DNA from: an uncultured Rivularia sp.
Lineage (GTDB): Bacteria; Cyanobacteriota; Cyanobacteriia; Cyanobacteriales; Nostocaceae
Direction: 5' to 3'
DNA length: 64,000 nucleotides
NCBI GenBank assembly: GCA_963665115.1
Contig: OY762007.1
Location: forward strand, 160,001-224,000
Positions within the stretch are counted from its first letter, which is position 1; each line of letters opens with the position of its first letter. The translations under genes and the position numbers were made by a program. The notes below the pieces were generated by a model. That model saw only the letters and a program-made list of their open reading frames with translations, was not told where the DNA came from and did no database searches. This document shows positions 1 to 64,000 of the stretch, in pieces.

Positions 1-1
1 C

Positions 2-292
2 AGCAGCATTGTTTTTCCTGCCGATGAATGGCAGAACAGAAATTTTGAACAAGTTATACCCTGTCAAAAGATAAAATTGTCAGATGGAAAAATTCAAGAG
101 ATGCCACAAAGCTGGCAATTATTAGAACCTAGAACCGTCGAATTAAGAAATATTGGAGATTTTCAAATTCGTGAAATTGTTAATTCGATAGTTAGTTTTC
201 CTATGCAGACTATGGAAGAACGTGCCAAAGAGGCATTGAAACAGTTAGGTGAAAATGGGCTTTATCGACCATCAAAAACAAATAAGCTTTAG
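2..292 (+). CDS. Hypothetical protein, C-terminal part (5' end outside the window)
   Basis: The frame of ORF 77..292 stays open back to position 2 (SSIVFPADEWQNRNFEQ...). No recognisable motif; lies upstream of a DNA methyltransferase fragment. Confidence 0.6.
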   Translation, partial: SSIVFPADEWQNRNFEQVIPCQKIKLSDGKIQEMPQSWQLLEPRTVELRNIGDFQIREIVNSIVSFPMQTMEERAKEALKQLGENGLYRPSKTNKL

Positions 293-382
293 CTTGTTTT
301 CCTTTAGTAAAACCAATTCCTCAACCGCAATTCCCCTAAACTCCGCTAAAGTTATGATTATATAGTTAGAAACGGTATCTCA

Positions 383-847
383 ATGGTTGTGGAAAGCGAA
401 CTTCTACAAAATATAGGTAAGGTCAAAAATTATCTCGCTTCATCAGACTACATACCTTTATTTTTACAAGCCGATACCTATACACTTTTAAAGCTATTTC
501 CCGAAAATTCTATTGACTGTGTAATTACATCTCCAGCTTACTGGGGACAAAGAGCTTACGTTAATAGGGGAATTGGGCTTGAGTCCACATGGTCTGACTA
601 TATTAACAACCTGCTGGCAATCTTCTGTGAAATAAAGCGAATATTAAAACCTAGCGGCTCTTTTTGGTTAAATATTGGAGATTCTTATCAGCGTAAATCT
701 TTAGTTGGTATACCTTGGCGAATTGCTTTGGCAATGACTGATAAGCAAAAACCATTAAATCACATCGGGTTTACCTATCCCCAATTCCCTCAACTTCAAC
801 TTGACATCTTCCCACTCAGTACCGCAGTAGTAATATTTTTGATCTAA
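383..847 (+). pseudogene. Truncated N4/N6 (beta-class) site-specific DNA methyltransferase
   Basis: Contains 'SIDCVITSPAYW' (SPPY-like motif IV), 'RILKPSGSFWLNIGDSY' and 'GIPWRIALAM'. Similarity stops at ~750, where the ORF runs antisense into the next gene. No FxGxG SAM motif. Confidence 0.8.
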
Positions 848-1072
848 TATATTAGCGATGTAATAACCATTTTTTGCACCGTTAATTTGCCGTAACTCTG
901 CTGCAATCTTCTCCATCGAAGTATTAAATAAAGAAAACAAATCTTCCATATCCATATCTGGAGCGTTAAACAAATTTACGAATGTTTCACCTTCCCTAAA
1001 TGCCCAGATTTTGCCGCGACGCTCGATAATTTGGAAGTAAACGGGACGAACGATTGTATCTGTGTTTATCAT
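755..1072 (-). CDS. Hypothetical protein (105 aa)
   Basis: ATG-started ORF with globular composition; last of three co-oriented small genes. Confidence 0.7.
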   Translation of the reverse strand: MINTDTIVRPVYFQIIERRGKIWAFREGETFVNLFNAPDMDMEDLFSLFNTSMEKIAAELRQINGAKNGYYIANILDQKYYYCGTEWEDVKLKLRELGIGKPDVI

Positions 1073-1151
1073 AAATATTTATTTGAAATTTGTTTTAAAA
1101 TAAAATTTAAAGGAGTAGCCCCTAGCCGTTAACTAGGGACTACAGACTTAA

Positions 1152-1346
1152 TTAGTTGGCATCATTCTGGGATTTGTCTTGCGGTTCGTCCGCAATATCA
1201 TCTAAATCCCTTATGACATCCTCTGAGTCAACGAGATATCTTTCACCAGTTACTTTATCTTCTTTCATCCAACGTCCGAAAACAAGACGAATAAAGACTT
1301 TAACCGGATTCCAAATTTCTCGATGACCATTACCATTTTTACTCAA
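1152..1346 (-). CDS. Small hypothetical protein (64 aa)
   Basis: TTG start preceded by a strong Shine-Dalgarno (AAAAGGAGGTGA); hairpin CCCTAG-N7-CTAGGG just downstream. Confidence 0.65.
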   Translation of the reverse strand: MSKNGNGHREIWNPVKVFIRLVFGRWMKEDKVTGERYLVDSEDVIRDLDDIADEPQDKSQNDAN

Positions 1347-1422
1347 TCAATCACCTCCTTTTAAAACGTAAAAGGGGGATTTTTCATCCCCGCATGAATT
1401 TTACCACTTTTAAATAATAAAC

Positions 1423-1629
1423 TTAACCACTTTTATCGAACTGATTTTTATTTTTTGTGGCAATCAATATTAATTCACCCGAGGCGATCGCATCTAAAAA
1501 TTGACCTGTTGAACCTTCTCTATTGTATATATATCCTAACTTATAAGCGATTTCTTTTAATTTATCTCCCGTTCCCTCCTCAACCCTTGCATGAAGGTTG
1601 GCACGATTTAACTTCTTTCTACCTACCAT
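1423..1629 (-). CDS. Small putative ribbon-helix-helix/CopG-like DNA-binding protein
   Basis: Basic N-terminus followed by a strand-helix-helix-like pattern (NLHARVEEGTGDKLKEIAYKLGY...GQFLDAIASG). The fold is inferred. Confidence 0.5.
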   Translation of the reverse strand: MVGRKKLNRANLHARVEEGTGDKLKEIAYKLGYIYNREGSTGQFLDAIASGELILIATKNKNQFDKSG

Positions 1630-1778
1630 AAGTGTTAACCATAAAAAACAAAAACTGGTTTACATTTATAGAGTAGCAGAAAGGTACTTTAATTTTCTTC
1701 AGATTTTGTCCCAATCTCACCTTGGTATAAGAAATCGCGGATGCCGTTATAATCCTTAAAAAAATGGAGTTCTCTTAA

Positions 1779-1883
1779 TAAGTACTTAGGCAAAATTAAT
1801 TGTATATTGTCATTGCGAGGAACGAAGCAATCTCAAGGATTTGAAGCTTTTAGAATGTCAAATTAATTTTGCACGACTACTTA
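1779..1883. mobile_element. MITE-like element with imperfect terminal inverted repeats
   Basis: TAAGTA..GGCAAAATTAATT at the left end and AATTAATTTTGC..TACTTA at the right end. Confidence 0.6.
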
Positions 1884-2001
1884 GCCTTCATTCCCTACAA
1901 TATCCCTTGCTTCACCTCATCCAAACACAGAAAAATTATGCTGATGAGGTGTTTGAGCAATAAGAAAATAAATTTTACATATAAAAGTAAACTTCTTAAA
2001 A

Positions 2002-2079
2002 AGCATCCTAATTCTTTAATTTTGTAGTGCGAGCCGGAATGCTCGCACTACCAAATCTCTTTCAACATTTAGGATGCTC
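2002..2079. repeat. REP-like palindromic element (AGCATCCTAA / GTAGTGCGAGC..GCTCGCACTAC / TTAGGATGCT)
   Basis: Nested inverted repeats. Related copies at ~2726-2863, ~23040-23066, ~23756-23777 and ~36847-36900. Confidence 0.7.
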
Positions 2080-2090
2080 ACATTTTCAAC

Positions 2091-2558
2091 TTAAACACCC
2101 CGCAAACTAGCAAAACCAAAGGTAGCATTAAATTCTTCGCACCAAATTCCTACAGATTTATAATTAGCAAGATTTATATTGTTAGGAATTGCATAGCGCT
2201 GTTTACCATTAAAGCTTTTGATTCTACCTAATGTAATGTAATTTCCTTCTTTGATATTTAAAGGTATGCTGCTATTTTTATGTAAAATAATCTTGACATC
2301 GGGGCCATTACCAGTACTGAATGCTTTATCGAATTCTAAATAACGTCTACCATTAACATTAACAATTTTGGCTTTACCAGTTGTTCTTTTTTCTTGATTA
2401 ACAAAGTTGCCGGATGCAATTACTGATTTGGATTTTGCGGCAACTGTAATACCTTGTCTTGTTTGAGCTTGTGCGGGTTGTGTATTAACTAATTGTCCCA
2501 CGCTGCCGAATAATACGATAGATGCAATTCCGAAGCCAGCTAATTTATTGAATTTCAT
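2091..2558 (-). CDS. Secreted DM13 domain-containing protein
   Basis: Signal peptide ending PAQA; 'FSTGNGPDVKIIL', 'G.Q.Y.IP' and 'YKSVGIWCEEFNATFGFASL' are DM13-type motifs. Confidence 0.9.
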   Translation of the reverse strand: MKFNKLAGFGIASIVLFGSVGQLVNTQPAQAQTRQGITVAAKSKSVIASGNFVNQEKRTTGKAKIVNVNGRRYLEFDKAFSTGNGPDVKIILHKNSSIPLNIKEGNYITLGRIKSFNGKQRYAIPNNINLANYKSVGIWCEEFNATFGFASLRGV

Positions 2559-3025
2559 TTGTCGTTACCTCTTGTTTTAGTTCGTTGTTTTCTTTTCCTT
2601 AATTACTAATATGAAGGATGATGCTGAGGAACTAATGATTAACAACTGAGGAAACGGTAAGAGTTATCTGAGAAAACTGAGAAGGGGGAATCAATGACGA
2701 ACTACATATATATAGCAACCAGCTTGGGAACATCCCAATTTTTGAAAAATCCGCAGGTAGTGCGAGCATCTTGCTCGCTCGGGAGCGCAAGCGATCAAGA
2801 TGCATGTCCTAACGGGACACACTGTGTTAACACACTACAAAATGAAAAATTTAAGATGCTCCCACCAACTTAGACGGATTTATTACAACAAGCGATGGGA
2901 GCATAGATTAGCTATACTGATATCTTGCAGCATTCTCAACGAGCCTTTATAAACCCGATTTTTTGCTGATTGCACAACGAAAAAATCATGTTTTTTACAA
3001 AAGAAACCGGGTTTCTGGCAGTACC

Positions 3026-3226
3026 TCACTCTTCACTCTTAATTTCTAACTCTCCACCTCTTGCTTCATTGCCATTCCCATTGTTATTGCCGTTATTATT
3101 ACCATTGCCGTTTAAGTTATTGCTGAAGTTGACGTTTATATAAAATCTAATATTAATTAAGCTACCTTTATTACCGCTGAATAGATAGCCTAATATTAGC
3201 CCCAAGATGAAAGATAATAAAATCAT
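3026..3226 (-). CDS. Small membrane/secreted peptide with an Asn-Gly low-complexity tract
   Basis: Hydrophobic N-terminus (MILLSFILGLILGYLF) and NGNGNNNGNNNGNGN. Confidence 0.5.
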   Translation of the reverse strand: MILLSFILGLILGYLFSGNKGSLINIRFYINVNFSNNLNGNGNNNGNNNGNGNEARGGELEIKSEE

Positions 3227-3497
3227 ATTATCTTGTTCAAAGATAAAAATATAGGAAATACAGCTATTCTATTGATTAATTGATTGACAAACTGTTCAAT
3301 ACAATATACAGGTCTTTGTTGCTAAAGATCGAAATACTACTAATTTATTGCGTTTGATTCTTCCTCAACTCAATAATTAGTAAATTCTTACGTTATTAAA
3401 ATAACCATGAAAAAGTGCGTTTAAACGCACTGAAGGTTTACCGAGTTAGATTTTTTCGACTTTGAGTATCATTACTCATACAAATTAAACATTAAGC

Positions 3498-3731
3498 TTA
3501 AATCTCTTTGCGACTAGCGTAAATTTCACCTTCGGGTAAATTTGGGTTGAGAAAGCATTGAGAAGAATGACTTTTGTCCGTCAAAAAATATCTTTCTACT
3601 ATCACTTTTACGCTAAATGCTTTAACTTCCAATGAAACTCTTGCTGGATATCCCAATAAAATAGCTAGAAAAGCTGTGCCGTACAGACAGGATAATATAA
3701 CAAGAGCTTTCAGATTATTCATGAATTTCAT
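3498..3731 (-). CDS. Small hypothetical membrane protein
   Basis: One N-terminal TM segment; purine-rich RBS (AAGGGGA) upstream. Confidence 0.5.
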   Translation of the reverse strand: MKFMNNLKALVILSCLYGTAFLAILLGYPARVSLEVKAFSVKVIVERYFLTDKSHSSQCFLNPNLPEGEIYASRKEI

Positions 3732-3853
3732 GTTGATTTCCCCTTATGTTTTAATTTGCCCGAATCTCAGATTATTTGAACAGATTTTATAATTAGAAAT
3801 TCGGGCTATTAACTCAACCTGATTTGGATTATCTAAAATCCAAATTCTGAACC

Positions 3854-4081
3854 TTATCGAAGAGACTCGATAAGTACTGCTGTTCCTCCTAAACAGAGTA
3901 GGATTATTCCTAAACGCCAAATACATCCAAAGACTATTGGAAAGAACCAGCCAGCAATGTATTCGGTGCCGATAATATTTGAGAGACTCGCGGCTAATAT
4001 AAAGCCAAATACTATAAATAAAAAGTATTTGCACGCTTTTAAAATTAGTCTAAATAAGGGGTTAAATTTATTAGTAGTCAT
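3854..4081 (-). CDS. Small two-TM hypothetical protein
   Basis: Two hydrophobic helices; AGGA upstream of ATG. Confidence 0.6.
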   Translation of the reverse strand: MTTNKFNPLFRLILKACKYFLFIVFGFILAASLSNIIGTEYIAGWFFPIVFGCIWRLGIILLCLGGTAVLIESLR

Positions 4082-4141
4082 TAGTTTTTCCTGTTGTCTA
4101 ATTTTTTAATGAAGAGAATCGAAATACCATAAATATGTAGT

Positions 4142-4181
4142 AAAAAAGCCGGTAAGTGTTTGGTTTAACACTTCACCGGCT
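4142..4181 (-). terminator. Rho-independent terminator (minus strand)
   Basis: Minus strand AGCCGGTGAAGTGTT..AACACTTACCGGCT followed by TTTTT. Confidence 0.6.
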
Positions 4182-4351
4182 CGTAAACTTCTAGTTTATC
4201 GAAAGCCATATTTAGTTGTAGATTTTAGATTTTGGATTAATAATAGCAATGAATATGACTCTCAAACAGTCCTATGATTCTAATAGCTTTGCTTAAAATT
4301 ATAGTTTGACTGAAGAAAATCTAAAATCCAAAATTTAAAATCCAAACTTAA

Positions 4352-4684
4352 TCATTCAGATGAATACCATTGATTCCAAGTTTTAATAACTTGGCGATAT
4401 GCACTGTCTATTGGCTGTAATTGTTGGGGATTTATGGAGTATTGATAGCTGATATGGCTACCCAAATAAACCACTGTTTCGTGATTTTTTCTCTGGCTAC
4501 TTATGTGAAATTCGCCATGTCCTGTTTCACATAATGATTGCATTAACTGTAAATTCAGATGAGAAAATAATGCTGGTAGCATCAGCCCGCTCTGATATCT
4601 GATTAGTCTAGTAGATGTTGATGATGCCTTAGAAGCCTTTCCCCCAAGATGTAGATACATCTTCATTGGTTCGGCTGCTTCCAA
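4352..4684 (-). CDS. Hypothetical protein (110 aa)
   Basis: TTG start with AGGAG upstream; divergent from the 842-aa regulator-like gene. Confidence 0.5.
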   Translation of the reverse strand: MEAAEPMKMYLHLGGKASKASSTSTRLIRYQSGLMLPALFSHLNLQLMQSLCETGHGEFHISSQRKNHETVVYLGSHISYQYSINPQQLQPIDSAYRQVIKTWNQWYSSE

Positions 4685-5174
4685 GAAACTCCTGTATTTG
4701 CGGAAAAGTCATGTTCTAATTCTCCGTGAGAATAATAGTTAGTCCCCGAGAGGTATCAATCTTATTGATTCGTTGGAGTATAGGTTGTAGTATTAAATAA
4801 TCATGCATCTACACCCGCCTATATGTAAATTTTGCTTATATGTAAATTATACAAACGTCTACTAATTAAAAACAGTAGCGAAATATACAAAAAATAATTA
4901 AAACTGCCTTTTGGTGTCAAACAGGAATACATAAGAAGCAAATAAATAATAAAAAAGCTATTATAGAAGCTTGGGTGTATTATAAATTTGATGAAAGCTG
5001 CTAATCTGCGTTTGTGGCTTTAAAAGCATATCTGATAACTACTTCAGTTTAAACAAAGCATTTTTATCATGGGTTGAGCATCAAATAAAATGTCTCATTT
5101 TGTGTATTTGTTTTGAGATATACAAAAAAAAAGTAAATTTGATTTACATTTGAGTGGTGCTTATAAGGAGGAGT

Positions 5175-7700
5175 ATGAGTAGGGAAAAAATCAACGATCA
5201 AGAAAAGCTGCGGGAAATGCTGAATTTCTTCTTGAAGGAAATGGGAGCAACCCAGGTAGAATTATCAAAAGGAATGGGTGTTAGTCGTCCGTTAGTAATA
5301 GATTTTCTTAGTCAAAAGAAGGAATATTTGCCCGTTAGCAGCGAGGGTTTAGTCAAACTATGCGAAAATTTGAACAAGCATCGACCTTCTAAAAGAAAAT
5401 TGAAAAAAGGCGATCGCGATGATGAATCAATTCTATTAAGAGAGAATCTGGGAGAAGTTGGTGCCGACGAACTTTTAGAATCTGCCGGTTTTTTACCTGA
5501 TAAAACAGAAAGTATCCGCGTAACTCCAGAAAGATTTTTTCAGGTTACTCAGATAGTTGCGTTGCTTGAGTTGTTGGAATTTGAAGATTTACTTTCCACA
5601 ACTAAGGAATTTTTTTCGATTGCTAGCGATAAGTTAACTATTGCTAGTACGAAGCTGTTTGATGATGGCGATGGCGGTAATGATGCTTTAGAAGCATTGA
5701 TCAAAAAACTTCGCGAGCCTCAGCCTACATTGGGTTTAAAGTTGAAGTTGCAGGTGATTCAAAAGCTGCGATTAACTCAAACTAATTTTAGGAATGGGGG
5801 TAAAACCAAATTTAGCCGTAAAGAAGCAATTTCCCTGTTTCTCAGTATCTTAATTAAGGAGAAAATGAAAGATGATTCACTGCACGCCAGAATTAAAAAG
5901 CTAGAATTTCAGACTTTATCTCGTTCGATTGATGAAGATGAAGAATACAGTAAAATTTACTTGAATTTAACAGATATTGCTTATGATGCAGAGTATGAAC
6001 TCAAAACTCCTGGAATTCCACCCGAAAAACCCAATAAAGTCCACAATAGCCTAAATTTAGAATCACTTCAACCCGTAATAATGGCGATCGCTACCTGTAA
6101 TTTTGGCTTGGAAAAGGAGGATAGCGAACCTTTGGAGTGGATATACACATCTAGCAACACTATGATAGAAAATGCTATCAGTGCCTGTACTTTAAATTTG
6201 GGTTTGAAGGAAGATACTTTATTGACGATTTCTACAAATACCCTTGATAGCAATGTCCATTCTTTAGTTGAAACAACGGTAATTTTAGGAGAAAAGCAGC
6301 AATATCAAGGTATTTGGGTTGATAGAGATTCTATGACTGTGTTGTTACAAGCTATTGTTTGCGCTGTCAAACAATGGTTTGCAGATAAAAGTAGAAAAAA
6401 AGAACTTGACAGTAAAACATATGTATCGGTTTGTAGAAATCTTTCCGATTTGAGAAAGCGATTAATTAAAGTTAGAAAAGCTTTTCATAATTTTCAATTT
6501 TTAGATAAAGGATGTCAATTATCGGAGATTAAGAAAATCGCTGATGAAGCTAAACAGCATTTAAAAGATATTCCCGTTTCTGATATTTACTTTACCTATC
6601 GCTTAAATTTCTTTCGCTGCTACTGTTTAGCGAAGCGATTGGAATTGAGATTATCCAATTTTCAAGGGAATATAATTAATGCTAAATATTTAATTTCAGA
6701 GCTTACTGAAGCACTCGATAAACCCGAAATATTTGAATTAAATGTAGATAAAAAAGAGCTTTCACCCATAGAAGCTTTGATTCACTCGGAAATTTATCTA
6801 TACGAGCTTTCTTGCGGACATAATCCCAGATTATTTCAAGATAATGATATCCGATGGTTTGATGAATTAAACGATTGGAAAAATAAAATTACAAAGGTAA
6901 TTAATACAAAGTCTTGTTATAAAGATGCTGGGATAGATGTCTATGAATCGTTATCAGAGATTCACGGTAATGCAGCTAGAATATACTTTTATATTTCTGA
7001 AGATAAATCAACTTTAGAAAAAGCTGCCCAAAACTTTCTCAAAGCTGCACACTATGCATTACGCATTGGTGTAATTCAGCGTGTATCTAGATGGATAGCT
7101 TTAGCAGGAAGAGTTTGGGTAAGATTAAAAAATAGCGAACTTTCCCTACAGGCTTTAAAATTATCAGAAAAACTTGCTAAAACTGATTTGACAACTGGGC
7201 ATAGTGACAACTTTTGTCAAGCAGTGACTTCGGAAATTAATTTACTCCGTGGTGAATATCTACTCTTAATTGAAAACGATCGAGTTAAAGCGCTAGAAAA
7301 TTTCATCCAAGCTCTAAAAGGTTCCGTATACCTGGGTTTAAATCGGCGCATTTGCGATTCATTATTTAATATATCAAGATGTTCCCAGAAGCTAGGAAAT
7401 CTTAGTATCCAGGAAGGATTGAGCAGAGTTTTTCCGGAAGAAGAAAAACTGATTGATTCCAATATCAAAAAACTTAATCCCACGAGCAATCATAATTCAG
7501 AAAAAGTCTTAGAATTGCTCTGTAATTTATACGGTAAAAAAGATAGTCCAACTTGGTTTCAAGTACGCAACGAATTCTCAACCCTTGCAGCCGACATATG
7601 GCAAACTTGGCATCAAGATACTTCTGAAACTCAGGTAAATACCATACATCCTATTGCTGAGAAGATTAAAAAAGAAACTTGGCTTTGTCAGGTTGAATAG
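5175..7700 (+). CDS. Large protein with N-terminal XRE-like HTH and C-terminal TPR-like helical repeats (putative regulator)
   Basis: ATG at 5175 follows AAGGAGGAG. 'GATQVELSKGMGVSRPLVIDFL' is HTH-like; the C-terminus has TPR-like helices (KAAQNFLKAAHYA, KALENFIQAL). Confidence 0.7.
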   Translation: MSREKINDQEKLREMLNFFLKEMGATQVELSKGMGVSRPLVIDFLSQKKEYLPVSSEGLVKLCENLNKHRPSKRKLKKGDRDDESILLRENLGEVGADELLESAGFLPDKTESIRVTPERFFQVTQIVALLELLEFEDLLSTTKEFFSIASDKLTIASTKLFDDGDGGNDALEALIKKLREPQPTLGLKLKLQVIQKLRLTQTNFRNGGKTKFSRKEAISLFLSILIKEKMKDDSLHARIKKLEFQTLSRSIDEDEEYSKIYLNLTDIAYDAEYELKTPGIPPEKPNKVHNSLNLESLQPVIMAIATCNFGLEKEDSEPLEWIYTSSNTMIENAISACTLNLGLKEDTLLTISTNTLDSNVHSLVETTVILGEKQQYQGIWVDRDSMTVLLQAIVCAVKQWFADKSRKKELDSKTYVSVCRNLSDLRKRLIKVRKAFHNFQFLDKGCQLSEIKKIADEAKQHLKDIPVSDIYFTYRLNFFRCYCLAKRLELRLSNFQGNIINAKYLISELTEALDKPEIFELNVDKKELSPIEALIHSEIYLYELSCGHNPRLFQDNDIRWFDELNDWKNKITKVINTKSCYKDAGIDVYESLSEIHGNAARIYFYISEDKSTLEKAAQNFLKAAHYALRIGVIQRVSRWIALAGRVWVRLKNSELSLQALKLSEKLAKTDLTTGHSDNFCQAVTSEINLLRGEYLLLIENDRVKALENFIQALKGSVYLGLNRRICDSLFNISRCSQKLGNLSIQEGLSRVFPEEEKLIDSNIKKLNPTSNHNSEKVLELLCNLYGKKDSPTWFQVRNEFSTLAADIWQTWHQDTSETQVNTIHPIAEKIKKETWLCQVE

Positions 7701-7826
7701 AAGAAGAGAGTAGCAAGTAGACAATGAACCGTTGAGCAACCAGCCTTATGGCAATAAGACTCGAATTGGTCGTTTACTTGCTACTTTTATTTTCTTCCTG
7801 CTAGAAGAATTACTTATAAAACCTTA

Positions 7827-7937
7827 CTAGTACCGCTGCGCGGAAGTAAAAAGTAAAAAGTAAGAAGTAAAAAGTATTATATGATAAGGCTTTCAAACTT
7901 TTTAAATGGGTGCTTTATTTACGCCGTACTGTACTAG
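7827..7937. mobile_element. MITE-like element (CTAGTAC...GTACTAG termini)
   Basis: Imperfect TIR CTAGTACCGCTGCGCGGAAGT / ATTTACGCCGTACTGTACTAG. A related copy lies at 22896-22997. Confidence 0.6.
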
Positions 7938-7939
7938 AC

Positions 7940-8140
7940 AAGGCAGCGCGTTGCGGTGAGTCAAGGAAAGGGGTGTCGGTTTCCGGAGCCACTGCGTTGC
8001 CGTTCACCGGAGGTGCGGCTCGGTTCCCAAGCCACTCCGTTGCGGAGGTTCCCTCCGTTGTAGGAAGTGGCGTTTCCTCAAAAAGCGCGTTAGCCTTGCC
8101 CGAAGGGAGTTTCCCGCAGTATCTAGCGACTGCCGCGTAG
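7940..8140. repeat. GC-rich cluster of nested short dispersed repeats
   Basis: Several GCAGCGCGTTGCGG / GCCACT..GTTGCGGAGGTTCCCTCCGTTG units. The family recurs at ~12802-12848, ~13181-13215, ~23863-23895 and 40333-40375. Confidence 0.7.
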
Positions 8141-8749
8141 AGAGCGCAGAGGAAAGAGATACAGGTAATTAATTGTAAAGCGCGTTGGGAGTAGTAAATG
8201 CTCTTCCCTATCCCCAATGCCCCATGCCCAATCCAAATTGTTAAAAAACTCCTAATTTGTTATTATCTTCTCACTCAACCCTATTGATTGCTGGTGTAGT
8301 TCAGATAGCTGGTATTATTTGTTTGCTAATGGTAACTTAACATGGCAGTAAATTTTTCCCATAATCGCAGTATCAACTTTGATTATGTCAAGAATTGCAA
8401 ACAGTCCAAATCTGTAATCTTATCGAGGGTTTATTATCAAAAAGAATTTTGAATTTGAGTATTGAAATACTTCTATAGATAGATTAATTAATTAATGCTT
8501 GAATTTATGTGAAACGAGTAATTTTAGATACTTTAAGAAAATATAAACACGAGTTCATTATTGTTGCTCGTCACGGTAGAGTTGATTCAATCAATCTTTA
8601 TAAATTTAAGAGTAAGTATCTCTAAAAGCTTAACAACAACATAACACGGATATGTTGCTAGCGCGTCTCCTCCACATAAATTCAAACAAGAAACATGGGT
8701 TTGACCGTAGGGAGCAAGTTGTTTCCTCTAAATAAATAAATGGGGCATT

Positions 8750-11700
8750 ATGTGGCATAAACAAAAGAACAAAAATCCAATAATCCGCTTGACTTTGTTG
8801 TTAGCATTGGCATCAGCTCCAATGATGAGTGGTTTGTTCAAGTCGGATTATGTAATAGCTTTGGCACCTGAAACACGGTCTTTTCCGCTTCCAACTGAGG
8901 TGGAGAAGGGAACTACAATTAAGGTAGATGGTTCCGCTAGTATGACAAGGGCTAATGAAGCGTTAAAACAGCGTTTCGAGAAAAAGTATTCCGATACTAA
9001 CGTTGAACTTGCTACCAATGGAACGGATGATGCGCTCAGGGATTTACAAGATGGCAAAGTAGATATTGCTGCAATTGGACGCGGTTTAACTCCGGAAGAA
9101 GAAGAAAAGCTGGGTTTGCAACAGCAGCGTTTGCATCGAGAAAAAATTGCGATAATCGTTGGTAAGGGTAATCCTTTTAAAGGCGATTTAACCAATCAGA
9201 AGTTTACTCAAATTTATCGCGGACAAATTACTGATTGGTCGGAACTTGGCGGCCCCTTCTGGAAAAATTAGAGTCATCGATCGTCCCGAGTTGAGCGATA
9301 CTCGCGAGGCTTTTCGCAACTATCCTCTTTTCCAAGGTGATTTAACAACTGGTTCGACTGCGACTCAATTAGATAGCGACGATCCAGCCGAAGTTGTCAA
9401 GCAGTTGGGTGATGATGGTATCGGCTTTGTTTTAGCCAATCAGGTAGAGAAATTGGGTGACAAAGTGCGTGTTTTGAGTATGCACAGAGTTCTACCAACC
9501 GATCCCAAATATCCTTACTCGCAACCGCTAGTTTACGTCTTCAAGAAAAACCCTTCGGAAGCCGTTAAGGATTTTGTCGGTTTCGCAACAGCAGAACCCG
9601 GACAGGAAGCTTTAAAAGCAGCTAGAGAAGAAGAAGCCGCAGCGGTTGCAGCTATTGTTGCTCGTGGGGTAACAAGTGATGCACCCGACGACGCTACAGC
9701 AACTCCCGGCGCAACTCCTCAAAGTACTGAAGCTGGGACTGCTGAAGGTACGGCAGCTAGTGGAAATCAAACAGCAAATAGTAGTGCAAATACTGAAGGT
9801 GTTGAACCTGCAACCAATACTTCTGCTCCCGATAACAGCAGTACTAGAGATCAAGCATTTTTACAAGATAGTACGGTTGTTTCTGAAGCTGGTGAAGGAA
9901 CAATACCTTGGTGGTGGATTTTACTCCCAGTTGCAGCTATTGGTGCATTAGCACTGTGGTGGTTGTTGGGAAGACGTAAATCTCAAGAGGATGATACCGT
10001 TGCTCGCGGTGTATTGCCAAAAGATTCTCCCCCTCCTTTTACTCCCACCTCTACAACTACAACTGGTGCCGTTAAAGAACCGGAACCCGCTGTAAATACT
10101 CCTATAGAACCAAATGCAGGAACTAATGCAGCAACCGTAGAACCTCCAAATACTACATCTGGAATTAATACAGCCGGAATTGCAGCAGGTGCAGGTATTG
10201 CAGGATTGGGAGCCGCAGCGGCGATGTCTTCTAGAGATAATGAAGATACACCCGAAGTCAGCGAAAATTTTGTAGCTGAAACTTCTACGGATTTACAACA
10301 GCCGGATGTTTCCGATTCAGGATTAAACGCGCAACCAACCTACGTACAACAACCCGATTCTAACCAGGGACTGAATTCAAGTTTAGAAGCACCCGATTTA
10401 GAACAACCGGATATTCCCGATACGAGCTTGGATTTAGAAGCACCAGCGGCTGTTGTTAACAGTTCTTATCATTCGTTACCGCGAATTAACACCTCGGTTA
10501 ATAGTTCAGTTAATAACAATATAGAAGTACCACCGATCGCAGAAGAGGTAGGCGATATAGACAGCGTAGCTGAACGCACTCCCACCGCTGACAATGAAGT
10601 GCAATCCGGTTCTCCTCAAGAAGAATTACCATCGGCTTCTACAAATAGTTGGTTGGGAAATTTTGGACTTGGTGCTGGTGTCGCTGGTGCTGCTGCCGGT
10701 GCTGCTGCAACCGATCTACCATCAAAAATTAAGTCTGGTGCAGAAAGAATCAAATCGCAGTTTGCTGGTAAAGATACTCCAGAACCCATTAACGAATCTG
10801 TAGAAATAGATGGAACTGTTCCATATGCTCAGCTACCAGATGTTTGGGATAGCACGCAAGCAGATAGCTCGGATTCAAATAGCGATACATTAGCAGACAG
10901 TAATAATACTGTTGAAAACAATGATCTAACCTCACCTTCCGATCTATGGGGACCCCTGGAAACAGAAGAACCCATTACCCAAGAGGAGGAAGAAACATCC
11001 TTTAGTGGATTAATTCGTAACAATGCTGATGTATCCGTTTCCAGCAATAACGTAGAAGAACAAGCTCAGCAAACTTCACCTTCAAGTTTATGGGGAACCC
11101 CGGAAACAGAAGAAGCAAGTATACAAGAAGAAGAGGAATCATCCTTTAGTGGATTAATTCGTAACAATGCTGATGTATCCGTTTCCAGCAATAACGTAGA
11201 AGAACAAGCTCAGCAAACTTCACCTTCGAGTTTATGGGGAACCCCGGAAACAGAAGAAGTAAGTACGCAAGAAGAGGAATCATCCTTTCCTTTAGGTGCT
11301 GTAGCAGCAGGAGCCGGATTAGTTGCTGGAGCAGCTGCAATCGGTTCTGGTTTACTAAATCGCGATAACGATGATACACCCGAAGATGGTAAAAATGCGG
11401 ACGAAAATAACGATGTAGAACAGCAATCAACCACCGAAAACCAAGAGAATGAACCGGTTAGTGGTGAATTAGGTAGCGAATTGTTCTTGAATCGTTTTGA
11501 ACAAGATACACCGGATGCAACTGACAATACTCAAGCATCAGAAACTGTAGAAACCAATGATTTGCCAGAAGTTCGTATCACAAACGAAAACGAACAGTTA
11601 GCGGATGCTCAAACAACACCACAAGAGCAACCAACAAGCAATGGTTTACCAAATGTTTGGGTAACTCAATCAAATCAACACGCTACTACTCCAGAAGAGA

Positions 11701-12572
11701 CCGTTTCCGAAGAAGAGATTGCTCAATTTGGCGTGTCATCTAGTGATGGTGCAGTATTAGCAGGAGGAGCCGCTGCGGCTGTTGGAGCGTTTACGCTCGG
11801 TTCTCAGATCACAAGCAATGACGAAGAATCCGAAGAAGCAGACGCTCAGCCTTCAATATCTAATAGCGAGAATGTAGCTTTAGATCAAATAGCAGATCAA
11901 GCTGAAATAGATACACAAATTCGCACACCCGAGGAACACTCCGATCCAGGAGACACCGATTGGGATAGAATTTACGGCATTCACCATAACGGAGCTACGG
12001 GAGTACCCGGTGAAAGCAATATACTATTGGCAAATCGCACTCCAAAATGGGCTTATGCTTCTTGGAATATTGCACCTGCCGATCGCGAAGCAATGCAAGA
12101 GCGAGGTGCAAATCAATTGGTATTGCGACTGTATGATGTAACTAACGTTGACTTAAGCTATCAAAACGCCAAAATAGTACAGCAGTACGAATGCGAGGAA
12201 TCAGTTAGTCATCGTTATGTAGCTATACCCAATGCCGATAGAGATTACATTACCGAAATTGGTTATCTAAACGTAGATAAAGAATGGTTGTTAGTATCGC
12301 GATCGCCAATTATTCGGGTATTTAGTCGTCCCCACAAAGACTTTTGGTTTGAAGCAGATGCGGAATTGATAATTCACGGTGCAACAGAACCAGGTTCAAA
12401 TGTAACCATTGACGGACAAAATATCAAAGTCAAGCAAGATGGTACTTTTCATCTACGGGTTCCCTTTACCGAAAGCTTAATCAACTACTTGATTACCGCA
12501 GTAGCACCCGATAGCGAGCAAGCGAAAACCATTCATATGCAATTTTCCCAAAAAGAAAGGAAAGATAGTTAA
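8750..12572 (+). CDS. PstS-like periplasmic-binding domain, TM helix, long acidic linker and DUF4912-like C-terminus; one gene split by a +1 frameshift at ~9253
   Basis: 'IKVDGSASM', 'NGTDDAL..LQDGKVDIA' and 'ITDWSELGG|PSGKIRVIDR' run continuously once one C of GGCCCC is removed. TM 'WWWILLPVAAIGALALWWLL'; C-terminus 'WAYASW..LRLYDVT..YITEIGY'. Confidence 0.8.
10928..11288 (+). repeat. Intragenic tandem repeat, 144-bp (48-aa) unit, about 2.5 copies
   Basis: ATCCTTTAGTGGATTAATTCG occurs at 10997 and 11141, with a partial third copy at 11282. Confidence 0.9.
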
Positions 12573-12620
12573 CAGTTATCAATTATTGGTAATTAGTAAT
12601 TAGTAATTGTATAAGTTTTA

Positions 12621-12659
12621 AATGCTCTGGTAGATCGAATGCCAGGGCATTTTTTATTT
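12621..12659 (+). terminator. Rho-independent terminator
   Basis: AATGCTCTGG..CCAGGGCATT followed by a T-run. Confidence 0.7.
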
Positions 12660-12743
12660 AAAAGGTTCGTAGTAAGCACAGTTTTTATATATTTACGCAT
12701 ATATAAAGTTAAAACGTACTAAAAGCCTTATTCAGTCAGATTT

Positions 12744-13029
12744 ATCTTACATCTTGCACCTTTCTCAGTTAGCTTTCACAGTCGCCTTGGAATAAATTCT
12801 CCGCAGTCGCTACAACGGCTGTGTTCCCCCGCAACGCGCTGCTCTCCAGGCTGATATACCAAGTCTTCCTTCATAAGACTGAGCAAGGGTTTTAGTACGT
12901 TGAAACGTACTTTGTATATGAGCCTTGAAATTTATTTCTCTGCGTTCCCGGGGTCGCGTGCGGGCTAGAAAGCCTCCGGCTTACAAGGGAGAAATGTAGG
13001 CTTAACGATATTGGTGCAAGATGTAAGAT
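12744..13029. mobile_element. MITE-like element with a 17-bp perfect TIR; a second related element at ~13038-13152
   Basis: ATCTTACATCTTGCACC (12744-12760) / GGTGCAAGATGTAAGAT (13013-13029). The interior contains other repeat families. Confidence 0.7.
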
Positions 13030-13475
13030 TTATCTGATATCTTGCACCATTCTCAAGAAGCCCAAAGAAACCCGGTTTCTAGTAGTGAAAGCATGAATAT
13101 CTCGTTGTGAAATCGCAAAGAAACCGGGTTTCTGACACTGGTGCAAGATGTGAGATTTATCAGACTTTGTTTTTGAGCCTGGAGAGCAGCGCGTTGCGGG
13201 GGTTCTCCACTATGGTAGATTCCATCGTGAGACATCTGTGGAACAAAACAACCCGTGAAGTAACGCATTAAATATAGCTACTACTAACAAACTATGAATT
13301 TCACGCCATAATACAGGATTTTCTGAATAAGGATTCATTCCCGGAAATGGATTAGACATTTTTAAACCTCTCTTTTAAAATCTTCCTCTGCGCTCTCTGC
13401 GCCCTCTGCGGCTTAATTACTTCTTTCCTACTAATAATAGATAAAACATTTCTTTGCGGTAAACAAAATCAGCAA

Positions 13476-13502
13476 AGAGACGTAGCACTGCTACGTCTCT
13501 AC
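13476..13502. repeat. GTAG-type REP palindrome GAGACGTAGCA-N-TGCTACGTCTC
   Basis: Five copies: 13476, 27028, 36732, 40947 and 43438. Confidence 0.9.
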
Positions 13503-13509
13503 ATTGGTT

Positions 13510-15019
13510 TTATTTCATATCGTAACCAAACAAGTTAACGTCAACTTCTCCTAATTCCAATTCATCTAAACCATATTCAGCCCATCTTCTTTCTACCATT
13601 GCGGCTACTTCGTCATCGGATTCTAACGGCGCACCCCATTCGTGTTCGGTTTCTGGAGGCATTTTAGTCGTTGCGTCAATTCCCATTCTTCCACCCAAGC
13701 CTATTTTCTCGCTGGCAAAATCTAAGGTGTCAAAGGGCGTATCTGGCAAAATAAATACGTCTCGGGTGGGATCTACTTTCGAGCTTATTGCCCATACGAC
13801 TTGACGCGGATCGCGAATGTTTATATCTTTATCTACTACAATCACAAATTTGGTGTAAGTAAACTGCGGTAAAGCACTCCAAAATGCTAAAGCTGCCCTT
13901 CGCGCTTGTCCGGGATATGCTTTATCTATAGATATAATCGCCGCTTTGTAACTTAAGGCTTCCATTGGGAGGAAGAAATCGACGATTTCCGAAACCTGCT
14001 GTCGGAGTATAGGGGTGTAAATTCGGTTGAGAGCGATCGCCATCATTGCTTCTTCTTTGGGTGGACGACCGCTAAATGTAGTCAAATACACCGGCTCTTT
14101 GCGGTGTGTCATACATTGAAAGCGTACCAATGGCGAATCTTCAACGCCGCCGTAATAGCCCATGTGGTCGCCAAATGGTCCATCTGGCAATACTTCCCCT
14201 GGGGTAATGGTTCCTTCTAAAACAAATTCAGAATCTGCGGGTACTTCTAAATCTAGGGTTTTACATTTTGCTAAACTAACACCAGAACCACCGTATAAAC
14301 CCGCAAACAGCCATTCGGATAAATCTACTGGAATCGGTGTTGCTGCCGCCATGATAATTAACGGATCGACACCTAAAGCAATTGCTACTTCAAGTTTTTT
14401 TCCATTCTCCGCAGCTTTGCGTAAATGTCTGGCACCACCGCGCACTGAAAGCCAGTGTACGGTCATGGTATTGTTAGATTGTAGTTGCAAGCGATACACG
14501 CCGACATTTGGCGTGCCGGTTTCACAATCTTTAGTAATTACCAAACCTAAAGTAATAATTTTGCCTGCGTCACCGGAATAAGGGCGAATCAAAGGTAATT
14601 TATTTAAATCTAAATCGTCTCCCTGCACCACAACTTGATGGCAAGCAGGGAAAAAATCTCTTCCCGGTTTTGCTTTAACAACATCAAACAAAACTTTACC
14701 AAAATCGATAGCTTGAGAAATCTTTTTTGGTGGCTTTGGCTGTTGCAACATAGCCAACTTTTTCCCCAAAGTTTCCAATTCCTGGGGATGTTCCATATTC
14801 ATAGCCCAACATATCCTTTCCACGGTTCCCATCAGGTTTACCGCTACAGGAAAATCAGCACCTTTGACATTTTCAAAAATCAAACCGGGGGCCACCTTTT
14901 TGCAGCATCCGATTAGAAATTTCCGCAATTTCCAACTCAGGATCGACTAAAGCAGTAATTCGCTTTAACTGTCCCCTTTCTTCCAAAATTTTGATAAATC
15001 CCCGTAAGTCTCTCGCCAT
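13510..15019 (-). CDS. ubiD: UbiD family decarboxylase; +1 frameshift at ~14890
   Basis: True start MARDLRDFIKILEERGQLKRI at 15019 joins the 472-aa ORF after removing one base of GGGGGCC. Motifs 'NVGVYRLQ', 'DGPFGDHMGYY' and 'MGIDAT'. Confidence 0.92.
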
Positions 15020-15073
15020 TGTATATAAAGATATTTGAAGCGTTATTTATATTATCAGGCATAAGTGGGGATT

Positions 15074-15502
15074 GGTTCGTAGTTGCGCTTTAGCGCCAAA
15101 AATGTTGAGTAATAATTGGGGATTGGGGATTAGGTATGGCGGATTAGAGATAAACTATTTTCTATTGCCTCTAGCAATTCTTACAAACCGACGATTATCT
15201 TGGTCATTGAAACGCCCTCTTCCTTCTACAATATTCGCACAAACGCTATCAGCAGAACGAACTATTTGTTTACCAACCATCTATTTTTCAAATTGATTCC
15301 ACTCTCGAACAATATCCCAAATTTCATTAGCCAACTTTTCAGCTAATTGATAAACTTTTAACTCTTGAAAATCAGGTTTTGACAAACTATTTTCTTAAAA
15401 TTGCAACGACAACCCTATAGTTCGCTAAATTCCCCAAAAAATAATATTACCCAATCCCCATTTGTTAATGAAGATTTTGGCGCTAAAGCGCAACTACGAA
15501 CC
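15074..15502. repeat. 28-bp perfect inverted repeat pair bracketing ~430 bp
   Basis: GGTTCGTAGTTGCGCTTTAGCGCCAAAA (15074-15101) / TTTTGGCGCTAAAGCGCAACTACGAACC (15475-15502). Confidence 0.9.
15155..15385 (-). pseudogene. Four-helix-bundle (23S rRNA IVS protein/TIGR02436-like) pseudogene
   Basis: Manual translation: LSKPDFQELKVYQLAEKLANEIWDIVREWNQFEK*MVGKQIVRSADSVCANIVEGRGRFNDQDNRRFVRIARGNRK*. In-frame TAG at 15281-15283 and C-terminal truncation. Confidence 0.8.
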
Positions 15503-15519
15503 CATTACCAATTACCACT

Positions 15520-17520
15520 TCAAGGAGTTAATTCCTTAATTCTGGCTAATGCATCTTTATAATTATTCTCTTCACCTGTTTTAATAAAAATGTCTGCTGC
15601 TGATTGAAAATCTTCTATTGCGCCGGGTACTCTTCCTAAGTCTGTACGCAATAAACCACGATTATAATAAGCTAAAGCGTATTCGGAATTAAGTTCAATT
15701 GCTTTAGAATAATCTGCCATTGCTTGTTTTAATTTGCCCATTTCTAAGTTGGCGTTTCCGCGATTGTTGTATGCTGTTGGCAGAGTAGAATCAAGTTCGA
15801 TTGCTCGATTGTAATTTTCAACTGCGCCTTCTATATCTTTTATTTTGAAGCGATATTTACCCCGATGAATATAAGCTTTTGCATCTTCGGGATTCATTTC
15901 TATGGCTTTCTCGTAGTCTTCGTAAGCTTGTTTAGGATATCCTAAATCGTTGTAAACGTCTGCACGAGCAATATAAGCATCAACGTATTTAGAATCTAAT
16001 TCAATGACTTTAGTAAAATCTTTTTTAGCAACAAGTTTTTCGTTGAGTGCGTAGCGTGTTTTACCGCGTTCATAATATGATTCTGTATATTGAGGGTTGA
16101 TTTGAATTGCTTTATTAAAATCCTCAATCGCTTCGAGTTTTTCTCCTATTTCACGATTTACAATTCCTCTTTGAAAGTAAGCTGAAGCAAATTTGGGGTT
16201 GAGGGAAATTGCTTGATTAAAATCTGTAATTGCTTTACGCTTTTCTTTGATTTCGTGACGGGTTAATCCTCTACCGTAATAAGCATTTGCATATTCTGGG
16301 TTGAGTTTAATTGCTTGGTTATAATCGATAATTGCCCCGTTAAATTCTCCAATCAAATAAAGACTAAAGGCTCGATCGTAATATGCATTTGCATCGTTAG
16401 GATTGTTACGAATTGCTGCACTAGAATCTTGCTGAGATTTTTCATAATTTCCTAACCGATAATAAGCATCTCCCCGCGAATTATATGCTGAGGAATATTC
16501 GGGGTTTATTCTAATGGCTTGGGAAAGCAGTTTTATTGCTTGGTTATATTCGGCTTTTTCATGATGTAAAATTCCCTGTTGGTATAGCTGTCTGGCATAA
16601 TTTAGATTTCTGGGTAAAAACAAAGACAAACCTACCGCACCAACTACAATCAAGCTACCAATTCCGGCGAATAATTTAGGCTTTTTTGATAATTGTTGAT
16701 ATACCGGATTTGACTGCGGTTGATTAATCGCTTGTAAATCTTTTAATACCTCTTTGGCTGACTGATAGCGATTTTGATAATTTAAATGCACCATTTTATC
16801 GATAATCTGGGCAAGTTTTTGGTTAATATAATCGCGAGGATGCCAAATTATTTTTTCTGCGTCAGCATTTTTTTGATTTTTCTGGTTTGTAATTTCTCTT
16901 GCTGTTAAACCCGTCAAAGCTTGAATGGCAATAATACCCAAAGTATAAATATCGCTGTTAAATTGGGGATTTCTATAGATTTGCTCTATAGGCATATATT
17001 CTGAGGAAACAACTACGTTAGATACTGCTTCTTGAAGGGCACCAAAGTCAGTTAAAACTAGCTTTCCGTCAGATTCTCGGCGAATAATATTTGCTGGCTT
17101 GAGATTGCGATGGACTATACCGCGTTGATGTATAAATACTAATATTTCTAATACTTCTAATAATATATTTAATACTTGTTCCGAGTTTAGCTTTTTCCCC
17201 GTAACTATTTCTTCTTTTAAAGATTGTCCTACAATATAATTTCTAACTAAATAAAAGTTTTTATTCTTTTCAAAAAAAGTGGTTAAGCTCTGAATTCTAT
17301 CGTCTTGCTGTGCTAAATGTTCTAAAGGCTTCACTTCAGTTTCTAATACGTTCTGAGATATTTTTAATAGTTTTGGATCTTTACTAGCTGGAAGAAACTG
17401 CTTTACTACATATCGACCGAAATTTGATTGACTGGCATCTTCACTTAAATAACTTCTACCCCCTGGGGTGTTATTAAGTAACTCTATTATTTGATAGCGT
17501 TCGAGGATAATATTACTCAT
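15520..17520 (-). CDS. Ser/Thr protein kinase-like domain, TM helix and TPR repeats
   Basis: 'YVVKQF', 'IVHRNLKPANI', 'LTDFG' and 'SDIYTLG', followed by a TM and about ten TPRs (AYYxRG...DYNQAIKLNP). Confidence 0.9.
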   Translation of the reverse strand: MSNIILERYQIIELLNNTPGGRSYLSEDASQSNFGRYVVKQFLPASKDPKLLKISQNVLETEVKPLEHLAQQDDRIQSLTTFFEKNKNFYLVRNYIVGQSLKEEIVTGKKLNSEQVLNILLEVLEILVFIHQRGIVHRNLKPANIIRRESDGKLVLTDFGALQEAVSNVVVSSEYMPIEQIYRNPQFNSDIYTLGIIAIQALTGLTAREITNQKNQKNADAEKIIWHPRDYINQKLAQIIDKMVHLNYQNRYQSAKEVLKDLQAINQPQSNPVYQQLSKKPKLFAGIGSLIVVGAVGLSLFLPRNLNYARQLYQQGILHHEKAEYNQAIKLLSQAIRINPEYSSAYNSRGDAYYRLGNYEKSQQDSSAAIRNNPNDANAYYDRAFSLYLIGEFNGAIIDYNQAIKLNPEYANAYYGRGLTRHEIKEKRKAITDFNQAISLNPKFASAYFQRGIVNREIGEKLEAIEDFNKAIQINPQYTESYYERGKTRYALNEKLVAKKDFTKVIELDSKYVDAYIARADVYNDLGYPKQAYEDYEKAIEMNPEDAKAYIHRGKYRFKIKDIEGAVENYNRAIELDSTLPTAYNNRGNANLEMGKLKQAMADYSKAIELNSEYALAYYNRGLLRTDLGRVPGAIEDFQSAADIFIKTGEENNYKDALARIKELTP

Positions 17521-17946
17521 GGTAGATGACTAAATCTTATATACAGCTTTGCCATCTTAATTGAAGCTAGTTAATTAATATTGCAAACTGCACTTCATTT
17601 TGCAACATAAAATTGTCCAAATATTCTAGATAAAAAACTATTATATATTGAAAATATACTTATAAAAATCGCGAGTTTTTTGCAATAGATTTCTATTTAT
17701 TCGATATATTTTATTTAAAGACTAAATATCAATTATTATTTTTACATTATGCAATACTTTTATGTAACTATTCCTTCTATTAAATGAATAACCTGAAGCA
17801 CTTATTGGCATATCTGTATCTCGATAAAATTCTACATAGATATAGAACCTTTAACTTTTCCCTCCCAGATGTGGTGGTAGCAAAATTTAAAAGCCAAAAT
17901 ATAATATATAGGCTTTATAACGAAAGTCTGACATTTTACATGGAGC

Positions 17947-20900
17947 GTGCTATCAGTGGTATTACAAGTTGAAAAAGACATCTACGAAGCGAAAACTCAG
18001 GAAATCGCGAAGCAATTATTAAGCGCAACTGGGGAAAATCGTTCTTTATTCTCGGCTTTGCGCGATCAAATGCGCCCCGATGATAAGTTATTAGCATGGG
18101 CGATGAGCAATCCTGGTTTGCGGGTGCAGTTATTTAGATTTATCGATACTCTGCCAGCTTTAAAAAGTAATGCGGAAATCGCGGCGCATTTACAGGAATA
18201 TCTCGGCGATGATTCGGTAGAATTGCCTGCGGCGTTGAAGGGAATGCTAAATTTTGCCAACCCCGATTCTATGCCGGGGAAGGTTGCCGCGACAACGGTT
18301 TCCAAAAGTGTGGAAACTTTAGCTCATCGATATATAGCTGGCGAAAATATCAAGCAAGCTTTGAAAAGTATCGAGAGACTGCGTAAAGAAAAGATGGCTT
18401 TCACCGTAGATTTATTGGGTGAAGCGGTAATAACGGAAATTGAAGCGCAGTCTTATTTACAAAGATATACGGATTTGATGGCGCAATTAGCCGAAGCTTC
18501 TCAAAAATGGAAGAATGTAGCGTTAATTGATGAAGCTGATGGGGAAGCTTTGCCGAAGGTGCAGGTTTCGGTAAAGTTGACGGCGTTTTATTCGCAATTC
18601 GATCCTTTGGATGATAAAGGTAGTGAAGAGAAGGTGGTTTCTCACATTCGTACTTTACTGCGTCGTGCGAAAGAGTTGGGTGTTGCTATCCACTTCGATA
18701 TGGAGCAGTATATTTACAAGGATCTGACTTTTAATATCTTGAAAAAGCTGTTGATGGAAGAGGAGTTTAAACAGCGTACAGATATTGGCATGACGATTCA
18801 AGCTTATTTGCGCGATAGTGAGGAAGACGCTAAAAGTTTGATTGAATGGGCAAAACAGCGCGGCAATCCAATTACAATTCGTTTGGTAAAAGGTGCTTAT
18901 TGGGATCAAGAAACCATTACAGCAGAACAAAAACATTGGCAACAGCCAGTTTATAACGATAAAGCCGCCACCGATATTAACTTTGAGAGAATAACTCAAT
19001 TATTGTTAGAAAATCATCAATATATATATGCTGCCATAGGAAGTCATAATGTTAGATCGCAAGCAAAAGCGATCGCCATTGCTCAAAGTTTGAATATTCC
19101 CCAGCGCAATTTTGAAATGCAGGTGCTTTACGGTATGGGGGATAAAATTGCCAAGTCTTTGGTAGAGCAAGGTTATCGCGTGCGGGTTTATTGCCCTTAT
19201 GGTGAATTATTGCCGGGAATGGCTTATTTAATTCGTCGTTTATTGGAAAATACCGCCAATTCTTCGTTTATTCGCCAGGATATGGAAAATCGTCCCGTCG
19301 AAGAGTTGATTTCACCTCCGGTTATTAGAGAGGGGGAAGAGGGGGAAGAGGGGGAAGAGGGGGTAGAAATTGTTTCTGCTTCTTCGGTAACATCTTTCCA
19401 TCCAGCAGCTGACAGCGATTATGCGATGGAGGAATTAAGGAAGAAATCTCAAACTGCTTTTGAAACCGTTAAAAATCAGCTTGGAAAAACTTATTTACCT
19501 TTGATTAATGGGGAATACGTAGAAACTGAAGAAAAGGTTGATTCGGTTAATCCTTCTAATTATTCTCAAGTTGTCGGTAAAGTTGGTTTAATTAATGTCG
19601 AGCAAGCTGAAACTGCAATGCAAGCGGCGAAAACAGCATTTAAAACTTGGAAGAAAACTTCTGCGAAACAACGTGCCGATATCATTCGCAAAGCTGGCGA
19701 TATCATGGAAAATCGCCGCGCTGAATTATCGGCTTGGATTGTTTTGGAAGTTGGTAAACCAGTGCGGGAAGCCGATGCAGAAGTAAGTGAAGCAATTGAT
19801 TTTTGTCACTACTATGCTGCGGAAATGGAACGCTTGGATAAAGGTTTTAATTACGACGTAGCCGGGGAAAATAATCGTTATATTTACCAGCCCCGAGGAA
19901 TAGCGGTAGTTATTTCTCCTTGGAATTTCCCCTTTGCGATCGCAACTGGTATGACGGTGGCAGCCCTTGTAACTGGCAACTGTACTTTGCTCAAGCCAGC
20001 GGAAACTTCAGCGGTAATTGCGGCGAAAATCACCGAAGTTTTGGTAGAAGCGGGAATTCCTAAAGGTGTATTTCAATATGTCCCCGGAAAGGGTTCTGTT
20101 GTCGGCGCTTATTTGGTCGATCACATCGAAACTCACGTTATTGCTTTTACAGGTTCCCAAGAAGTTGGCTGTAAAATTTACGCAGATGCAGCCATATTAA
20201 AACCCGGTCAAAAGCATATGAAACGAGTAATTGCTGAGATGGGAGGCAAAAACGGGTTAATAATTGACGAAAGTGCTGATTTAGACCAAGCTGTTGTCGG
20301 TGCAGTGAAATCGGCATTTGGTTACAGCGGACAAAAATGTTCTGCTTGCTCCAGGGTAATAGTTGTAGAAAGCGTTTATGATACTTTTATTAACAGGTTT
20401 GTAGAAGCAACAAAATCCCTTAATATTGGAGAAACAGAATTACCAGCTACTCAAGTAGGGCCTGTAATTGACGAAAAATCTCAATCCAGAATCCGCGAGT
20501 ATATCGAAAAAGGTAAAGCAGAAGCCGAAGTTGCATTAGAAATGTCTGCACCAGAAAACGGCTATTTTGTTGGTCCAGTCATCTTTGGTAATGTTCCAGC
20601 AGATGGGACAATAGCACAAGAAGAAATTTTTGGCCCTGTAGTTGCAGTAATTAAAGTTAAAAATTTCCAAGAAGCCTTACAAGTAGCCAACAATACCAAC
20701 TACGCCTTAACTGGAGGGCTTTATTCCCGCACACCTTCCCATATCCAACAAGCTCAAGAAGAATTTGAAGTAGGAAACTTGTACATCAATCGTACCATCA
20801 CCGGCGCGATCGTTTCCCGTCAACCCTTCGGTGGCTTCAAACTTTCCGGAGTCGGTTCAAAAGCAGGAGGTCCCGATTATCTCCTACAATTTTTAGAACC

Positions 20901-20961
20901 CCGCACCATCACCGAAAACATTCAGCGTCAAGGATTTGCGCCGATTGAAGGGGCGGAATGA
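17947..20961 (+). CDS. putA: Bifunctional proline dehydrogenase / P5C dehydrogenase
   Basis: 'VDLLGE', 'RLVKGAYWD', 'SHN', 'YLIRRLLEN'; ALDH motifs 'ISPWNFP', 'FTGS', 'EMGGKN', 'GQKCSA' and 'EEIFGP'. Confidence 0.95.
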   Translation: MLSVVLQVEKDIYEAKTQEIAKQLLSATGENRSLFSALRDQMRPDDKLLAWAMSNPGLRVQLFRFIDTLPALKSNAEIAAHLQEYLGDDSVELPAALKGMLNFANPDSMPGKVAATTVSKSVETLAHRYIAGENIKQALKSIERLRKEKMAFTVDLLGEAVITEIEAQSYLQRYTDLMAQLAEASQKWKNVALIDEADGEALPKVQVSVKLTAFYSQFDPLDDKGSEEKVVSHIRTLLRRAKELGVAIHFDMEQYIYKDLTFNILKKLLMEEEFKQRTDIGMTIQAYLRDSEEDAKSLIEWAKQRGNPITIRLVKGAYWDQETITAEQKHWQQPVYNDKAATDINFERITQLLLENHQYIYAAIGSHNVRSQAKAIAIAQSLNIPQRNFEMQVLYGMGDKIAKSLVEQGYRVRVYCPYGELLPGMAYLIRRLLENTANSSFIRQDMENRPVEELISPPVIREGEEGEEGEEGVEIVSASSVTSFHPAADSDYAMEELRKKSQTAFETVKNQLGKTYLPLINGEYVETEEKVDSVNPSNYSQVVGKVGLINVEQAETAMQAAKTAFKTWKKTSAKQRADIIRKAGDIMENRRAELSAWIVLEVGKPVREADAEVSEAIDFCHYYAAEMERLDKGFNYDVAGENNRYIYQPRGIAVVISPWNFPFAIATGMTVAALVTGNCTLLKPAETSAVIAAKITEVLVEAGIPKGVFQYVPGKGSVVGAYLVDHIETHVIAFTGSQEVGCKIYADAAILKPGQKHMKRVIAEMGGKNGLIIDESADLDQAVVGAVKSAFGYSGQKCSACSRVIVVESVYDTFINRFVEATKSLNIGETELPATQVGPVIDEKSQSRIREYIEKGKAEAEVALEMSAPENGYFVGPVIFGNVPADGTIAQEEIFGPVVAVIKVKNFQEALQVANNTNYALTGGLYSRTPSHIQQAQEEFEVGNLYINRTITGAIVSRQPFGGFKLSGVGSKAGGPDYLLQFLEPRTITENIQRQGFAPIEGAE

Positions 20962-21291
20962 TTTAGAGAGGGGGAAGAGGGGGTAGAGGGGGAAGAGGGG
21001 GTAGAATAAATTATTTTTAACTCCTCACTCCTCACTCCTAACTCCGCGCCTCCTAACTTTCTTCTCCCTCTCCCCCTCTTCCTCAGCGCCCTCCGCGCTC
21101 TCTGCGGTTGATTAAATCCGTAATTATAAAAAAATTGGGCATGAGGCATGGGGGATTGGGCATTGGGCATTGGTAATAGGGATGGGAAAAATATAACTCC
21201 ATCCGTTGCCTAACTTTCCTCCCCTCTCCCCTTTCTTTTTCTACAGTCGGGAAGTTAATCAAAACTAGTGTAATTATTGAACTTTTTTCAT

Positions 21292-21454
21292 ATAGACGTA
21301 GAGGTTTTAGGTGGCTTATCTTTTAAAGGTTTAAAAACAGGAATTTTAGGAGGAGAAATTAGTTTGTCGTTTGCGAGGTGAAGGACGTTTATGGGTACAA
21401 TCGCGCAACCTTTATCCTTTACTGAATTTTTTATATCCATTCCGTCCCCGCTAA
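21292..21454 (+). pseudogene. C-terminal remnant of an AIM24/TIGR00266-family gene
   Basis: Manual translation with one frameshift: IDVEVLGGLSFKGLKTGILGGE/LVCRLRGEGRLWVQSRNLYPLLNFLYPFRPR*. Confidence 0.65.
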
Positions 21455-21599
21455 ATCAGAAAGCAGCAGTTGAAAAGGTGCAAAAGTTTAATTACCTGAA
21501 AGTTAAAGATTAGTAGTTTTGCTAATTACTAAATACTGGTTACGATATATACTTTTATCTAGTAGGTAAATAAAATAAAAGTATAATATCATCCCCATA

Positions 21600-22859
21600 A
21601 TGCTAAGAGCAAAAACAGCAGCAATCGCTTTAACAACACTCGCGGTTACAACGATTGCGATTTCAGAACATATAGTAGTGGCTCAAAAACCACCACAAAA
21701 AGTAGCGCTTTTAAAAGATTCACCCAAAGAAATAGTTGATGAGGTATGGCAAAAAGTCTATCGTCAATATATTAATGGTACTTTTAACGGACAAGATTGG
21801 CAGGCAGTTCGTAGAGAGTACCTAAATCGTTCTTATGTCTCGAATCAAGAAGCATATGCAGCGATTTCTCAAATGTTAAATAAACTCGAAGATCCCCTAA
21901 CTCGGTTTATGAACCCTGAAGAATTCAAGGGTATGCAGGAAGATCCAGACGCTGCCGCAATCGGACTTAATGTCAAGACTGACAAAAAAACTAAAGAATT
22001 GGTGGTTATTAGTTCTACAGAAGATGCTCCTGCTTATAAGGCTGGGATTTTACCAGGAGACATTCCGGTCAAAATTGACGGTAAAACTACTCAAGGGATG
22101 AATTCTATAAATGTTGTAAGTCGGCTGCGAGGTGAAGCTGGTACACCCGTAAATTTAACTGTTAGACGAGGACAAAAGCAGTTAGACTTTAAGGTTATCA
22201 GAGAAAAGATACAGTTGCCTTCGGTAAGTTATGAAGTGAAGAAAACGGAATCTGGCAATATTGGCTATATCCGTATCAGGGAATTTAACGATGATGCTAC
22301 CACGCAAATGCGTAACGCGATGGTCGATTTAGAAAACAAACAGGTAGCTGGCTATGTTCTAGATTTGCGTTCTAATTCAGGGGGTTTATTGTCCTCTAGT
22401 GTAGAAATTGCTCGTATGTGGCTCAATAAGGGTACGATTATGTCAACTGTCGGTCGCAAAGGTATAGTAGAGCGGCAAGTGGCTTCGGGAAGTGCTTTGA
22501 CAGATAAACCCTTAATCGTTATTGTTAATGACGCTACAGCTAGTGGAGCAGAAATTCTCAGCGCAGCATTGCAAGAAAACAATAGAGCAATTTTAATAGG
22601 CACCAAAACTAATGGTTATAATACAATCCAATCAATCCATTCTCTTGATGATGGTTCTGGTTTGGCTGTAACTGTAGAAAAGTGGCGCACTCCCAAAGGA
22701 CGAGATATTAACAATTTAGGAATTTCTCCCAATGTGGTTGTAAATTTAACTTCTTCTCAACAACTAGGCATGAATCAAAACCGTTCTTTTGGCACAATGG
22801 CAGATCCTCAGTTTTTTAAAGCTGTAGAAAAACTTACCCAATTAGCACGAAAAAAATAA
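21600..22859 (+). CDS. S41 C-terminal processing peptidase homologue with PDZ domain (CtpA-like; catalytic Lys missing)
   Basis: 'DPLTRFM', PDZ domain, 'IGYIRI', 'VLDLRSNSGG', 'TASGAEILSAALQ'. Confidence 0.9.
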   Translation: MLRAKTAAIALTTLAVTTIAISEHIVVAQKPPQKVALLKDSPKEIVDEVWQKVYRQYINGTFNGQDWQAVRREYLNRSYVSNQEAYAAISQMLNKLEDPLTRFMNPEEFKGMQEDPDAAAIGLNVKTDKKTKELVVISSTEDAPAYKAGILPGDIPVKIDGKTTQGMNSINVVSRLRGEAGTPVNLTVRRGQKQLDFKVIREKIQLPSVSYEVKKTESGNIGYIRIREFNDDATTQMRNAMVDLENKQVAGYVLDLRSNSGGLLSSSVEIARMWLNKGTIMSTVGRKGIVERQVASGSALTDKPLIVIVNDATASGAEILSAALQENNRAILIGTKTNGYNTIQSIHSLDDGSGLAVTVEKWRTPKGRDINNLGISPNVVVNLTSSQQLGMNQNRSFGTMADPQFFKAVEKLTQLARKK

Positions 22860-23284
22860 CTTTAAAAAGTCTCCCCTAGCGCTTTGCTACATCATTAGTA
22901 CAGCACGGCGTAAGTAAGATACCCATCTGAAAATATAATCATAAGCATCAATCTGAGTCTAAAAAATGGGTGCGCTATTTAAGCCGTGTGGTACTAGGAT
23001 AGTTAACAAAAATTCTGATTTTAACTTTAATTTGTCTACAGTAAGCGGGCATCTTGCCTGCACTACAATGATTATAATTTTTTTCGGTTATACAATTTAG
23101 CTACACATCAGCTTAATGCTTGGATCTCTCCGGGAATCGTCCACATTAAGTATTGTGAAATTTATGTCCGCAATATTGTTATAACTGCGGATACCTTACA
23201 AATCACTCATGTTTCCAATTTTTATGTTAAACAGCGCCACTACCGAACATAATATAAGAAACAAACCAGATTTAAGATAATCGC

Positions 23285-23743
23285 ATGGCTGAAATAACTG
23301 TAAAAGTTGTTGATTGGGAAGAGTATCCGGTAATTGAGATAATTAGAAGACGGGTATTTCAAGACGAACAAAAAGTACAAGCACAGCAAGATTTAGATGG
23401 GAAAGATAAATTGTGTCCGCAGTTGATTGCTTACTTAGATAACGCTGTGGTGGGTACTGCAAGAATTCGATATTTAGATAATAAAACGGCGAAAATTGAA
23501 AGATTAGCGGTTTTATCTTATGCCAGAGGGAACGGTATTGCTAAAAGGATTATGCAAAAAGCTTTGGAAGTGATAGTAAGCGAGCATATATCCGAAGTTA
23601 GGATTCACGCTCAAGAATATATCAAAGGATTACACCAGCAATTGGGTTTTGAACAAGTTGGTGAAGTCTTTCTTGAAGCCGGAATCCCTCATGTAAAAAT
23701 GGTGAAGACAGTTAACAATGAACAGTTACCAGTTACCAGTTAA
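23285..23743 (+). CDS. GNAT acetyltransferase (ElaA/YjcF-like)
   Basis: 'IRRRVFQDEQ', 'GTARI', 'IERLAVL..ARGNGIA', 'HAQ', 'FLEAGIPHVKM'. Confidence 0.9.
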   Translation: MAEITVKVVDWEEYPVIEIIRRRVFQDEQKVQAQQDLDGKDKLCPQLIAYLDNAVVGTARIRYLDNKTAKIERLAVLSYARGNGIAKRIMQKALEVIVSEHISEVRIHAQEYIKGLHQQLGFEQVGEVFLEAGIPHVKMVKTVNNEQLPVTS

Positions 23744-23963
23744 AATTAAGAGATGTAGTGGGAGCGTCTCGCTCCCTGGTGAAAATAAAGTTGCAAATCT
23801 TAATTTATCTCGTAAAGTTGCAAATCTTAATTTACCCCCATCTCCTTGTCTCCCCTTCGCGTTCGCCACTTCGCTCAACGGAGGGAACCTCCGCACGCGA
23901 GTGGACTCACCATCTCCCCATCTCCTTGTCTCCCCATTGCCCAATGCCTAATGCCCATCCTTC

Positions 23964-26420
23964 ATGAAACTGCTGATTCTCACAACAATCTGGCTGCTCG
24001 GTGCAATTTGCGATCGCGCTTGGTTTTTCTTTGATAAATCTATTCCGTCATGGGATCAAGCTGATTATTTAACTGGTAGTTTAAATTATTTACAGGCTCT
24101 ACAAAATCCCGACTTGTTAAATGGAGAATGGTGGCAAAGTTTATGGTTATTATCTTCAAAAATACCGCCATTTACTTACATCTTCACGGCTTTTATTCAA
24201 CATATTTACGGTAAAGGTTACGATCAAGCAACTTTGGTAATGCTTGGCTTCAGTGCGGTTTTAATCTTATCTGTATATGGTTTAGGCAAAATATTATTCA
24301 GCGATACCGTTGGTTTATGGGCAGCAGCATTGTGTCAAGTAATGCCCGGTTTATATCGATATCGTCTAGAATTTCTCTTAGATTATCCCCTAGCAGCAGT
24401 AGTAACATTAAGTTTCTTTTGCTTGACACTTTGGTTTTTCACTAACTTCACCTCTTCCCCCTCTTTCTTCCATGCGATATTCTTCGGTTTATCTTTCGGA
24501 TTAGCGTTGATGGTAAAGCAAACGGCGCTGTTTTTTCTGATAACTCCGATAATTTGGGTTGTAATTACAACAATACGTAAAGGATTGTGGGGAAGATTAT
24601 TACAATTAATCGGTGCTTTTTGCTTATCTACATTAATTTTTGGCTGGTGGTATCGTGCTAACTGGTTGCTGATTTTAACTTCCGGGAAACGAGCAACAGT
24701 AGATTCTGCAATTGCGGAAGGTGAAGCACCTTTAAATAGTTTAGAAGCTTGGACTTTTTATTGGCATCAATTACCATCACAAGTTTCTTTACCTTTGTTA
24801 ATAATTCCTATCTTTGCCTTATTACTTTATTGGGGGAAAGCCAAGGAAAAGAGAAAAGGCACAGAGGGGTTAGAATTATCAATTGCTTTGAAGTGGTTGG
24901 CAATCTTTTTAATTGGGGCTTATTTATTATCGTGCTTAAACCCTAATAAAGATTATCGTTATGTATTACCGTATTTACCAATTTTATCAGTATTTTTAGC
25001 TTATGGTTTAACTCGTTTTCAAAGCACTTTAGGAAAACGCATTCGTTGGGGTACTTTTGGTTTAGCAATCATTTTAATGCTGTTGAATTTATTCCCCATC
25101 GGTGGAATTCCGGGAAATTGGCTAACCCAGACTCTTAGCAGTAAAGTTCAACATCATCCTTATTTAAAAGCAAAACTTCCTCATTTCCAAGTTATAAAAC
25201 AAATCACCCAAACCGAACCATATTTGTATTCTACTTTGGGAGTATTACCTTCAACTCCAGAAATTAATCAGCATAATTTAAATTATTACGGAGCTTTGCA
25301 AAATTTCCAAGTATATGGAAGACAGGTAGGAACTAAAAAAAGCTTTGTAGATAAAGATGCGCGTTCAATATCTTGGTTTTTAACTAAATCTAAAAAACAA
25401 GGTTCCGTACCCAAAGCACAAAAGAAAATTATCAAAGTTGTAGAACAAAACGGTGATTTTAAGTTGAATAAAACTTGGAATTTACCCGATGGAAGTTTGC
25501 TGAAACTTTATCATCAAAAGAATCCACCTGTTGTGGTGGAAGAGAGAGGGGGAAGAGGGGGGATAAATAATATTAGTTTAGAAAAGGTTAAGGTACCGGA
25601 GATTGCACCACAGGGAAATCCGGTTCCGGTAACTTATACTTGGGAAGGTGATTGGGAAGAATTAAAGAATGGTTTAGTGCTTTTAACATGGAAGAATTCA
25701 GATAACTCAAAATGGATTCATGACCATGAAATTGCATTAGGAAAACTGTATCCTTATGGTATCAAACCTATTGGTAGATTCCAAGTTACCGAAACAATGG
25801 CGATGCTACCACCTGCCGAGATTAAAAATGGCAATTATACCTTAAAAGCAACTTACCTCGATCGGCTTACCGGAGAAACTTATCCGATAAAAATTCCCAA
25901 AACAACTTTACAAATAGATTCCCAAGCAACGCCTACCCCAGCACCAGAATTAGATTTATCTACACAATTGCGTACCTTAGCAGCAACTTTACCCCAAGGA
26001 ATCAAAGCATTAGATAAAGTATTTCAAGAAATTGGACGCATTAATCAATACGACCCCAATCAAAATTATTTAGTAGAAACACGTAAAGCTTTAGAATACC
26101 GCTTGCAGCAAGAACAAAATCTGGAATACGCTTATAGCATAGCCTTGACAAACATATTGCAGCGAAAAACAGAAAAGGCGATCGCATCTTTAAAAAGAGT
26201 AACTCAACTAGACAAAAATAACCCGTATGCTTGGGCTTATCTTGCATTCGTACAGCTTTACGACTTCCAAGGAGCAGCAGCAGAAAAATCCCTACAGCCA
26301 GCCTTAGCAAAATTACCAGATGTCACAGAAATTCAATATTTATCGGGAGTCGCTGCATTACAGCAAGGTAAATTAATCAAAGTATGGCAAGTTGTTAGAC
26401 AATTATCAATGAACAATTAA
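23964..26420 (+). CDS. GT-C (family 39/ArnT-like) membrane glycosyltransferase with C-terminal TPR
   Basis: 'PSWDQADYL', many TM helices, 'NKDYRYVLPYLP' and terminal TPRs. Confidence 0.85.
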   Translation: MKLLILTTIWLLGAICDRAWFFFDKSIPSWDQADYLTGSLNYLQALQNPDLLNGEWWQSLWLLSSKIPPFTYIFTAFIQHIYGKGYDQATLVMLGFSAVLILSVYGLGKILFSDTVGLWAAALCQVMPGLYRYRLEFLLDYPLAAVVTLSFFCLTLWFFTNFTSSPSFFHAIFFGLSFGLALMVKQTALFFLITPIIWVVITTIRKGLWGRLLQLIGAFCLSTLIFGWWYRANWLLILTSGKRATVDSAIAEGEAPLNSLEAWTFYWHQLPSQVSLPLLIIPIFALLLYWGKAKEKRKGTEGLELSIALKWLAIFLIGAYLLSCLNPNKDYRYVLPYLPILSVFLAYGLTRFQSTLGKRIRWGTFGLAIILMLLNLFPIGGIPGNWLTQTLSSKVQHHPYLKAKLPHFQVIKQITQTEPYLYSTLGVLPSTPEINQHNLNYYGALQNFQVYGRQVGTKKSFVDKDARSISWFLTKSKKQGSVPKAQKKIIKVVEQNGDFKLNKTWNLPDGSLLKLYHQKNPPVVVEERGGRGGINNISLEKVKVPEIAPQGNPVPVTYTWEGDWEELKNGLVLLTWKNSDNSKWIHDHEIALGKLYPYGIKPIGRFQVTETMAMLPPAEIKNGNYTLKATYLDRLTGETYPIKIPKTTLQIDSQATPTPAPELDLSTQLRTLAATLPQGIKALDKVFQEIGRINQYDPNQNYLVETRKALEYRLQQEQNLEYAYSIALTNILQRKTEKAIASLKRVTQLDKNNPYAWAYLAFVQLYDFQGAAAEKSLQPALAKLPDVTEIQYLSGVAALQQGKLIKVWQVVRQLSMNN

Positions 26421-26574
26421 CAATTATCAATTGTAGGGGAGGCAAATTTGGGTGTAGATTTTCTTCCCCCAATATTGCCGTTGTGTTACGGCACGAGCAA
26501 ATTTTGTTCAAGATTACTATTTAAATAATGCCGTAACGCACCATTCCGATTCTTAACCAACTAACAACTAACAA

Positions 26575-26951
26575 CTACAAAGTATAGTAACTCAAAATCC
26601 GATAAACCTCATCCACCGCATTATCTTTATTAAATTGAAATTCTTTTGGTAAATCATCACCAGAAATCCAAACCTTAATTTCGGCATCTAAATCTACAGT
26701 ATACCGGCACTTTCCTTACTAAAATATTTAATCGACTTATAGGGAATTGATAAAAACTCAGTTTTCTTACCCGTCATTCCTTGCTTATCAATTAAAATAA
26801 TTCTTTTATTAGTAAAAACAACCAAATCTCTAATTAATTTAAAAGCTTTATGCATATTTTCTCCTTCAATCATTAAAGAAGCAAGTTCCCTTTCCAGCTT
26901 CTCCGGATTTACTTCCGATGCATTACCCATCATTCCGCTGAAAATTCCCAT
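26575..26951 (-). CDS. Bacterial PH-domain protein (bPH_1); 2-bp frameshift at ~26700
   Basis: 'AFKLIRD..VFTNKRIILIDKQGMTGKK..SIPYKSI..FS.ESAG' continues as TVDLDAEIKVWISG...YRILSYYTL* (stop at 26575) if 2 bp are removed. Confidence 0.85.
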
Positions 26952-27085
26952 ATTGTTACCTCTAATAAGTAATAAATTTGATTGATTCTAACTTATTTAT
27001 AGATATTCTGAATTGCTTGCAATAAATGTAGAGACGTAGCATTGCTACGTCTCCCAATATTTAGTAGTGACTACCATTTAAAAAT

Positions 27086-28060
27086 TCACTTCGTCTGAAA
27101 AATATTCTGCACCATCTTCTTATCAGTATTCGCTGCTGCCTTATCTAATTCTGCAATCTCCCCAGCATCCAATTCCCAACCCAAAGCCCCAATATTCTGC
27201 CGTGCTTGCTCTGCATTCTTAGCCCCAGGAATCGGAATCGTACCCTTACAAATACACCAATTAATAGCCACCTGAGACATGGTTTTATTTCTAGATTCCG
27301 CCACTTCTCGCAAACAATCCAATAACGATTTTGCACCGGGAATTAATTGTTTAAATAGAAAATTTCTAATACCTTTAGGATATTTACTTTTATCTGTATA
27401 CTTACCCGTCAAAATTCCCAAACATAAAGGGCTATAGGCAATTAATTTTATTCCTAACTCGTCGCAAACTTCCTTAACTCCCAACTCCGTTACCGGATAA
27501 GTTGATAGTAAAGAATACTGTACCTGTAAAGTTGCGATCGCGATTCCTCTTTCGGCAAACTTCTGATGTACTTTCCTCAATCTTTTAGAGCCATAATTCG
27601 ATAAACCTACCCCCTTAACCAAACCTTGCTCGTACAAATCCCCCAACCCATCTAATAAAGCCCATTCTTGCCAAGGGAAATAATTCGCCGTTGACCAGTG
27701 CATCTGTACCAAATCAATATTTTTATCTAAACGTTTTGCAGAAGCTTTACCAGCAGACACCATCGCCCCCCTAGTCAACCTCCAAGGATAAGCAGCAAGT
27801 TTGGTGGCAATGCAGATATCATCTTTATTTACACCGTCATATTCTTTTGTAAAACGTCCTAAAAGCTTTTCGCTCTGCCCATTGAGCTTACCCGTACCGT
27901 AGGAATCACCAGTATCAAATAAAGTTACACCATTGCTTACACAAAGGTTAAATACCTCTTGTAAATCATCATCCATGCTTTGACTGTATCCCCAAAGCAC
28001 CTTGTTGCCCCATGCCCAAGTGCCGCAACCCATCGTAGGAAATAAGATTTGGTTATCCAT
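27086..28060 (-). CDS. Aldo/keto reductase (pyridoxal reductase-like)
   Basis: 'GCGTWAWG', 'FDTGDSYG', 'IATK', 'VGLSNY', 'QVQYSLL', 'AYSPL', 'PIPGAK'. Confidence 0.92.
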   Translation of the reverse strand: MDNQILFPTMGCGTWAWGNKVLWGYSQSMDDDLQEVFNLCVSNGVTLFDTGDSYGTGKLNGQSEKLLGRFTKEYDGVNKDDICIATKLAAYPWRLTRGAMVSAGKASAKRLDKNIDLVQMHWSTANYFPWQEWALLDGLGDLYEQGLVKGVGLSNYGSKRLRKVHQKFAERGIAIATLQVQYSLLSTYPVTELGVKEVCDELGIKLIAYSPLCLGILTGKYTDKSKYPKGIRNFLFKQLIPGAKSLLDCLREVAESRNKTMSQVAINWCICKGTIPIPGAKNAEQARQNIGALGWELDAGEIAELDKAAANTDKKMVQNIFQTK

Positions 28061-28131
28061 CTTTAAATTATTTTTGAATTATAGTAGATGTGCTAACCTT
28101 ATTATTTATTAAAGGGGTAACTTGATATATT

Positions 28132-28788
28132 TTATTTATTAAAGATAGATTTATTTTTATCCATAGATAGCTGTCTTTCAATCATCTCTATTTCTTTAAG
28201 GTGATTTCGTTTATTTAAGTGTTTTGATTTCAAAATATTAGATATATGGGAAATGAAACCTACTGCATCATTAAAACTATTTGATTCTCGTAATGCTTGA
28301 TAAAAATCACGAATTTCAGGAGGTGAAGGATCGACAAATGTTCGTAATTCAGTAATATCAAGTCTACGGTTAAATTCGTTTACAATATCTCGCCATTGAT
28401 GCAAAAGCCGAAACATATCTTGATATTTGTCTTCGGCAAAAACACCAGATGTAATAGCTGTTTCTGTCACTGACATTAATAATCGTGGGTATACTAGCGG
28501 GTGCTCAATAGTATCTATATTTAGATGGAAACGAGAATCCGATAAAATTGCTTTATTATCTTGAAACTCGCGATATAAAGCAAGTAAAAGTACTCTCCGC
28601 TCTTCTTTTACAGATGCCCACCTTTCAGCAAAAATACCTGTTAATGTTGCTAGTAAACCAATAGCTGTTAATGCTGGTTCAAAAATATTATTTTTTTGTG
28701 AATCAATAATGAGCCAGGTAATAGCTAAAATTAAGCCACTAACTAAAGAACAAAAAGTTATAGAACTAACAATATTTTTTATATTCAT
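28132..28788 (-). CDS. Hypothetical protein with two N-terminal TM helices
   Basis: 218-aa ORF starting 5 bp after the methyltransferase-like gene. Confidence 0.75.
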   Translation of the reverse strand: MNIKNIVSSITFCSLVSGLILAITWLIIDSQKNNIFEPALTAIGLLATLTGIFAERWASVKEERRVLLLALYREFQDNKAILSDSRFHLNIDTIEHPLVYPRLLMSVTETAITSGVFAEDKYQDMFRLLHQWRDIVNEFNRRLDITELRTFVDPSPPEIRDFYQALRESNSFNDAVGFISHISNILKSKHLNKRNHLKEIEMIERQLSMDKNKSIFNK

Positions 28789-28793
28789 TTTTT

Positions 28794-29954
28794 TTAATTA
28801 TTCCATACTGCATTTGCAAGTGAATAATTATTTTCATCATCACTTACAGTTCCGTTAGGAGCAAGTAAAATTAAATCCATACCAAATTTATTGCGATTGT
28901 TTGGTTCTGAAAGCGTATTTAATCTATCAATAATTGATAATCCACTTTCTGATATAACTTGATCAATACCAGAACGAGTATATTTCCTAGTTAATAATAA
29001 GCGAATCGTGTCTTGTTCGATAAAATTTATACTAGACCTATCAAGTAACATCACTTTATCTGGTTTTCCGGTAATGTTACGATAAACAGCTTTTAACAAG
29101 ATAGCTTTATCTAGCTTTTCGATAGAACTTTCAAAAAAAACGCTGTTTAAATCAATATCTAAATCTGTGTGTTGAAGTAAAGCGCTAGTTACAAACTCTT
29201 TAAAAGATTTACTATTGTCGTACTCATTAACCGTATCTTGTAATGCTTGGTTGCTCAAATCTTTCGTGGAAGCTACTTCTATAAGAAATTTATCTTCAGA
29301 ACGCATTAATTTTGATAGAGTTTGCAAAACTTTAGCATCGTCCTCAAAATTAGCAAGTGTATTTCCTAAAAGAGAAAATAATACAGGGGTATCTCCTACA
29401 ACTCGATCTAGTAACCTTTGTAAATCACTGATACTCTTAGAAGTTGAAAAATCCACTTGAACTGGTAGAATTTGGCTGCCTTTTAATTGCAATCCTTTAG
29501 CAACTCCTTGAACACCCAACCTGAGCATTTCCGCACTCATATCAACCGGAAAATATAGTAAATCGGGATTAGTTTTAAGAAATAAACGTAAAATACTTCT
29601 ATCCTTCATTCCCGTACCTACACCTAAGCTGACATAGTGATATTTTTTATCCTCCAGTTTTGACTGAATTTGATGCCATCGACCTCCGAACGAATCAATA
29701 CCTTCCTTCATAACCACGTACAATGGGTCGTTACAGGCATAAGCCCAAGCAATTGTCGGACCTATCCCCCAGTACGCAAAACCCGATGGAATCTGTTTTT
29801 CATCCCCGGTTTCAGAGAACCCCTTTCTCAGATGCTTGGTAAATTCGGTTAATTTCTTCGATTGTTCTTCTCCTCCTACAAAGCAAAGAGTCCATCCTAA
29901 AACTCCTTCGCTGACAGAATCTTCAAGTAGTTCCTCAAAATTAAAGTTCACCAT
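28794..29954 (-). CDS. Divergent EgtD-like (Methyltransf_33) SAM-dependent methyltransferase
   Basis: 'YVSLGVGTGMKD', 'YFPVDMSAEML', 'LLGNTLANF' and 'TRKYT' parallel the EgtD motifs ELGxGxxxK, YxPxDIS, GSTIGNF and SxKY. Confidence 0.7.
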   Translation of the reverse strand: MVNFNFEELLEDSVSEGVLGWTLCFVGGEEQSKKLTEFTKHLRKGFSETGDEKQIPSGFAYWGIGPTIAWAYACNDPLYVVMKEGIDSFGGRWHQIQSKLEDKKYHYVSLGVGTGMKDRSILRLFLKTNPDLLYFPVDMSAEMLRLGVQGVAKGLQLKGSQILPVQVDFSTSKSISDLQRLLDRVVGDTPVLFSLLGNTLANFEDDAKVLQTLSKLMRSEDKFLIEVASTKDLSNQALQDTVNEYDNSKSFKEFVTSALLQHTDLDIDLNSVFFESSIEKLDKAILLKAVYRNITGKPDKVMLLDRSSINFIEQDTIRLLLTRKYTRSGIDQVISESGLSIIDRLNTLSEPNNRNKFGMDLILLAPNGTVSDDENNYSLANAVWNN

Positions 29955-30469
29955 ACTGTCTTTTATCCTTCACTGCACGCCTGCTTTAATGTTTCATATA
30001 ATTTTAAGATAAAACAAGCATACTTAAGTATATCTTTTACTTTTAAATAACAAAGGTATTCATTGCTAGTCTTGCAGTTAGCAATGAAATTTATTTGTCA
30101 AGTATTTTGTATACAATTTTTTATTGTTCGGGCAAATAAAACGGATTATATTCAACACCAAACTTTCCATATCTTCCCAAATATTCATTATCAACATGAG
30201 CGTGTTTTTAAATCCCCATATAATCTTTTCGCGGTTTCTCCGGTACAAAGCAAAGTCTTTCGTTATCTCATAAATATGGTTCTTCAGCACTTGTTATGGT
30301 TATTAAATTGTCGTAAAAAGCTAGCTTTGCTGCTTTGCTGAAGGAAAAAAAGGAAGATATTAGTAACAAATGAAGTAAACAAGAATCAAAACCTTTTCAT
30401 AGTAAGTGTTACAGCTATTTTTATTTATGATTTAGCATAGTCTGTAATGAAGAGCTAATTATTTATTTA

Positions 30470-30814
30470 TTAAAACAGTAACGGTTCAATTCTTGCTTGT
30501 ACTTCCTCAACCACATTTTCTGGAACCGTTTCTACAAATTGAACATTTCTAACTTTCCAATCAAGACATTTTATTTGATCTGTAAGAATAACACCATGAG
30601 TTTTAAGTTCAGAAGGTAAAGCAACTTCAAATGGATAACCTTTTTGTTGACTAGTTATCGGCAAAAATAAAGCTAAAGAAGTTTTCTGATTATAAATATA
30701 GGGAGAAATTACGAAAGCAGGTCTATAACCTCTTTGTTCGTGACCTTTAGTAGGATTAAAATCCAAATAAACAATGTCTCCTCTAGCAGGAATATATTCG
30801 TTATTCTGTGTCAC
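30470..30814 (-). CDS. mazF: MazF/PemK endoribonuclease toxin
   Basis: 'RGDIVYLDFNPTKGHEQRGYRPA', 'PITS..KGYPFEV', 'DQIKCLDW'. Confidence 0.95.
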   Translation of the reverse strand: MTQNNEYIPARGDIVYLDFNPTKGHEQRGYRPAFVISPYIYNQKTSLALFLPITSQQKGYPFEVALPSELKTHGVILTDQIKCLDWKVRNVQFVETVPENVVEEVQARIEPLLF

Positions 30815-31053
30815 CAGATTTCATTCCCTTTTGCAACTCCACTATCAATTTCATTATGAAGATTATCTGGAGTAATTTCGTCAACAAGTCCCTCTAAAGT
30901 ATATTTGTTGCGTTTCTTTGGCTTCAATACCAAATTTCCATCAACAACATCAAGTTTGACTTCAGAACCTTCAGCTAAATCAATTTCTTTGGCAATGTTT
31001 TGAGGAATACGAATCGCAAGACTGTTACCCCATTTCGCAATTATTGAAAACAT
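30811..31053 (-). CDS. mazE: MazE/AbrB antitoxin
   Basis: 'KWGNSLAIRIP', 'YTLEGLV..IT..NLH.EID.G...G.E.W'; 4-bp overlap with mazF. Confidence 0.95.
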   Translation of the reverse strand: MFSIIAKWGNSLAIRIPQNIAKEIDLAEGSEVKLDVVDGNLVLKPKKRNKYTLEGLVDEITPDNLHNEIDSGVAKGNEIW

Positions 31054-31068
31054 TTTAACTAATTTGCA

Positions 31069-31093
31069 TTATGTAGATACTATGTATATACAT
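31069..31093 (-). promoter_or_regulatory. Probable MazEF autoregulatory operator
   Basis: Tandem TATGTAGATAC/TATGTATATAC containing the perfect palindrome TGTATATACA, just upstream of mazE. Confidence 0.55.
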
Positions 31094-31452
31094 GATAATT
31101 CATCTATTGCACTATTTTCAACAAGTTTAAAGATATAATTCATTTTTATAAATACAATTAATTTATTCTTTAACCTTTATTTAATTTTAACTTTATATTC
31201 ACCTCCAAACTCTTTCTTTTGATAGTTGTATAATCATTTTCTCAAATAAAATAAAGCGAAATTATTAGATTAACCAATCAAAATTCAAAAATGTTGTCAA
31301 TCTTGATACATAAGCACTTATACTAGGCACGGCACTATAAAAGACTAAATACGTCAATCATCCTGCCGCGATAATTTTGCTTCATTTAATGCAGCTAATT
31401 AACGCGCATTCAATCAAGCTCTTATAGAGTAAGCAGACATACCTGTAAACTA

Positions 31453-32781
31453 ATGACGAAACAATTTCACAATCAAAGTTTACAAGTTCGCGCAAGACTA
31501 GCTAACTTATTGGGAAAGCTAAGTGGGAGAAAATTCTCATTGAAACGGCTACTCAAGCGCTGTCTTCCACTTGTATTTGCAATATCATTTTCTACGGTAT
31601 TGTTACTCGATAATTTGCAATCGGCGATCGCTCAATATCCTGCTCCATTCCCTCCCCCAGCGACTATAATTCAACCGGATATAATTCAACCGGAAATATT
31701 AAAGCCGCGACAGCTACCCCGTCAGGAAATTCGCGGGGTATGGATGAGTACTAATGATTTTAATGTTCTTAAAACTCGCGCTGGAGCCAGAGATGCTGTA
31801 ACTCAATTGCGGCGCTTGAATTTCAATACTATTTATCCCGTCGTATGGAATTCTGGTTACACTAAATTTCCTAGTTATACAGCCAAACGCGCTGGTATTC
31901 CCTTTTTCTTTAAAGGTGCGGATGGACATGATATCCTTGCAGACTTAATTACACAATCGCACCGTCAGGGTTTATTGGTACTTCCCTGGTTTGAGTTCGG
32001 TTTTATGGTTCCGGAAACCTCGGAGTTAGCTTTAAATCATCCTCAATGGTTGACGCAAAAACGCGATGGAAGTCGAACTTCTAATAGTGCTGCGGGTGAA
32101 GTTGCATGGTTAAATCCTTTCCATCCCCAGGTACAGCAGTTTATTCAAAATCTGGTTTTGGAAGTTGTCAATAAATATGATATTGATGGCATCCAATTTG
32201 ATGACCATATGAGTTTACCTCGCGACTTCGGTTATGATAAATACACCGTCGCTTTGTACACTCAAGAAACCGAAAATCCACCACCAGCGAATTCAGCAGA
32301 TGAAGCATGGGTAAAATGGCGTGCTGATAAAATTACGATGTTTATGGCACAGCTTAATCAAGCGGTAAAAGCCAGAAAACCTTATGCAATTTTCTCTGTA
32401 TCTCCTAATTACTACAACCACGCTTATAAATTACAGTTGCAAGATTGGCTCAACTGGGTACGTTTGAGTATTGTAGATGAATTGGTGATGCAGGTTTATA
32501 GCAACGATTTAGCAAGGTTTAACCGTAAAATCAACCGTCCAGAAATTATCGAAACAAAACAATATATACCTACTGGCATCGGTATTATGGCGGGTTTGCG
32601 AAATCGTCCGGTTTCAATGCGACAAATTCAATCTCAAGTAAGAGCAGCAAATAAACAGGGTTTGGGTGTAACTTTCTTTTATTATGAAAGTCTATGGAAT
32701 TACGCTCAAGAAAGTGTTGAGTTAAGACAAGCTGGATTCAAAACTTTATTTCCACGTTTTGCTCGTCGTTCGAGAATTTAA
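31453..32781 (+). CDS. Glycoside hydrolase-like family 10 (DUF187/GHL10) protein, copy 1
   Basis: 'EIRGVW', 'NFNTIYPVVWNSG', 'PWFEFG', 'WLNPFHPQVQ', 'DGIQFDDH', 'QDW'. Confidence 0.9.
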   Translation: MTKQFHNQSLQVRARLANLLGKLSGRKFSLKRLLKRCLPLVFAISFSTVLLLDNLQSAIAQYPAPFPPPATIIQPDIIQPEILKPRQLPRQEIRGVWMSTNDFNVLKTRAGARDAVTQLRRLNFNTIYPVVWNSGYTKFPSYTAKRAGIPFFFKGADGHDILADLITQSHRQGLLVLPWFEFGFMVPETSELALNHPQWLTQKRDGSRTSNSAAGEVAWLNPFHPQVQQFIQNLVLEVVNKYDIDGIQFDDHMSLPRDFGYDKYTVALYTQETENPPPANSADEAWVKWRADKITMFMAQLNQAVKARKPYAIFSVSPNYYNHAYKLQLQDWLNWVRLSIVDELVMQVYSNDLARFNRKINRPEIIETKQYIPTGIGIMAGLRNRPVSMRQIQSQVRAANKQGLGVTFFYYESLWNYAQESVELRQAGFKTLFPRFARRSRI

Positions 32782-32817
32782 TGATAGGATTCTCTAGAAT
32801 AATTGGCGATAACTAAT

Positions 32818-32848
32818 AAACCCGGTTTTTTCAAAAAACCGGGTTTTT
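32818..32848. terminator. Bidirectional terminator-like palindrome
   Basis: AAACCCGGTTTTT-TC-AAAAACCGGGTTT between convergent genes. Confidence 0.6.
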
Positions 32849-32856
32849 AAATATTA

Positions 32857-33171
32857 CTAATTACCTATTTCCTGATTCTCTTCTTCACGAAACAATTCCA
32901 TCAATCCAATCGTGCCAACAAAAAAAGTATAGACGCTGTATTTATACCAAACTTTATCTTTAGAACCTGCTTTGAAAGCTGCTATTATTGCCTCTACAAG
33001 ATGTGCCGCAACAGCTACACGTTCAATCCAAAAAATTGTTTTAATACTCGAAGGTATAATTAAATTGTTTTGTATCGCGTAAATATTCCATAACTCCAAC
33101 AAGATAGCACCCGTCATTAGAACTGTGGAAATAATTTTGATCGCAAATAGATTTTTTTTCATTAGTATCAT
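32857..33171 (-). CDS. Small hypothetical membrane protein
   Basis: Three hydrophobic segments; 'AHLVEAIIA', 'TFFVGTIGL'. Confidence 0.75.
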   Translation of the reverse strand: MILMKKNLFAIKIISTVLMTGAILLELWNIYAIQNNLIIPSSIKTIFWIERVAVAAHLVEAIIAAFKAGSKDKVWYKYSVYTFFVGTIGLMELFREEENQEIGN

Positions 33172-33584
33172 CAGGTTTGTAGTAATGGCTCAAGCCCTTT
33201 TGTAAAGACTAAAGTCCTTACTACAAACTTAAATGAAAATTAAGCAAAGTTGATATTACTACTACTTAATTGCAGCTTTTGCTTTCTCCAATCAAATATA
33301 CAGCTAATTAGGGATTTAAGTCAGTTTTTCCAAATTCAGCAAAATTAAAGTATGTAAAGTTTAGTAAATTAATTAGCGCTTTATGTTAAGAAATTTTTTG
33401 CTGTATATGTATTGCGATGAAATTACTCTTCATCCCAACTTGAAGTAATATCACTGAGATAAAATATTATTCTGCTGTATAAAATACGAAAAGCGTTTAA
33501 CAAAAATTACTTTAGAACTAAGTTAGCAGGGAATGTACTACCACAAATAAATTCTAAATTTAAATAGATATAAATACTTGTGGT

Positions 33585-34778
33585 ATGGCTAATAAACTAT
33601 TTTATACAAAAGTCAAATTTACAACAAAAAAATTTATACCATTACTCTTTTTACTGTCGCTTATTTTCTCTTTGTTGTTAAATAATTTCGCTCCTGTGAC
33701 AGCACAACAACCCCGTGAGGAGATTCGAGGGGTTTGGATGACTAGTAATGATTTTAATATTCTCAAGTCTCGTACAAAAGTAAACGATGCTGTAAGTTTA
33801 TTGCGACGCATGAATTTTAATACTATTTATCCTGTAGTTTGGAATTCTGGCTATACAAAGTTTCCATCTCGCGCCGCAAAGAGAGCCGGTATTCCTTTCT
33901 TTTATAGAGGTGAGGAAGGGCATGATGTTTTAGCAGACTTAATTTATCAAGCACATCGACAACATTTGCTGGTAATTCCTTGGTTTGAGTTTGGTTTCAT
34001 GGTTCCTCAAAGTTCGGAATTAGCCTTGAATCATCCTGAGTGGTTAACCCAAAAACAGGATGGAAGCCAAACTACAGTTGGGGTTGCTGGTGAAAATGCC
34101 TGGTTAAATCCATTTCATCCACAGGTACAAAAGTTTATTTCTGAATTAGTTACAGAGGTAGTTACTCAATATAATGCCGATGGAATCCAGTTTGATGACC
34201 ATATGAGTTTACCCCGCGAGTTTGGTTACGACAAATATACCGTCGCTTTGTACCAGCAAGAAACCGGCAATAATCCTCCCAATAATTCTGAAGATGCAGA
34301 TTGGGTTAGATGGAGAGCAGATAAAATTACTGAATTTATGGTGCAACTCAACCATACTGTAAAAGCCAAAAACCCGGAAGTGATTTTTTCAGTTTCCCCC
34401 AATTACTACGATTTCGCTTACAAATTGCATTTACAAGACTGGCTTAAATGGGTAAGAGAAGATATTGTCGATGAGTTAATCGTGCAAATTTACCGTAACG
34501 ATTTGCAATCATTCATTGCGAATATCAGCCGCGAAGAAATGCGAGAAACTCAGGAAAAGATTCCCACAGCTGTAGGAGTTATGGCAGGATTGCGAAATAA
34601 ACCCGTTTCCATGCAGCAAATTCAATCTCAAGTTAGAGCATCTCGACAACGCGGTTTGGGAGTATCTTTCTTTTATTATGAAAGTTTATGGAATCGCAGC
34701 CAAGAATCAAAACAGCAGCGGAAAGCTGGGTTTCAAGCAATGTTTCCCGCACCTGCTTTTCGCTCGGCGATGAGATAA
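33585..34778 (+). CDS. Glycoside hydrolase-like family 10 (DUF187/GHL10) protein, copy 2
   Basis: Same motifs as 31453..32781; clear paralogue. Confidence 0.9.
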   Translation: MANKLFYTKVKFTTKKFIPLLFLLSLIFSLLLNNFAPVTAQQPREEIRGVWMTSNDFNILKSRTKVNDAVSLLRRMNFNTIYPVVWNSGYTKFPSRAAKRAGIPFFYRGEEGHDVLADLIYQAHRQHLLVIPWFEFGFMVPQSSELALNHPEWLTQKQDGSQTTVGVAGENAWLNPFHPQVQKFISELVTEVVTQYNADGIQFDDHMSLPREFGYDKYTVALYQQETGNNPPNNSEDADWVRWRADKITEFMVQLNHTVKAKNPEVIFSVSPNYYDFAYKLHLQDWLKWVREDIVDELIVQIYRNDLQSFIANISREEMRETQEKIPTAVGVMAGLRNKPVSMQQIQSQVRASRQRGLGVSFFYYESLWNRSQESKQQRKAGFQAMFPAPAFRSAMR

Positions 34779-35059
34779 ATTCAATTTTAGATTGCTTTGT
34801 TAAATACCCTCACTCTGTAAGAGTGGGGCTATACAAACAAAACCCACCTGCGTGGGCTATATATAATAATGAAAAATATTCGATAATAATTTTTAGTGCG
34901 TTTTAACGTACTTTGTTTATTAGCCTGGGAATTGATTCCAAGGCGATTATGGAAGCTTGTTGAGATTGCTGCAATATTTTATTTTCAGTGGATTCAAGAA
35001 ATAATATAATAAGTCATACTTTAAAATATCAAATTATTTAATTAAAATTTATCAATAAG

Positions 35060-36695
35060 TTGCAAAACATCAGGATGCTACCCCTTCACCCGATTTCAGA
35101 TTTCATCGACACTAATTCTAAAATTAATAATCAAAATCCTACTTATTACTATCAAGGCTATTCTAATGGCGAATTATTACAACTTCCGCGCACTCCAGAA
35201 GCAGAATTAATCGCTTGTAGTTTAATGCAACAACTTGCTAATAATGAAATGTATTCCCGTGAAGGTAAAATGTACGGGATTTTATTAGTAGAATTAGCAA
35301 ATGGCGAAAAAGGAATACTCAAAGCTTTTTCGGGATTGCTGAATGGTAAGAGTATTATTGAAGGTTGGGTACCACCGATTCCCGGTAGAGAAGAAGTTGT
35401 ATTAGAAGAAACTCGCACTTTAGCAGAATTGGAAGCTATTAAACAAGAAATTATTCAGCTTAGACAATTAACCCAAAGAAAACAATATGAAACTGTAGCG
35501 TCAGAATTTGAACAACGCTTGCGAGAAATGGGTAAATTTCATCAAGTTAGCAAACAACAACGCGATGAAAAACGCCAGTTATTTGACAAAAATCTAACGG
35601 AAGAAGAATTAAATATAGAGTTAGAAAAACTTAAAGAAGAAAGTCGTCAGCAAGGAATTGAGCGAAAGTTACTCAAACGACAGCGCGATGAGGTATTACA
35701 ACCGCTTCAACAAGTAATTGATCGTGCAGATACACGGATTCGAGAATTAAAGCAGCAGCGCAAACAAATATCCCGCAAACTGCAAGCGCAGATGCATGAG
35801 GCTTATTCGGTAATGAATTTTCTGGGCAATTCATCGAGTTTGCAGCAATTAATGCCCCAATTACCCACAGGTACGGGCGATTGTTGTGCGCCGAAATTAC
35901 TTCATTATGCTGCGATTAATAAATGGAAACCCTTGGCGATCGCCGAATTTTGGTGGGGAGAATCAACTCAAGATAAGATACCCGGAGAATTCTACGGTGC
36001 TTGTGTCGAGCGCTGTCAGCCGTTGATGGGTTTTTTATTATCGGGTATTAATTTAAGCCCAATTCCGATTATTTATCAAGATGAATGGTTGATTGCAGTG
36101 AATAAACCATCCGGTTTGCTATCAGTACCGGGAAGATATCATCATAATCAAGATAGCGTTGTCAGTCGCTTAAATAGTTTATTACTATTACCTGATGGCG
36201 AAAAGATCGCAGCGGTACATCGATTAGATATGGATACTTCTGGTATTTTACTATTAGCAAAAGATAAAGAAGTTTATCGTTTATTAAGCAAGCAGTTTGA
36301 ACAAAGGCAGGTTAGCAAAAATTATGAAGCAATACTTTCAGGTAATCTAATTGCTAACAAAGGAACGATTGAACTACCACTATGGGGAAATCCCGAAAAT
36401 CGTCCTTATCAAGAAGTGAATTACCAATATGGTAAGCCTTGTATAACTAAATTTAAAGTTTTAAATCAAGAAGGAAATTACACTCGCATTGAGTTTATTC
36501 CTTTGACGGGAAGAACTCATCAATTAAGAATTCATGCTGCTGATACCAATGGTTTGGGTATACCTATTTTAGGAGATAAACTTTACGGATGCGATTTAGT
36601 TGCAAGTCGGCTGCATCTTCACGCCAGAGAAACTTTCATTTGAGCATCCGTATTTGAAAGAAAAGATATCTTTGAAAGTAGAAGTGCCGTTTTAA
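35060..36695 (+). CDS. rluA: RluA-family pseudouridine synthase with N-terminal extension; +1 frameshift near the 3' end (~36630)
   Basis: 'NKPSGLLSVPG', 'VHRLDMDTSG', 'TGRTHQLRIH', 'ILGDKLY'. Removing one A restores LHLHARELSFEHPYLKEKISLKVEVPF*. Confidence 0.9.
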
Positions 36696-36973
36696 ATTTA
36701 TAGTAATACTTTTCATTCATTTTAATGGGTTGTAGAGACGTAGCACTGCTACGTCTCCCGACGTTTCCCGCAAAAACGAACCCGTCAAATTTAATGTAAT
36801 GGATTAGTGGTACTCCACCAAATTAATTATGAGGGGTAACACATTTGTAGTGGGAGCGTCTCGCTCCCTGTTGGAAGCTAGCGAGCAAGATGCTCGCACT
36901 CCCCGATACCCAGTTATCTCCAGAAAGCGATAAACCCTCGTGTAAAAATATTAATTAAGTTACTTTCAATCCC

Positions 36974-38260
36974 CTATACCCAATTCCCCAAAACAATCGC
37001 CATTAAAGCAATACCAATCGTAATTACCAACATAAACTTACCACCAGGAACGAGCGATTGATTCAATTCCTCGTATTTATCCCGCTGTTTCCAAGCCATC
37101 ACCGCAGGAATCACGCCTCCCAAAATTGAGACGCTGAAGGTGCCAGCATAATCCAAAGCTGTAAAAAATATGTTGGGATTAATTGCAGAAAAACCCATTG
37201 GCGGAAATAAAATTAGCGAAATTAACGGTAAGCTAACCGTAGGTGTATCCGCAAACAAGTTCATATCTTTGAATAAATCCCGCAAACCGTAGAAAAATCC
37301 GATGAAAGATGTTGCGATCGCAAACTCGGAAAACACGGTAACTAAAATCCCCAACCATTGCCCAGCATCACCAGCACGCAATACTTCTAAGGGATCGAAA
37401 ACACTGCTATTACCGGAAATATTCTCTAACATTGTCGGAGTTACGCTTCCCAAAATCACCGCATTCCACAACAAAAACATTGTTAACGGAATTGCCGATC
37501 CTACAACGATGGATTGACGAACTTTTGGCGCATCTCCTTCCAACTGGGTGGCAACCACTGGCACAATATTATGAAAAAACAGCGCCACTAACATTACTGA
37601 TAACGCAGGAGGTAACGCACTCCAATTTTGAGATAGTAAAGAAGTTGGATGTACCTGCCTTGCAGCTAACAGTAACAATCCTACAAACGAAACTATCACC
37701 GTTCCCACAAAAAAGCTATTTAATTTTTCAATAAATCGATCTTTTCCCAGATATAAAATAACGCCAAATATCAAAGCAAACCCAGTACTTCCCATCCATG
37801 CTGGTAAATCAGGTATGTCCCATATTTTTCCCACCGCAGAGATTAAAATTTCCCCGCCTTGAGAAACATAAGCTATCAACAAAGCATAATGATAAAACAG
37901 GTAAGCCGCACCCGCAGCTTTTGCTCCTACTCCACCCAGAGTGTTTTCCACCATTGCCAAAAAACCGTTGTTAGCGCCCGCGCTATGACGCATACCGTTT
38001 AATGTTACCTCTGCAATCAGCAACGCCGACACTACAGCAAACAACCAAACCCCGATTAATAAAGCCGTAGAAGGTACAACACCAGAAGGCAAAGTCACCG
38101 CAGGTAAAGCCAGAATCCCCGCACCAACAGTAGTTCCAGCAATCAATGCGGTACTTCCAATAACGCTACCAGGTTTGTGAATTAATTGATTTTGCTCCAA
38201 AGTAAGATTAGAAAACAACCGAGTAGTTGAGGGGATATCTGACTTGTCAATTGTCTTCAT
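36974..38260 (-). CDS. Aromatic amino acid permease (TyrP/Mtr family)
   Basis: 'GSTALIAGTTVGAGILALP', 'FHNIVP', 'AIATSFIG'; multiple TMs. Confidence 0.9.
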   Translation of the reverse strand: MKTIDKSDIPSTTRLFSNLTLEQNQLIHKPGSVIGSTALIAGTTVGAGILALPAVTLPSGVVPSTALLIGVWLFAVVSALLIAEVTLNGMRHSAGANNGFLAMVENTLGGVGAKAAGAAYLFYHYALLIAYVSQGGEILISAVGKIWDIPDLPAWMGSTGFALIFGVILYLGKDRFIEKLNSFFVGTVIVSFVGLLLLAARQVHPTSLLSQNWSALPPALSVMLVALFFHNIVPVVATQLEGDAPKVRQSIVVGSAIPLTMFLLWNAVILGSVTPTMLENISGNSSVFDPLEVLRAGDAGQWLGILVTVFSEFAIATSFIGFFYGLRDLFKDMNLFADTPTVSLPLISLILFPPMGFSAINPNIFFTALDYAGTFSVSILGGVIPAVMAWKQRDKYEELNQSLVPGGKFMLVITIGIALMAIVLGNWV

Positions 38261-38364
38261 AAAAATAAATATAAAGTTATGTTAAATATTTTAGCGAAAT
38301 GTAGAGGATGGCTTCAAGCTGAGATTACCTCACCCCTATCCCCTCTCCTTAGAAGGGTACTTTT

Positions 38365-38431
38365 GTAGGGTGTGTTACGGCACAAATAATCTATCTTAAG
38401 AAATTACCATTTAGCGAAGCCGTAACGCACC
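38365..38431. repeat. REP-like element GTAGGGTGTGTTACGGC..GCCGTAACGCACC
   Basis: Copies at 26483-26542, 38365-38431, 39134-39200 and 40409-40467. Confidence 0.85.
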
Positions 38432-38483
38432 ATTTGTTTTTAATACAATTACCAATTACCCATTCCCTATTACCTACCAATAT

Positions 38484-39116
38484 ATGTACGGTGCAAATCC
38501 AAACGAAAAACATCCGATGAAGGGATTTCCGCAAATCTGTTTTATCAAAAATACAGTATCAAATCCAAATATAATTATTGGTGACTATACTTATTACGAT
38601 GACTTAGAAGATTCCGAGAATTTCGAGCGTAATGTTCTCTATCACTTCCCTTTTATTGGCGATAAATTAATCATCGGTAAATTTTGCGCTTTAGCTACAG
38701 GTGTAAAGTTTATTATGAATGGCGCAAATCATAAAATATTGGGTTTTTCTACTTATCCTTTTCAAATATTTGGTAATGGGTGGGAAAAAGTAACACCGCA
38801 GCCGGGGGAGCTTCCTAATAAAGGCGATACTGTAATTGGTAACGATGTGTGGATAGGTTATGAAGCGGTAATTATGCCGGGAGTTAAAATTGGTGACGGA
38901 GCAATTATTGCATCAAAATCTGTTGTTACTAAAGACGTTTTGCCGTATAGCGTAGTAGGTGGAAATCCGGCGAAAGAAATTAAAAAACGCTTTGCTGATG
39001 ATGTTATTGAAAAGTTGTTAGAAATTGCCTGGTGGAATTGGGATATAGAGAAAATTACCCGTAATTTAGACAAAATTGTTGGCGGTGATATTGAAGCTTT
39101 GAAAGGTTGTAATTGA
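38484..39116 (+). CDS. Vat/CatB-family xenobiotic O-acetyltransferase (hexapeptide repeat)
   Basis: 'IGDYTYYDD', '[10 protein letters not shown]', 'NGANH..GFSTYPF', 'IGNDVWIG', 'VVGGNPAK', 'AWWNW'. Confidence 0.92.
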
Positions 39117-39231
39117 ATATATTTTTTATTTTTGTAGGGTGTGTTACGGCACAAAGAATGTATTTTAATAAATTACAATTTAGCGAAGCCGTAACGCACC
39201 ATTAATTTGAAAATACATTACCAATTACCAA

Positions 39232-40224
39232 TTACCAATTACCAATTACCACTGAATCTTTTTTATTTTTAGAAATATCTAGAAAAGAACATTTTTCTAA
39301 AGGAGAATCAAATAAATGTAGATCGAATTGATCGGATAATTCTTCAAATACTTTAATACCTCTAACGCTGTTACCTCTTTTATCAATTAAAGGAGAGAAA
39401 ACAGCAATACCGGCTTTATCTGGAATTACACCAATTATTCCTCCTGAAACTCCACTTTTTGCCGGAATTCCGACTCGATAAGCCCATTCGCCAGCATAGT
39501 TATACATTCCACAGGTATGCATGACGCTTAAAATATCTCTGACATAACAGGATTTTACCGCCTGTTTATTTGTGATTGGATTAACACCTCTATTTGCCAA
39601 AGTTGCAGCCATCACTGCTAAATCGTGACAGTTAACAACCAAAGCACACTGTTGAAAATAAAGGTCTAAAATTTCGTCAATGTTGTTATCAATTATGCCA
39701 AAATTAAGCAGTAGATTCGCTAAAGCGCGATTGCGATGCCCGGTAGCTCTTTCCGACATAAATACAGGAGCATCAATAAATACATCGTGTCCGATATAGC
39801 GGCGGAACATATCCAAAAGCCGATTCAGCTTGTCAGTACCATTTGAGCCTTTGATTAAACCAGCAGTGGCGATCGCTCCAGCATTAACCATCGGATTATC
39901 AGGGCGTTTAGAATTTTCATCCAAGCGAATTACCGAATTGAAAGGATCTCCGGTAGGCTCTACACCAATTTTTTCTAAAAGCGTTTCGCGATTTTGGTCT
40001 TCCAAAGCCATGCCATAGACAAAAACCTTAGATATAGATTGAATAGTAAAATGGTTTTGGTTATCTCCGACTTCAAAAATTTCCCCTTCCTTAGTAACAA
40101 TAGAAATTGCAAACCAATTTGGATCGGCTTTAGTTAATTCGGGAATATAGCTAGCTAAAGAGCCATCATCGAGAGCGCGATATTTTTCATAAAGAGATTT
40201 AATAAATTCTGGCAAGTCAGACAT
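39232..40224 (-). CDS. glsA: Glutaminase A
   Basis: 'ASYIPEL', 'FTIQSISK', 'EPTGDPFNS', 'NPMVNAGAI', 'CGMY..AG', 'PAKSGVSGG'. The likely start is MSDLPEF at 40224; the longer ORF start lies inside repeats. Confidence 0.95.
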
Positions 40225-40608
40225 TTTATACTTTAATGATTTTGTTTGGCTGACTTTTATCTTGGCATAAAACGAACTCGTTATTAGGTCAAAGGTATTA
40301 TATTTCTTTGTAGGGGAGGCAAATTGGGAGGGGGACACTGCGTTGCGGGGGTTCCCCCCGTTGTAGCAAGTGTCCGGGTGTAGATTCTCTTCCCCCAATA
40401 TTGCCGTTGTGTTACGGCACGAATAATATACCTTGAAAAATTATAATTTAGCGAAGCCGTAACGCACTATTTATTTTAATGATGACTAATTAATAAAAAA
40501 TAATCTTTCATTTTCACCATAGATAATGTTGGGTTACGGTACGAATTTAATTTGTAATTATCTATCAAATTTATTTTTTGCACCTAACCCAACCTACGAA
40601 TATAAAAA

Positions 40609-40920
40609 TCAACTACTAACTATAAACTCAAATGGTTTGCCAGGTTTCTTCGGTTCCCATCCTGCTTTAATTGCTTGATGTATCCATGATGCAACTTCCG
40701 AAGGTACAACTGGCTTAACTTCAATTGTAGCCCAATCTTTGGAATGTGCTTTATCAGTCATGATTACTAATTTTGAAGCAGATTCTTCAGCGTGTTCGAC
40801 TGCAACATTTAAACCAATCCCGTAACCAGTTTGAGAATAAGTCGCTTTTCTTCTAATCAACCAGATGAAATTTTCTCCATCTACGGTTATTTTTCTCGCG
40901 CCTTTTTTTGGTATTCCCAT
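40609..40920 (-). CDS. Hypothetical protein (103 aa)
   Basis: ATG ORF co-oriented downstream of the SPFH gene; 'RKITVDG..FIW', 'PSEVA.WI..AI..GWEP'. Confidence 0.75.
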   Translation of the reverse strand: MGIPKKGARKITVDGENFIWLIRRKATYSQTGYGIGLNVAVEHAEESASKLVIMTDKAHSKDWATIEVKPVVPSEVASWIHQAIKAGWEPKKPGKPFEFIVSS

Positions 40921-40985
40921 AGTTATTATTTCTCTATTAATTGATGGAGACGTAGCACTGCTACGTCTCTACATTTTGTTTACAA

Positions 40986-42581
40986 CTAACTCCGATTAAT
41001 CTGAATCAAATCTGTCAAAATACTATCTAAACTGCCGTTAACTTGAATTCTTTCAATTTTTTCGGAAATCCTTTCTAATACTTCTAACTCTTTCAATCTC
41101 AAAGCAACGGGGTTATCTTCCATTACTCTGGCTGTATTCAACATACTGCGAGTTGCAGCAGTCTCTTCTCTCCGCCGTACTACATTGGCTTGGGCTGATT
41201 TCTCGGCTTCTACAACTTTGCTCAAAATAGTTTTGATTTCCCCAGGTAGAATAATGTCTTTGACTCCTACCGAATCAATTTCTATTCCGTATTCTGCTGC
41301 TTTGGGACGAATATATTCGGCAATACTAATATCAATTGCTCCTTTATCTTCTAATAGTTCATCTAAAGTTTTTTCACCTACGGCAGCACGTAAAGCAAAC
41401 TGCAATTCTTTGTACAAATAACCAATGAAATCTGACAATCCATTTTTTGCTCTCAATGCATCTTGAATCCGGAAACCAGCAGTTAAGTTCAAACGCAGAG
41501 GTACTTTATCTTTCGATAAAATATCTTGTCCGGAAACCTCCATGTTTTGCAAGCGCAAGTCAATCACTTCACTTTGGAAAGAACGTCCAAACACCCACCA
41601 TGCATGAATTCCCGATTCTAGTTGTGCTTGAAATTCTTGGTTTACATACAGCAAACCGATGTGTTGAGCGGGTACTTGGCAAACGTGCAAAGAATAACGA
41701 CTCAAGCTTACGGTTTCTGGTAAACCCGATATTAATTCAGCTACCTTGGCGGGTGACAATTTAGCATCATTACTAATATCGATAATTTCGACATCAACAC
41801 CCTGCCAAAACAACTTGCGGCTAGTAGGAGGTAATATCGAAATTACTTTACCTTGATACCTCACAATTGCAGTTTGTTGAGTAAGGGTTTGTGCTGTCTC
41901 GCAGTAAGCTGCAACAAATTCAGGATGTCTCTCAATCAAGACTTCTTCAAGGGGAAAGTTTGGATTATGCACCAGACGACTCATTGCATAATAGGTAATT
42001 TCTTTATCTATTGCCCAAAAAGCATATTCTCCAGGCTCAAGAGGACGCACAAAGTTATTTTCAACGTACAATAAACCGATTTCATATTCTTTAACTAAGA
42101 TTTTCTTTAATCCACTAAAATTAAATCCACGCAGTTGCTGCACGAATTGAGTGGGCAATTCTAAACTTTCTTCTAAGTTAAAGATATGCGATTCTACTTC
42201 AATAAAACCACGCCAAAATGCTCGGAGTTGATTTGGTAAAACGTTTATCCATCGCTGCCCCAATCGTACTAAAGCAGCTTGATTAAAATTGGTACGTACT
42301 ATTAATAGATGTTCTTCTAATTCTGCTGCATTATCTCTTAATAATAATTCGAGGTTTTCAATATTGGCTTCCGGCTGTTTTAAATCAAAGGTTTCAACTC
42401 GCCAATATCTACCGAAATAAGTATAGGTTCCAGAAGTTAGAATCTTCTTAAAATCGCTGCGGTTATACAAAATCCCGATTTCACCGGGTTTAATATAGAA
42501 AGTTTTCCACATAGGTATTTTTATAGATAGTTGAGGTAATTTAGGCAATCGCAATCGAGAGAAAAATCTTGATAGAAACAT
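40986..42581 (-). CDS. Slipin-type SPFH/band-7 protein with N-terminal repeats
   Basis: C-terminal SPFH core 'DLR...EVSGQDILSKDKVPLRLN', 'QFALRAAVG..TLDELL', 'GVKDIILPG', 'RREETAATRSMLNTA', 'NPVALRLKELE'. Alternative start MWKTF at 42512. Confidence 0.92.
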   Translation of the reverse strand: MFLSRFFSRLRLPKLPQLSIKIPMWKTFYIKPGEIGILYNRSDFKKILTSGTYTYFGRYWRVETFDLKQPEANIENLELLLRDNAAELEEHLLIVRTNFNQAALVRLGQRWINVLPNQLRAFWRGFIEVESHIFNLEESLELPTQFVQQLRGFNFSGLKKILVKEYEIGLLYVENNFVRPLEPGEYAFWAIDKEITYYAMSRLVHNPNFPLEEVLIERHPEFVAAYCETAQTLTQQTAIVRYQGKVISILPPTSRKLFWQGVDVEIIDISNDAKLSPAKVAELISGLPETVSLSRYSLHVCQVPAQHIGLLYVNQEFQAQLESGIHAWWVFGRSFQSEVIDLRLQNMEVSGQDILSKDKVPLRLNLTAGFRIQDALRAKNGLSDFIGYLYKELQFALRAAVGEKTLDELLEDKGAIDISIAEYIRPKAAEYGIEIDSVGVKDIILPGEIKTILSKVVEAEKSAQANVVRRREETAATRSMLNTARVMEDNPVALRLKELEVLERISEKIERIQVNGSLDSILTDLIQINRS

Positions 42582-42639
42582 TTATAGGAAGAAAGGGAAT
42601 GGGTAATTGGTAATAGGTAATTGTTTTTAATTATTTGAG

Positions 42640-43122
42640 TTTCAACCGCCGGATTATGCACCATCCTTAACTTGTAGTACGTATGCTACGCAATAAAGTC
42701 AAAACTCCGCAAATGCAAGCGCTGATATGATTCCATAGCGGGCAAAAGCTTCTCAGTAACTGGATTAAGAAAACTGTTGTCTTATCTTAAATTACCCGAA
42801 GGTAATCCAAAATCATCAAACAATTCTCAAATATGAGGTTCGCTTTTTCTTTCCAGAATTTCCAGAGAAAAACTGAATCGAGCCAATGAAGCCCATACTC
42901 AATTTAAGGAGAAAACAATTGCTCTAGCTACTTCACCATCACTACCGAATGTTAACAAGTAACAAACAATTGCAGGCACTTACATTGCGGAGTTTGCCTC
43001 TTGCGAAGCATTTGTTGGAATTACGCCCCCCTGTTTCGATCTCTCGAACATCGGGAACCTTTCTAGCAAGGAGCTTAGGAGCGTTATTGCAGATTGTTCT
43101 GACTACCGTGACAGGGTAGGGT
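42640..43122 (-). ncRNA. Putative large (~480 nt) structured ncRNA; boundaries approximate
   Basis: 20-bp long-range helix 42995-42976 / 42722-42702 with two U-G wobbles that work only on the minus strand; C(UUCG)G hairpin at 42791-42806; GAGA tetraloop hairpin at 43032-43050; no ORF in the track. Confidence 0.7.
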
Positions 43123-43124
43123 GT

Positions 43125-43199
43125 TGGTTGAAAGTACAGGAATTGAACCTGCTAATCATAGATTATGAGTCTATTGCTCTACCAGTGAGCTAACTTCCG
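43125..43199 (-). tRNA. tRNA-like gene, anticodon CAT, C1:A72 mismatch, encoded CCA
   Basis: CGGAAGT TA GCTC ACTGGTA GAGC A ATAGA CTCATAA TCTAT GATTA GCAGG TTCAATT CCTGT ACTTTCA A CCA (75-nt cloverleaf). Confidence 0.85.
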
Positions 43200-43201
43200 G
43201 G

Positions 43202-43273
43202 TGCTTAATGCAGGAATCGAACCTACGAATGATAGATTTAGCGTCTATTGCTTTACCACTTAGCAAATTAAGC
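43202..43273 (-). tRNA. tRNA-like gene, anticodon CTA (amber) with non-canonical G33
   Basis: GCTTAAT TT GCT AAGTGGTAA AGC A ATAGA CGCTAAA TCTAT CATTC GTAGG TTCGATT CCTGC ATTAAGC A (72-nt cloverleaf with a perfect 7-bp acceptor stem). Confidence 0.8.
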
Positions 43274-43275
43274 TG

Positions 43276-43365
43276 TTGAAATAGTTTCAAGTTGTTCGCG
43301 GTATACGCTTTAAGCATTGCTCGGCGCACCAGTCGGATATACAGAATCCGAACTATAGCGAAGCT
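43276..43365 (-). ncRNA. Small structured leader RNA ahead of the tRNA-like genes
   Basis: Minus strand TTCGC...GCGAA closes the hairpins TCGGAT-N7-ATCCGA and GAGC-AAT-GCTT; then TTGAAA-CTA-TTTCAA. Confidence 0.5.
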
Positions 43366-43379
43366 TTACTATTACCTCA

Positions 43380-43412
43380 CTACAAATGTAGCACATTAAA
43401 ATACAATGGCAA
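43380..43412 (-). promoter_or_regulatory. Sigma70-type promoter with a palindrome overlapping the -10 box
   Basis: Minus strand TTGCCA (43412-43407), 16-nt spacer ending TGC, then TACATT (43390-43385). Palindrome CTACA-AA-TGTAG at 43380-43391. Confidence 0.6.
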
Positions 43413-43564
43413 GTTTGGTTGGTGTTGGGGCGTAGGGGAGACGTAGCAGTGCTACGTCTCTACATTCATTTTCGTGATGCAATTTAGGGAAGGAATTACA
43501 GTCAACGTTTTTTTCTTGATGATAGATAAGTTATAAATATTGCGTAGTTTTCTAATTCGATGGC

Positions 43565-43795
43565 GTGAAAATATTTTGCAAACAGAGTTTAATCTCGATA
43601 TTTAGATTAGTAATTTTACTGTCTTTAGTGAAACCATCTTTAGCGAGAGCAGATGTTTTACCGCCGGAAGAAGAATATATAGAATCTTTGAAAAACAATA
43701 AAGCCCTTATTTTAGTTACGCCGATTTTGGGGGTTTCTTTAATTGCTGGGGTTGTGTATTGGAAAAAATCAAAAAATGTGAAGAAAGATGAATAA
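43565..43795 (+). CDS. Short signal-peptide plus C-terminal TM protein, paralogous to the ends of the next gene
   Basis: KQSLISIF..KPSLARADV and PI.G.SLI.G..YWKK are shared with 43901..44575. Confidence 0.65.
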   Translation: MKIFCKQSLISIFRLVILLSLVKPSLARADVLPPEEEYIESLKNNKALILVTPILGVSLIAGVVYWKKSKNVKKDE

Positions 43796-43900
43796 TAATA
43801 TTTTGCATAAATGAGCAATTTTATTTACAGGCTGTGGATAAGTATGCAATTTAATAATTGTTAGGTTATAAATAATACGTAGTTTTTCCAATCAAACAAC

Positions 43901-44575
43901 GTGAGAATATTTCGCAAGCAGAGTTTAATCTCAATATTCCCTTTAGGAATTTTATTGACTTTATTTAAACCATCTTTAGCACGAGCAGATGTTGTAACTC
44001 CAGGTATGAGCCGTGTAAGATATTGTTTCAAAATAAATAATATTGATAAATATCCAGATCATTTGTTTTTAGTAATGAGAAAGTATGAAGGTCCTGGTTA
44101 TCCATCAAATGAGTTATTAAAATCGGGAAAATGTGTGGATTTGAGTGGTTATCGAGAATATGCTGAAGTTTATGCATTAAAAAAATCAGATATTAATTTA
44201 CAAGAAGACATAGTTTCAAATCAAGGAGGTGATGAGTTAAAAGATTTTGAAAGCAAAAAATCTAAATTAATTACCGCTACAAGGAAAATTCGTCCTATCA
44301 GAAGAATGAAGGATGTTTATCAAATAGCCAGAGTAGCTCAAGCTTATGAAATATCCGAAATTAACAATAGGGATTTAAGCTTGAGAAGTAGCTCAATTAC
44401 TTATTTTTACAAAAATAACAAATCGGAAACAAAAGCTTATTCTGATGGAGACAAGTTTCCATTGCCTTCAAGCAAGAATACAGCTTTCCTCTGGTATATG
44501 CCAATTTTTGGAATCTCTTTGATTAGCGGGGCTGCTTACTGGAAGAAATTAAATAAATCTAACAAAGGCGAATGA
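43901..44575 (+). CDS. Secreted protein with C-terminal TM anchor
   Basis: Signal peptide ending ARA-D, two Cys in the mature part, C-terminal TM followed by basic residues. Confidence 0.8.
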   Translation: MRIFRKQSLISIFPLGILLTLFKPSLARADVVTPGMSRVRYCFKINNIDKYPDHLFLVMRKYEGPGYPSNELLKSGKCVDLSGYREYAEVYALKKSDINLQEDIVSNQGGDELKDFESKKSKLITATRKIRPIRRMKDVYQIARVAQAYEISEINNRDLSLRSSSITYFYKNNKSETKAYSDGDKFPLPSSKNTAFLWYMPIFGISLISGAAYWKKLNKSNKGE

Positions 44576-45543
44576 TAAAAATTATTGCAGCCACTTTGTT
44601 AATATTAACTGCTGCTTTTGTATCGGTAGCCTTTCCTCTTGCGACTTATACTTTAACATTAGCGAGTTTTGGGCTGGCTCACGTTTTAACTGAGTTACGT
44701 TATCTAGATTTGCGTTTTCGTCAACGTGTAGATTTTGATTTACAAATAAAAATATTTATTCTGCTTCTAGTAATAGTTAATTTACGGATTTCGCAACTTA
44801 TAGGTGTAATTCATTCTTCGATAAGCGTTTGTTTGGAATTAATTTGTGTAATTGGTTTAGTTGCGCTGGTTATTCCAACTTTAAAAGCCAAAGATCGGAA
44901 ATTGGAAATTTTAGGTATCTTAGTTTGTACTATCCTTTTTGCTGGAGTATTTTGGATACCCATCTTAATGATGGTGCTTCTCGCTGTTTTACACAATATT
45001 ACTCCGGTAGGGTTTATTGCAGAAAGATTAAAAGGTTTGCAGCGAAAATTTGCTTTATTTATCTGTTTTATTGTATTTGCAATAATTCCATCTATAATTA
45101 TCACTGGATATCCTTATAATTTTTTATCTTCTTTAAATTTAGTTGCACCATCTGCCGATATTTTACAAGCTGGAAACCTGCAACTTCACTTAGGTGCATT
45201 TGTTCCTCAACAACTACATGAAATGCCAATGGCGCAAAATGCATTTTCCGCAGCAGTGTTTCTCCAATGTATGCACTATGCTGTAGTTTTAGGTGTATTA
45301 CCTAACTGGGAGAAAAACAGAAACAATAATTTTGTCAGTCATTTTTTGGTATGGAATCGTCAAAATATATTTGAAAAAGTAGTAATATTTTTAAGTACGT
45401 TGATATTTATTTACTTCGCTCAATCCTTTACCGATGCGCGTAAACTATACTCAATAGCAGCAGCGATTCACGCTTGGGTAGAATTCCCGATTTTACTTTT
45501 AGCTTTAGCAATTCCGGCTAAAGAAGAAAAAATAATAATTTAA
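44572..45543 (+). CDS. Polytopic membrane protein of unknown function
   Basis: About 9-10 TMs with conserved-looking His motifs (FGLAHVLTELRY, LHNITP, QCMHY, HAWVEFP); overlaps the upstream stop. Confidence 0.8.
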   Translation: MIKIIAATLLILTAAFVSVAFPLATYTLTLASFGLAHVLTELRYLDLRFRQRVDFDLQIKIFILLLVIVNLRISQLIGVIHSSISVCLELICVIGLVALVIPTLKAKDRKLEILGILVCTILFAGVFWIPILMMVLLAVLHNITPVGFIAERLKGLQRKFALFICFIVFAIIPSIIITGYPYNFLSSLNLVAPSADILQAGNLQLHLGAFVPQQLHEMPMAQNAFSAAVFLQCMHYAVVLGVLPNWEKNRNNNFVSHFLVWNRQNIFEKVVIFLSTLIFIYFAQSFTDARKLYSIAAAIHAWVEFPILLLALAIPAKEEKIII

Positions 45544-45560
45544 TTACCAATCCCCAATCC

Positions 45561-45926
45561 CTATAACATAAATTCAATCAGTCGATAAATAATTATTCCA
45601 CCACAAAAAGAAGCAATATTAGCAATCATTGATAAATACAGTCCTTTTCTCCATCCTAAATCCAAAACTTGCGAATATAAAAAGCCTTCAACAAAGATAA
45701 CAATAGATTCAATTATAATTACCCTAAGTGGAAATATGAAGTCAGAAATAATTATTTGATTGCTCGTCCATGCTAGGGGATGAGTTAAAAGAGTCGCACC
45801 GCAAGCCAAAGCAAACATTGCTAATAATTCGACTGAAGACGAAAATCGCTGTAGAAAATGAGTTAGCAATAAAATAATTGGAATTTCAATAGCTAAGGAA
45901 ATTAGTAAAGCTATGAATTGAGTCAT
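45561..45926 (-). CDS. Small four-TM hypothetical protein
   Basis: 'SLAIEIPI', 'TLLTHPLAW', 'VEG', 'ANIASF'. Confidence 0.8.
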   Translation of the reverse strand: MTQFIALLISLAIEIPIILLLTHFLQRFSSSVELLAMFALACGATLLTHPLAWTSNQIIISDFIFPLRVIIIESIVIFVEGFLYSQVLDLGWRKGLYLSMIANIASFCGGIIIYRLIEFML

Positions 45927-46130
45927 TGATTGCGGTTTTGAATTGCATCAATTATACCAGCATTTTAGAAGCAATTAAGAGCAGAGGGAAAATAAGGGCA
46001 GATCATTTCTATAAACTATAATTGCTAACTTTGACTTTATATGATATTAAAATATTTGGTAAAAGATAAAACATCAAAATTTTACCTCTTTCTACCGTTC
46101 CCCGTTTTCCGTTCCTTTATACTAAATAGT

Positions 46131-46676
46131 ATGTATAAATTTGCAGCAGCAAGCGTTGATGAAACTATTGTATATGGTTCTGGAAGACCACAATACAGTG
46201 ACGAAAAGGTTTTGCAATGGATTGAGTTTATGCAAAGTCAAAATATCAAGCGCATTTGCTGTTTGCTTGCTCCTCGTCAATTAAATAATTATTCAAATCT
46301 ATTAGAATTATATCAAAAGCAATTTGGATCAAAACAAGTTTGTTGGGCACCGATTGAAGATTTTAATTTAATTGATAAGCAATTATTAATCCAAGAAATA
46401 TTGCCATTTTTAGCAGAAGGCGATCGCCAAAATGAAAAAGTAGTAGTTCACTGCTCCGCTGGAATTGGACGCACGGGACAGGTTTTAGCAGCATGGTTAG
46501 TTTATGGAAGAGGATTTTCTAATCAAGAAGCAATATCAACAGTTATGCGAATGAAAAGAAATCCCTATGAATTTATAGTTACAACTGCAATGAAAGGTAA
46601 AAATCCTTGGAAAGCAATCTCGCAATTAAATCTACTTTTAGATGATTGTCGTAATTTTGGCGGAAAAAACAGATAA
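46131..46676 (+). CDS. Dual-specificity/tyrosine protein phosphatase
   Basis: CX5R motif 'VVVHCSAGIGRTG' and 'PIED'; likely start MYKF at 46131. Confidence 0.9.
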   Translation: MYKFAAASVDETIVYGSGRPQYSDEKVLQWIEFMQSQNIKRICCLLAPRQLNNYSNLLELYQKQFGSKQVCWAPIEDFNLIDKQLLIQEILPFLAEGDRQNEKVVVHCSAGIGRTGQVLAAWLVYGRGFSNQEAISTVMRMKRNPYEFIVTTAMKGKNPWKAISQLNLLLDDCRNFGGKNR

Positions 46677-46778
46677 CTATTATAGGTTTGTAGTAAGGAC
46701 TTTAGTCCTCAAATCAAAGGGCTGAAGCCCTGACTACGAACTTTGATTACTAGTTAAAAACACTTCAATTAAACAATC

Positions 46779-48317
46779 ATGCATAAAACAAGTCAACCCG
46801 ACCCCGTTCGTTTAGAAATCTTTAAAAATATTTATCAATTTATTGCCGAACAAATGGGAATCGTGCTGCAAAATACGGCAGCATCGGTAAATATTAAAGA
46901 ACGTTTAGACTTTTCCTGTGCAATCTTTGAAACTTCGGGTTTATTAGTTGCAAATGCTCCTCATATTCCCGTACATTTAGGTTCAATGAGTGAAAGCGTC
47001 CGCAGTTTAATTAACGATAAAGCAGACACTTTAAAATCGGGAAACGTATATTTATCAAATAACCCTTATAACGGCGGAACTCATCTTCCCGACGTAACGG
47101 CAATTACCCCTGTTTTCTCTTCTTCTAATAGTCCCATCTTTTACGTTGCTTCTCGCGGACATCAAGCGGATATTGGCGGAATTACACCCGGTTCGATGCC
47201 TCCTCATAGTAAAACTATAGAAGAGGAAGGTATTTTATTTGATAATTTTCTTTTAGTTGAATCAGGAAATTTTCGAGAACTAGCAGTTAGAGAAATACTA
47301 GCAAATCATGCTTATCCAGCTAGAAATCCCGACCAAAATATAGCTGACTTTAAAGCACAAATTGCTGCTAATAATCGTGGAGTTCAAGAACTTCTGAAGA
47401 TGGTTGAGCAATATAGCTTAGAAGTAGTCCAAGATTATATGAAATTTGTGCAGGATAATGCCGAAGAAGCAGTACGAAAAGCAATTGACGTTTTAAAAGA
47501 TGGTTCGTTTAGTTATGAAATGGATAGCGGTGCGGAAATTAAAGTTAATGTTACCATCAATAAAGAAAATCGCAGCGCCAAAATAGATTTTACCGGCACA
47601 TCCAAACAGCTACATAGTAACTTTAATGCTCCCAAAGCTGTAACTCAAGCTGCCGTTTTATACGTCTTCCGTACCTTAGTTAAAGATAATATTCCCCTCA
47701 ATGCAGGTTGTCTCAATCCTTTAGAAATTATTATTCCCCAAGGCTGTATGCTCAATCCAACTTATCCAGCAGCAGTAGTAGCGGGTAATGTGGAAACTTC
47801 TCAAACAATCGTCGATGCTTTATATGGTGCTTTAGGAATAATGTCTGGTTCTCAAGGCACCATGAATAACTTTACTTTTGGCAATGAAAACTATCAATAT
47901 TACGAAACAATATGTGGTGGCTCCGGTGCTGGTGAAGACTTTGACGGTACGGATGCAGTGCAAACCCATATGACGAATTCGCGTTTAACCGATCCAGAAG
48001 TATTAGAAACGCGATATCCCGTACTTTTAGAAAACTTTAGCTTGCGTCTCGGTAGCGGCGGTAAAGGAAAACATTCGGGTGGTAATGGAGTGATTCGTCG
48101 CATCCAATTTTTAGAAAATATGACAGCGAATATTCTTTGCAGTCACCGTTTAATATCTCCCTTTGGTTTAAATAATGGAGAGGCAGGAAAAGTTGGACGT
48201 AATTTAGTAATACGTAAAGATGGAAGCGAGGAGAAATTAGATAGTACCGCAACAGTTGAAATGAAACCTGGAGATGTTTTTATCATCGAAACTCCTGGTG
48301 GTGGTGGATTTGGATGA
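46779..48317 (+). CDS. Hydantoinase B / 5-oxoprolinase subunit
   Basis: 'SVNIKERLDFSCA', 'NAPHIPVHLGSM', 'PYNGGTHLPD', 'HMTNSRLTDPE', 'ETPGGGGFG'. Confidence 0.93.
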   Translation: MHKTSQPDPVRLEIFKNIYQFIAEQMGIVLQNTAASVNIKERLDFSCAIFETSGLLVANAPHIPVHLGSMSESVRSLINDKADTLKSGNVYLSNNPYNGGTHLPDVTAITPVFSSSNSPIFYVASRGHQADIGGITPGSMPPHSKTIEEEGILFDNFLLVESGNFRELAVREILANHAYPARNPDQNIADFKAQIAANNRGVQELLKMVEQYSLEVVQDYMKFVQDNAEEAVRKAIDVLKDGSFSYEMDSGAEIKVNVTINKENRSAKIDFTGTSKQLHSNFNAPKAVTQAAVLYVFRTLVKDNIPLNAGCLNPLEIIIPQGCMLNPTYPAAVVAGNVETSQTIVDALYGALGIMSGSQGTMNNFTFGNENYQYYETICGGSGAGEDFDGTDAVQTHMTNSRLTDPEVLETRYPVLLENFSLRLGSGGKGKHSGGNGVIRRIQFLENMTANILCSHRLISPFGLNNGEAGKVGRNLVIRKDGSEEKLDSTATVEMKPGDVFIIETPGGGGFG

Positions 48318-48404
48318 TTTAGATTTTGGAATAGGCTCGTAGTAAGCGATTTATCGCCTCCGAATTCCTAATTATCAGGCGTAGACAGTGCTACTACGAA
48401 CTAT

Positions 48405-48509
48405 TACAGCACTTTGCAGGTATATGAGGTACATTTCCCTACTCCCTACTCCCTACTCACTACTTCCTCTAGAAAAGATGTGTACCTCACTTAAATGAAA
48501 TCTGCTGTA
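48405..48509. mobile_element. MITE-like element (TACAGCA..GAGGTACA / TGTACCTC..TGCTGTA)
   Basis: Imperfect ~28-bp TIRs enclosing CCCTACT heptamer repeats. Confidence 0.6.
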
Positions 48510-48589
48510 TATTCCCTATTGCCTTTTTAAAATAATTTAATTAGCATACTAACTACTGAATAACCAACATTAAGAGATTTTCAAAACAC

Positions 48590-49012
48590 ATGATTAAAAA
48601 TACTTGCTTAAAATTACTTCGTAAAATAACGCTCCTTTCGACTGTTTTTTTATTGGTATTTTCTACTATTTCCTGTACCGATAATCAAGCAAATCCTCCA
48701 CAAGTTGAAGCTATCGAAACACCTTCTCCACCAACTACTTCATCTACAGAAGAATTACCTGCAACAGTGCAAAGTGCAGTTTTATCAGATGCAACAAAAC
48801 GTGTTAGTAAACCTGTAGCTGCACTGCGGATAACTCAAACACAAAAAGAAAGTTGGGCAGATAGTTGTTTGGGATTAGCAGAATCGGGTAAGCTTTGCGC
48901 TCAGGTAATAGTGCCCGGTTGGAAAGTTGTAGTCAGTGATGGGCAGCGCGAGTTGGTTTATCGTACAGATGAGAAAGGTAAACAAGTGAAATTAGAAGAG
49001 TTGCAAAAGTAA
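48590..49012 (+). CDS. Putative lipoprotein
   Basis: Lipobox-like TIS-C; 'W.DSCLGL....LCAQVIVPGW.V....YRTD'. Confidence 0.8.
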   Translation: MIKNTCLKLLRKITLLSTVFLLVFSTISCTDNQANPPQVEAIETPSPPTTSSTEELPATVQSAVLSDATKRVSKPVAALRITQTQKESWADSCLGLAESGKLCAQVIVPGWKVVVSDGQRELVYRTDEKGKQVKLEELQK

Positions 49013-49194
49013 TCTCCCCTACTCCCTATCAATACAAGCAGGGAAAACGGAGGAAGCTGAGGGGTAGAGGTAGTGCGTTAGCGTTCACGCGGAGCGTGCG
49101 GCTCAGCGTGTCCCGAAGGACATACTTCTAGCTCGCTGTTTGTAATTCGCTACCCGAGACACTTGCTGCCAGAAATATTCCCCAAAACCTTCGG

Positions 49195-49482
49195 TTAACT
49201 CAAAGCAATAATTCTCGATCCGATAACCCCAATTAGTACAATTAAACCCAAACCTCGACGAAAATAATTAACTCCCGAAAATAATTCCTGCCAACCCCAA
49301 GTAAATATACAGCCGAAAGCCAGTACTTCTAAACCTGTATTAACATCTCCTTTAGTAAAAAATAGTTGTAATAAACTAGCTACAAGCCAAACAATCAGTG
49401 GTGGGTTTGGTGGTTGAGCAATGACAATATTGCCATCATCGTCGCGGAATACTTTATCGAATAAGGTATTTTGCATTGTCAT
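49195..49482 (-). CDS. Small hypothetical membrane protein
   Basis: 'IVIAQPPNPPL', 'WQELFSGVNYFRR.LG'. Confidence 0.8.
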   Translation of the reverse strand: MTMQNTLFDKVFRDDDGNIVIAQPPNPPLIVWLVASLLQLFFTKGDVNTGLEVLAFGCIFTWGWQELFSGVNYFRRGLGLIVLIGVIGSRIIALS

Positions 49483-49732
49483 AATAAACCTACTAGTAAT
49501 TCTTGAGAAATATAGAAAAAGAGAACAGCCAAAATTTTGCTATTGATTTCTAATAAAGGCTTTTCATGTCACTAATGTTAAAACAGCAGATGCCAAAAAA
49601 ACTCTACTGTTGGTATGTTGTGGGGTAGCAATGGGCTTTGCGGCTACATCTATTTATATATACCGATAGGACAAAGTTCATAATACGTAACTTTCATGAG
49701 TTAATAAGAACTAATAACTATCAACCTTCCTC

Positions 49733-50599
49733 ATGATTACAGGTACGACAAAACTACTGGGAATAATCGGACATCCCGTAGAACATTCGCTATCCCCTTT
49801 AATGCAGAATGCTGCTTTAGCAAAGTTAGGATTAGATTATACTTATCTTCCTTTTCCTATCGAACCGCAAAATCTAGCAAAAGCCCTCGATGGATTTGCT
49901 GCAATTGGTGTTGTAGGATTTAACGCTACTATTCCCCACAAACAAGCAATAATACCTTTGCTTTGTGAAGTTGAACCAATCGCTCAAGCTGTAGGTGCAG
50001 TAAATACGGTAGTTCGTCAAGACGATAGATGGATAGGCACAAATACTGATGTCGAAGGGTTTATTGCGCCATTGCGATCGCAAGATAAAAATTGGAGTCA
50101 AATCAATGCAGTGGTTTTAGGTAATGGCGGTGCGGCGAGAGCGGTTGTAGCTGGTTGCTCTCAATTAGGTTGTGCTTCGGTTCATGTGGTGGGACGCAAT
50201 TTTCAAAAGTTAAAAGAATTCCGCGATAGTTGGCAAGATTCGCCAATTCAAGTCAATTTGCAGGTTCATCAATGGGATTCTTTACCAGAAGTAATCAAAC
50301 AAGCGAACTTGTTGATTAACACAACCCCCATCGGGATGTATCCTAATATTGAAAATTCACCGTTGGATGCAGATTTATTCGCGCATCTACCAAAAGGCGC
50401 AATTGCTTACGATTTAATATATACCCCTAGTCCTACAAAATTTTTACAATACGCACAACAAGCAGATAAAACTGCAATTGATGGTTTAGAAATGTTAGTT
50501 CAACAAGGTGCAGCAGCCTTAAAGATTTGGTTGCAAAGGGAAGCTGTTCCTGTTGATGTGATGCGTCAAGCTTTGCAACAACAACTTTATAAAAAGTAA
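49733..50599 (+). CDS. aroE: Shikimate dehydrogenase
   Basis: 'GHPVEHSLSP', 'NATIPHK', 'GAVNT', 'NTDVEG', 'GNGGAARA', 'NTTPIGM', 'DGLEMLV.QG'. Confidence 0.95.
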   Translation: MITGTTKLLGIIGHPVEHSLSPLMQNAALAKLGLDYTYLPFPIEPQNLAKALDGFAAIGVVGFNATIPHKQAIIPLLCEVEPIAQAVGAVNTVVRQDDRWIGTNTDVEGFIAPLRSQDKNWSQINAVVLGNGGAARAVVAGCSQLGCASVHVVGRNFQKLKEFRDSWQDSPIQVNLQVHQWDSLPEVIKQANLLINTTPIGMYPNIENSPLDADLFAHLPKGAIAYDLIYTPSPTKFLQYAQQADKTAIDGLEMLVQQGAAALKIWLQREAVPVDVMRQALQQQLYKK

Positions 50600-50756
50600 A
50601 GAGCCAGAAATAAATCTTTACTTTTAACTATTCCCTATTCTCGTTAACTGACATTTGATAAGTTAAAACTTCAATTTTGATCGGCAATCTTAAACCAAAA
50701 ACTTATTTACTTTTTACACATTTGTCGTATCATTGGTTATAGCAAATGATACATTC

Positions 50757-50772
50757 ATAGATTTTTATCTAT
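50757..50772 (+). promoter_or_regulatory. Putative NdhR/CcmR (LysR) site ATAG-N8-CTAT upstream of bicA
   Basis: ATAG-ATTTTTAT-CTAT, embedded in the longer palindrome CATAGAT..ATCTATG. Confidence 0.6.
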
Positions 50773-51157
50773 GCTAATCAATAAAAAGCATATAGATAAC
50801 TATCTAGGAGTGCAGTAGACTTATTAGCAATGCAATTTGGTGCATTCTTGTATAGTCTCAAAATAATAAAGTCAAAAAATCATCCTTTTGGTGGTAGTCT
50901 TTATTATCGAAGATAGTTTTTACTGTCCTATGGGGTTTTCTCTGAAAATTTTTGCTAATTGAATAACGATAATAAGGTAGTGCGTTGCTCTTCCCAGGGT
51001 TGTAGTGATTGTTGTTGCCACTAATATTTGCTATTACTGCTTTTCAAACTTTAATGTTTGAACAAGTAGGGAAAAGTTTTGCTTAAATTAGCCCTTCGGT
51101 TATAAATTTAAATAATAAAACAAGAACAATTACAACTGAAAATATGGTGTTTAGAAG

Positions 51158-52876
51158 ATGCAAATAACCAATCAAATCCATTTTAGAAACCTGCGTGGTG
51201 ACATCTTCGGTGGTGTAACTGCGGCAATTATTGCTTTACCGATGGCTTTAGCTTTCGGGGTTGCTTCCGGTGCTGGTCCTGCTGCTGGACTTTACGGTGC
51301 TGTATTAGTGGGGTTTTTTGCAGCATTATTCGGCGGTACTCCCACATTAATTTCCGAACCCACCGGACCGATGACGGTGGTGTTGACTTCGGTAGTTGCT
51401 CAGATGATAGCAGCACAAGATGGAAATAGAGAAGCCGGGTTAGCACTGGCTTTTACGGTAGTAGTAATGGCTGGGATAATTCAAATTATTCTTGGTGCAT
51501 TGAAGTTGGGAAGATACGTTACTTTAATGCCCTATACCGTGGTTTCCGGTTTCATGTCGGGAATTGGTATTATTCTGGTTATTATTCAAACCGCCCCGTT
51601 TTTAGGACAGCAAAGTCCTGGAGGTGGAGTACTTGGGGCAGTACAAAATTTCCCCAATTTAATCGCAAATATTCAACCGATTGAAGCCTTTTTAGGACTA
51701 TTAACAGTCCTTATTCTGGTATTTTCTCCTAAGAAGATAAATAAGATTGTCCCCCCGCAGTTGACAGCTTTAATAATAGGAACGTTAATTTCGGTATTCT
51801 TATTTAATAATGTTGCAAGTCTTGACAGAATTGGAGCATTTCAAGCAGGTATACCATCATTTAGAATGCCTGTATTTAGTGCGCCCTTATTCCGAGTCAT
51901 GCTCGTTGATGCTTTGGTTCTAGGTATGTTGGGTTGTATTGATGCCTTGCTGACATCAGTAGTTGCAGACAGTTTGACTCGCACCGAACATGATTCAAAT
52001 AAAGAATTAATTGGTCAAGGTATAGGTAATATCGTTTCTGGATTGTTTGGCGGTTTGGCTGGTGCTGGTGCGACGATGGGAACGGTGGTTAACATTCAGG
52101 CAGGCGCTCGCACTGCGGTTTCTGGCTTGAGTCGTGCTTTGATTTTGATGGTTGTGGTTTTATGGGCTGCACCTTTAATTTCTCCAATTCCTAAAGCAGT
52201 ATTAGCAGGCATTGCGCTGAAAGTAGGTATAGATATTATCGATTGGAGTTTTCTAAAACGCGCTCACAAGGTATCTCCCAAAGCTGCCTTGATTATGTAT
52301 GGCGTAATTATTCTGACGGTATTTGTTGACTTAATTGTTGCGGTTGGTGTTGGGGTATTTGTTGCTAACATCTTGACTATTGAACGTTTAAGTAATCTTC
52401 GTTCTGAAGATGTGAAGACAGTCACAGATGCTGATGATGCGATTATCTTAAATGATGTAGAAAGAGATTTATTAGATAGAGCAAACAATCGCGTGTTGCT
52501 GTTCCAATTAGAAGGACCGATGATCTTTGGTGTTGCTAAGGCGATCGCCCGCGAACAAACTGCGATGAAAGACCACGACGTATTGATTTTGGACTTGAGT
52601 GAAGTTCCACATATCGGCGTAACAAGTTCTTTAGCGATAGAAAATGCGATCAAAGACGCGATTGATAACGGTCGTTACGTATTTATTGTTGGTGCAGCAG
52701 GTAAGATTAAGCAGAGACTGCAAAAATTAGGAATCTTGAATATATTGCCTCCAAATCACATAGTTGACTCACGTGAGGAAGCATTAAAACAAGCACTAAA
52801 CTTAGTGAACTATCGTAGCAATGATGTTTCCCAATATCCAACCACTGGCTTCAATGAAACTGCATTAGGACAATAA
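51158..52876 (+). CDS. bicA: SulP-family Na+-dependent bicarbonate transporter BicA
   Basis: 'RGDIFGGVTAAIIALPMALAFG', 'ISEPTGPMTV', 'GAGATMGTVVNI' and a C-terminal STAS domain. Confidence 0.92.
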   Translation: MQITNQIHFRNLRGDIFGGVTAAIIALPMALAFGVASGAGPAAGLYGAVLVGFFAALFGGTPTLISEPTGPMTVVLTSVVAQMIAAQDGNREAGLALAFTVVVMAGIIQIILGALKLGRYVTLMPYTVVSGFMSGIGIILVIIQTAPFLGQQSPGGGVLGAVQNFPNLIANIQPIEAFLGLLTVLILVFSPKKINKIVPPQLTALIIGTLISVFLFNNVASLDRIGAFQAGIPSFRMPVFSAPLFRVMLVDALVLGMLGCIDALLTSVVADSLTRTEHDSNKELIGQGIGNIVSGLFGGLAGAGATMGTVVNIQAGARTAVSGLSRALILMVVVLWAAPLISPIPKAVLAGIALKVGIDIIDWSFLKRAHKVSPKAALIMYGVIILTVFVDLIVAVGVGVFVANILTIERLSNLRSEDVKTVTDADDAIILNDVERDLLDRANNRVLLFQLEGPMIFGVAKAIAREQTAMKDHDVLILDLSEVPHIGVTSSLAIENAIKDAIDNGRYVFIVGAAGKIKQRLQKLGILNILPPNHIVDSREEALKQALNLVNYRSNDVSQYPTTGFNETALGQ

Positions 52877-53212
52877 GTATTTCGGATGGAGGATGTAAGG
52901 ATTTTAGATTATAAAGCAAGCCTTCAGATGGAGACATTGGGGGCAGGAGATAACCTAAAATTCCCTGAGTCTTTCTTTTTTTTTAAACAGAAGACAAATC
53001 AAAATCACGAATCTGAAATTTAAAATCAAGTGATGAAAATTACAGAATTTTACAAGTTAAAGGAGTTATAGAAGTTACAGAATTGTCAAAATTCGCATAA
53101 CTTTAGATAACTCTTTCTAACTGCTAAAAGCTGCTGATAAATCCGATTAAATTCTGATAAACTCACTTTTATTAATCAACCCATTTGCTAGGAGAAAGAA
53201 TAAATACCTCTG

Positions 53213-54586
53213 ATGAATTATCCACTTGAATTCCTAGGGCTAAGCAATCATTTGCTGGCGACTACCGAAGCTGAAGAAGCACCCCTTGTCCTTGCAGGGG
53301 TATTACTGAGTTTAATTGTAATTTATCTTGCAAGTAAACTAGGTGGTGAGTTGTCCAGAAAGCTGGACTTTCCGCCAGTTTTGGGTGAATTAGTTGGTGG
53401 TGTAGTAGTCGGTGCTTCGGCTCTAAATCTCCTAGTTTTCCCCGAAAGCGGTGCGACTGCTTCCGACTCGTTACTGATGACTGTTTTACAGTTTTTTGAT
53501 GATATTAGTCCGGAAGCGGTAACATCAATTTTTGCAAGTCAAAGCGAAGCAATTTCAATTTTGGCAGAATTAGGTGTAATTGTTCTGCTGTTTGAAATTG
53601 GTTTGGAATCCGATTTACGAGAACTGCAAAAAGTCGGTTATCAAGCTGCTGTTGTTGCGGTGGTGGGAGTAGTTGTTCCCTTCGTGGCTGGTACTGCGGG
53701 TTTGATGTTTTTGTTTAACGTCTCTACAATTCCAGCTGTTTTCGCAGGTGCGGCTTTAACTGCAACTAGTATTGGTATCACCTCAAAAGTGTTATCGGAG
53801 TTGGGACATCTCAAATCAGCAGAAGGGCAAATTATTGTTGGCGCGGCGGTAATTGATGATGTCTTGGGTATTATCGTTTTAGCGGTAGTAGCAAGTTTGG
53901 CGAAAACTGGCGAAGTCGATATTTACAATGTAATTTATCTGATTATTAGTGCCAGCGCTTTTCTAATCGGTTCGATTTTACTGGGTAAATTCTTCAATAA
54001 AGCCTTTCATTTGAGTGCCGAATTTTTTCAAACTAGAGGAAACATCGTAATTCCGGCATTCATCTTTGCATTATTCATGTCTTTTGTGGCTAACGCAATT
54101 CATTTAGAAGCAATTTTAGGAGCTTTTGCTGCTGGTTTAGTTTTGGATGAAACTGATACGCGCAATGAATTAGACGAGCAAGTAATTCCCATTGCAGATA
54201 TCTTGGTACCTATTTTCTTTGTTAGCGTCGGAGCCAGAGTTGATTTAAGCGTACTTAATCCTGTAGTTCCCGAAAATCGTCAAGGTTTAGTTCTAGCAGT
54301 CTTTTTGATTGTAGTAGCGATTATCGGTAAAGTAATTACAGGTTGGGCAGTCTTTGGCAAGCCCGGAATTAATCGTTTCGCGATCGGTGTAGGAATGGTT
54401 CCACGGGGTGAAGTTGGACTGGTATTTGCAGGCATTGGTGCAGCTAGCGGCGCACTTGATAAGCCTTTGCAAGCAGCCATCATTATTATGGTGATTTTGA
54501 CAACCTTTTTAGCGCCGCCTTTCTTACGGATTGCTTTTAGTAATACAGCTCAAGATGTTATAGAGGAAGCAGATGCTGCTAGTTAA
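53213..54586 (+). CDS. nhaS3: CPA2 Na+/H+ antiporter (NhaS3/NapA-like)
   Basis: 'LFEIGLES', 'ATSIGIT', 'GAAVIDD', 'GMVPRGEV'; located next to bicA. Confidence 0.8.
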   Translation: MNYPLEFLGLSNHLLATTEAEEAPLVLAGVLLSLIVIYLASKLGGELSRKLDFPPVLGELVGGVVVGASALNLLVFPESGATASDSLLMTVLQFFDDISPEAVTSIFASQSEAISILAELGVIVLLFEIGLESDLRELQKVGYQAAVVAVVGVVVPFVAGTAGLMFLFNVSTIPAVFAGAALTATSIGITSKVLSELGHLKSAEGQIIVGAAVIDDVLGIIVLAVVASLAKTGEVDIYNVIYLIISASAFLIGSILLGKFFNKAFHLSAEFFQTRGNIVIPAFIFALFMSFVANAIHLEAILGAFAAGLVLDETDTRNELDEQVIPIADILVPIFFVSVGARVDLSVLNPVVPENRQGLVLAVFLIVVAIIGKVITGWAVFGKPGINRFAIGVGMVPRGEVGLVFAGIGAASGALDKPLQAAIIIMVILTTFLAPPFLRIAFSNTAQDVIEEADAAS

Positions 54587-54621
54587 AGATTCCATACATT
54601 TTTAATTTTGTGCAGATAATC

Positions 54622-54650
54622 AAGTCACCATTTATGGTGGCTTTTTTTAT
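54622..54650 (+). terminator. Rho-independent terminator
   Basis: AAGTCACCAT-TT-ATGGTGGCTT followed by a T-run. Confidence 0.75.
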
Positions 54651-54873
54651 AGGTAATAGGTAATGGGTAATAGGATTGCTTGCCTACACAATGTTCCTTA
54701 GTCTACGAGAGACACTATTTTTAATGCCAATTTTTTTTGTTAATTTTCTTGTTAAACTTATTGTTGTATAAGAATTCGGGATACCCTACAAAAAATACTC
54801 TTTATTTATATAAACTTTTCCCAATTACTAATTATTAATTACCTATTACCAATTACCTACAAACCATATACTT

Positions 54874-56968
54874 ATGGAACAAATGTTACAAGAGCTTTCA
54901 AAAAGTCCTATTGCCGCATTTACGATTCTTTTATTAGTAATTCTAGTAGTACCCCCAATCTTTGAACGTTTACGACTTCCGGGTTTGGTTGGATTATTAG
55001 CAGCAGGAGTAGTTTTAGGGCCCCGATGGTTTGGGAATCTTGAATGCAGAAACCGAAACGATGAAATTGCTGTCGGACATTGGTAAAATTTATTTGATGT
55101 TCGTTGCTGGTTTAGAAATAGATTTAGAAGACTTTCGTAAAAATAAAGATCGTTCTTTAGGCTTTGGAGTTGCAACTTTTCTAATCCCCCTAATTTTCGG
55201 TGCGATGGTGGGAAGATTTTTCGGTTTTGGCTGGAATGCTTCAATTTTAATTGGTTCTTTGCTCGCTTCTCATACTCTTCTGGGTTTTCCTATAGTTACC
55301 CGTTTGGGAGTCACTAGCAATCAAGCCGTTACCGTAACTATCGGGGCAACAATTTTTACCGATATTGCTGCATTATTGGTGTTAGCGATTTGTGTTTCAA
55401 TTAGTGCTGGAGAATTTTCTGCTGTTAGTTTAACCATCCAATTAACTACTTTAGCGATTTATTCGGCAATAGTTTTATTCGGTTTTGATTGGGCTGGAAA
55501 AGAATATTTTCGTCGCACTGGAGACGAGCAAAGCAATCAATTTTTGTTTGTTTTGTTAGCAGTATTTTTAGCTTCTGTAGGAGCGGAGATAATTAATGTA
55601 GATAAAATTGTCGGAGCATTTTTAGCAGGTTTAGCGGTAAACGATGCTGTGGGACATTCTCCGGTAGAAGAAAAAGTAGAATTCGTTGGAAGTACCTTAT
55701 TTATTCCTTTCTTCTTTGTGGGAATGGGGTTGTTGATAGATTTTGCTGGTTTTGTTTCCAGTCTTACTACTCAACTACCTTTAACAATAGCAATTGTTGG
55801 AGCCTTAATTATTAGTAAATTTTTAGCTGCATTTATAGCGAAATTACTTTATGGCTACAACTGGAATGAAGCTTTAACAATGTGGTCTTTATCATTACCT
55901 CAAGTCGCTGCAACTTTAGCCGCTGCACTAGTAGGAAAAACTGCTGGAATAATTACAGATGCCGTATTTAATACAGTAATCGTTTTGATGTTAGTTACGG
56001 CTATCTTAGGACCAATATTAACCGCAAAATTTGGAAGTAAATTAACAGTACCTAAAGCAAGTTTAGAAAAAAGCTCTCAAAAGCAAAAAGTAGAAACAGA
56101 AGATGTAGAAATTAGTTTAGATACTGATAACTTAGTTTACAATAGTCTTTTTAAGGTTGTAGTACCTGTTTATAATCCTCATACCGAAAGATATTTAATT
56201 GAAATGGGAGCATTATTAGCTCATCATGAAAAAGGGATAGTGGTGCCTTTATCGATTCCGAAAGCACACGTTCAGATGGATGAACCGCGATTAAAGGTTT
56301 CTATTAAAAGAAGTAAGAAATTACTACAGCAAGCTTTAAAAATTAGTCAAGAATTCCAAGCCCAAGCTAAGCCAGTAATTCGTATTGATGATGATATTTC
56401 ACGGGGAATTAGTCGCGCAGCTAGAGAACAAAATGCCGATTTAATTATCATGGGGTGGAGTCAAACCGGAAGATTAAAAGCGCGTTTGTTTGGTAATATT
56501 ATCGATAATGTTTTTTGGGCTGCTCATTGTCCGGTAGCTGTGATGCGATTGCTAGATGAACCAATAAACATTCATAGTATTCTCGTTCCCGTGGGAAACA
56601 TTACACCTGAAATATTGCGTGCAATCCAATTTGCTCAACTTTTCGCCGATACAAACGAAGCATCAGTGACATTATTACACATCCGTCCGCGCAAAACTTC
56701 TGACAACGCGATCGCCGTGTTTGAATCGGAACTTTCCTCATATTTAGCTCAAAGCAAATCTCGTAAAGAAGTAGTAATACAAACCATTCGTCACGATGAC
56801 GTAGCTAAAGTAATTATCAAAGAATCTAATTCTTACGACATGGTAATATTGCGCTCAGTTCACCGTCGTACAGCAGGGGGATTAGCAGTTAGCGACGTAA
56901 CTAATAAATTGCTTTCATCTATTAACAATTGTTCGATGGTTTTATTTGGGGAACCGCATTCAGGTTAG
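54874..56968 (+). CDS. CPA2 cation:proton antiporter with C-terminal USP-like domains; +1 frameshift at ~55022
   Basis: MEQMLQ...GVVLGP joins DGLGILNAETETMK after removing one C of GGGCCCC; 'MFVAGLE', 'ASHTL', 'PQVAATLAA'. Confidence 0.88.
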
Positions 56969-57096
56969 GAGTTAGGCAACGGATGGAGTTAGGAGTTAGG
57001 AGTTAGGAGTTAAGAGTTAAAAAATAAGTGTTTCAACTATAAGTTGAATGATTTTTTAGAGTATGTAAATGAGAAAGAAGTATATAGGACATAATA

Positions 57097-57336
57097 ATGA
57101 AAACTGAACGTGAAAGAAATGAAATTATTGATGCTATTAATGTACTTTTAAACCAAGCTTATGATAGTACGCTGGATGAGATTTACTTATTGCTTCAAAA
57201 AATAGAAGATGAAGAGGATAAAAACGATTTAATAGCCTATCATGCTGCGAAAGATGATGCAGAAAATAATATTACTATTGCATGGGAAGACATTAAAAAA
57301 GAAATTGCTAATGAGAGAAAAAAGGACGTAGCGTGA
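57097..57336 (+). CDS. Putative antitoxin (RelB-like position)
   Basis: Acidic 79-aa ORF ('EDEED..DL..Y..AK', 'WEDIKKE') overlapping the toxin start. Confidence 0.75.
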   Translation: MKTERERNEIIDAINVLLNQAYDSTLDEIYLLLQKIEDEEDKNDLIAYHAAKDDAENNITIAWEDIKKEIANERKKDVA

Positions 57337-57599
57337 CTTACGAAGTTAAGTTTACTAAGGGTGCTAAAAAAATGTTTAAAAAACTATCTCAAGAATTACA
57401 AGACCGAATACAACTCAAAATAGATGATTTAGCAACAGAACCACGTCCAAACAAAGTTAAAAAGTTACAAGGTGAAGAAAATACATATCGAATTAGAATA
57501 GGCGATTACCGCGTTATTTATGACATTTTCGATGATATTTTATTAGTAAAAATTATAGATGTAGGACATCGTAGCAAAGTTTATAAAGATGAAAGTTAA
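57333..57599 (+). CDS. relE: RelE/ParE-family toxin
   Basis: 'YEVKFTKGAKK..KKL', 'PRP...KKLQG', 'YRIRIGDYRVIYDI', 'VGHRSKVY'. Confidence 0.92.
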   Translation: MTYEVKFTKGAKKMFKKLSQELQDRIQLKIDDLATEPRPNKVKKLQGEENTYRIRIGDYRVIYDIFDDILLVKIIDVGHRSKVYKDES

Positions 57600-57817
57600 A
57601 TGATGAAAAAAATAAGCGCGATCGCCGCATTTGTGAGGTGGGGTGAAAAAGGCGATCGCGTTTTGGGTGAATTGATTAAAACTAGAGAGTTACTACTAAA
57701 GAATGATTGAATTTTTATTTCATAATCTTTACGGCTAATCAAGGTTCGTAGTTGCGCTGAAGCGCTCTCCGATTAATTATTTTAGGAGGGGCTAAAGCCC
57801 AACTACAAACCCCTCTA

Positions 57818-59308
57818 TCACCCCAATCTTTCAATCAAATGCTCACCTACCCGCAAAGCATTAGCAATCACAGTCAAAGCGGGGCTGGTTGCAGAGATGG
57901 AGGGGAAGAAACTACTATCAACGACGTAGAGATTATCTATATCGTGAGTTTGACAGTTGAGGTTGAGAACTGAAGTTCTGGTATCTTCGCCAAAGCGACA
58001 AGTTCCCGCTTGATGTGCCACTACTTCTATGGGTGTTTCAGCACGGGGATAAATTTTTTGGTTGTTTCCGTCTATGGATTTAAGTACGTCAATCCAACGA
58101 TAAACTAAACGGTCGTGTGCTTCAAGGTTATTAGCAGTGTAATCTAAATATAATTTGGCACCTTTAACACTAACCCGGTTTTTAGGTGATGGTAAATCTT
58201 CAGTTTGCAACCACCAACCGATAGAACGTTTTGCTAACTGTTTTAAACCAAATTCTGGCATTAATTTGGCTGCTACTGATAAAAGCGGTGGTGACTCGGA
58301 AAAAATCACATCTTGAAGAATACCACCAGAATTTTGAATATGCCCCATTGGGTAAGAAAAATTTTCATCACCCCAATAAAAATCATTAATATAGCGAGTT
58401 CTTTGAAATAATCCGGAGTTTGGGGTATTAGTAATTTGTACTAATACCGTCATCAACTGTTTCATTAAATTACGTCCCACCAAATCGGAACTATTAGCAA
58501 GTCCTTTGGGATGTTTTTCGTTAGCGGAACGTAAAAGTAATGCTGCTGAATTTATTGCACCGCAGGAAACTACAATAATATTAGCTGATAATAAAAAACA
58601 TTGTTCGCCAATTTTTACTTCTACAGCTTTAACTTCTTTCCCTGAAGCATTTGTCAGCAAACGTAAGACTTTTGCTCTTTTCTTCAGCTTGACATTCTCG
58701 TAAAGTTTGAGTGCAGGAGAAATTCCAGTATCTTCCGAATCAGTTCTTCCTATATTTCCAACTCCGATGGGGAGGTATGCTGGGTGCAATCCTTGTTTGG
58801 AGATATCAATACAAATACTTTCTATTTGAGGTTCGTTCTTCACTGCATGGTGTGGAAAAGCTTTGCTACGAGGTGGTTCTGTCAAGTCATCACTCGTTTT
58901 ACCGTGAACTTGATAGAGTTTTTCCGCTTCCGTATAGTAAGGTTCAAAATCCTTATATTTAACATCCCATTCCGGAGAAAAACCATCTTGATGCTGAACT
59001 TTTTCAAAATCCTTTTCTCGCATTCGTTGCAGTACACCACTATAAATTTTGGTATTACCACCTACCGAATAACTAGTTTGAGGATAAAAAGAATCGCCGT
59101 CTTCCTCATACCACTGTTCTGGTGCATGAAAGCTTTCCTTTTTAAACACTTCCACATCAACTAATTCCGAACTTTCTTTTTCTAAAAAATCTCCTTGTTC
59201 CAAAACAAGAATTTTCTTACCCGTAGGTGCTAATTTACGCGCTAAAGTCCCTCCACCAGCACCTGTACCGATAATAATTACATCGTAATGTTGGTCGTCA
59301 ATAATCAT
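57818..59308 (-). CDS. GMC-family oxidoreductase
   Basis: 'YDVIIIGTGAGG', 'VGGNTKIY', 'GAINSAALLLRS', 'HQAGTCRFG', 'NLYVVDSSFFP'. Confidence 0.92.
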   Translation of the reverse strand: MIIDDQHYDVIIIGTGAGGGTLARKLAPTGKKILVLEQGDFLEKESSELVDVEVFKKESFHAPEQWYEEDGDSFYPQTSYSVGGNTKIYSGVLQRMREKDFEKVQHQDGFSPEWDVKYKDFEPYYTEAEKLYQVHGKTSDDLTEPPRSKAFPHHAVKNEPQIESICIDISKQGLHPAYLPIGVGNIGRTDSEDTGISPALKLYENVKLKKRAKVLRLLTNASGKEVKAVEVKIGEQCFLLSANIIVVSCGAINSAALLLRSANEKHPKGLANSSDLVGRNLMKQLMTVLVQITNTPNSGLFQRTRYINDFYWGDENFSYPMGHIQNSGGILQDVIFSESPPLLSVAAKLMPEFGLKQLAKRSIGWWLQTEDLPSPKNRVSVKGAKLYLDYTANNLEAHDRLVYRWIDVLKSIDGNNQKIYPRAETPIEVVAHQAGTCRFGEDTRTSVLNLNCQTHDIDNLYVVDSSFFPSISATSPALTVIANALRVGEHLIERLG

Positions 59309-59399
59309 TTTTATTTGTTATTTGATAGTTGATAGTTGATAGTTAACTGGTAATTGGTAATTGGTAATTGGTAACTGTTCACTGTTCACTGTTCACTGA

Positions 59400-60044
59400 T
59401 TACTGCCACAGATAAAGAAGTACAAATAAAACAATCCAAATTACGTCAACGAAGTGCCAAAATAATGATGTTGCATCTACGCCATAATGACCGTTTTCGT
59501 AGTTTCCTGGAATGAAAGAACGGACTAACATATTAAGCTGCAATAAAACACCTGTTAAAACGTGCAATCCGTGGAAACCTGTTAATAAGTAAAACATTCC
59601 ACCGAATACACCAGATGTAAAGCTAAATTCAAGAGCGCTCCATTCAACTGCTTGTCCGTAGAGAAAGTAGCTTCCCATAGCCATTGTTAATAACCAAAAT
59701 AGGCGAAATAGCCAAATCCTATGGCTTTTTAATGCCTTTTCTGCAAAGTAAATAACGAAGCTACTAGAAACCAGAATTATTGTATTAATGAATGGCTCTC
59801 TAACTTCTAATCCTTCAACTCCCGGTGGTAGCCAATCAACGGTTGTTGTTTTGTAAACTATATAGCCTGCGAAAAAACTTAAGAAAATTACGCTTTCCGA
59901 TAACAGAAAAGTGATGAAGCCAAACATACTGTTGCCTTCTTCATCATGTTCGTGAGCAGCTACATTCCCATGATTAATTAACTCTAATTCATCGAATGTA
60001 TTCTCATGTTCTAACTGTATTGTTTTGCCGTCTGTAGTACTCAT
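59400..60044 (-). CDS. ctaE: Heme-copper oxidase subunit III
   Basis: 'FLLSESVIF', 'NTIILVSSS', 'TGFHGLHV', 'FWHFVDVIW'. Confidence 0.92.
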   Translation of the reverse strand: MSTTDGKTIQLEHENTFDELELINHGNVAAHEHDEEGNSMFGFITFLLSESVIFLSFFAGYIVYKTTTVDWLPPGVEGLEVREPFINTIILVSSSFVIYFAEKALKSHRIWLFRLFWLLTMAMGSYFLYGQAVEWSALEFSFTSGVFGGMFYLLTGFHGLHVLTGVLLQLNMLVRSFIPGNYENGHYGVDATSLFWHFVDVIWIVLFVLLYLWQ

Positions 60045-60186
60045 AATAATAAGGTTAGTTGTTAGTGGTTAGTTGTTAGTGGTTAGGAGTTAGGAGTTAG
60101 GAGTTAGGGGTTAGGAATTAGGAGTTAGGAATTAGGAATTATTTCTACCCCCTCTTCCCCCTCTTCCCTCTCTTCCCCCTCTCTAA

Positions 60187-61899
60187 TTAGTTAAGCTCAG
60201 ATGCATTCGCAACTAAATCTTCTGGTTTCGATTTACCGTAGCCGTATGGTGCTTCTAGTACAATCGGAAGCTGTTTTTCAAAGTTTTCTACGGGTGGTGG
60301 TGAAGATACTAACCATTCCAAACCAATTGCATTCCAAGGATTATCTGATGCTTTTTTACCGTCAATCCAAGAACTAATAATGTTGAGTAAAAACGGTAAT
60401 GTAGACATTCCTAAAATAAAAGCGCCAATACTAGCAACTACATTCCAACCTAAGTATTGTGGATCGTAGGAAGCAACTCGACGGGGCATTCCTTGCAATC
60501 CTAATGGATGCATGGGAAAGAAGTTGAGGTTTGCGCCGATGAAGGTTAACCAGAAGTGCAGTTTACCCAAACCTTCGTAATACATCTTTCCTGTCATCTT
60601 GGGGAACCAGTGATAGATGGCTGCATAGATACCCATCACTACTGCACCGTAAATTACATAGTGGAAGTGCCCGACAACGAAGTAAGTATTATTGACGTGA
60701 ATGTCGATGGGAACTGAGGAAAGCATGATACCAGTGATGCCTGCAAATACAAACATTACTAATCCACCTAATGCAAACAACATTGGTGTATTTAAACGTA
60801 ATTTACCTCCCCAGACTGTTGCTACCCAGGCAAATACTTTAATTCCTGTGGGTACGGAAATTAACATTGTGGAGAACATGAATAGCATCCGCATCCAGCC
60901 GGGGGTACCGCTAGCAAACATATGGTGAACCCAAACCACGGCACTCAATGCAGTGATAATTAAGGATGAAACGGCAACGACTTTGTAACCAAATAAAGGT
61001 TTGCGAGCGTAAACGGGAAAAATTTCCGAAAAAATACCAAATATAGGTAGTATAATTACGTATACCGCAGGGTGAGAATAAAACCAGAAAAAGTGCTGGT
61101 ATAGTACCGGGTTGCCGCCTTGTACGGGGTCGAAGAAAGCAGTACCCACGGTTAAGTCAAACAGCAGCATTACAGCACCCGCAGTTAGTGCAGGCAATCC
61201 AAACAATTGGATCATCTGAGCGCTTAATACCGTCCATACATAAGCAGGCATTTTGAAAAAGCCCATTCCTGGCGCTCTCATTTTGAAAATTGTGGTAACA
61301 ATATTTACCGCACCCAAAATAGAGGAAACGCCGGATACTGCTACAGCCAACAACCATAGAAATTGTCCGTTAACCAAGTTACCCGTAGGGTTTTGGGTAC
61401 TTACAGGGGGATAAGACCACCAGCCTGCTTGTGCGGAACCACCGGGAACGAAAAAGCTGGACATAAGGATAATTCCGAATACCGGAACCATCCAGAAGGC
61501 TAGAGCATTTAGGCGAGGAAACGCCATATCTTTAGCGCCAATCTGTAAAGGTACTAGGTAGTTCGCTAAACCTGCCAATATGGGGAAAGTCCACATAAAT
61601 AGCATTAACGTTCCGTGCATCGTAAACATCGAATTGTAAACGGTGCGATCGACTAGATCGGATTCAGGGGTCATTAATTCACCCCTAATTACCATTGCTA
61701 ATACTCCACCAATTAGGAAAAATATGAAGGCCGTAACTATGTATTGGATACCAATTACTTTGTGATCGGTACTAAAAGTAAAATAGGTTTTCCAAGTTGT
61801 TGGTGGATGATGGTGATGTTCTGGTTGATGTTGAGATTGAGGTTGATGTTGATGTTGCTTTTGTACAACATCAGTGTTTTTAGATTGAGTGTTAGTCAT
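60187..61899 (-). CDS. ctaD: Heme-copper oxidase subunit I
   Basis: 'DHKVIG', 'TMHG', 'FWFYSHPAVY', 'VWVHHMF', 'VVGHFHYV', 'GMPRR'. Confidence 0.95.
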   Translation of the reverse strand: MTNTQSKNTDVVQKQHQHQPQSQHQPEHHHHPPTTWKTYFTFSTDHKVIGIQYIVTAFIFFLIGGVLAMVIRGELMTPESDLVDRTVYNSMFTMHGTLMLFMWTFPILAGLANYLVPLQIGAKDMAFPRLNALAFWMVPVFGIILMSSFFVPGGSAQAGWWSYPPVSTQNPTGNLVNGQFLWLLAVAVSGVSSILGAVNIVTTIFKMRAPGMGFFKMPAYVWTVLSAQMIQLFGLPALTAGAVMLLFDLTVGTAFFDPVQGGNPVLYQHFFWFYSHPAVYVIILPIFGIFSEIFPVYARKPLFGYKVVAVSSLIITALSAVVWVHHMFASGTPGWMRMLFMFSTMLISVPTGIKVFAWVATVWGGKLRLNTPMLFALGGLVMFVFAGITGIMLSSVPIDIHVNNTYFVVGHFHYVIYGAVVMGIYAAIYHWFPKMTGKMYYEGLGKLHFWLTFIGANLNFFPMHPLGLQGMPRRVASYDPQYLGWNVVASIGAFILGMSTLPFLLNIISSWIDGKKASDNPWNAIGLEWLVSSPPPVENFEKQLPIVLEAPYGYGKSKPEDLVANASELN

Positions 61900-62064
61900 T
61901 TCAATTTTAGATTTTGGATTTTGGATTATCCGTAAATAGTGAGTAATAACAAAACTATTGTGGGCATCCCTGCCCGTCTGAATGTACTGTAGTCAAATAA
62001 AATATGCTCAAACAATGAACAATTAATATGACTGATAATTGATAATTGGTAACTGATAACTGAT

Positions 62065-62974
62065 TTAACTGTGATAATTCACTACGGGAGGCTCTGCTGG
62101 CTTAACTGTTGCCCAATTTGTATCAATTGCCTGGTCTGATTTTCTAGTGTATTCAGACATCGCTTGATTGTATGCAGGGGAAGGTTTGCGGCTTTGAGCT
62201 TCTTTTAACCACTCACGATATTTTTCAGGGGATTCAACAATCACGTCAGCCTGCATTGCTGCGAAATAAGTACCGCTATATTGAGAATCTCTGAGTCTAT
62301 ATTTACCTTCCAGGATAGGGGTAAATTCAAAGTTGATTGTTTCGTTAGGAATAACGTCTTGCTTTACCCGAAATGCAGGAATATAAAAACCATGAATCAC
62401 ATCTTCTGATTTCAGGGTTAGATAAGCTCTTTGGTTTACAGGTAAATGTAATTGTGTACTGCTAATATTTTGCTCGGGATAATTAAAAATCCAGGCCCAC
62501 TGCTTCGATATTACCTCGATTTTTTTAGAATCTTGGGGTATTTTCGATGTTTGTGAAATTGTTTCTGCATTAGCTGATTTCATCCCCATCGACATATGCT
62601 GATGTTCCATCGGGCCCAAGAATCGACATCTGGTTGTAAATTTGGTAGCTATAAGCTCCAATCCAAATCGCTAACACAAATGGAATTGCAGTCCAGACTA
62701 CTTCCAGAGTAATATTACCCTCTACATGAGGACCATCACTAGCATCATATTTACTCGCACGATAGAAGATAATTGAATATATCAGCGCTCCCGTGACTCC
62801 TAGAAAAATAAATGCTCCTAAAGTCACCAAAAAGCTGAATAAGTCATCAAATAATAGAGATTCAGCCGCAGCCTGTGGAGGAAGCCAAGAATAAGAAAGT
62901 CTTCCTATCCCTAGACTAACAATAGCTAGGATAATTGTGCTGATAGTTAATAATATAATCTCGCGTCTTTTCAT
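62065..62974 (-). CDS. ctaC: Heme-copper oxidase subunit II lacking CuA ligands (ARTO-type); +1 frameshift at ~62614
   Basis: 'LEVVWTAIP', 'QWAWIFNY', 'SEDVIHGFYIP', and 'DSQYSGTYFAAM' in place of CxExCGxxHxxM. The two ORFs join as SILGPMEHQ. Confidence 0.88.
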
Positions 62975-63060
62975 TACTAATAATAGTTAGTTGATAGTGG
63001 TTAGTTGATAGTTGTTAATTAACAATGCCCAATGTCCCATGCCCAATCCCCAATCCCCAT

Positions 63061-63660
63061 CTACTTAAAATATGTATTAGGATCTTTTCCCATTTGAATT
63101 AGATTATCTGCGGTATTGTGTATACCAAATTCACCAGCCATATGCGCTCCTAATGTTCCGTGGAGATACATAATAAACATGATGACTAGTCCAACTAATA
63201 AATAACTAAATTGGACTTGCAAAGCTTTATCTTTACGGAATTGGAAACGTTGAAATCCTCGCCAAACAGCCATTCCAACGATAAATGCTAGCAGTGCAAC
63301 TCCTCCAACACCATGCCAAAGCATTGTTTCCATCGCTCCCAATCCCCAAGCACTTTTTACATCAGCTTGAGGTTGTGCCAGCATGATTTCATAAAAGCCT
63401 GCTGCAACTGTGAAAAAAGTAATTATGGCTGAAGCCACAATGTTATACCAGCCAACATCAAAAAAGTTGGAGCGATTAACACGAATAGATAAAAACTTGA
63501 AGAATGGTTTTTCTAAAGTGAAAAATACACCAACAATATCAAAGGTAATACCAATGATGAATAATCCTAATGTTAAATGCACTAAATTAGGATGAATTGG
63601 AATAGTATATGGTAATCCATTCGCACCTACATCTAAATAGTTAATTATTTCTGAATCCAT
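63061..63660 (-). CDS. DUF2231-family membrane protein
   Basis: 'PIHPNLVH', 'GWYN', 'HGVGG', 'HGTLGAHM..EFG'. Confidence 0.8.
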   Translation of the reverse strand: MDSEIINYLDVGANGLPYTIPIHPNLVHLTLGLFIIGITFDIVGVFFTLEKPFFKFLSIRVNRSNFFDVGWYNIVASAIITFFTVAAGFYEIMLAQPQADVKSAWGLGAMETMLWHGVGGVALLAFIVGMAVWRGFQRFQFRKDKALQVQFSYLLVGLVIMFIMYLHGTLGAHMAGEFGIHNTADNLIQMGKDPNTYFK

Positions 63661-64000
63661 TATAAAGCCCCCTCTTTTACAGCTTCAACAACTTGACTTG
63701 TATGCAATCCATACACCCAAACTAGTTTGTCTCCAAGATACACTTGAAAACATAGCAGAATTGTTAAAAGCAATCCTATTCCTAAATAAGTAAATGGTAT
63801 TTTCTTGGGGTAACGGATACGAATCACATAACGCCATCCCGTCATTGCAGCAATAAATCCTGAAAGTGACCAGCCTATTAAGGTATGCAAATTAAGTGTT
63901 GGTTCTACCGCATCATAAGCTTGTGCCAAACCTGCTTCGATTTGACCAAAAACAACTGCGACGAAAACAGAAATTGTAGCGAAAAACATATTCCACCAAC
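63660..64000 (-). CDS. DUF2231-family membrane protein (5' end outside the window)
   Basis: Frame open to the window edge (VGGICF in another frame; GWNMFFAT.. in this one); 'LH..IGW', 'LGDKLVWVYGLH'. Confidence 0.7.
   Translation of the reverse strand, partial: WWNMFFATISVFVAVVFGQIEAGLAQAYDAVEPTLNLHTLIGWSLSGFIAAMTGWRYVIRIRYPKKIPFTYLGIGLLLTILLCFQVYLGDKLVWVYGLHTSQVVEAVKEGAL

Follow-up and report, generated by a model that had tools for sequence, protein, structure and literature searches.

Does the stretch of DNA ahead of a band-7/SPFH gene in an uncultured Rivularia sp. encode RNAs that belong with the protein, and what would such a pair do? The gene lies on the minus strand of a 64,000-nt stretch of contig OY762007.1 (the window), and the ncRNA cassette that precedes this slipin gene is genuine and conserved. 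From 5' to 3' it consists of a leader RNA of about 105 nt, two tRNA-like units, a variable linker and a structured core of about 295 nt, followed by the 508-aa slipin. An ORF search between the upstream ATG of the slipin (42581) and 43550 gave no ORF of at least 60 aa.

The core is found upstream of 78 of the 80 cyanobacterial slipin loci and the leader upstream of 75, always on the same strand, with profiles built from 36 of these 80 loci plus the window; three of the five loci lacking a leader match have less than 720 nt of upstream sequence. The module is patchy, being present in 22 of 401 cyanobacterial genomes, and the leader model matches 21 of 22 slipin-bearing genomes versus none of 23 without slipin. 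One genome without an intact slipin gene (L113) carries the 3' half of the core joined to the final slipin codons, and no cassette RNA was found without slipin or a slipin remnant, including in the leader-model search of the 23 slipin-free genomes. An earlier note on this DNA had proposed an ncRNA-SPFH module with a part in translation stress and RNA repair, to be checked by conservation and covariation upstream of orthologous slipin genes. The proposal is supported by this conservation and co-occurrence, by compensatory pairing in both leader and core, by the rtc operon context of two proteobacterial loci and by published TrcR and microarray data.

The promoter-like site P1 (43378..43412, minus strand), already noticed as TTGCCA-16-TACATT at 43412-43385, was found again, with the -35 TTGCCA at 43412-43407, the extended -10 TACATT at 43390-43385 and an overlapping palindrome at 43393-43378. 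A site of this type is by itself not above chance (3 found versus 8.9 in shuffles); the extended -10 TG(C/T)TAnAnT is kept in 90 of 91 orthologous leader copies. The palindrome resembles the trcR autoregulatory site, for which the motif was taken from the available text of PMC10272220, and is present in the window and 10 of the 91 copies, with 95 such sites genome-wide. Since a TrcR-type box occurs at P1 in just 18 of the 91 copies, the RNA may escape TrcR control in most Nostoc. The leader RNA (43275..43378, minus strand) is predicted to fold into a closing stem, a GGUGCGC/GCGUAUACC helix and a hairpin whose 9-nt loop (43349-43335) resembles a T-loop. Compensatory changes bear out this fold, as 17 of 33 pairs are changed on both sides, and 93% are paired compared with 26-44% when the structure is slid along the alignment. 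Across distant loci, 9 of 18 pairs are changed on both sides.

Both tRNA-like genes of the earlier note, CUA at 43273-43200 and CAU at 43199-43125, score well on the tRNA model RF00005. Unit 1 (43200..43273, minus strand; 57.7 bits) has the loop CGCUAAA with G33 and CUA, and unit 2 (43122..43199, minus strand; 59.5 bits) has a CAU loop, an unpaired 1:72 position and an encoded CCA. No meaning of the CUA anticodon is supported; the loop of unit 1 has drifted locally from the common CUCAUAA. Among 132 units with 16 kinds of anticodon, CAU occurs in 84 and CUA in 1. An amber suppressor or tRNA-Pyl identity was rejected on the same count, together with G33 in place of U33. Of 74 relatives of unit 2, 60 leave position 1:72 unpaired and 61 encode the CCA. 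The mimics in relatives vary in the discriminator and the 3:70 pair, with complete cloverleaves and a mostly encoded CCA. In 11 of 22 distant loci, 7 to 20 tRNA genes lie within 3 kb upstream, indicating that the cassette often terminates a tRNA array.

What had been described as a single RNA of about 480 nt resolves into the linker, the core at 42995-42702 and a likely second, TrcR-boxed promoter at 42712-42673. The linker (42996..43121, minus strand) contains a small conserved hairpin at 43119-43103, and the stretch 43124-42996 has a folding z of -1.15; an additional degenerate T-arm module, seen in 17 of 81 upstream regions, is absent from the window. The core (42702..42995, minus strand) has a folding z of -5.45 and is modelled with a long closing helix, a side hairpin, a long stem with conserved internal loops and a three-way junction with the conserved CUUGAGUAUG and UCUUAAUCCAG. 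In an alignment of 26 full-length sequences (A4), leaving out variants without the side hairpin and taking the structure from the same alignment, 50 of 103 pairs are changed on both sides and 92% are paired versus 37-43% when slid, where shuffle controls are to be read with the caveat that related sequences can outscore shuffles without any structure. An all-against-all covariation scan of the core is dominated by phylogenetic noise, and we claim no pseudoknot.

Rfam 15 includes GOLLD, ROOL and OLE. The Rfam scan suggested in the earlier note recovered tRNA matches but assigned neither the leader nor the core to any Rfam 15 family, giving only tRNA and sub-threshold matches at E values up to 5 for the window and up to 0.05 for four relatives. 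Homologues of the core were sought with sequence profiles and blastn in place of covariance models, which were too large for calibration, so distant ones may be missed. Of 28 distant loci, only L181, L183 and L187 were matched by the core profile, and a profile of the GC-rich post-tRNA domain matched no cyanobacterial core. The core is without detectable homology to the RNA that takes its place in the GC-rich loci and in two proteobacterial loci and is therefore not a universal part of the cassette. We found no description of leader or core in a literature search of mainly open-access coverage. A marine metatranscriptome contains a 778-nt contig of a close relative that spans 42598-43345 at a depth of 173, versus 16-43 for slipin contigs; neighbouring genes are also covered (depth 36-127), so this contig says nothing on transcription.

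The earlier note had a single promoter serve the whole block, whereas the RNA is followed by another promoter-like element, which is conserved. This predicted internal promoter, P2 (42673..42712, minus strand), combines a -35 TTGCGG at 42712-42707, which is the 3' strand of the closing helix of the core, an 18-bp spacer and a -10 TAGCAT at 42688-42683, overlapped by a TrcR-type palindrome at 42690-42673. A TrcR-type box follows 83 of 102 core copies versus 6% in shuffles, and the spacing is 17 bp in 47 of 65 scorable copies. The slipin gene here has upstream a TrcR-type box overlapping the -10, as is expected of a TrcR regulon member. In this genome, such boxes also precede one rtcB and a tRNA array, and the exact published trcR autoregulatory motif lies 31 nt ahead of one ORF.

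The regulon has been described in Anabaena PCC 7120, where, according to the available text of PMC10272220 and PMC8421152, TrcR represses a slipin orthologue along with rtcB and the tRNA L-array. Deletion of trcR raised alr0740 (slipin) 42-fold, alr0739 72-fold and rtcB 77-fold, and TrcR bound the alr0739 promoter (PMC10272220). Annotation, gene order and length, alr0740 having the same 1,527 nt as the gene here, point to orthology between the two slipins. Unlike the Anabaena locus, the one here has no YdeI gene; alr0739 encodes YdeI, and YdeI is placed between core and slipin in two relatives (L097 and L101). No upstream RNA cassette is mentioned for alr0739-alr0740 in the available parts of PMC10272220 and PMC8421152, and the transcriptome analysis of the former excluded long non-coding RNAs. 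In the available data of a microarray study (PMC9938897 Suppl. Table 2), no feature changes more than the intergenic probe alr0738_igFwd (log2 -2.41), and rtcB, the L-array, alr0739 and alr0740 change in parallel; the authors suggest erythromycin as the cause. Judging from gene order, the probe probably covers the cassette and not just a 5' UTR.

The protein itself, encoded at 40986..42512 on the minus strand, has a Band_7 domain as the earlier reading held (PF01145, E 3e-31). Five SPFH1-type beta repeats (residues ~1-320) are followed by an SPFH2 domain and C-terminal helices, and no hydrophobic segment is present, the maximum 19-residue hydropathy being 0.86. Its 508 aa compare with about 375 aa in many distant relatives. 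A conserved N-terminal extension starting from ATG 42581 was rejected, as 34 of 58 relatives having that ATG show stops or loss of frame. The lack of a membrane segment and the sequence of tandem small beta repeats, SPFH domain and long helix resemble the major vault protein (MVP), and the whole model matches MVP at E 7e-13 over 581 columns. However, the SPFH part accounts for this match; taken by themselves, the repeats, for which Foldseek indicated no clear fold, are closest to SPFH1 subdomains (Z 4.6-6.6) and match MVP weakly (Z 3.0, E 5e-3). Modelling three copies of the repeat region as a complex gave a score of 0.30 (mark 0.42), which is uninformative either way.

Burkholderia and Photobacterium loci have the order rtcR, leader, tRNA-like units, slipin and rtcB, with RlaP next after rtcB in Burkholderia, and the order of parts is the same across distant bacteria. 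The leader, tRNA-like units and slipin are homologous to those of proteobacterial rtc operons. rtcB adjoins the cassette in the relatives L085 and L086. The earlier note had found neither rtcB nor Ro60 in the window, and rtcB is indeed not adjacent here, but the genome encodes it twice, at 2.25 and 8.45 Mb, with the cassette locus at 0.20 Mb; the link to RtcB is hence by regulon only. Ro60 is encoded about 2.9 Mb away at a locus without a leader-model match. Ro60/Rsr with its Y RNA (YrlA) offers a parallel: there too an RNA that mimics tRNA is paired with a probably ring-forming protein and found in RNA-repair contexts. The partner here is SPFH rather than TROVE, Ro60 is not adjacent, and the YrlA Rfam model gives 22 bits versus a cut-off of 69.

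The closest known relation is the pairing of Band-7 with a tRNA-like RNA (b7a-tRNA) beside RtcB, predicted by Burroughs and Aravind in 2016 and, in the available text of bioRxiv 10.1101/312249 through which we cite it, described as lacking experimental validation. The pairing itself is therefore not new here. A Band-7 gene preceded by a tRNA-like RNA is common to both, and the rtcR-slipin-rtcB operons hold the homologous leader, mimics and protein. In contrast, the locus here has no adjacent rtcB or rtcR, which makes it a variant and not a strict member, its control is of the sigma-70/TrcR type instead of sigma-54/RtcR, and its protein has five repeats in 508 aa; two mimics with a leader and a 295-nt core are not part of the description available for that system. 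The best reading of the cassette is a cyanobacterial, RtcB-detached variant of this predicted RNA-repair system.

That the cassette forms a stress-induced RNA-plus-protein module is very probable. The full mechanism we propose falls a little short of an even chance. Ribosome stalling would probably lead TrcR to derepress the cassette, and P1 would yield a precursor of about 680 nt, from which RNase P and 3' nucleases, cutting at the tRNA-like units, would release the mimics as well as the core of 295 nt. P2 may allow separate induction of the slipin and of genes inserted behind the RNA. The slipin would oligomerise like other SPFH proteins and bind the cassette RNA, and the predicted ring with its probably bound RNAs would keep damaged tRNA or rRNA in place for RtcB, the ligase encoded elsewhere in the genome. 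A more elaborate form appears unlikely: a stress-induced, vault-like RNP in which a soluble slipin cage, with repeated SPFH1 domains extending its wall, encloses tRNA-mimic RNA of its own with the new 295-nt fold for tRNA/rRNA repair, some Nostoc having added a retron-type RT to the RNA. In comparison with the vault particle and its vault RNA, the cage and its bound RNA are predictions here.

The constant position of the RNA, upstream and on the same strand, might also reflect an action in cis only, with the RNA serving as a long regulatory leader which responds to uncharged tRNA or to the state of the ribosome and controls read-through into the slipin and inserted genes. The T-loop-like hairpin of the leader fits this, as do the unrelated genes for YdeI, an L-PSP protein and an RT inserted directly behind the RNA in relatives. 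We nevertheless regard it as improbable: a conserved promoter-like element behind the RNA could make the slipin gene independent of it, core and ATG are separated by anything from 41 to 1493 nt, the cloverleaves of the mimics are complete and their CCA is mostly encoded, and the block has no ORF of at least 60 aa. It is quite unlikely that the RNAs work alone as stress-time decoys or spare tRNAs, for instance with a CAU unit that is charged or soaks up anticodon nucleases, the slipin being merely co-regulated. The loop CUCAUAA of 82 of the 132 units is the loop of the genome's own CAU tRNAs, cassettes close tRNA arrays in distant bacteria, and 23 of 26 Anabaena L-array tRNAs are aminoacylated (available text of PMC8421152); yet the 16 anticodon calls, a non-U33 in 35 of the 132 units and the variable discriminator and 3:70 pair speak against it, and the RNA was not found apart from slipin or its remnants.

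Relatives with a type XIII-like RT directly behind the core raise the question of whether a retron-like system uses the cassette RNA as template or primer, this genome holding a copy that has lost its RT. An intact type XIII retron-like RT (YADD/YVDD, VTG, NAxxH) is enclosed by a duplicated cassette in 12 of 80 loci. It begins about 10 nt behind the core in 11 of the 12, and 12 further loci hold RT fragments. Such an RT is missing from this genome (best match 25% identity over 210 aa, elsewhere), from the 13 closest loci and from the distant loci L181-L213, and it has decayed repeatedly where RNA and slipin are still intact, making a retron origin very unlikely. The RT of the relatives is N-terminally shorter than the profile, the match starting near position 100 of 469. 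Odd anticodons, the degenerate unit 1 and the patchy distribution could finally suggest decaying tRNA-array debris next to a stress gene, which is largely refuted by the compensatory changes in leader and core and is hardly credible given the constant order of parts across distant bacteria. In the preferred reading, as an RtcB-detached repair variant, the locus yields two uncatalogued RNA folds with defined ends and a predicted two-promoter layout. With an orthologue in Anabaena, which is genetically tractable and in which deletion of a known repressor already raises the protein gene 42-fold, the proposal of an RNA-loaded soluble SPFH cage for RNA repair becomes directly testable.

The left end of the block had been set at 40609, where a 103-aa ORF (40609-40920) lies. 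This ORF has no Pfam or NCBIfam family and only hypothetical look-alikes, and we place it outside the module because its relatives are limited to 11 of 84 loci, all within the 12 closest. The REP palindromes noted earlier are present at ~40945-40972 and 43437-43463, but their supposed bracketing of the module was rejected: among the 13 closest loci, REPs lie only downstream in 3, only upstream in 4, on neither side in 6 and on both sides in 0. With 162 exact copies genome-wide, rising to about 322 sites when up to 3 mismatches are allowed, they are incidental to the locus.

The minus-strand block ending in the slipin (Band-7/SPFH) gene (43412-40986) consists of a promoter-like site, a leader RNA, two tRNA-like units, a linker, a structured core RNA, a second promoter-like site and slipin, and the closest named slipin loci are from Rivularia sp. 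(97% identity). The non-coding part of this cassette has no ORF of at least 60 aa in an ORF scan, and the Rfam search gave tRNA matches alone above the cut-off. The ncRNA-SPFH module proposed in the earlier note is largely real, with its RNA size, promoter number, CUA anticodon and REPs corrected.

The leader and core sequence profiles, built from the window and 36 of the 80 top-ranking slipin loci among 503 in the genome collection, placed the core upstream of slipin in 78 of these 80 loci and the leader in 75. The profile search found neither in L019, where the upstream sequence is 170 nt, nor in L070, and no leader in L030, L064, and L071. Slipin occurs (E 1e-60) in 22 of 401 evenly sampled cyanobacterial genomes. 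One core used as blastn query on this sample gave 19 real matches, 18 of them in slipin genomes and the 19th a remnant with the 3' half of the core fused to the last codons of slipin, plus two chance matches of 26-27 bases. The leader covariance model matches 21 of the 22 slipin genomes and none of 23 genomes outside them, the significance of such conservation and co-occurrence counts being overstated by the non-independence of related genomes; the slipin genome missed has a shorter slipin (41% identical). The core is detectable as far as L105-L107, L183, and L187 and was undetected in GC-rich loci, where another long helix-rich domain occupies the same position. A third kind of post-tRNA domain accompanies the same leader in the 1.4 kb that precede slipin at L191 and L193, and it is duplicated in L193. 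In L108 (G089:C99), slipin is of a shorter type and is preceded by a different RNA-like region that is duplicated, contains tRNA fragments and is not matched by the leader model.

The single structured RNA of 480 nt suggested earlier breaks up into linker, core and promoter region, since strong folding and pairing are confined to the core of about 295 nt (about 42995-42700; folding z -5.45) and the linker is unremarkable (z -1.15). The leader alone has a z of -1.77. The covariation upstream of orthologous slipin genes that the module implied is present. Across 26 full-length cores, the 13 helices comprise 103 pairs, of which 50 have both-side changes; pairing reaches 92%, versus 37-43% when slid. 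The structure comes from this alignment itself, and the set excludes variants without the side hairpin. The leader has both-side changes in 17 of 33 pairs (34 cyanobacterial copies) and in 9 of 18 when proteobacterial and GC-rich metagenome loci are included (30 copies), where 21 of 500 shuffles equalled the pair-count value. The 9-nt loop of leader hairpin 1 resembles a T-loop plus two extra bases.

An anticodon census of 132 tRNA-like units from 73 upstream regions gave 16 anticodon calls, with CAU in 84 units. CUA, which the earlier note had read in one unit, is found once, in the window's own unit together with G33; amber suppression was rejected on these grounds, and a meaning for this anticodon is not supported. 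In the 74 copies of unit 2, position 1:72 is unpaired in 60, CCA is encoded in 61, and the 3:70 pair and discriminator vary. These features suggest tRNA mimics that favour one loop rather than tRNAs used in decoding.

The Anabaena PCC 7120 repressor TrcR has been shown to repress the trn array, rtcB and alr0739-alr0740 (alr0740 being the slipin orthologue), binding TGTAGTAT-like sites that lie over -10 boxes (PMC10272220). Behind 83 of 102 core copies stands a TrcR-type box, versus 6% in shuffles. A TTGCAG-like hexamer, formed by the 3' helix strand of the core itself, precedes a TAGTAT-like hexamer at a spacing of exactly 17 bp in 47 of the 65 copies that could be scored. Box and hexamer spacing together point to a putative internal, TrcR-repressed promoter behind the core (P2), so that of the one promoter first assigned to the block, the promoter-like site before the leader (P1) stands and a predicted second is added. 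P1 has a TrcR-type box in 18 of 91 copies, and the window's P1 a palindrome resembling the trcR site, present in 10 of 91. Elsewhere in the window's genome, the exact trcR motif lies ahead of an ORF, and TrcR-type boxes precede one rtcB and the tRNA array and are absent before Ro60 and the second rtcB. An 11-gene tRNA array (G000:C1:2709880-2711354) has four such boxes in its promoter region.

The Anabaena intergenic probe alr0738_igFwd is the most changed feature in Suppl. Table 2 of PMC9938897, and rtcB, the L-array and alr0740 change along with it; the authors suggest erythromycin as the cause and give alr0739 as YdeI. YdeI lies between core and slipin in L097 and L101, and by this gene order the cassette is probably what the probe covers. 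YdeI/OmdA or endoribonuclease L-PSP genes are inserted at this position at L097:770-1348, L101:882-1472, and L033:3006-3578, and both families appear in the Anabaena TrcR regulon table (PMC10272220).

Two cores are present in 18 of the 80 loci. An intact type XIII retron-like reverse transcriptase (RT) lies between duplicated cassettes in 12 (L036, L042, L046, L047, L049, L050, L059, L060, L069, L072, L076, and L026), and RT fragments in 12 further loci. The window's genome has no such RT, and the RT is therefore an add-on of some lineages. In most RT loci, the first ATG of the RT and a TrcR-type box overlap some 10 nt past the core, and a single tRNA-like unit with an odd loop remains in the second cassette copy.

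Burkholderia and Photobacterium show the order rtcR, leader, tRNA-like units, slipin and rtcB, with RlaP following in the Burkholderia record, matching the Band-7/b7a-tRNA system as summarised in bioRxiv 10.1101/312249. An SPFH gene is also described within the Pseudomonas rtc locus (PMC13086221). The window locus would work alike, but it has no adjacent rtcB, and the cassette with slipin is therefore a variant of this predicted system. The window indeed lacks rtcB and Ro60, as noted earlier; two rtcB genes and Ro60 are encoded far from the cassette in the same genome. A stress or RNA-repair role is likely. The cassette is often the last element of a tRNA array, since 11 of 22 distant loci examined have 7-20 tRNA genes within 3 kb upstream (L189, L195, L196, L199, L200, L201, L206, L207, L208, L209, and L212), a position that may be the physical counterpart of the co-regulation with the L-array in Anabaena. 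These array loci are GC-rich metagenome contigs with a different helix-rich domain of about 250 nt replacing the core. In L189, L192, and L207, slipin has an AAA ATPase behind it. By text search, the main text of PMC8421152 names neither Band 7 nor SPFH; alr0740 is listed in its supplement. The literature searched does not describe how leader and core fold, the arrangement of P2 and TrcR box, the wall of SPFH1 repeats or the link to tRNA arrays.

In the slipin structure model (pLDDT 78.5; 90.2 for the repeats alone), five small beta repeats are followed by an SPFH2 domain and by helices at the C-terminus, and no hydrophobic segment was found in the protein. In profile comparisons, repeats 1, 3, and 5 match one another, as do repeats 2 and 4. 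Repeat 5 aligns with stomatin's SPFH1 subdomain, and the top seven rows for repeat 1 are SPFH1 of prohibitin, erlin, HflK/C, QmcA, and stomatin (Z 4.6-6.6). The whole model matches the major vault protein (E 7e-13), a parallel in architecture, whereas the repeats alone match it weakly. SPFH family proteins form rings or cages, and by its family membership slipin may do so too.

Slipin is followed by a 103-aa hypothetical ORF (40609-40920, minus strand), common to the closest loci only and resembling hypothetical proteins. On the plus strand, two ORFs without a Pfam or NCBIfam family (43565-43795 and 43901-44575) have similar starts and ends, the shorter resembling an internally deleted copy of the longer. 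A Vat-family streptogramin A acetyltransferase-like gene (38484-39116, plus strand) exceeds its NCBIfam cut-off and lies close to an RluA-family pseudouridine synthase (35060-36643).
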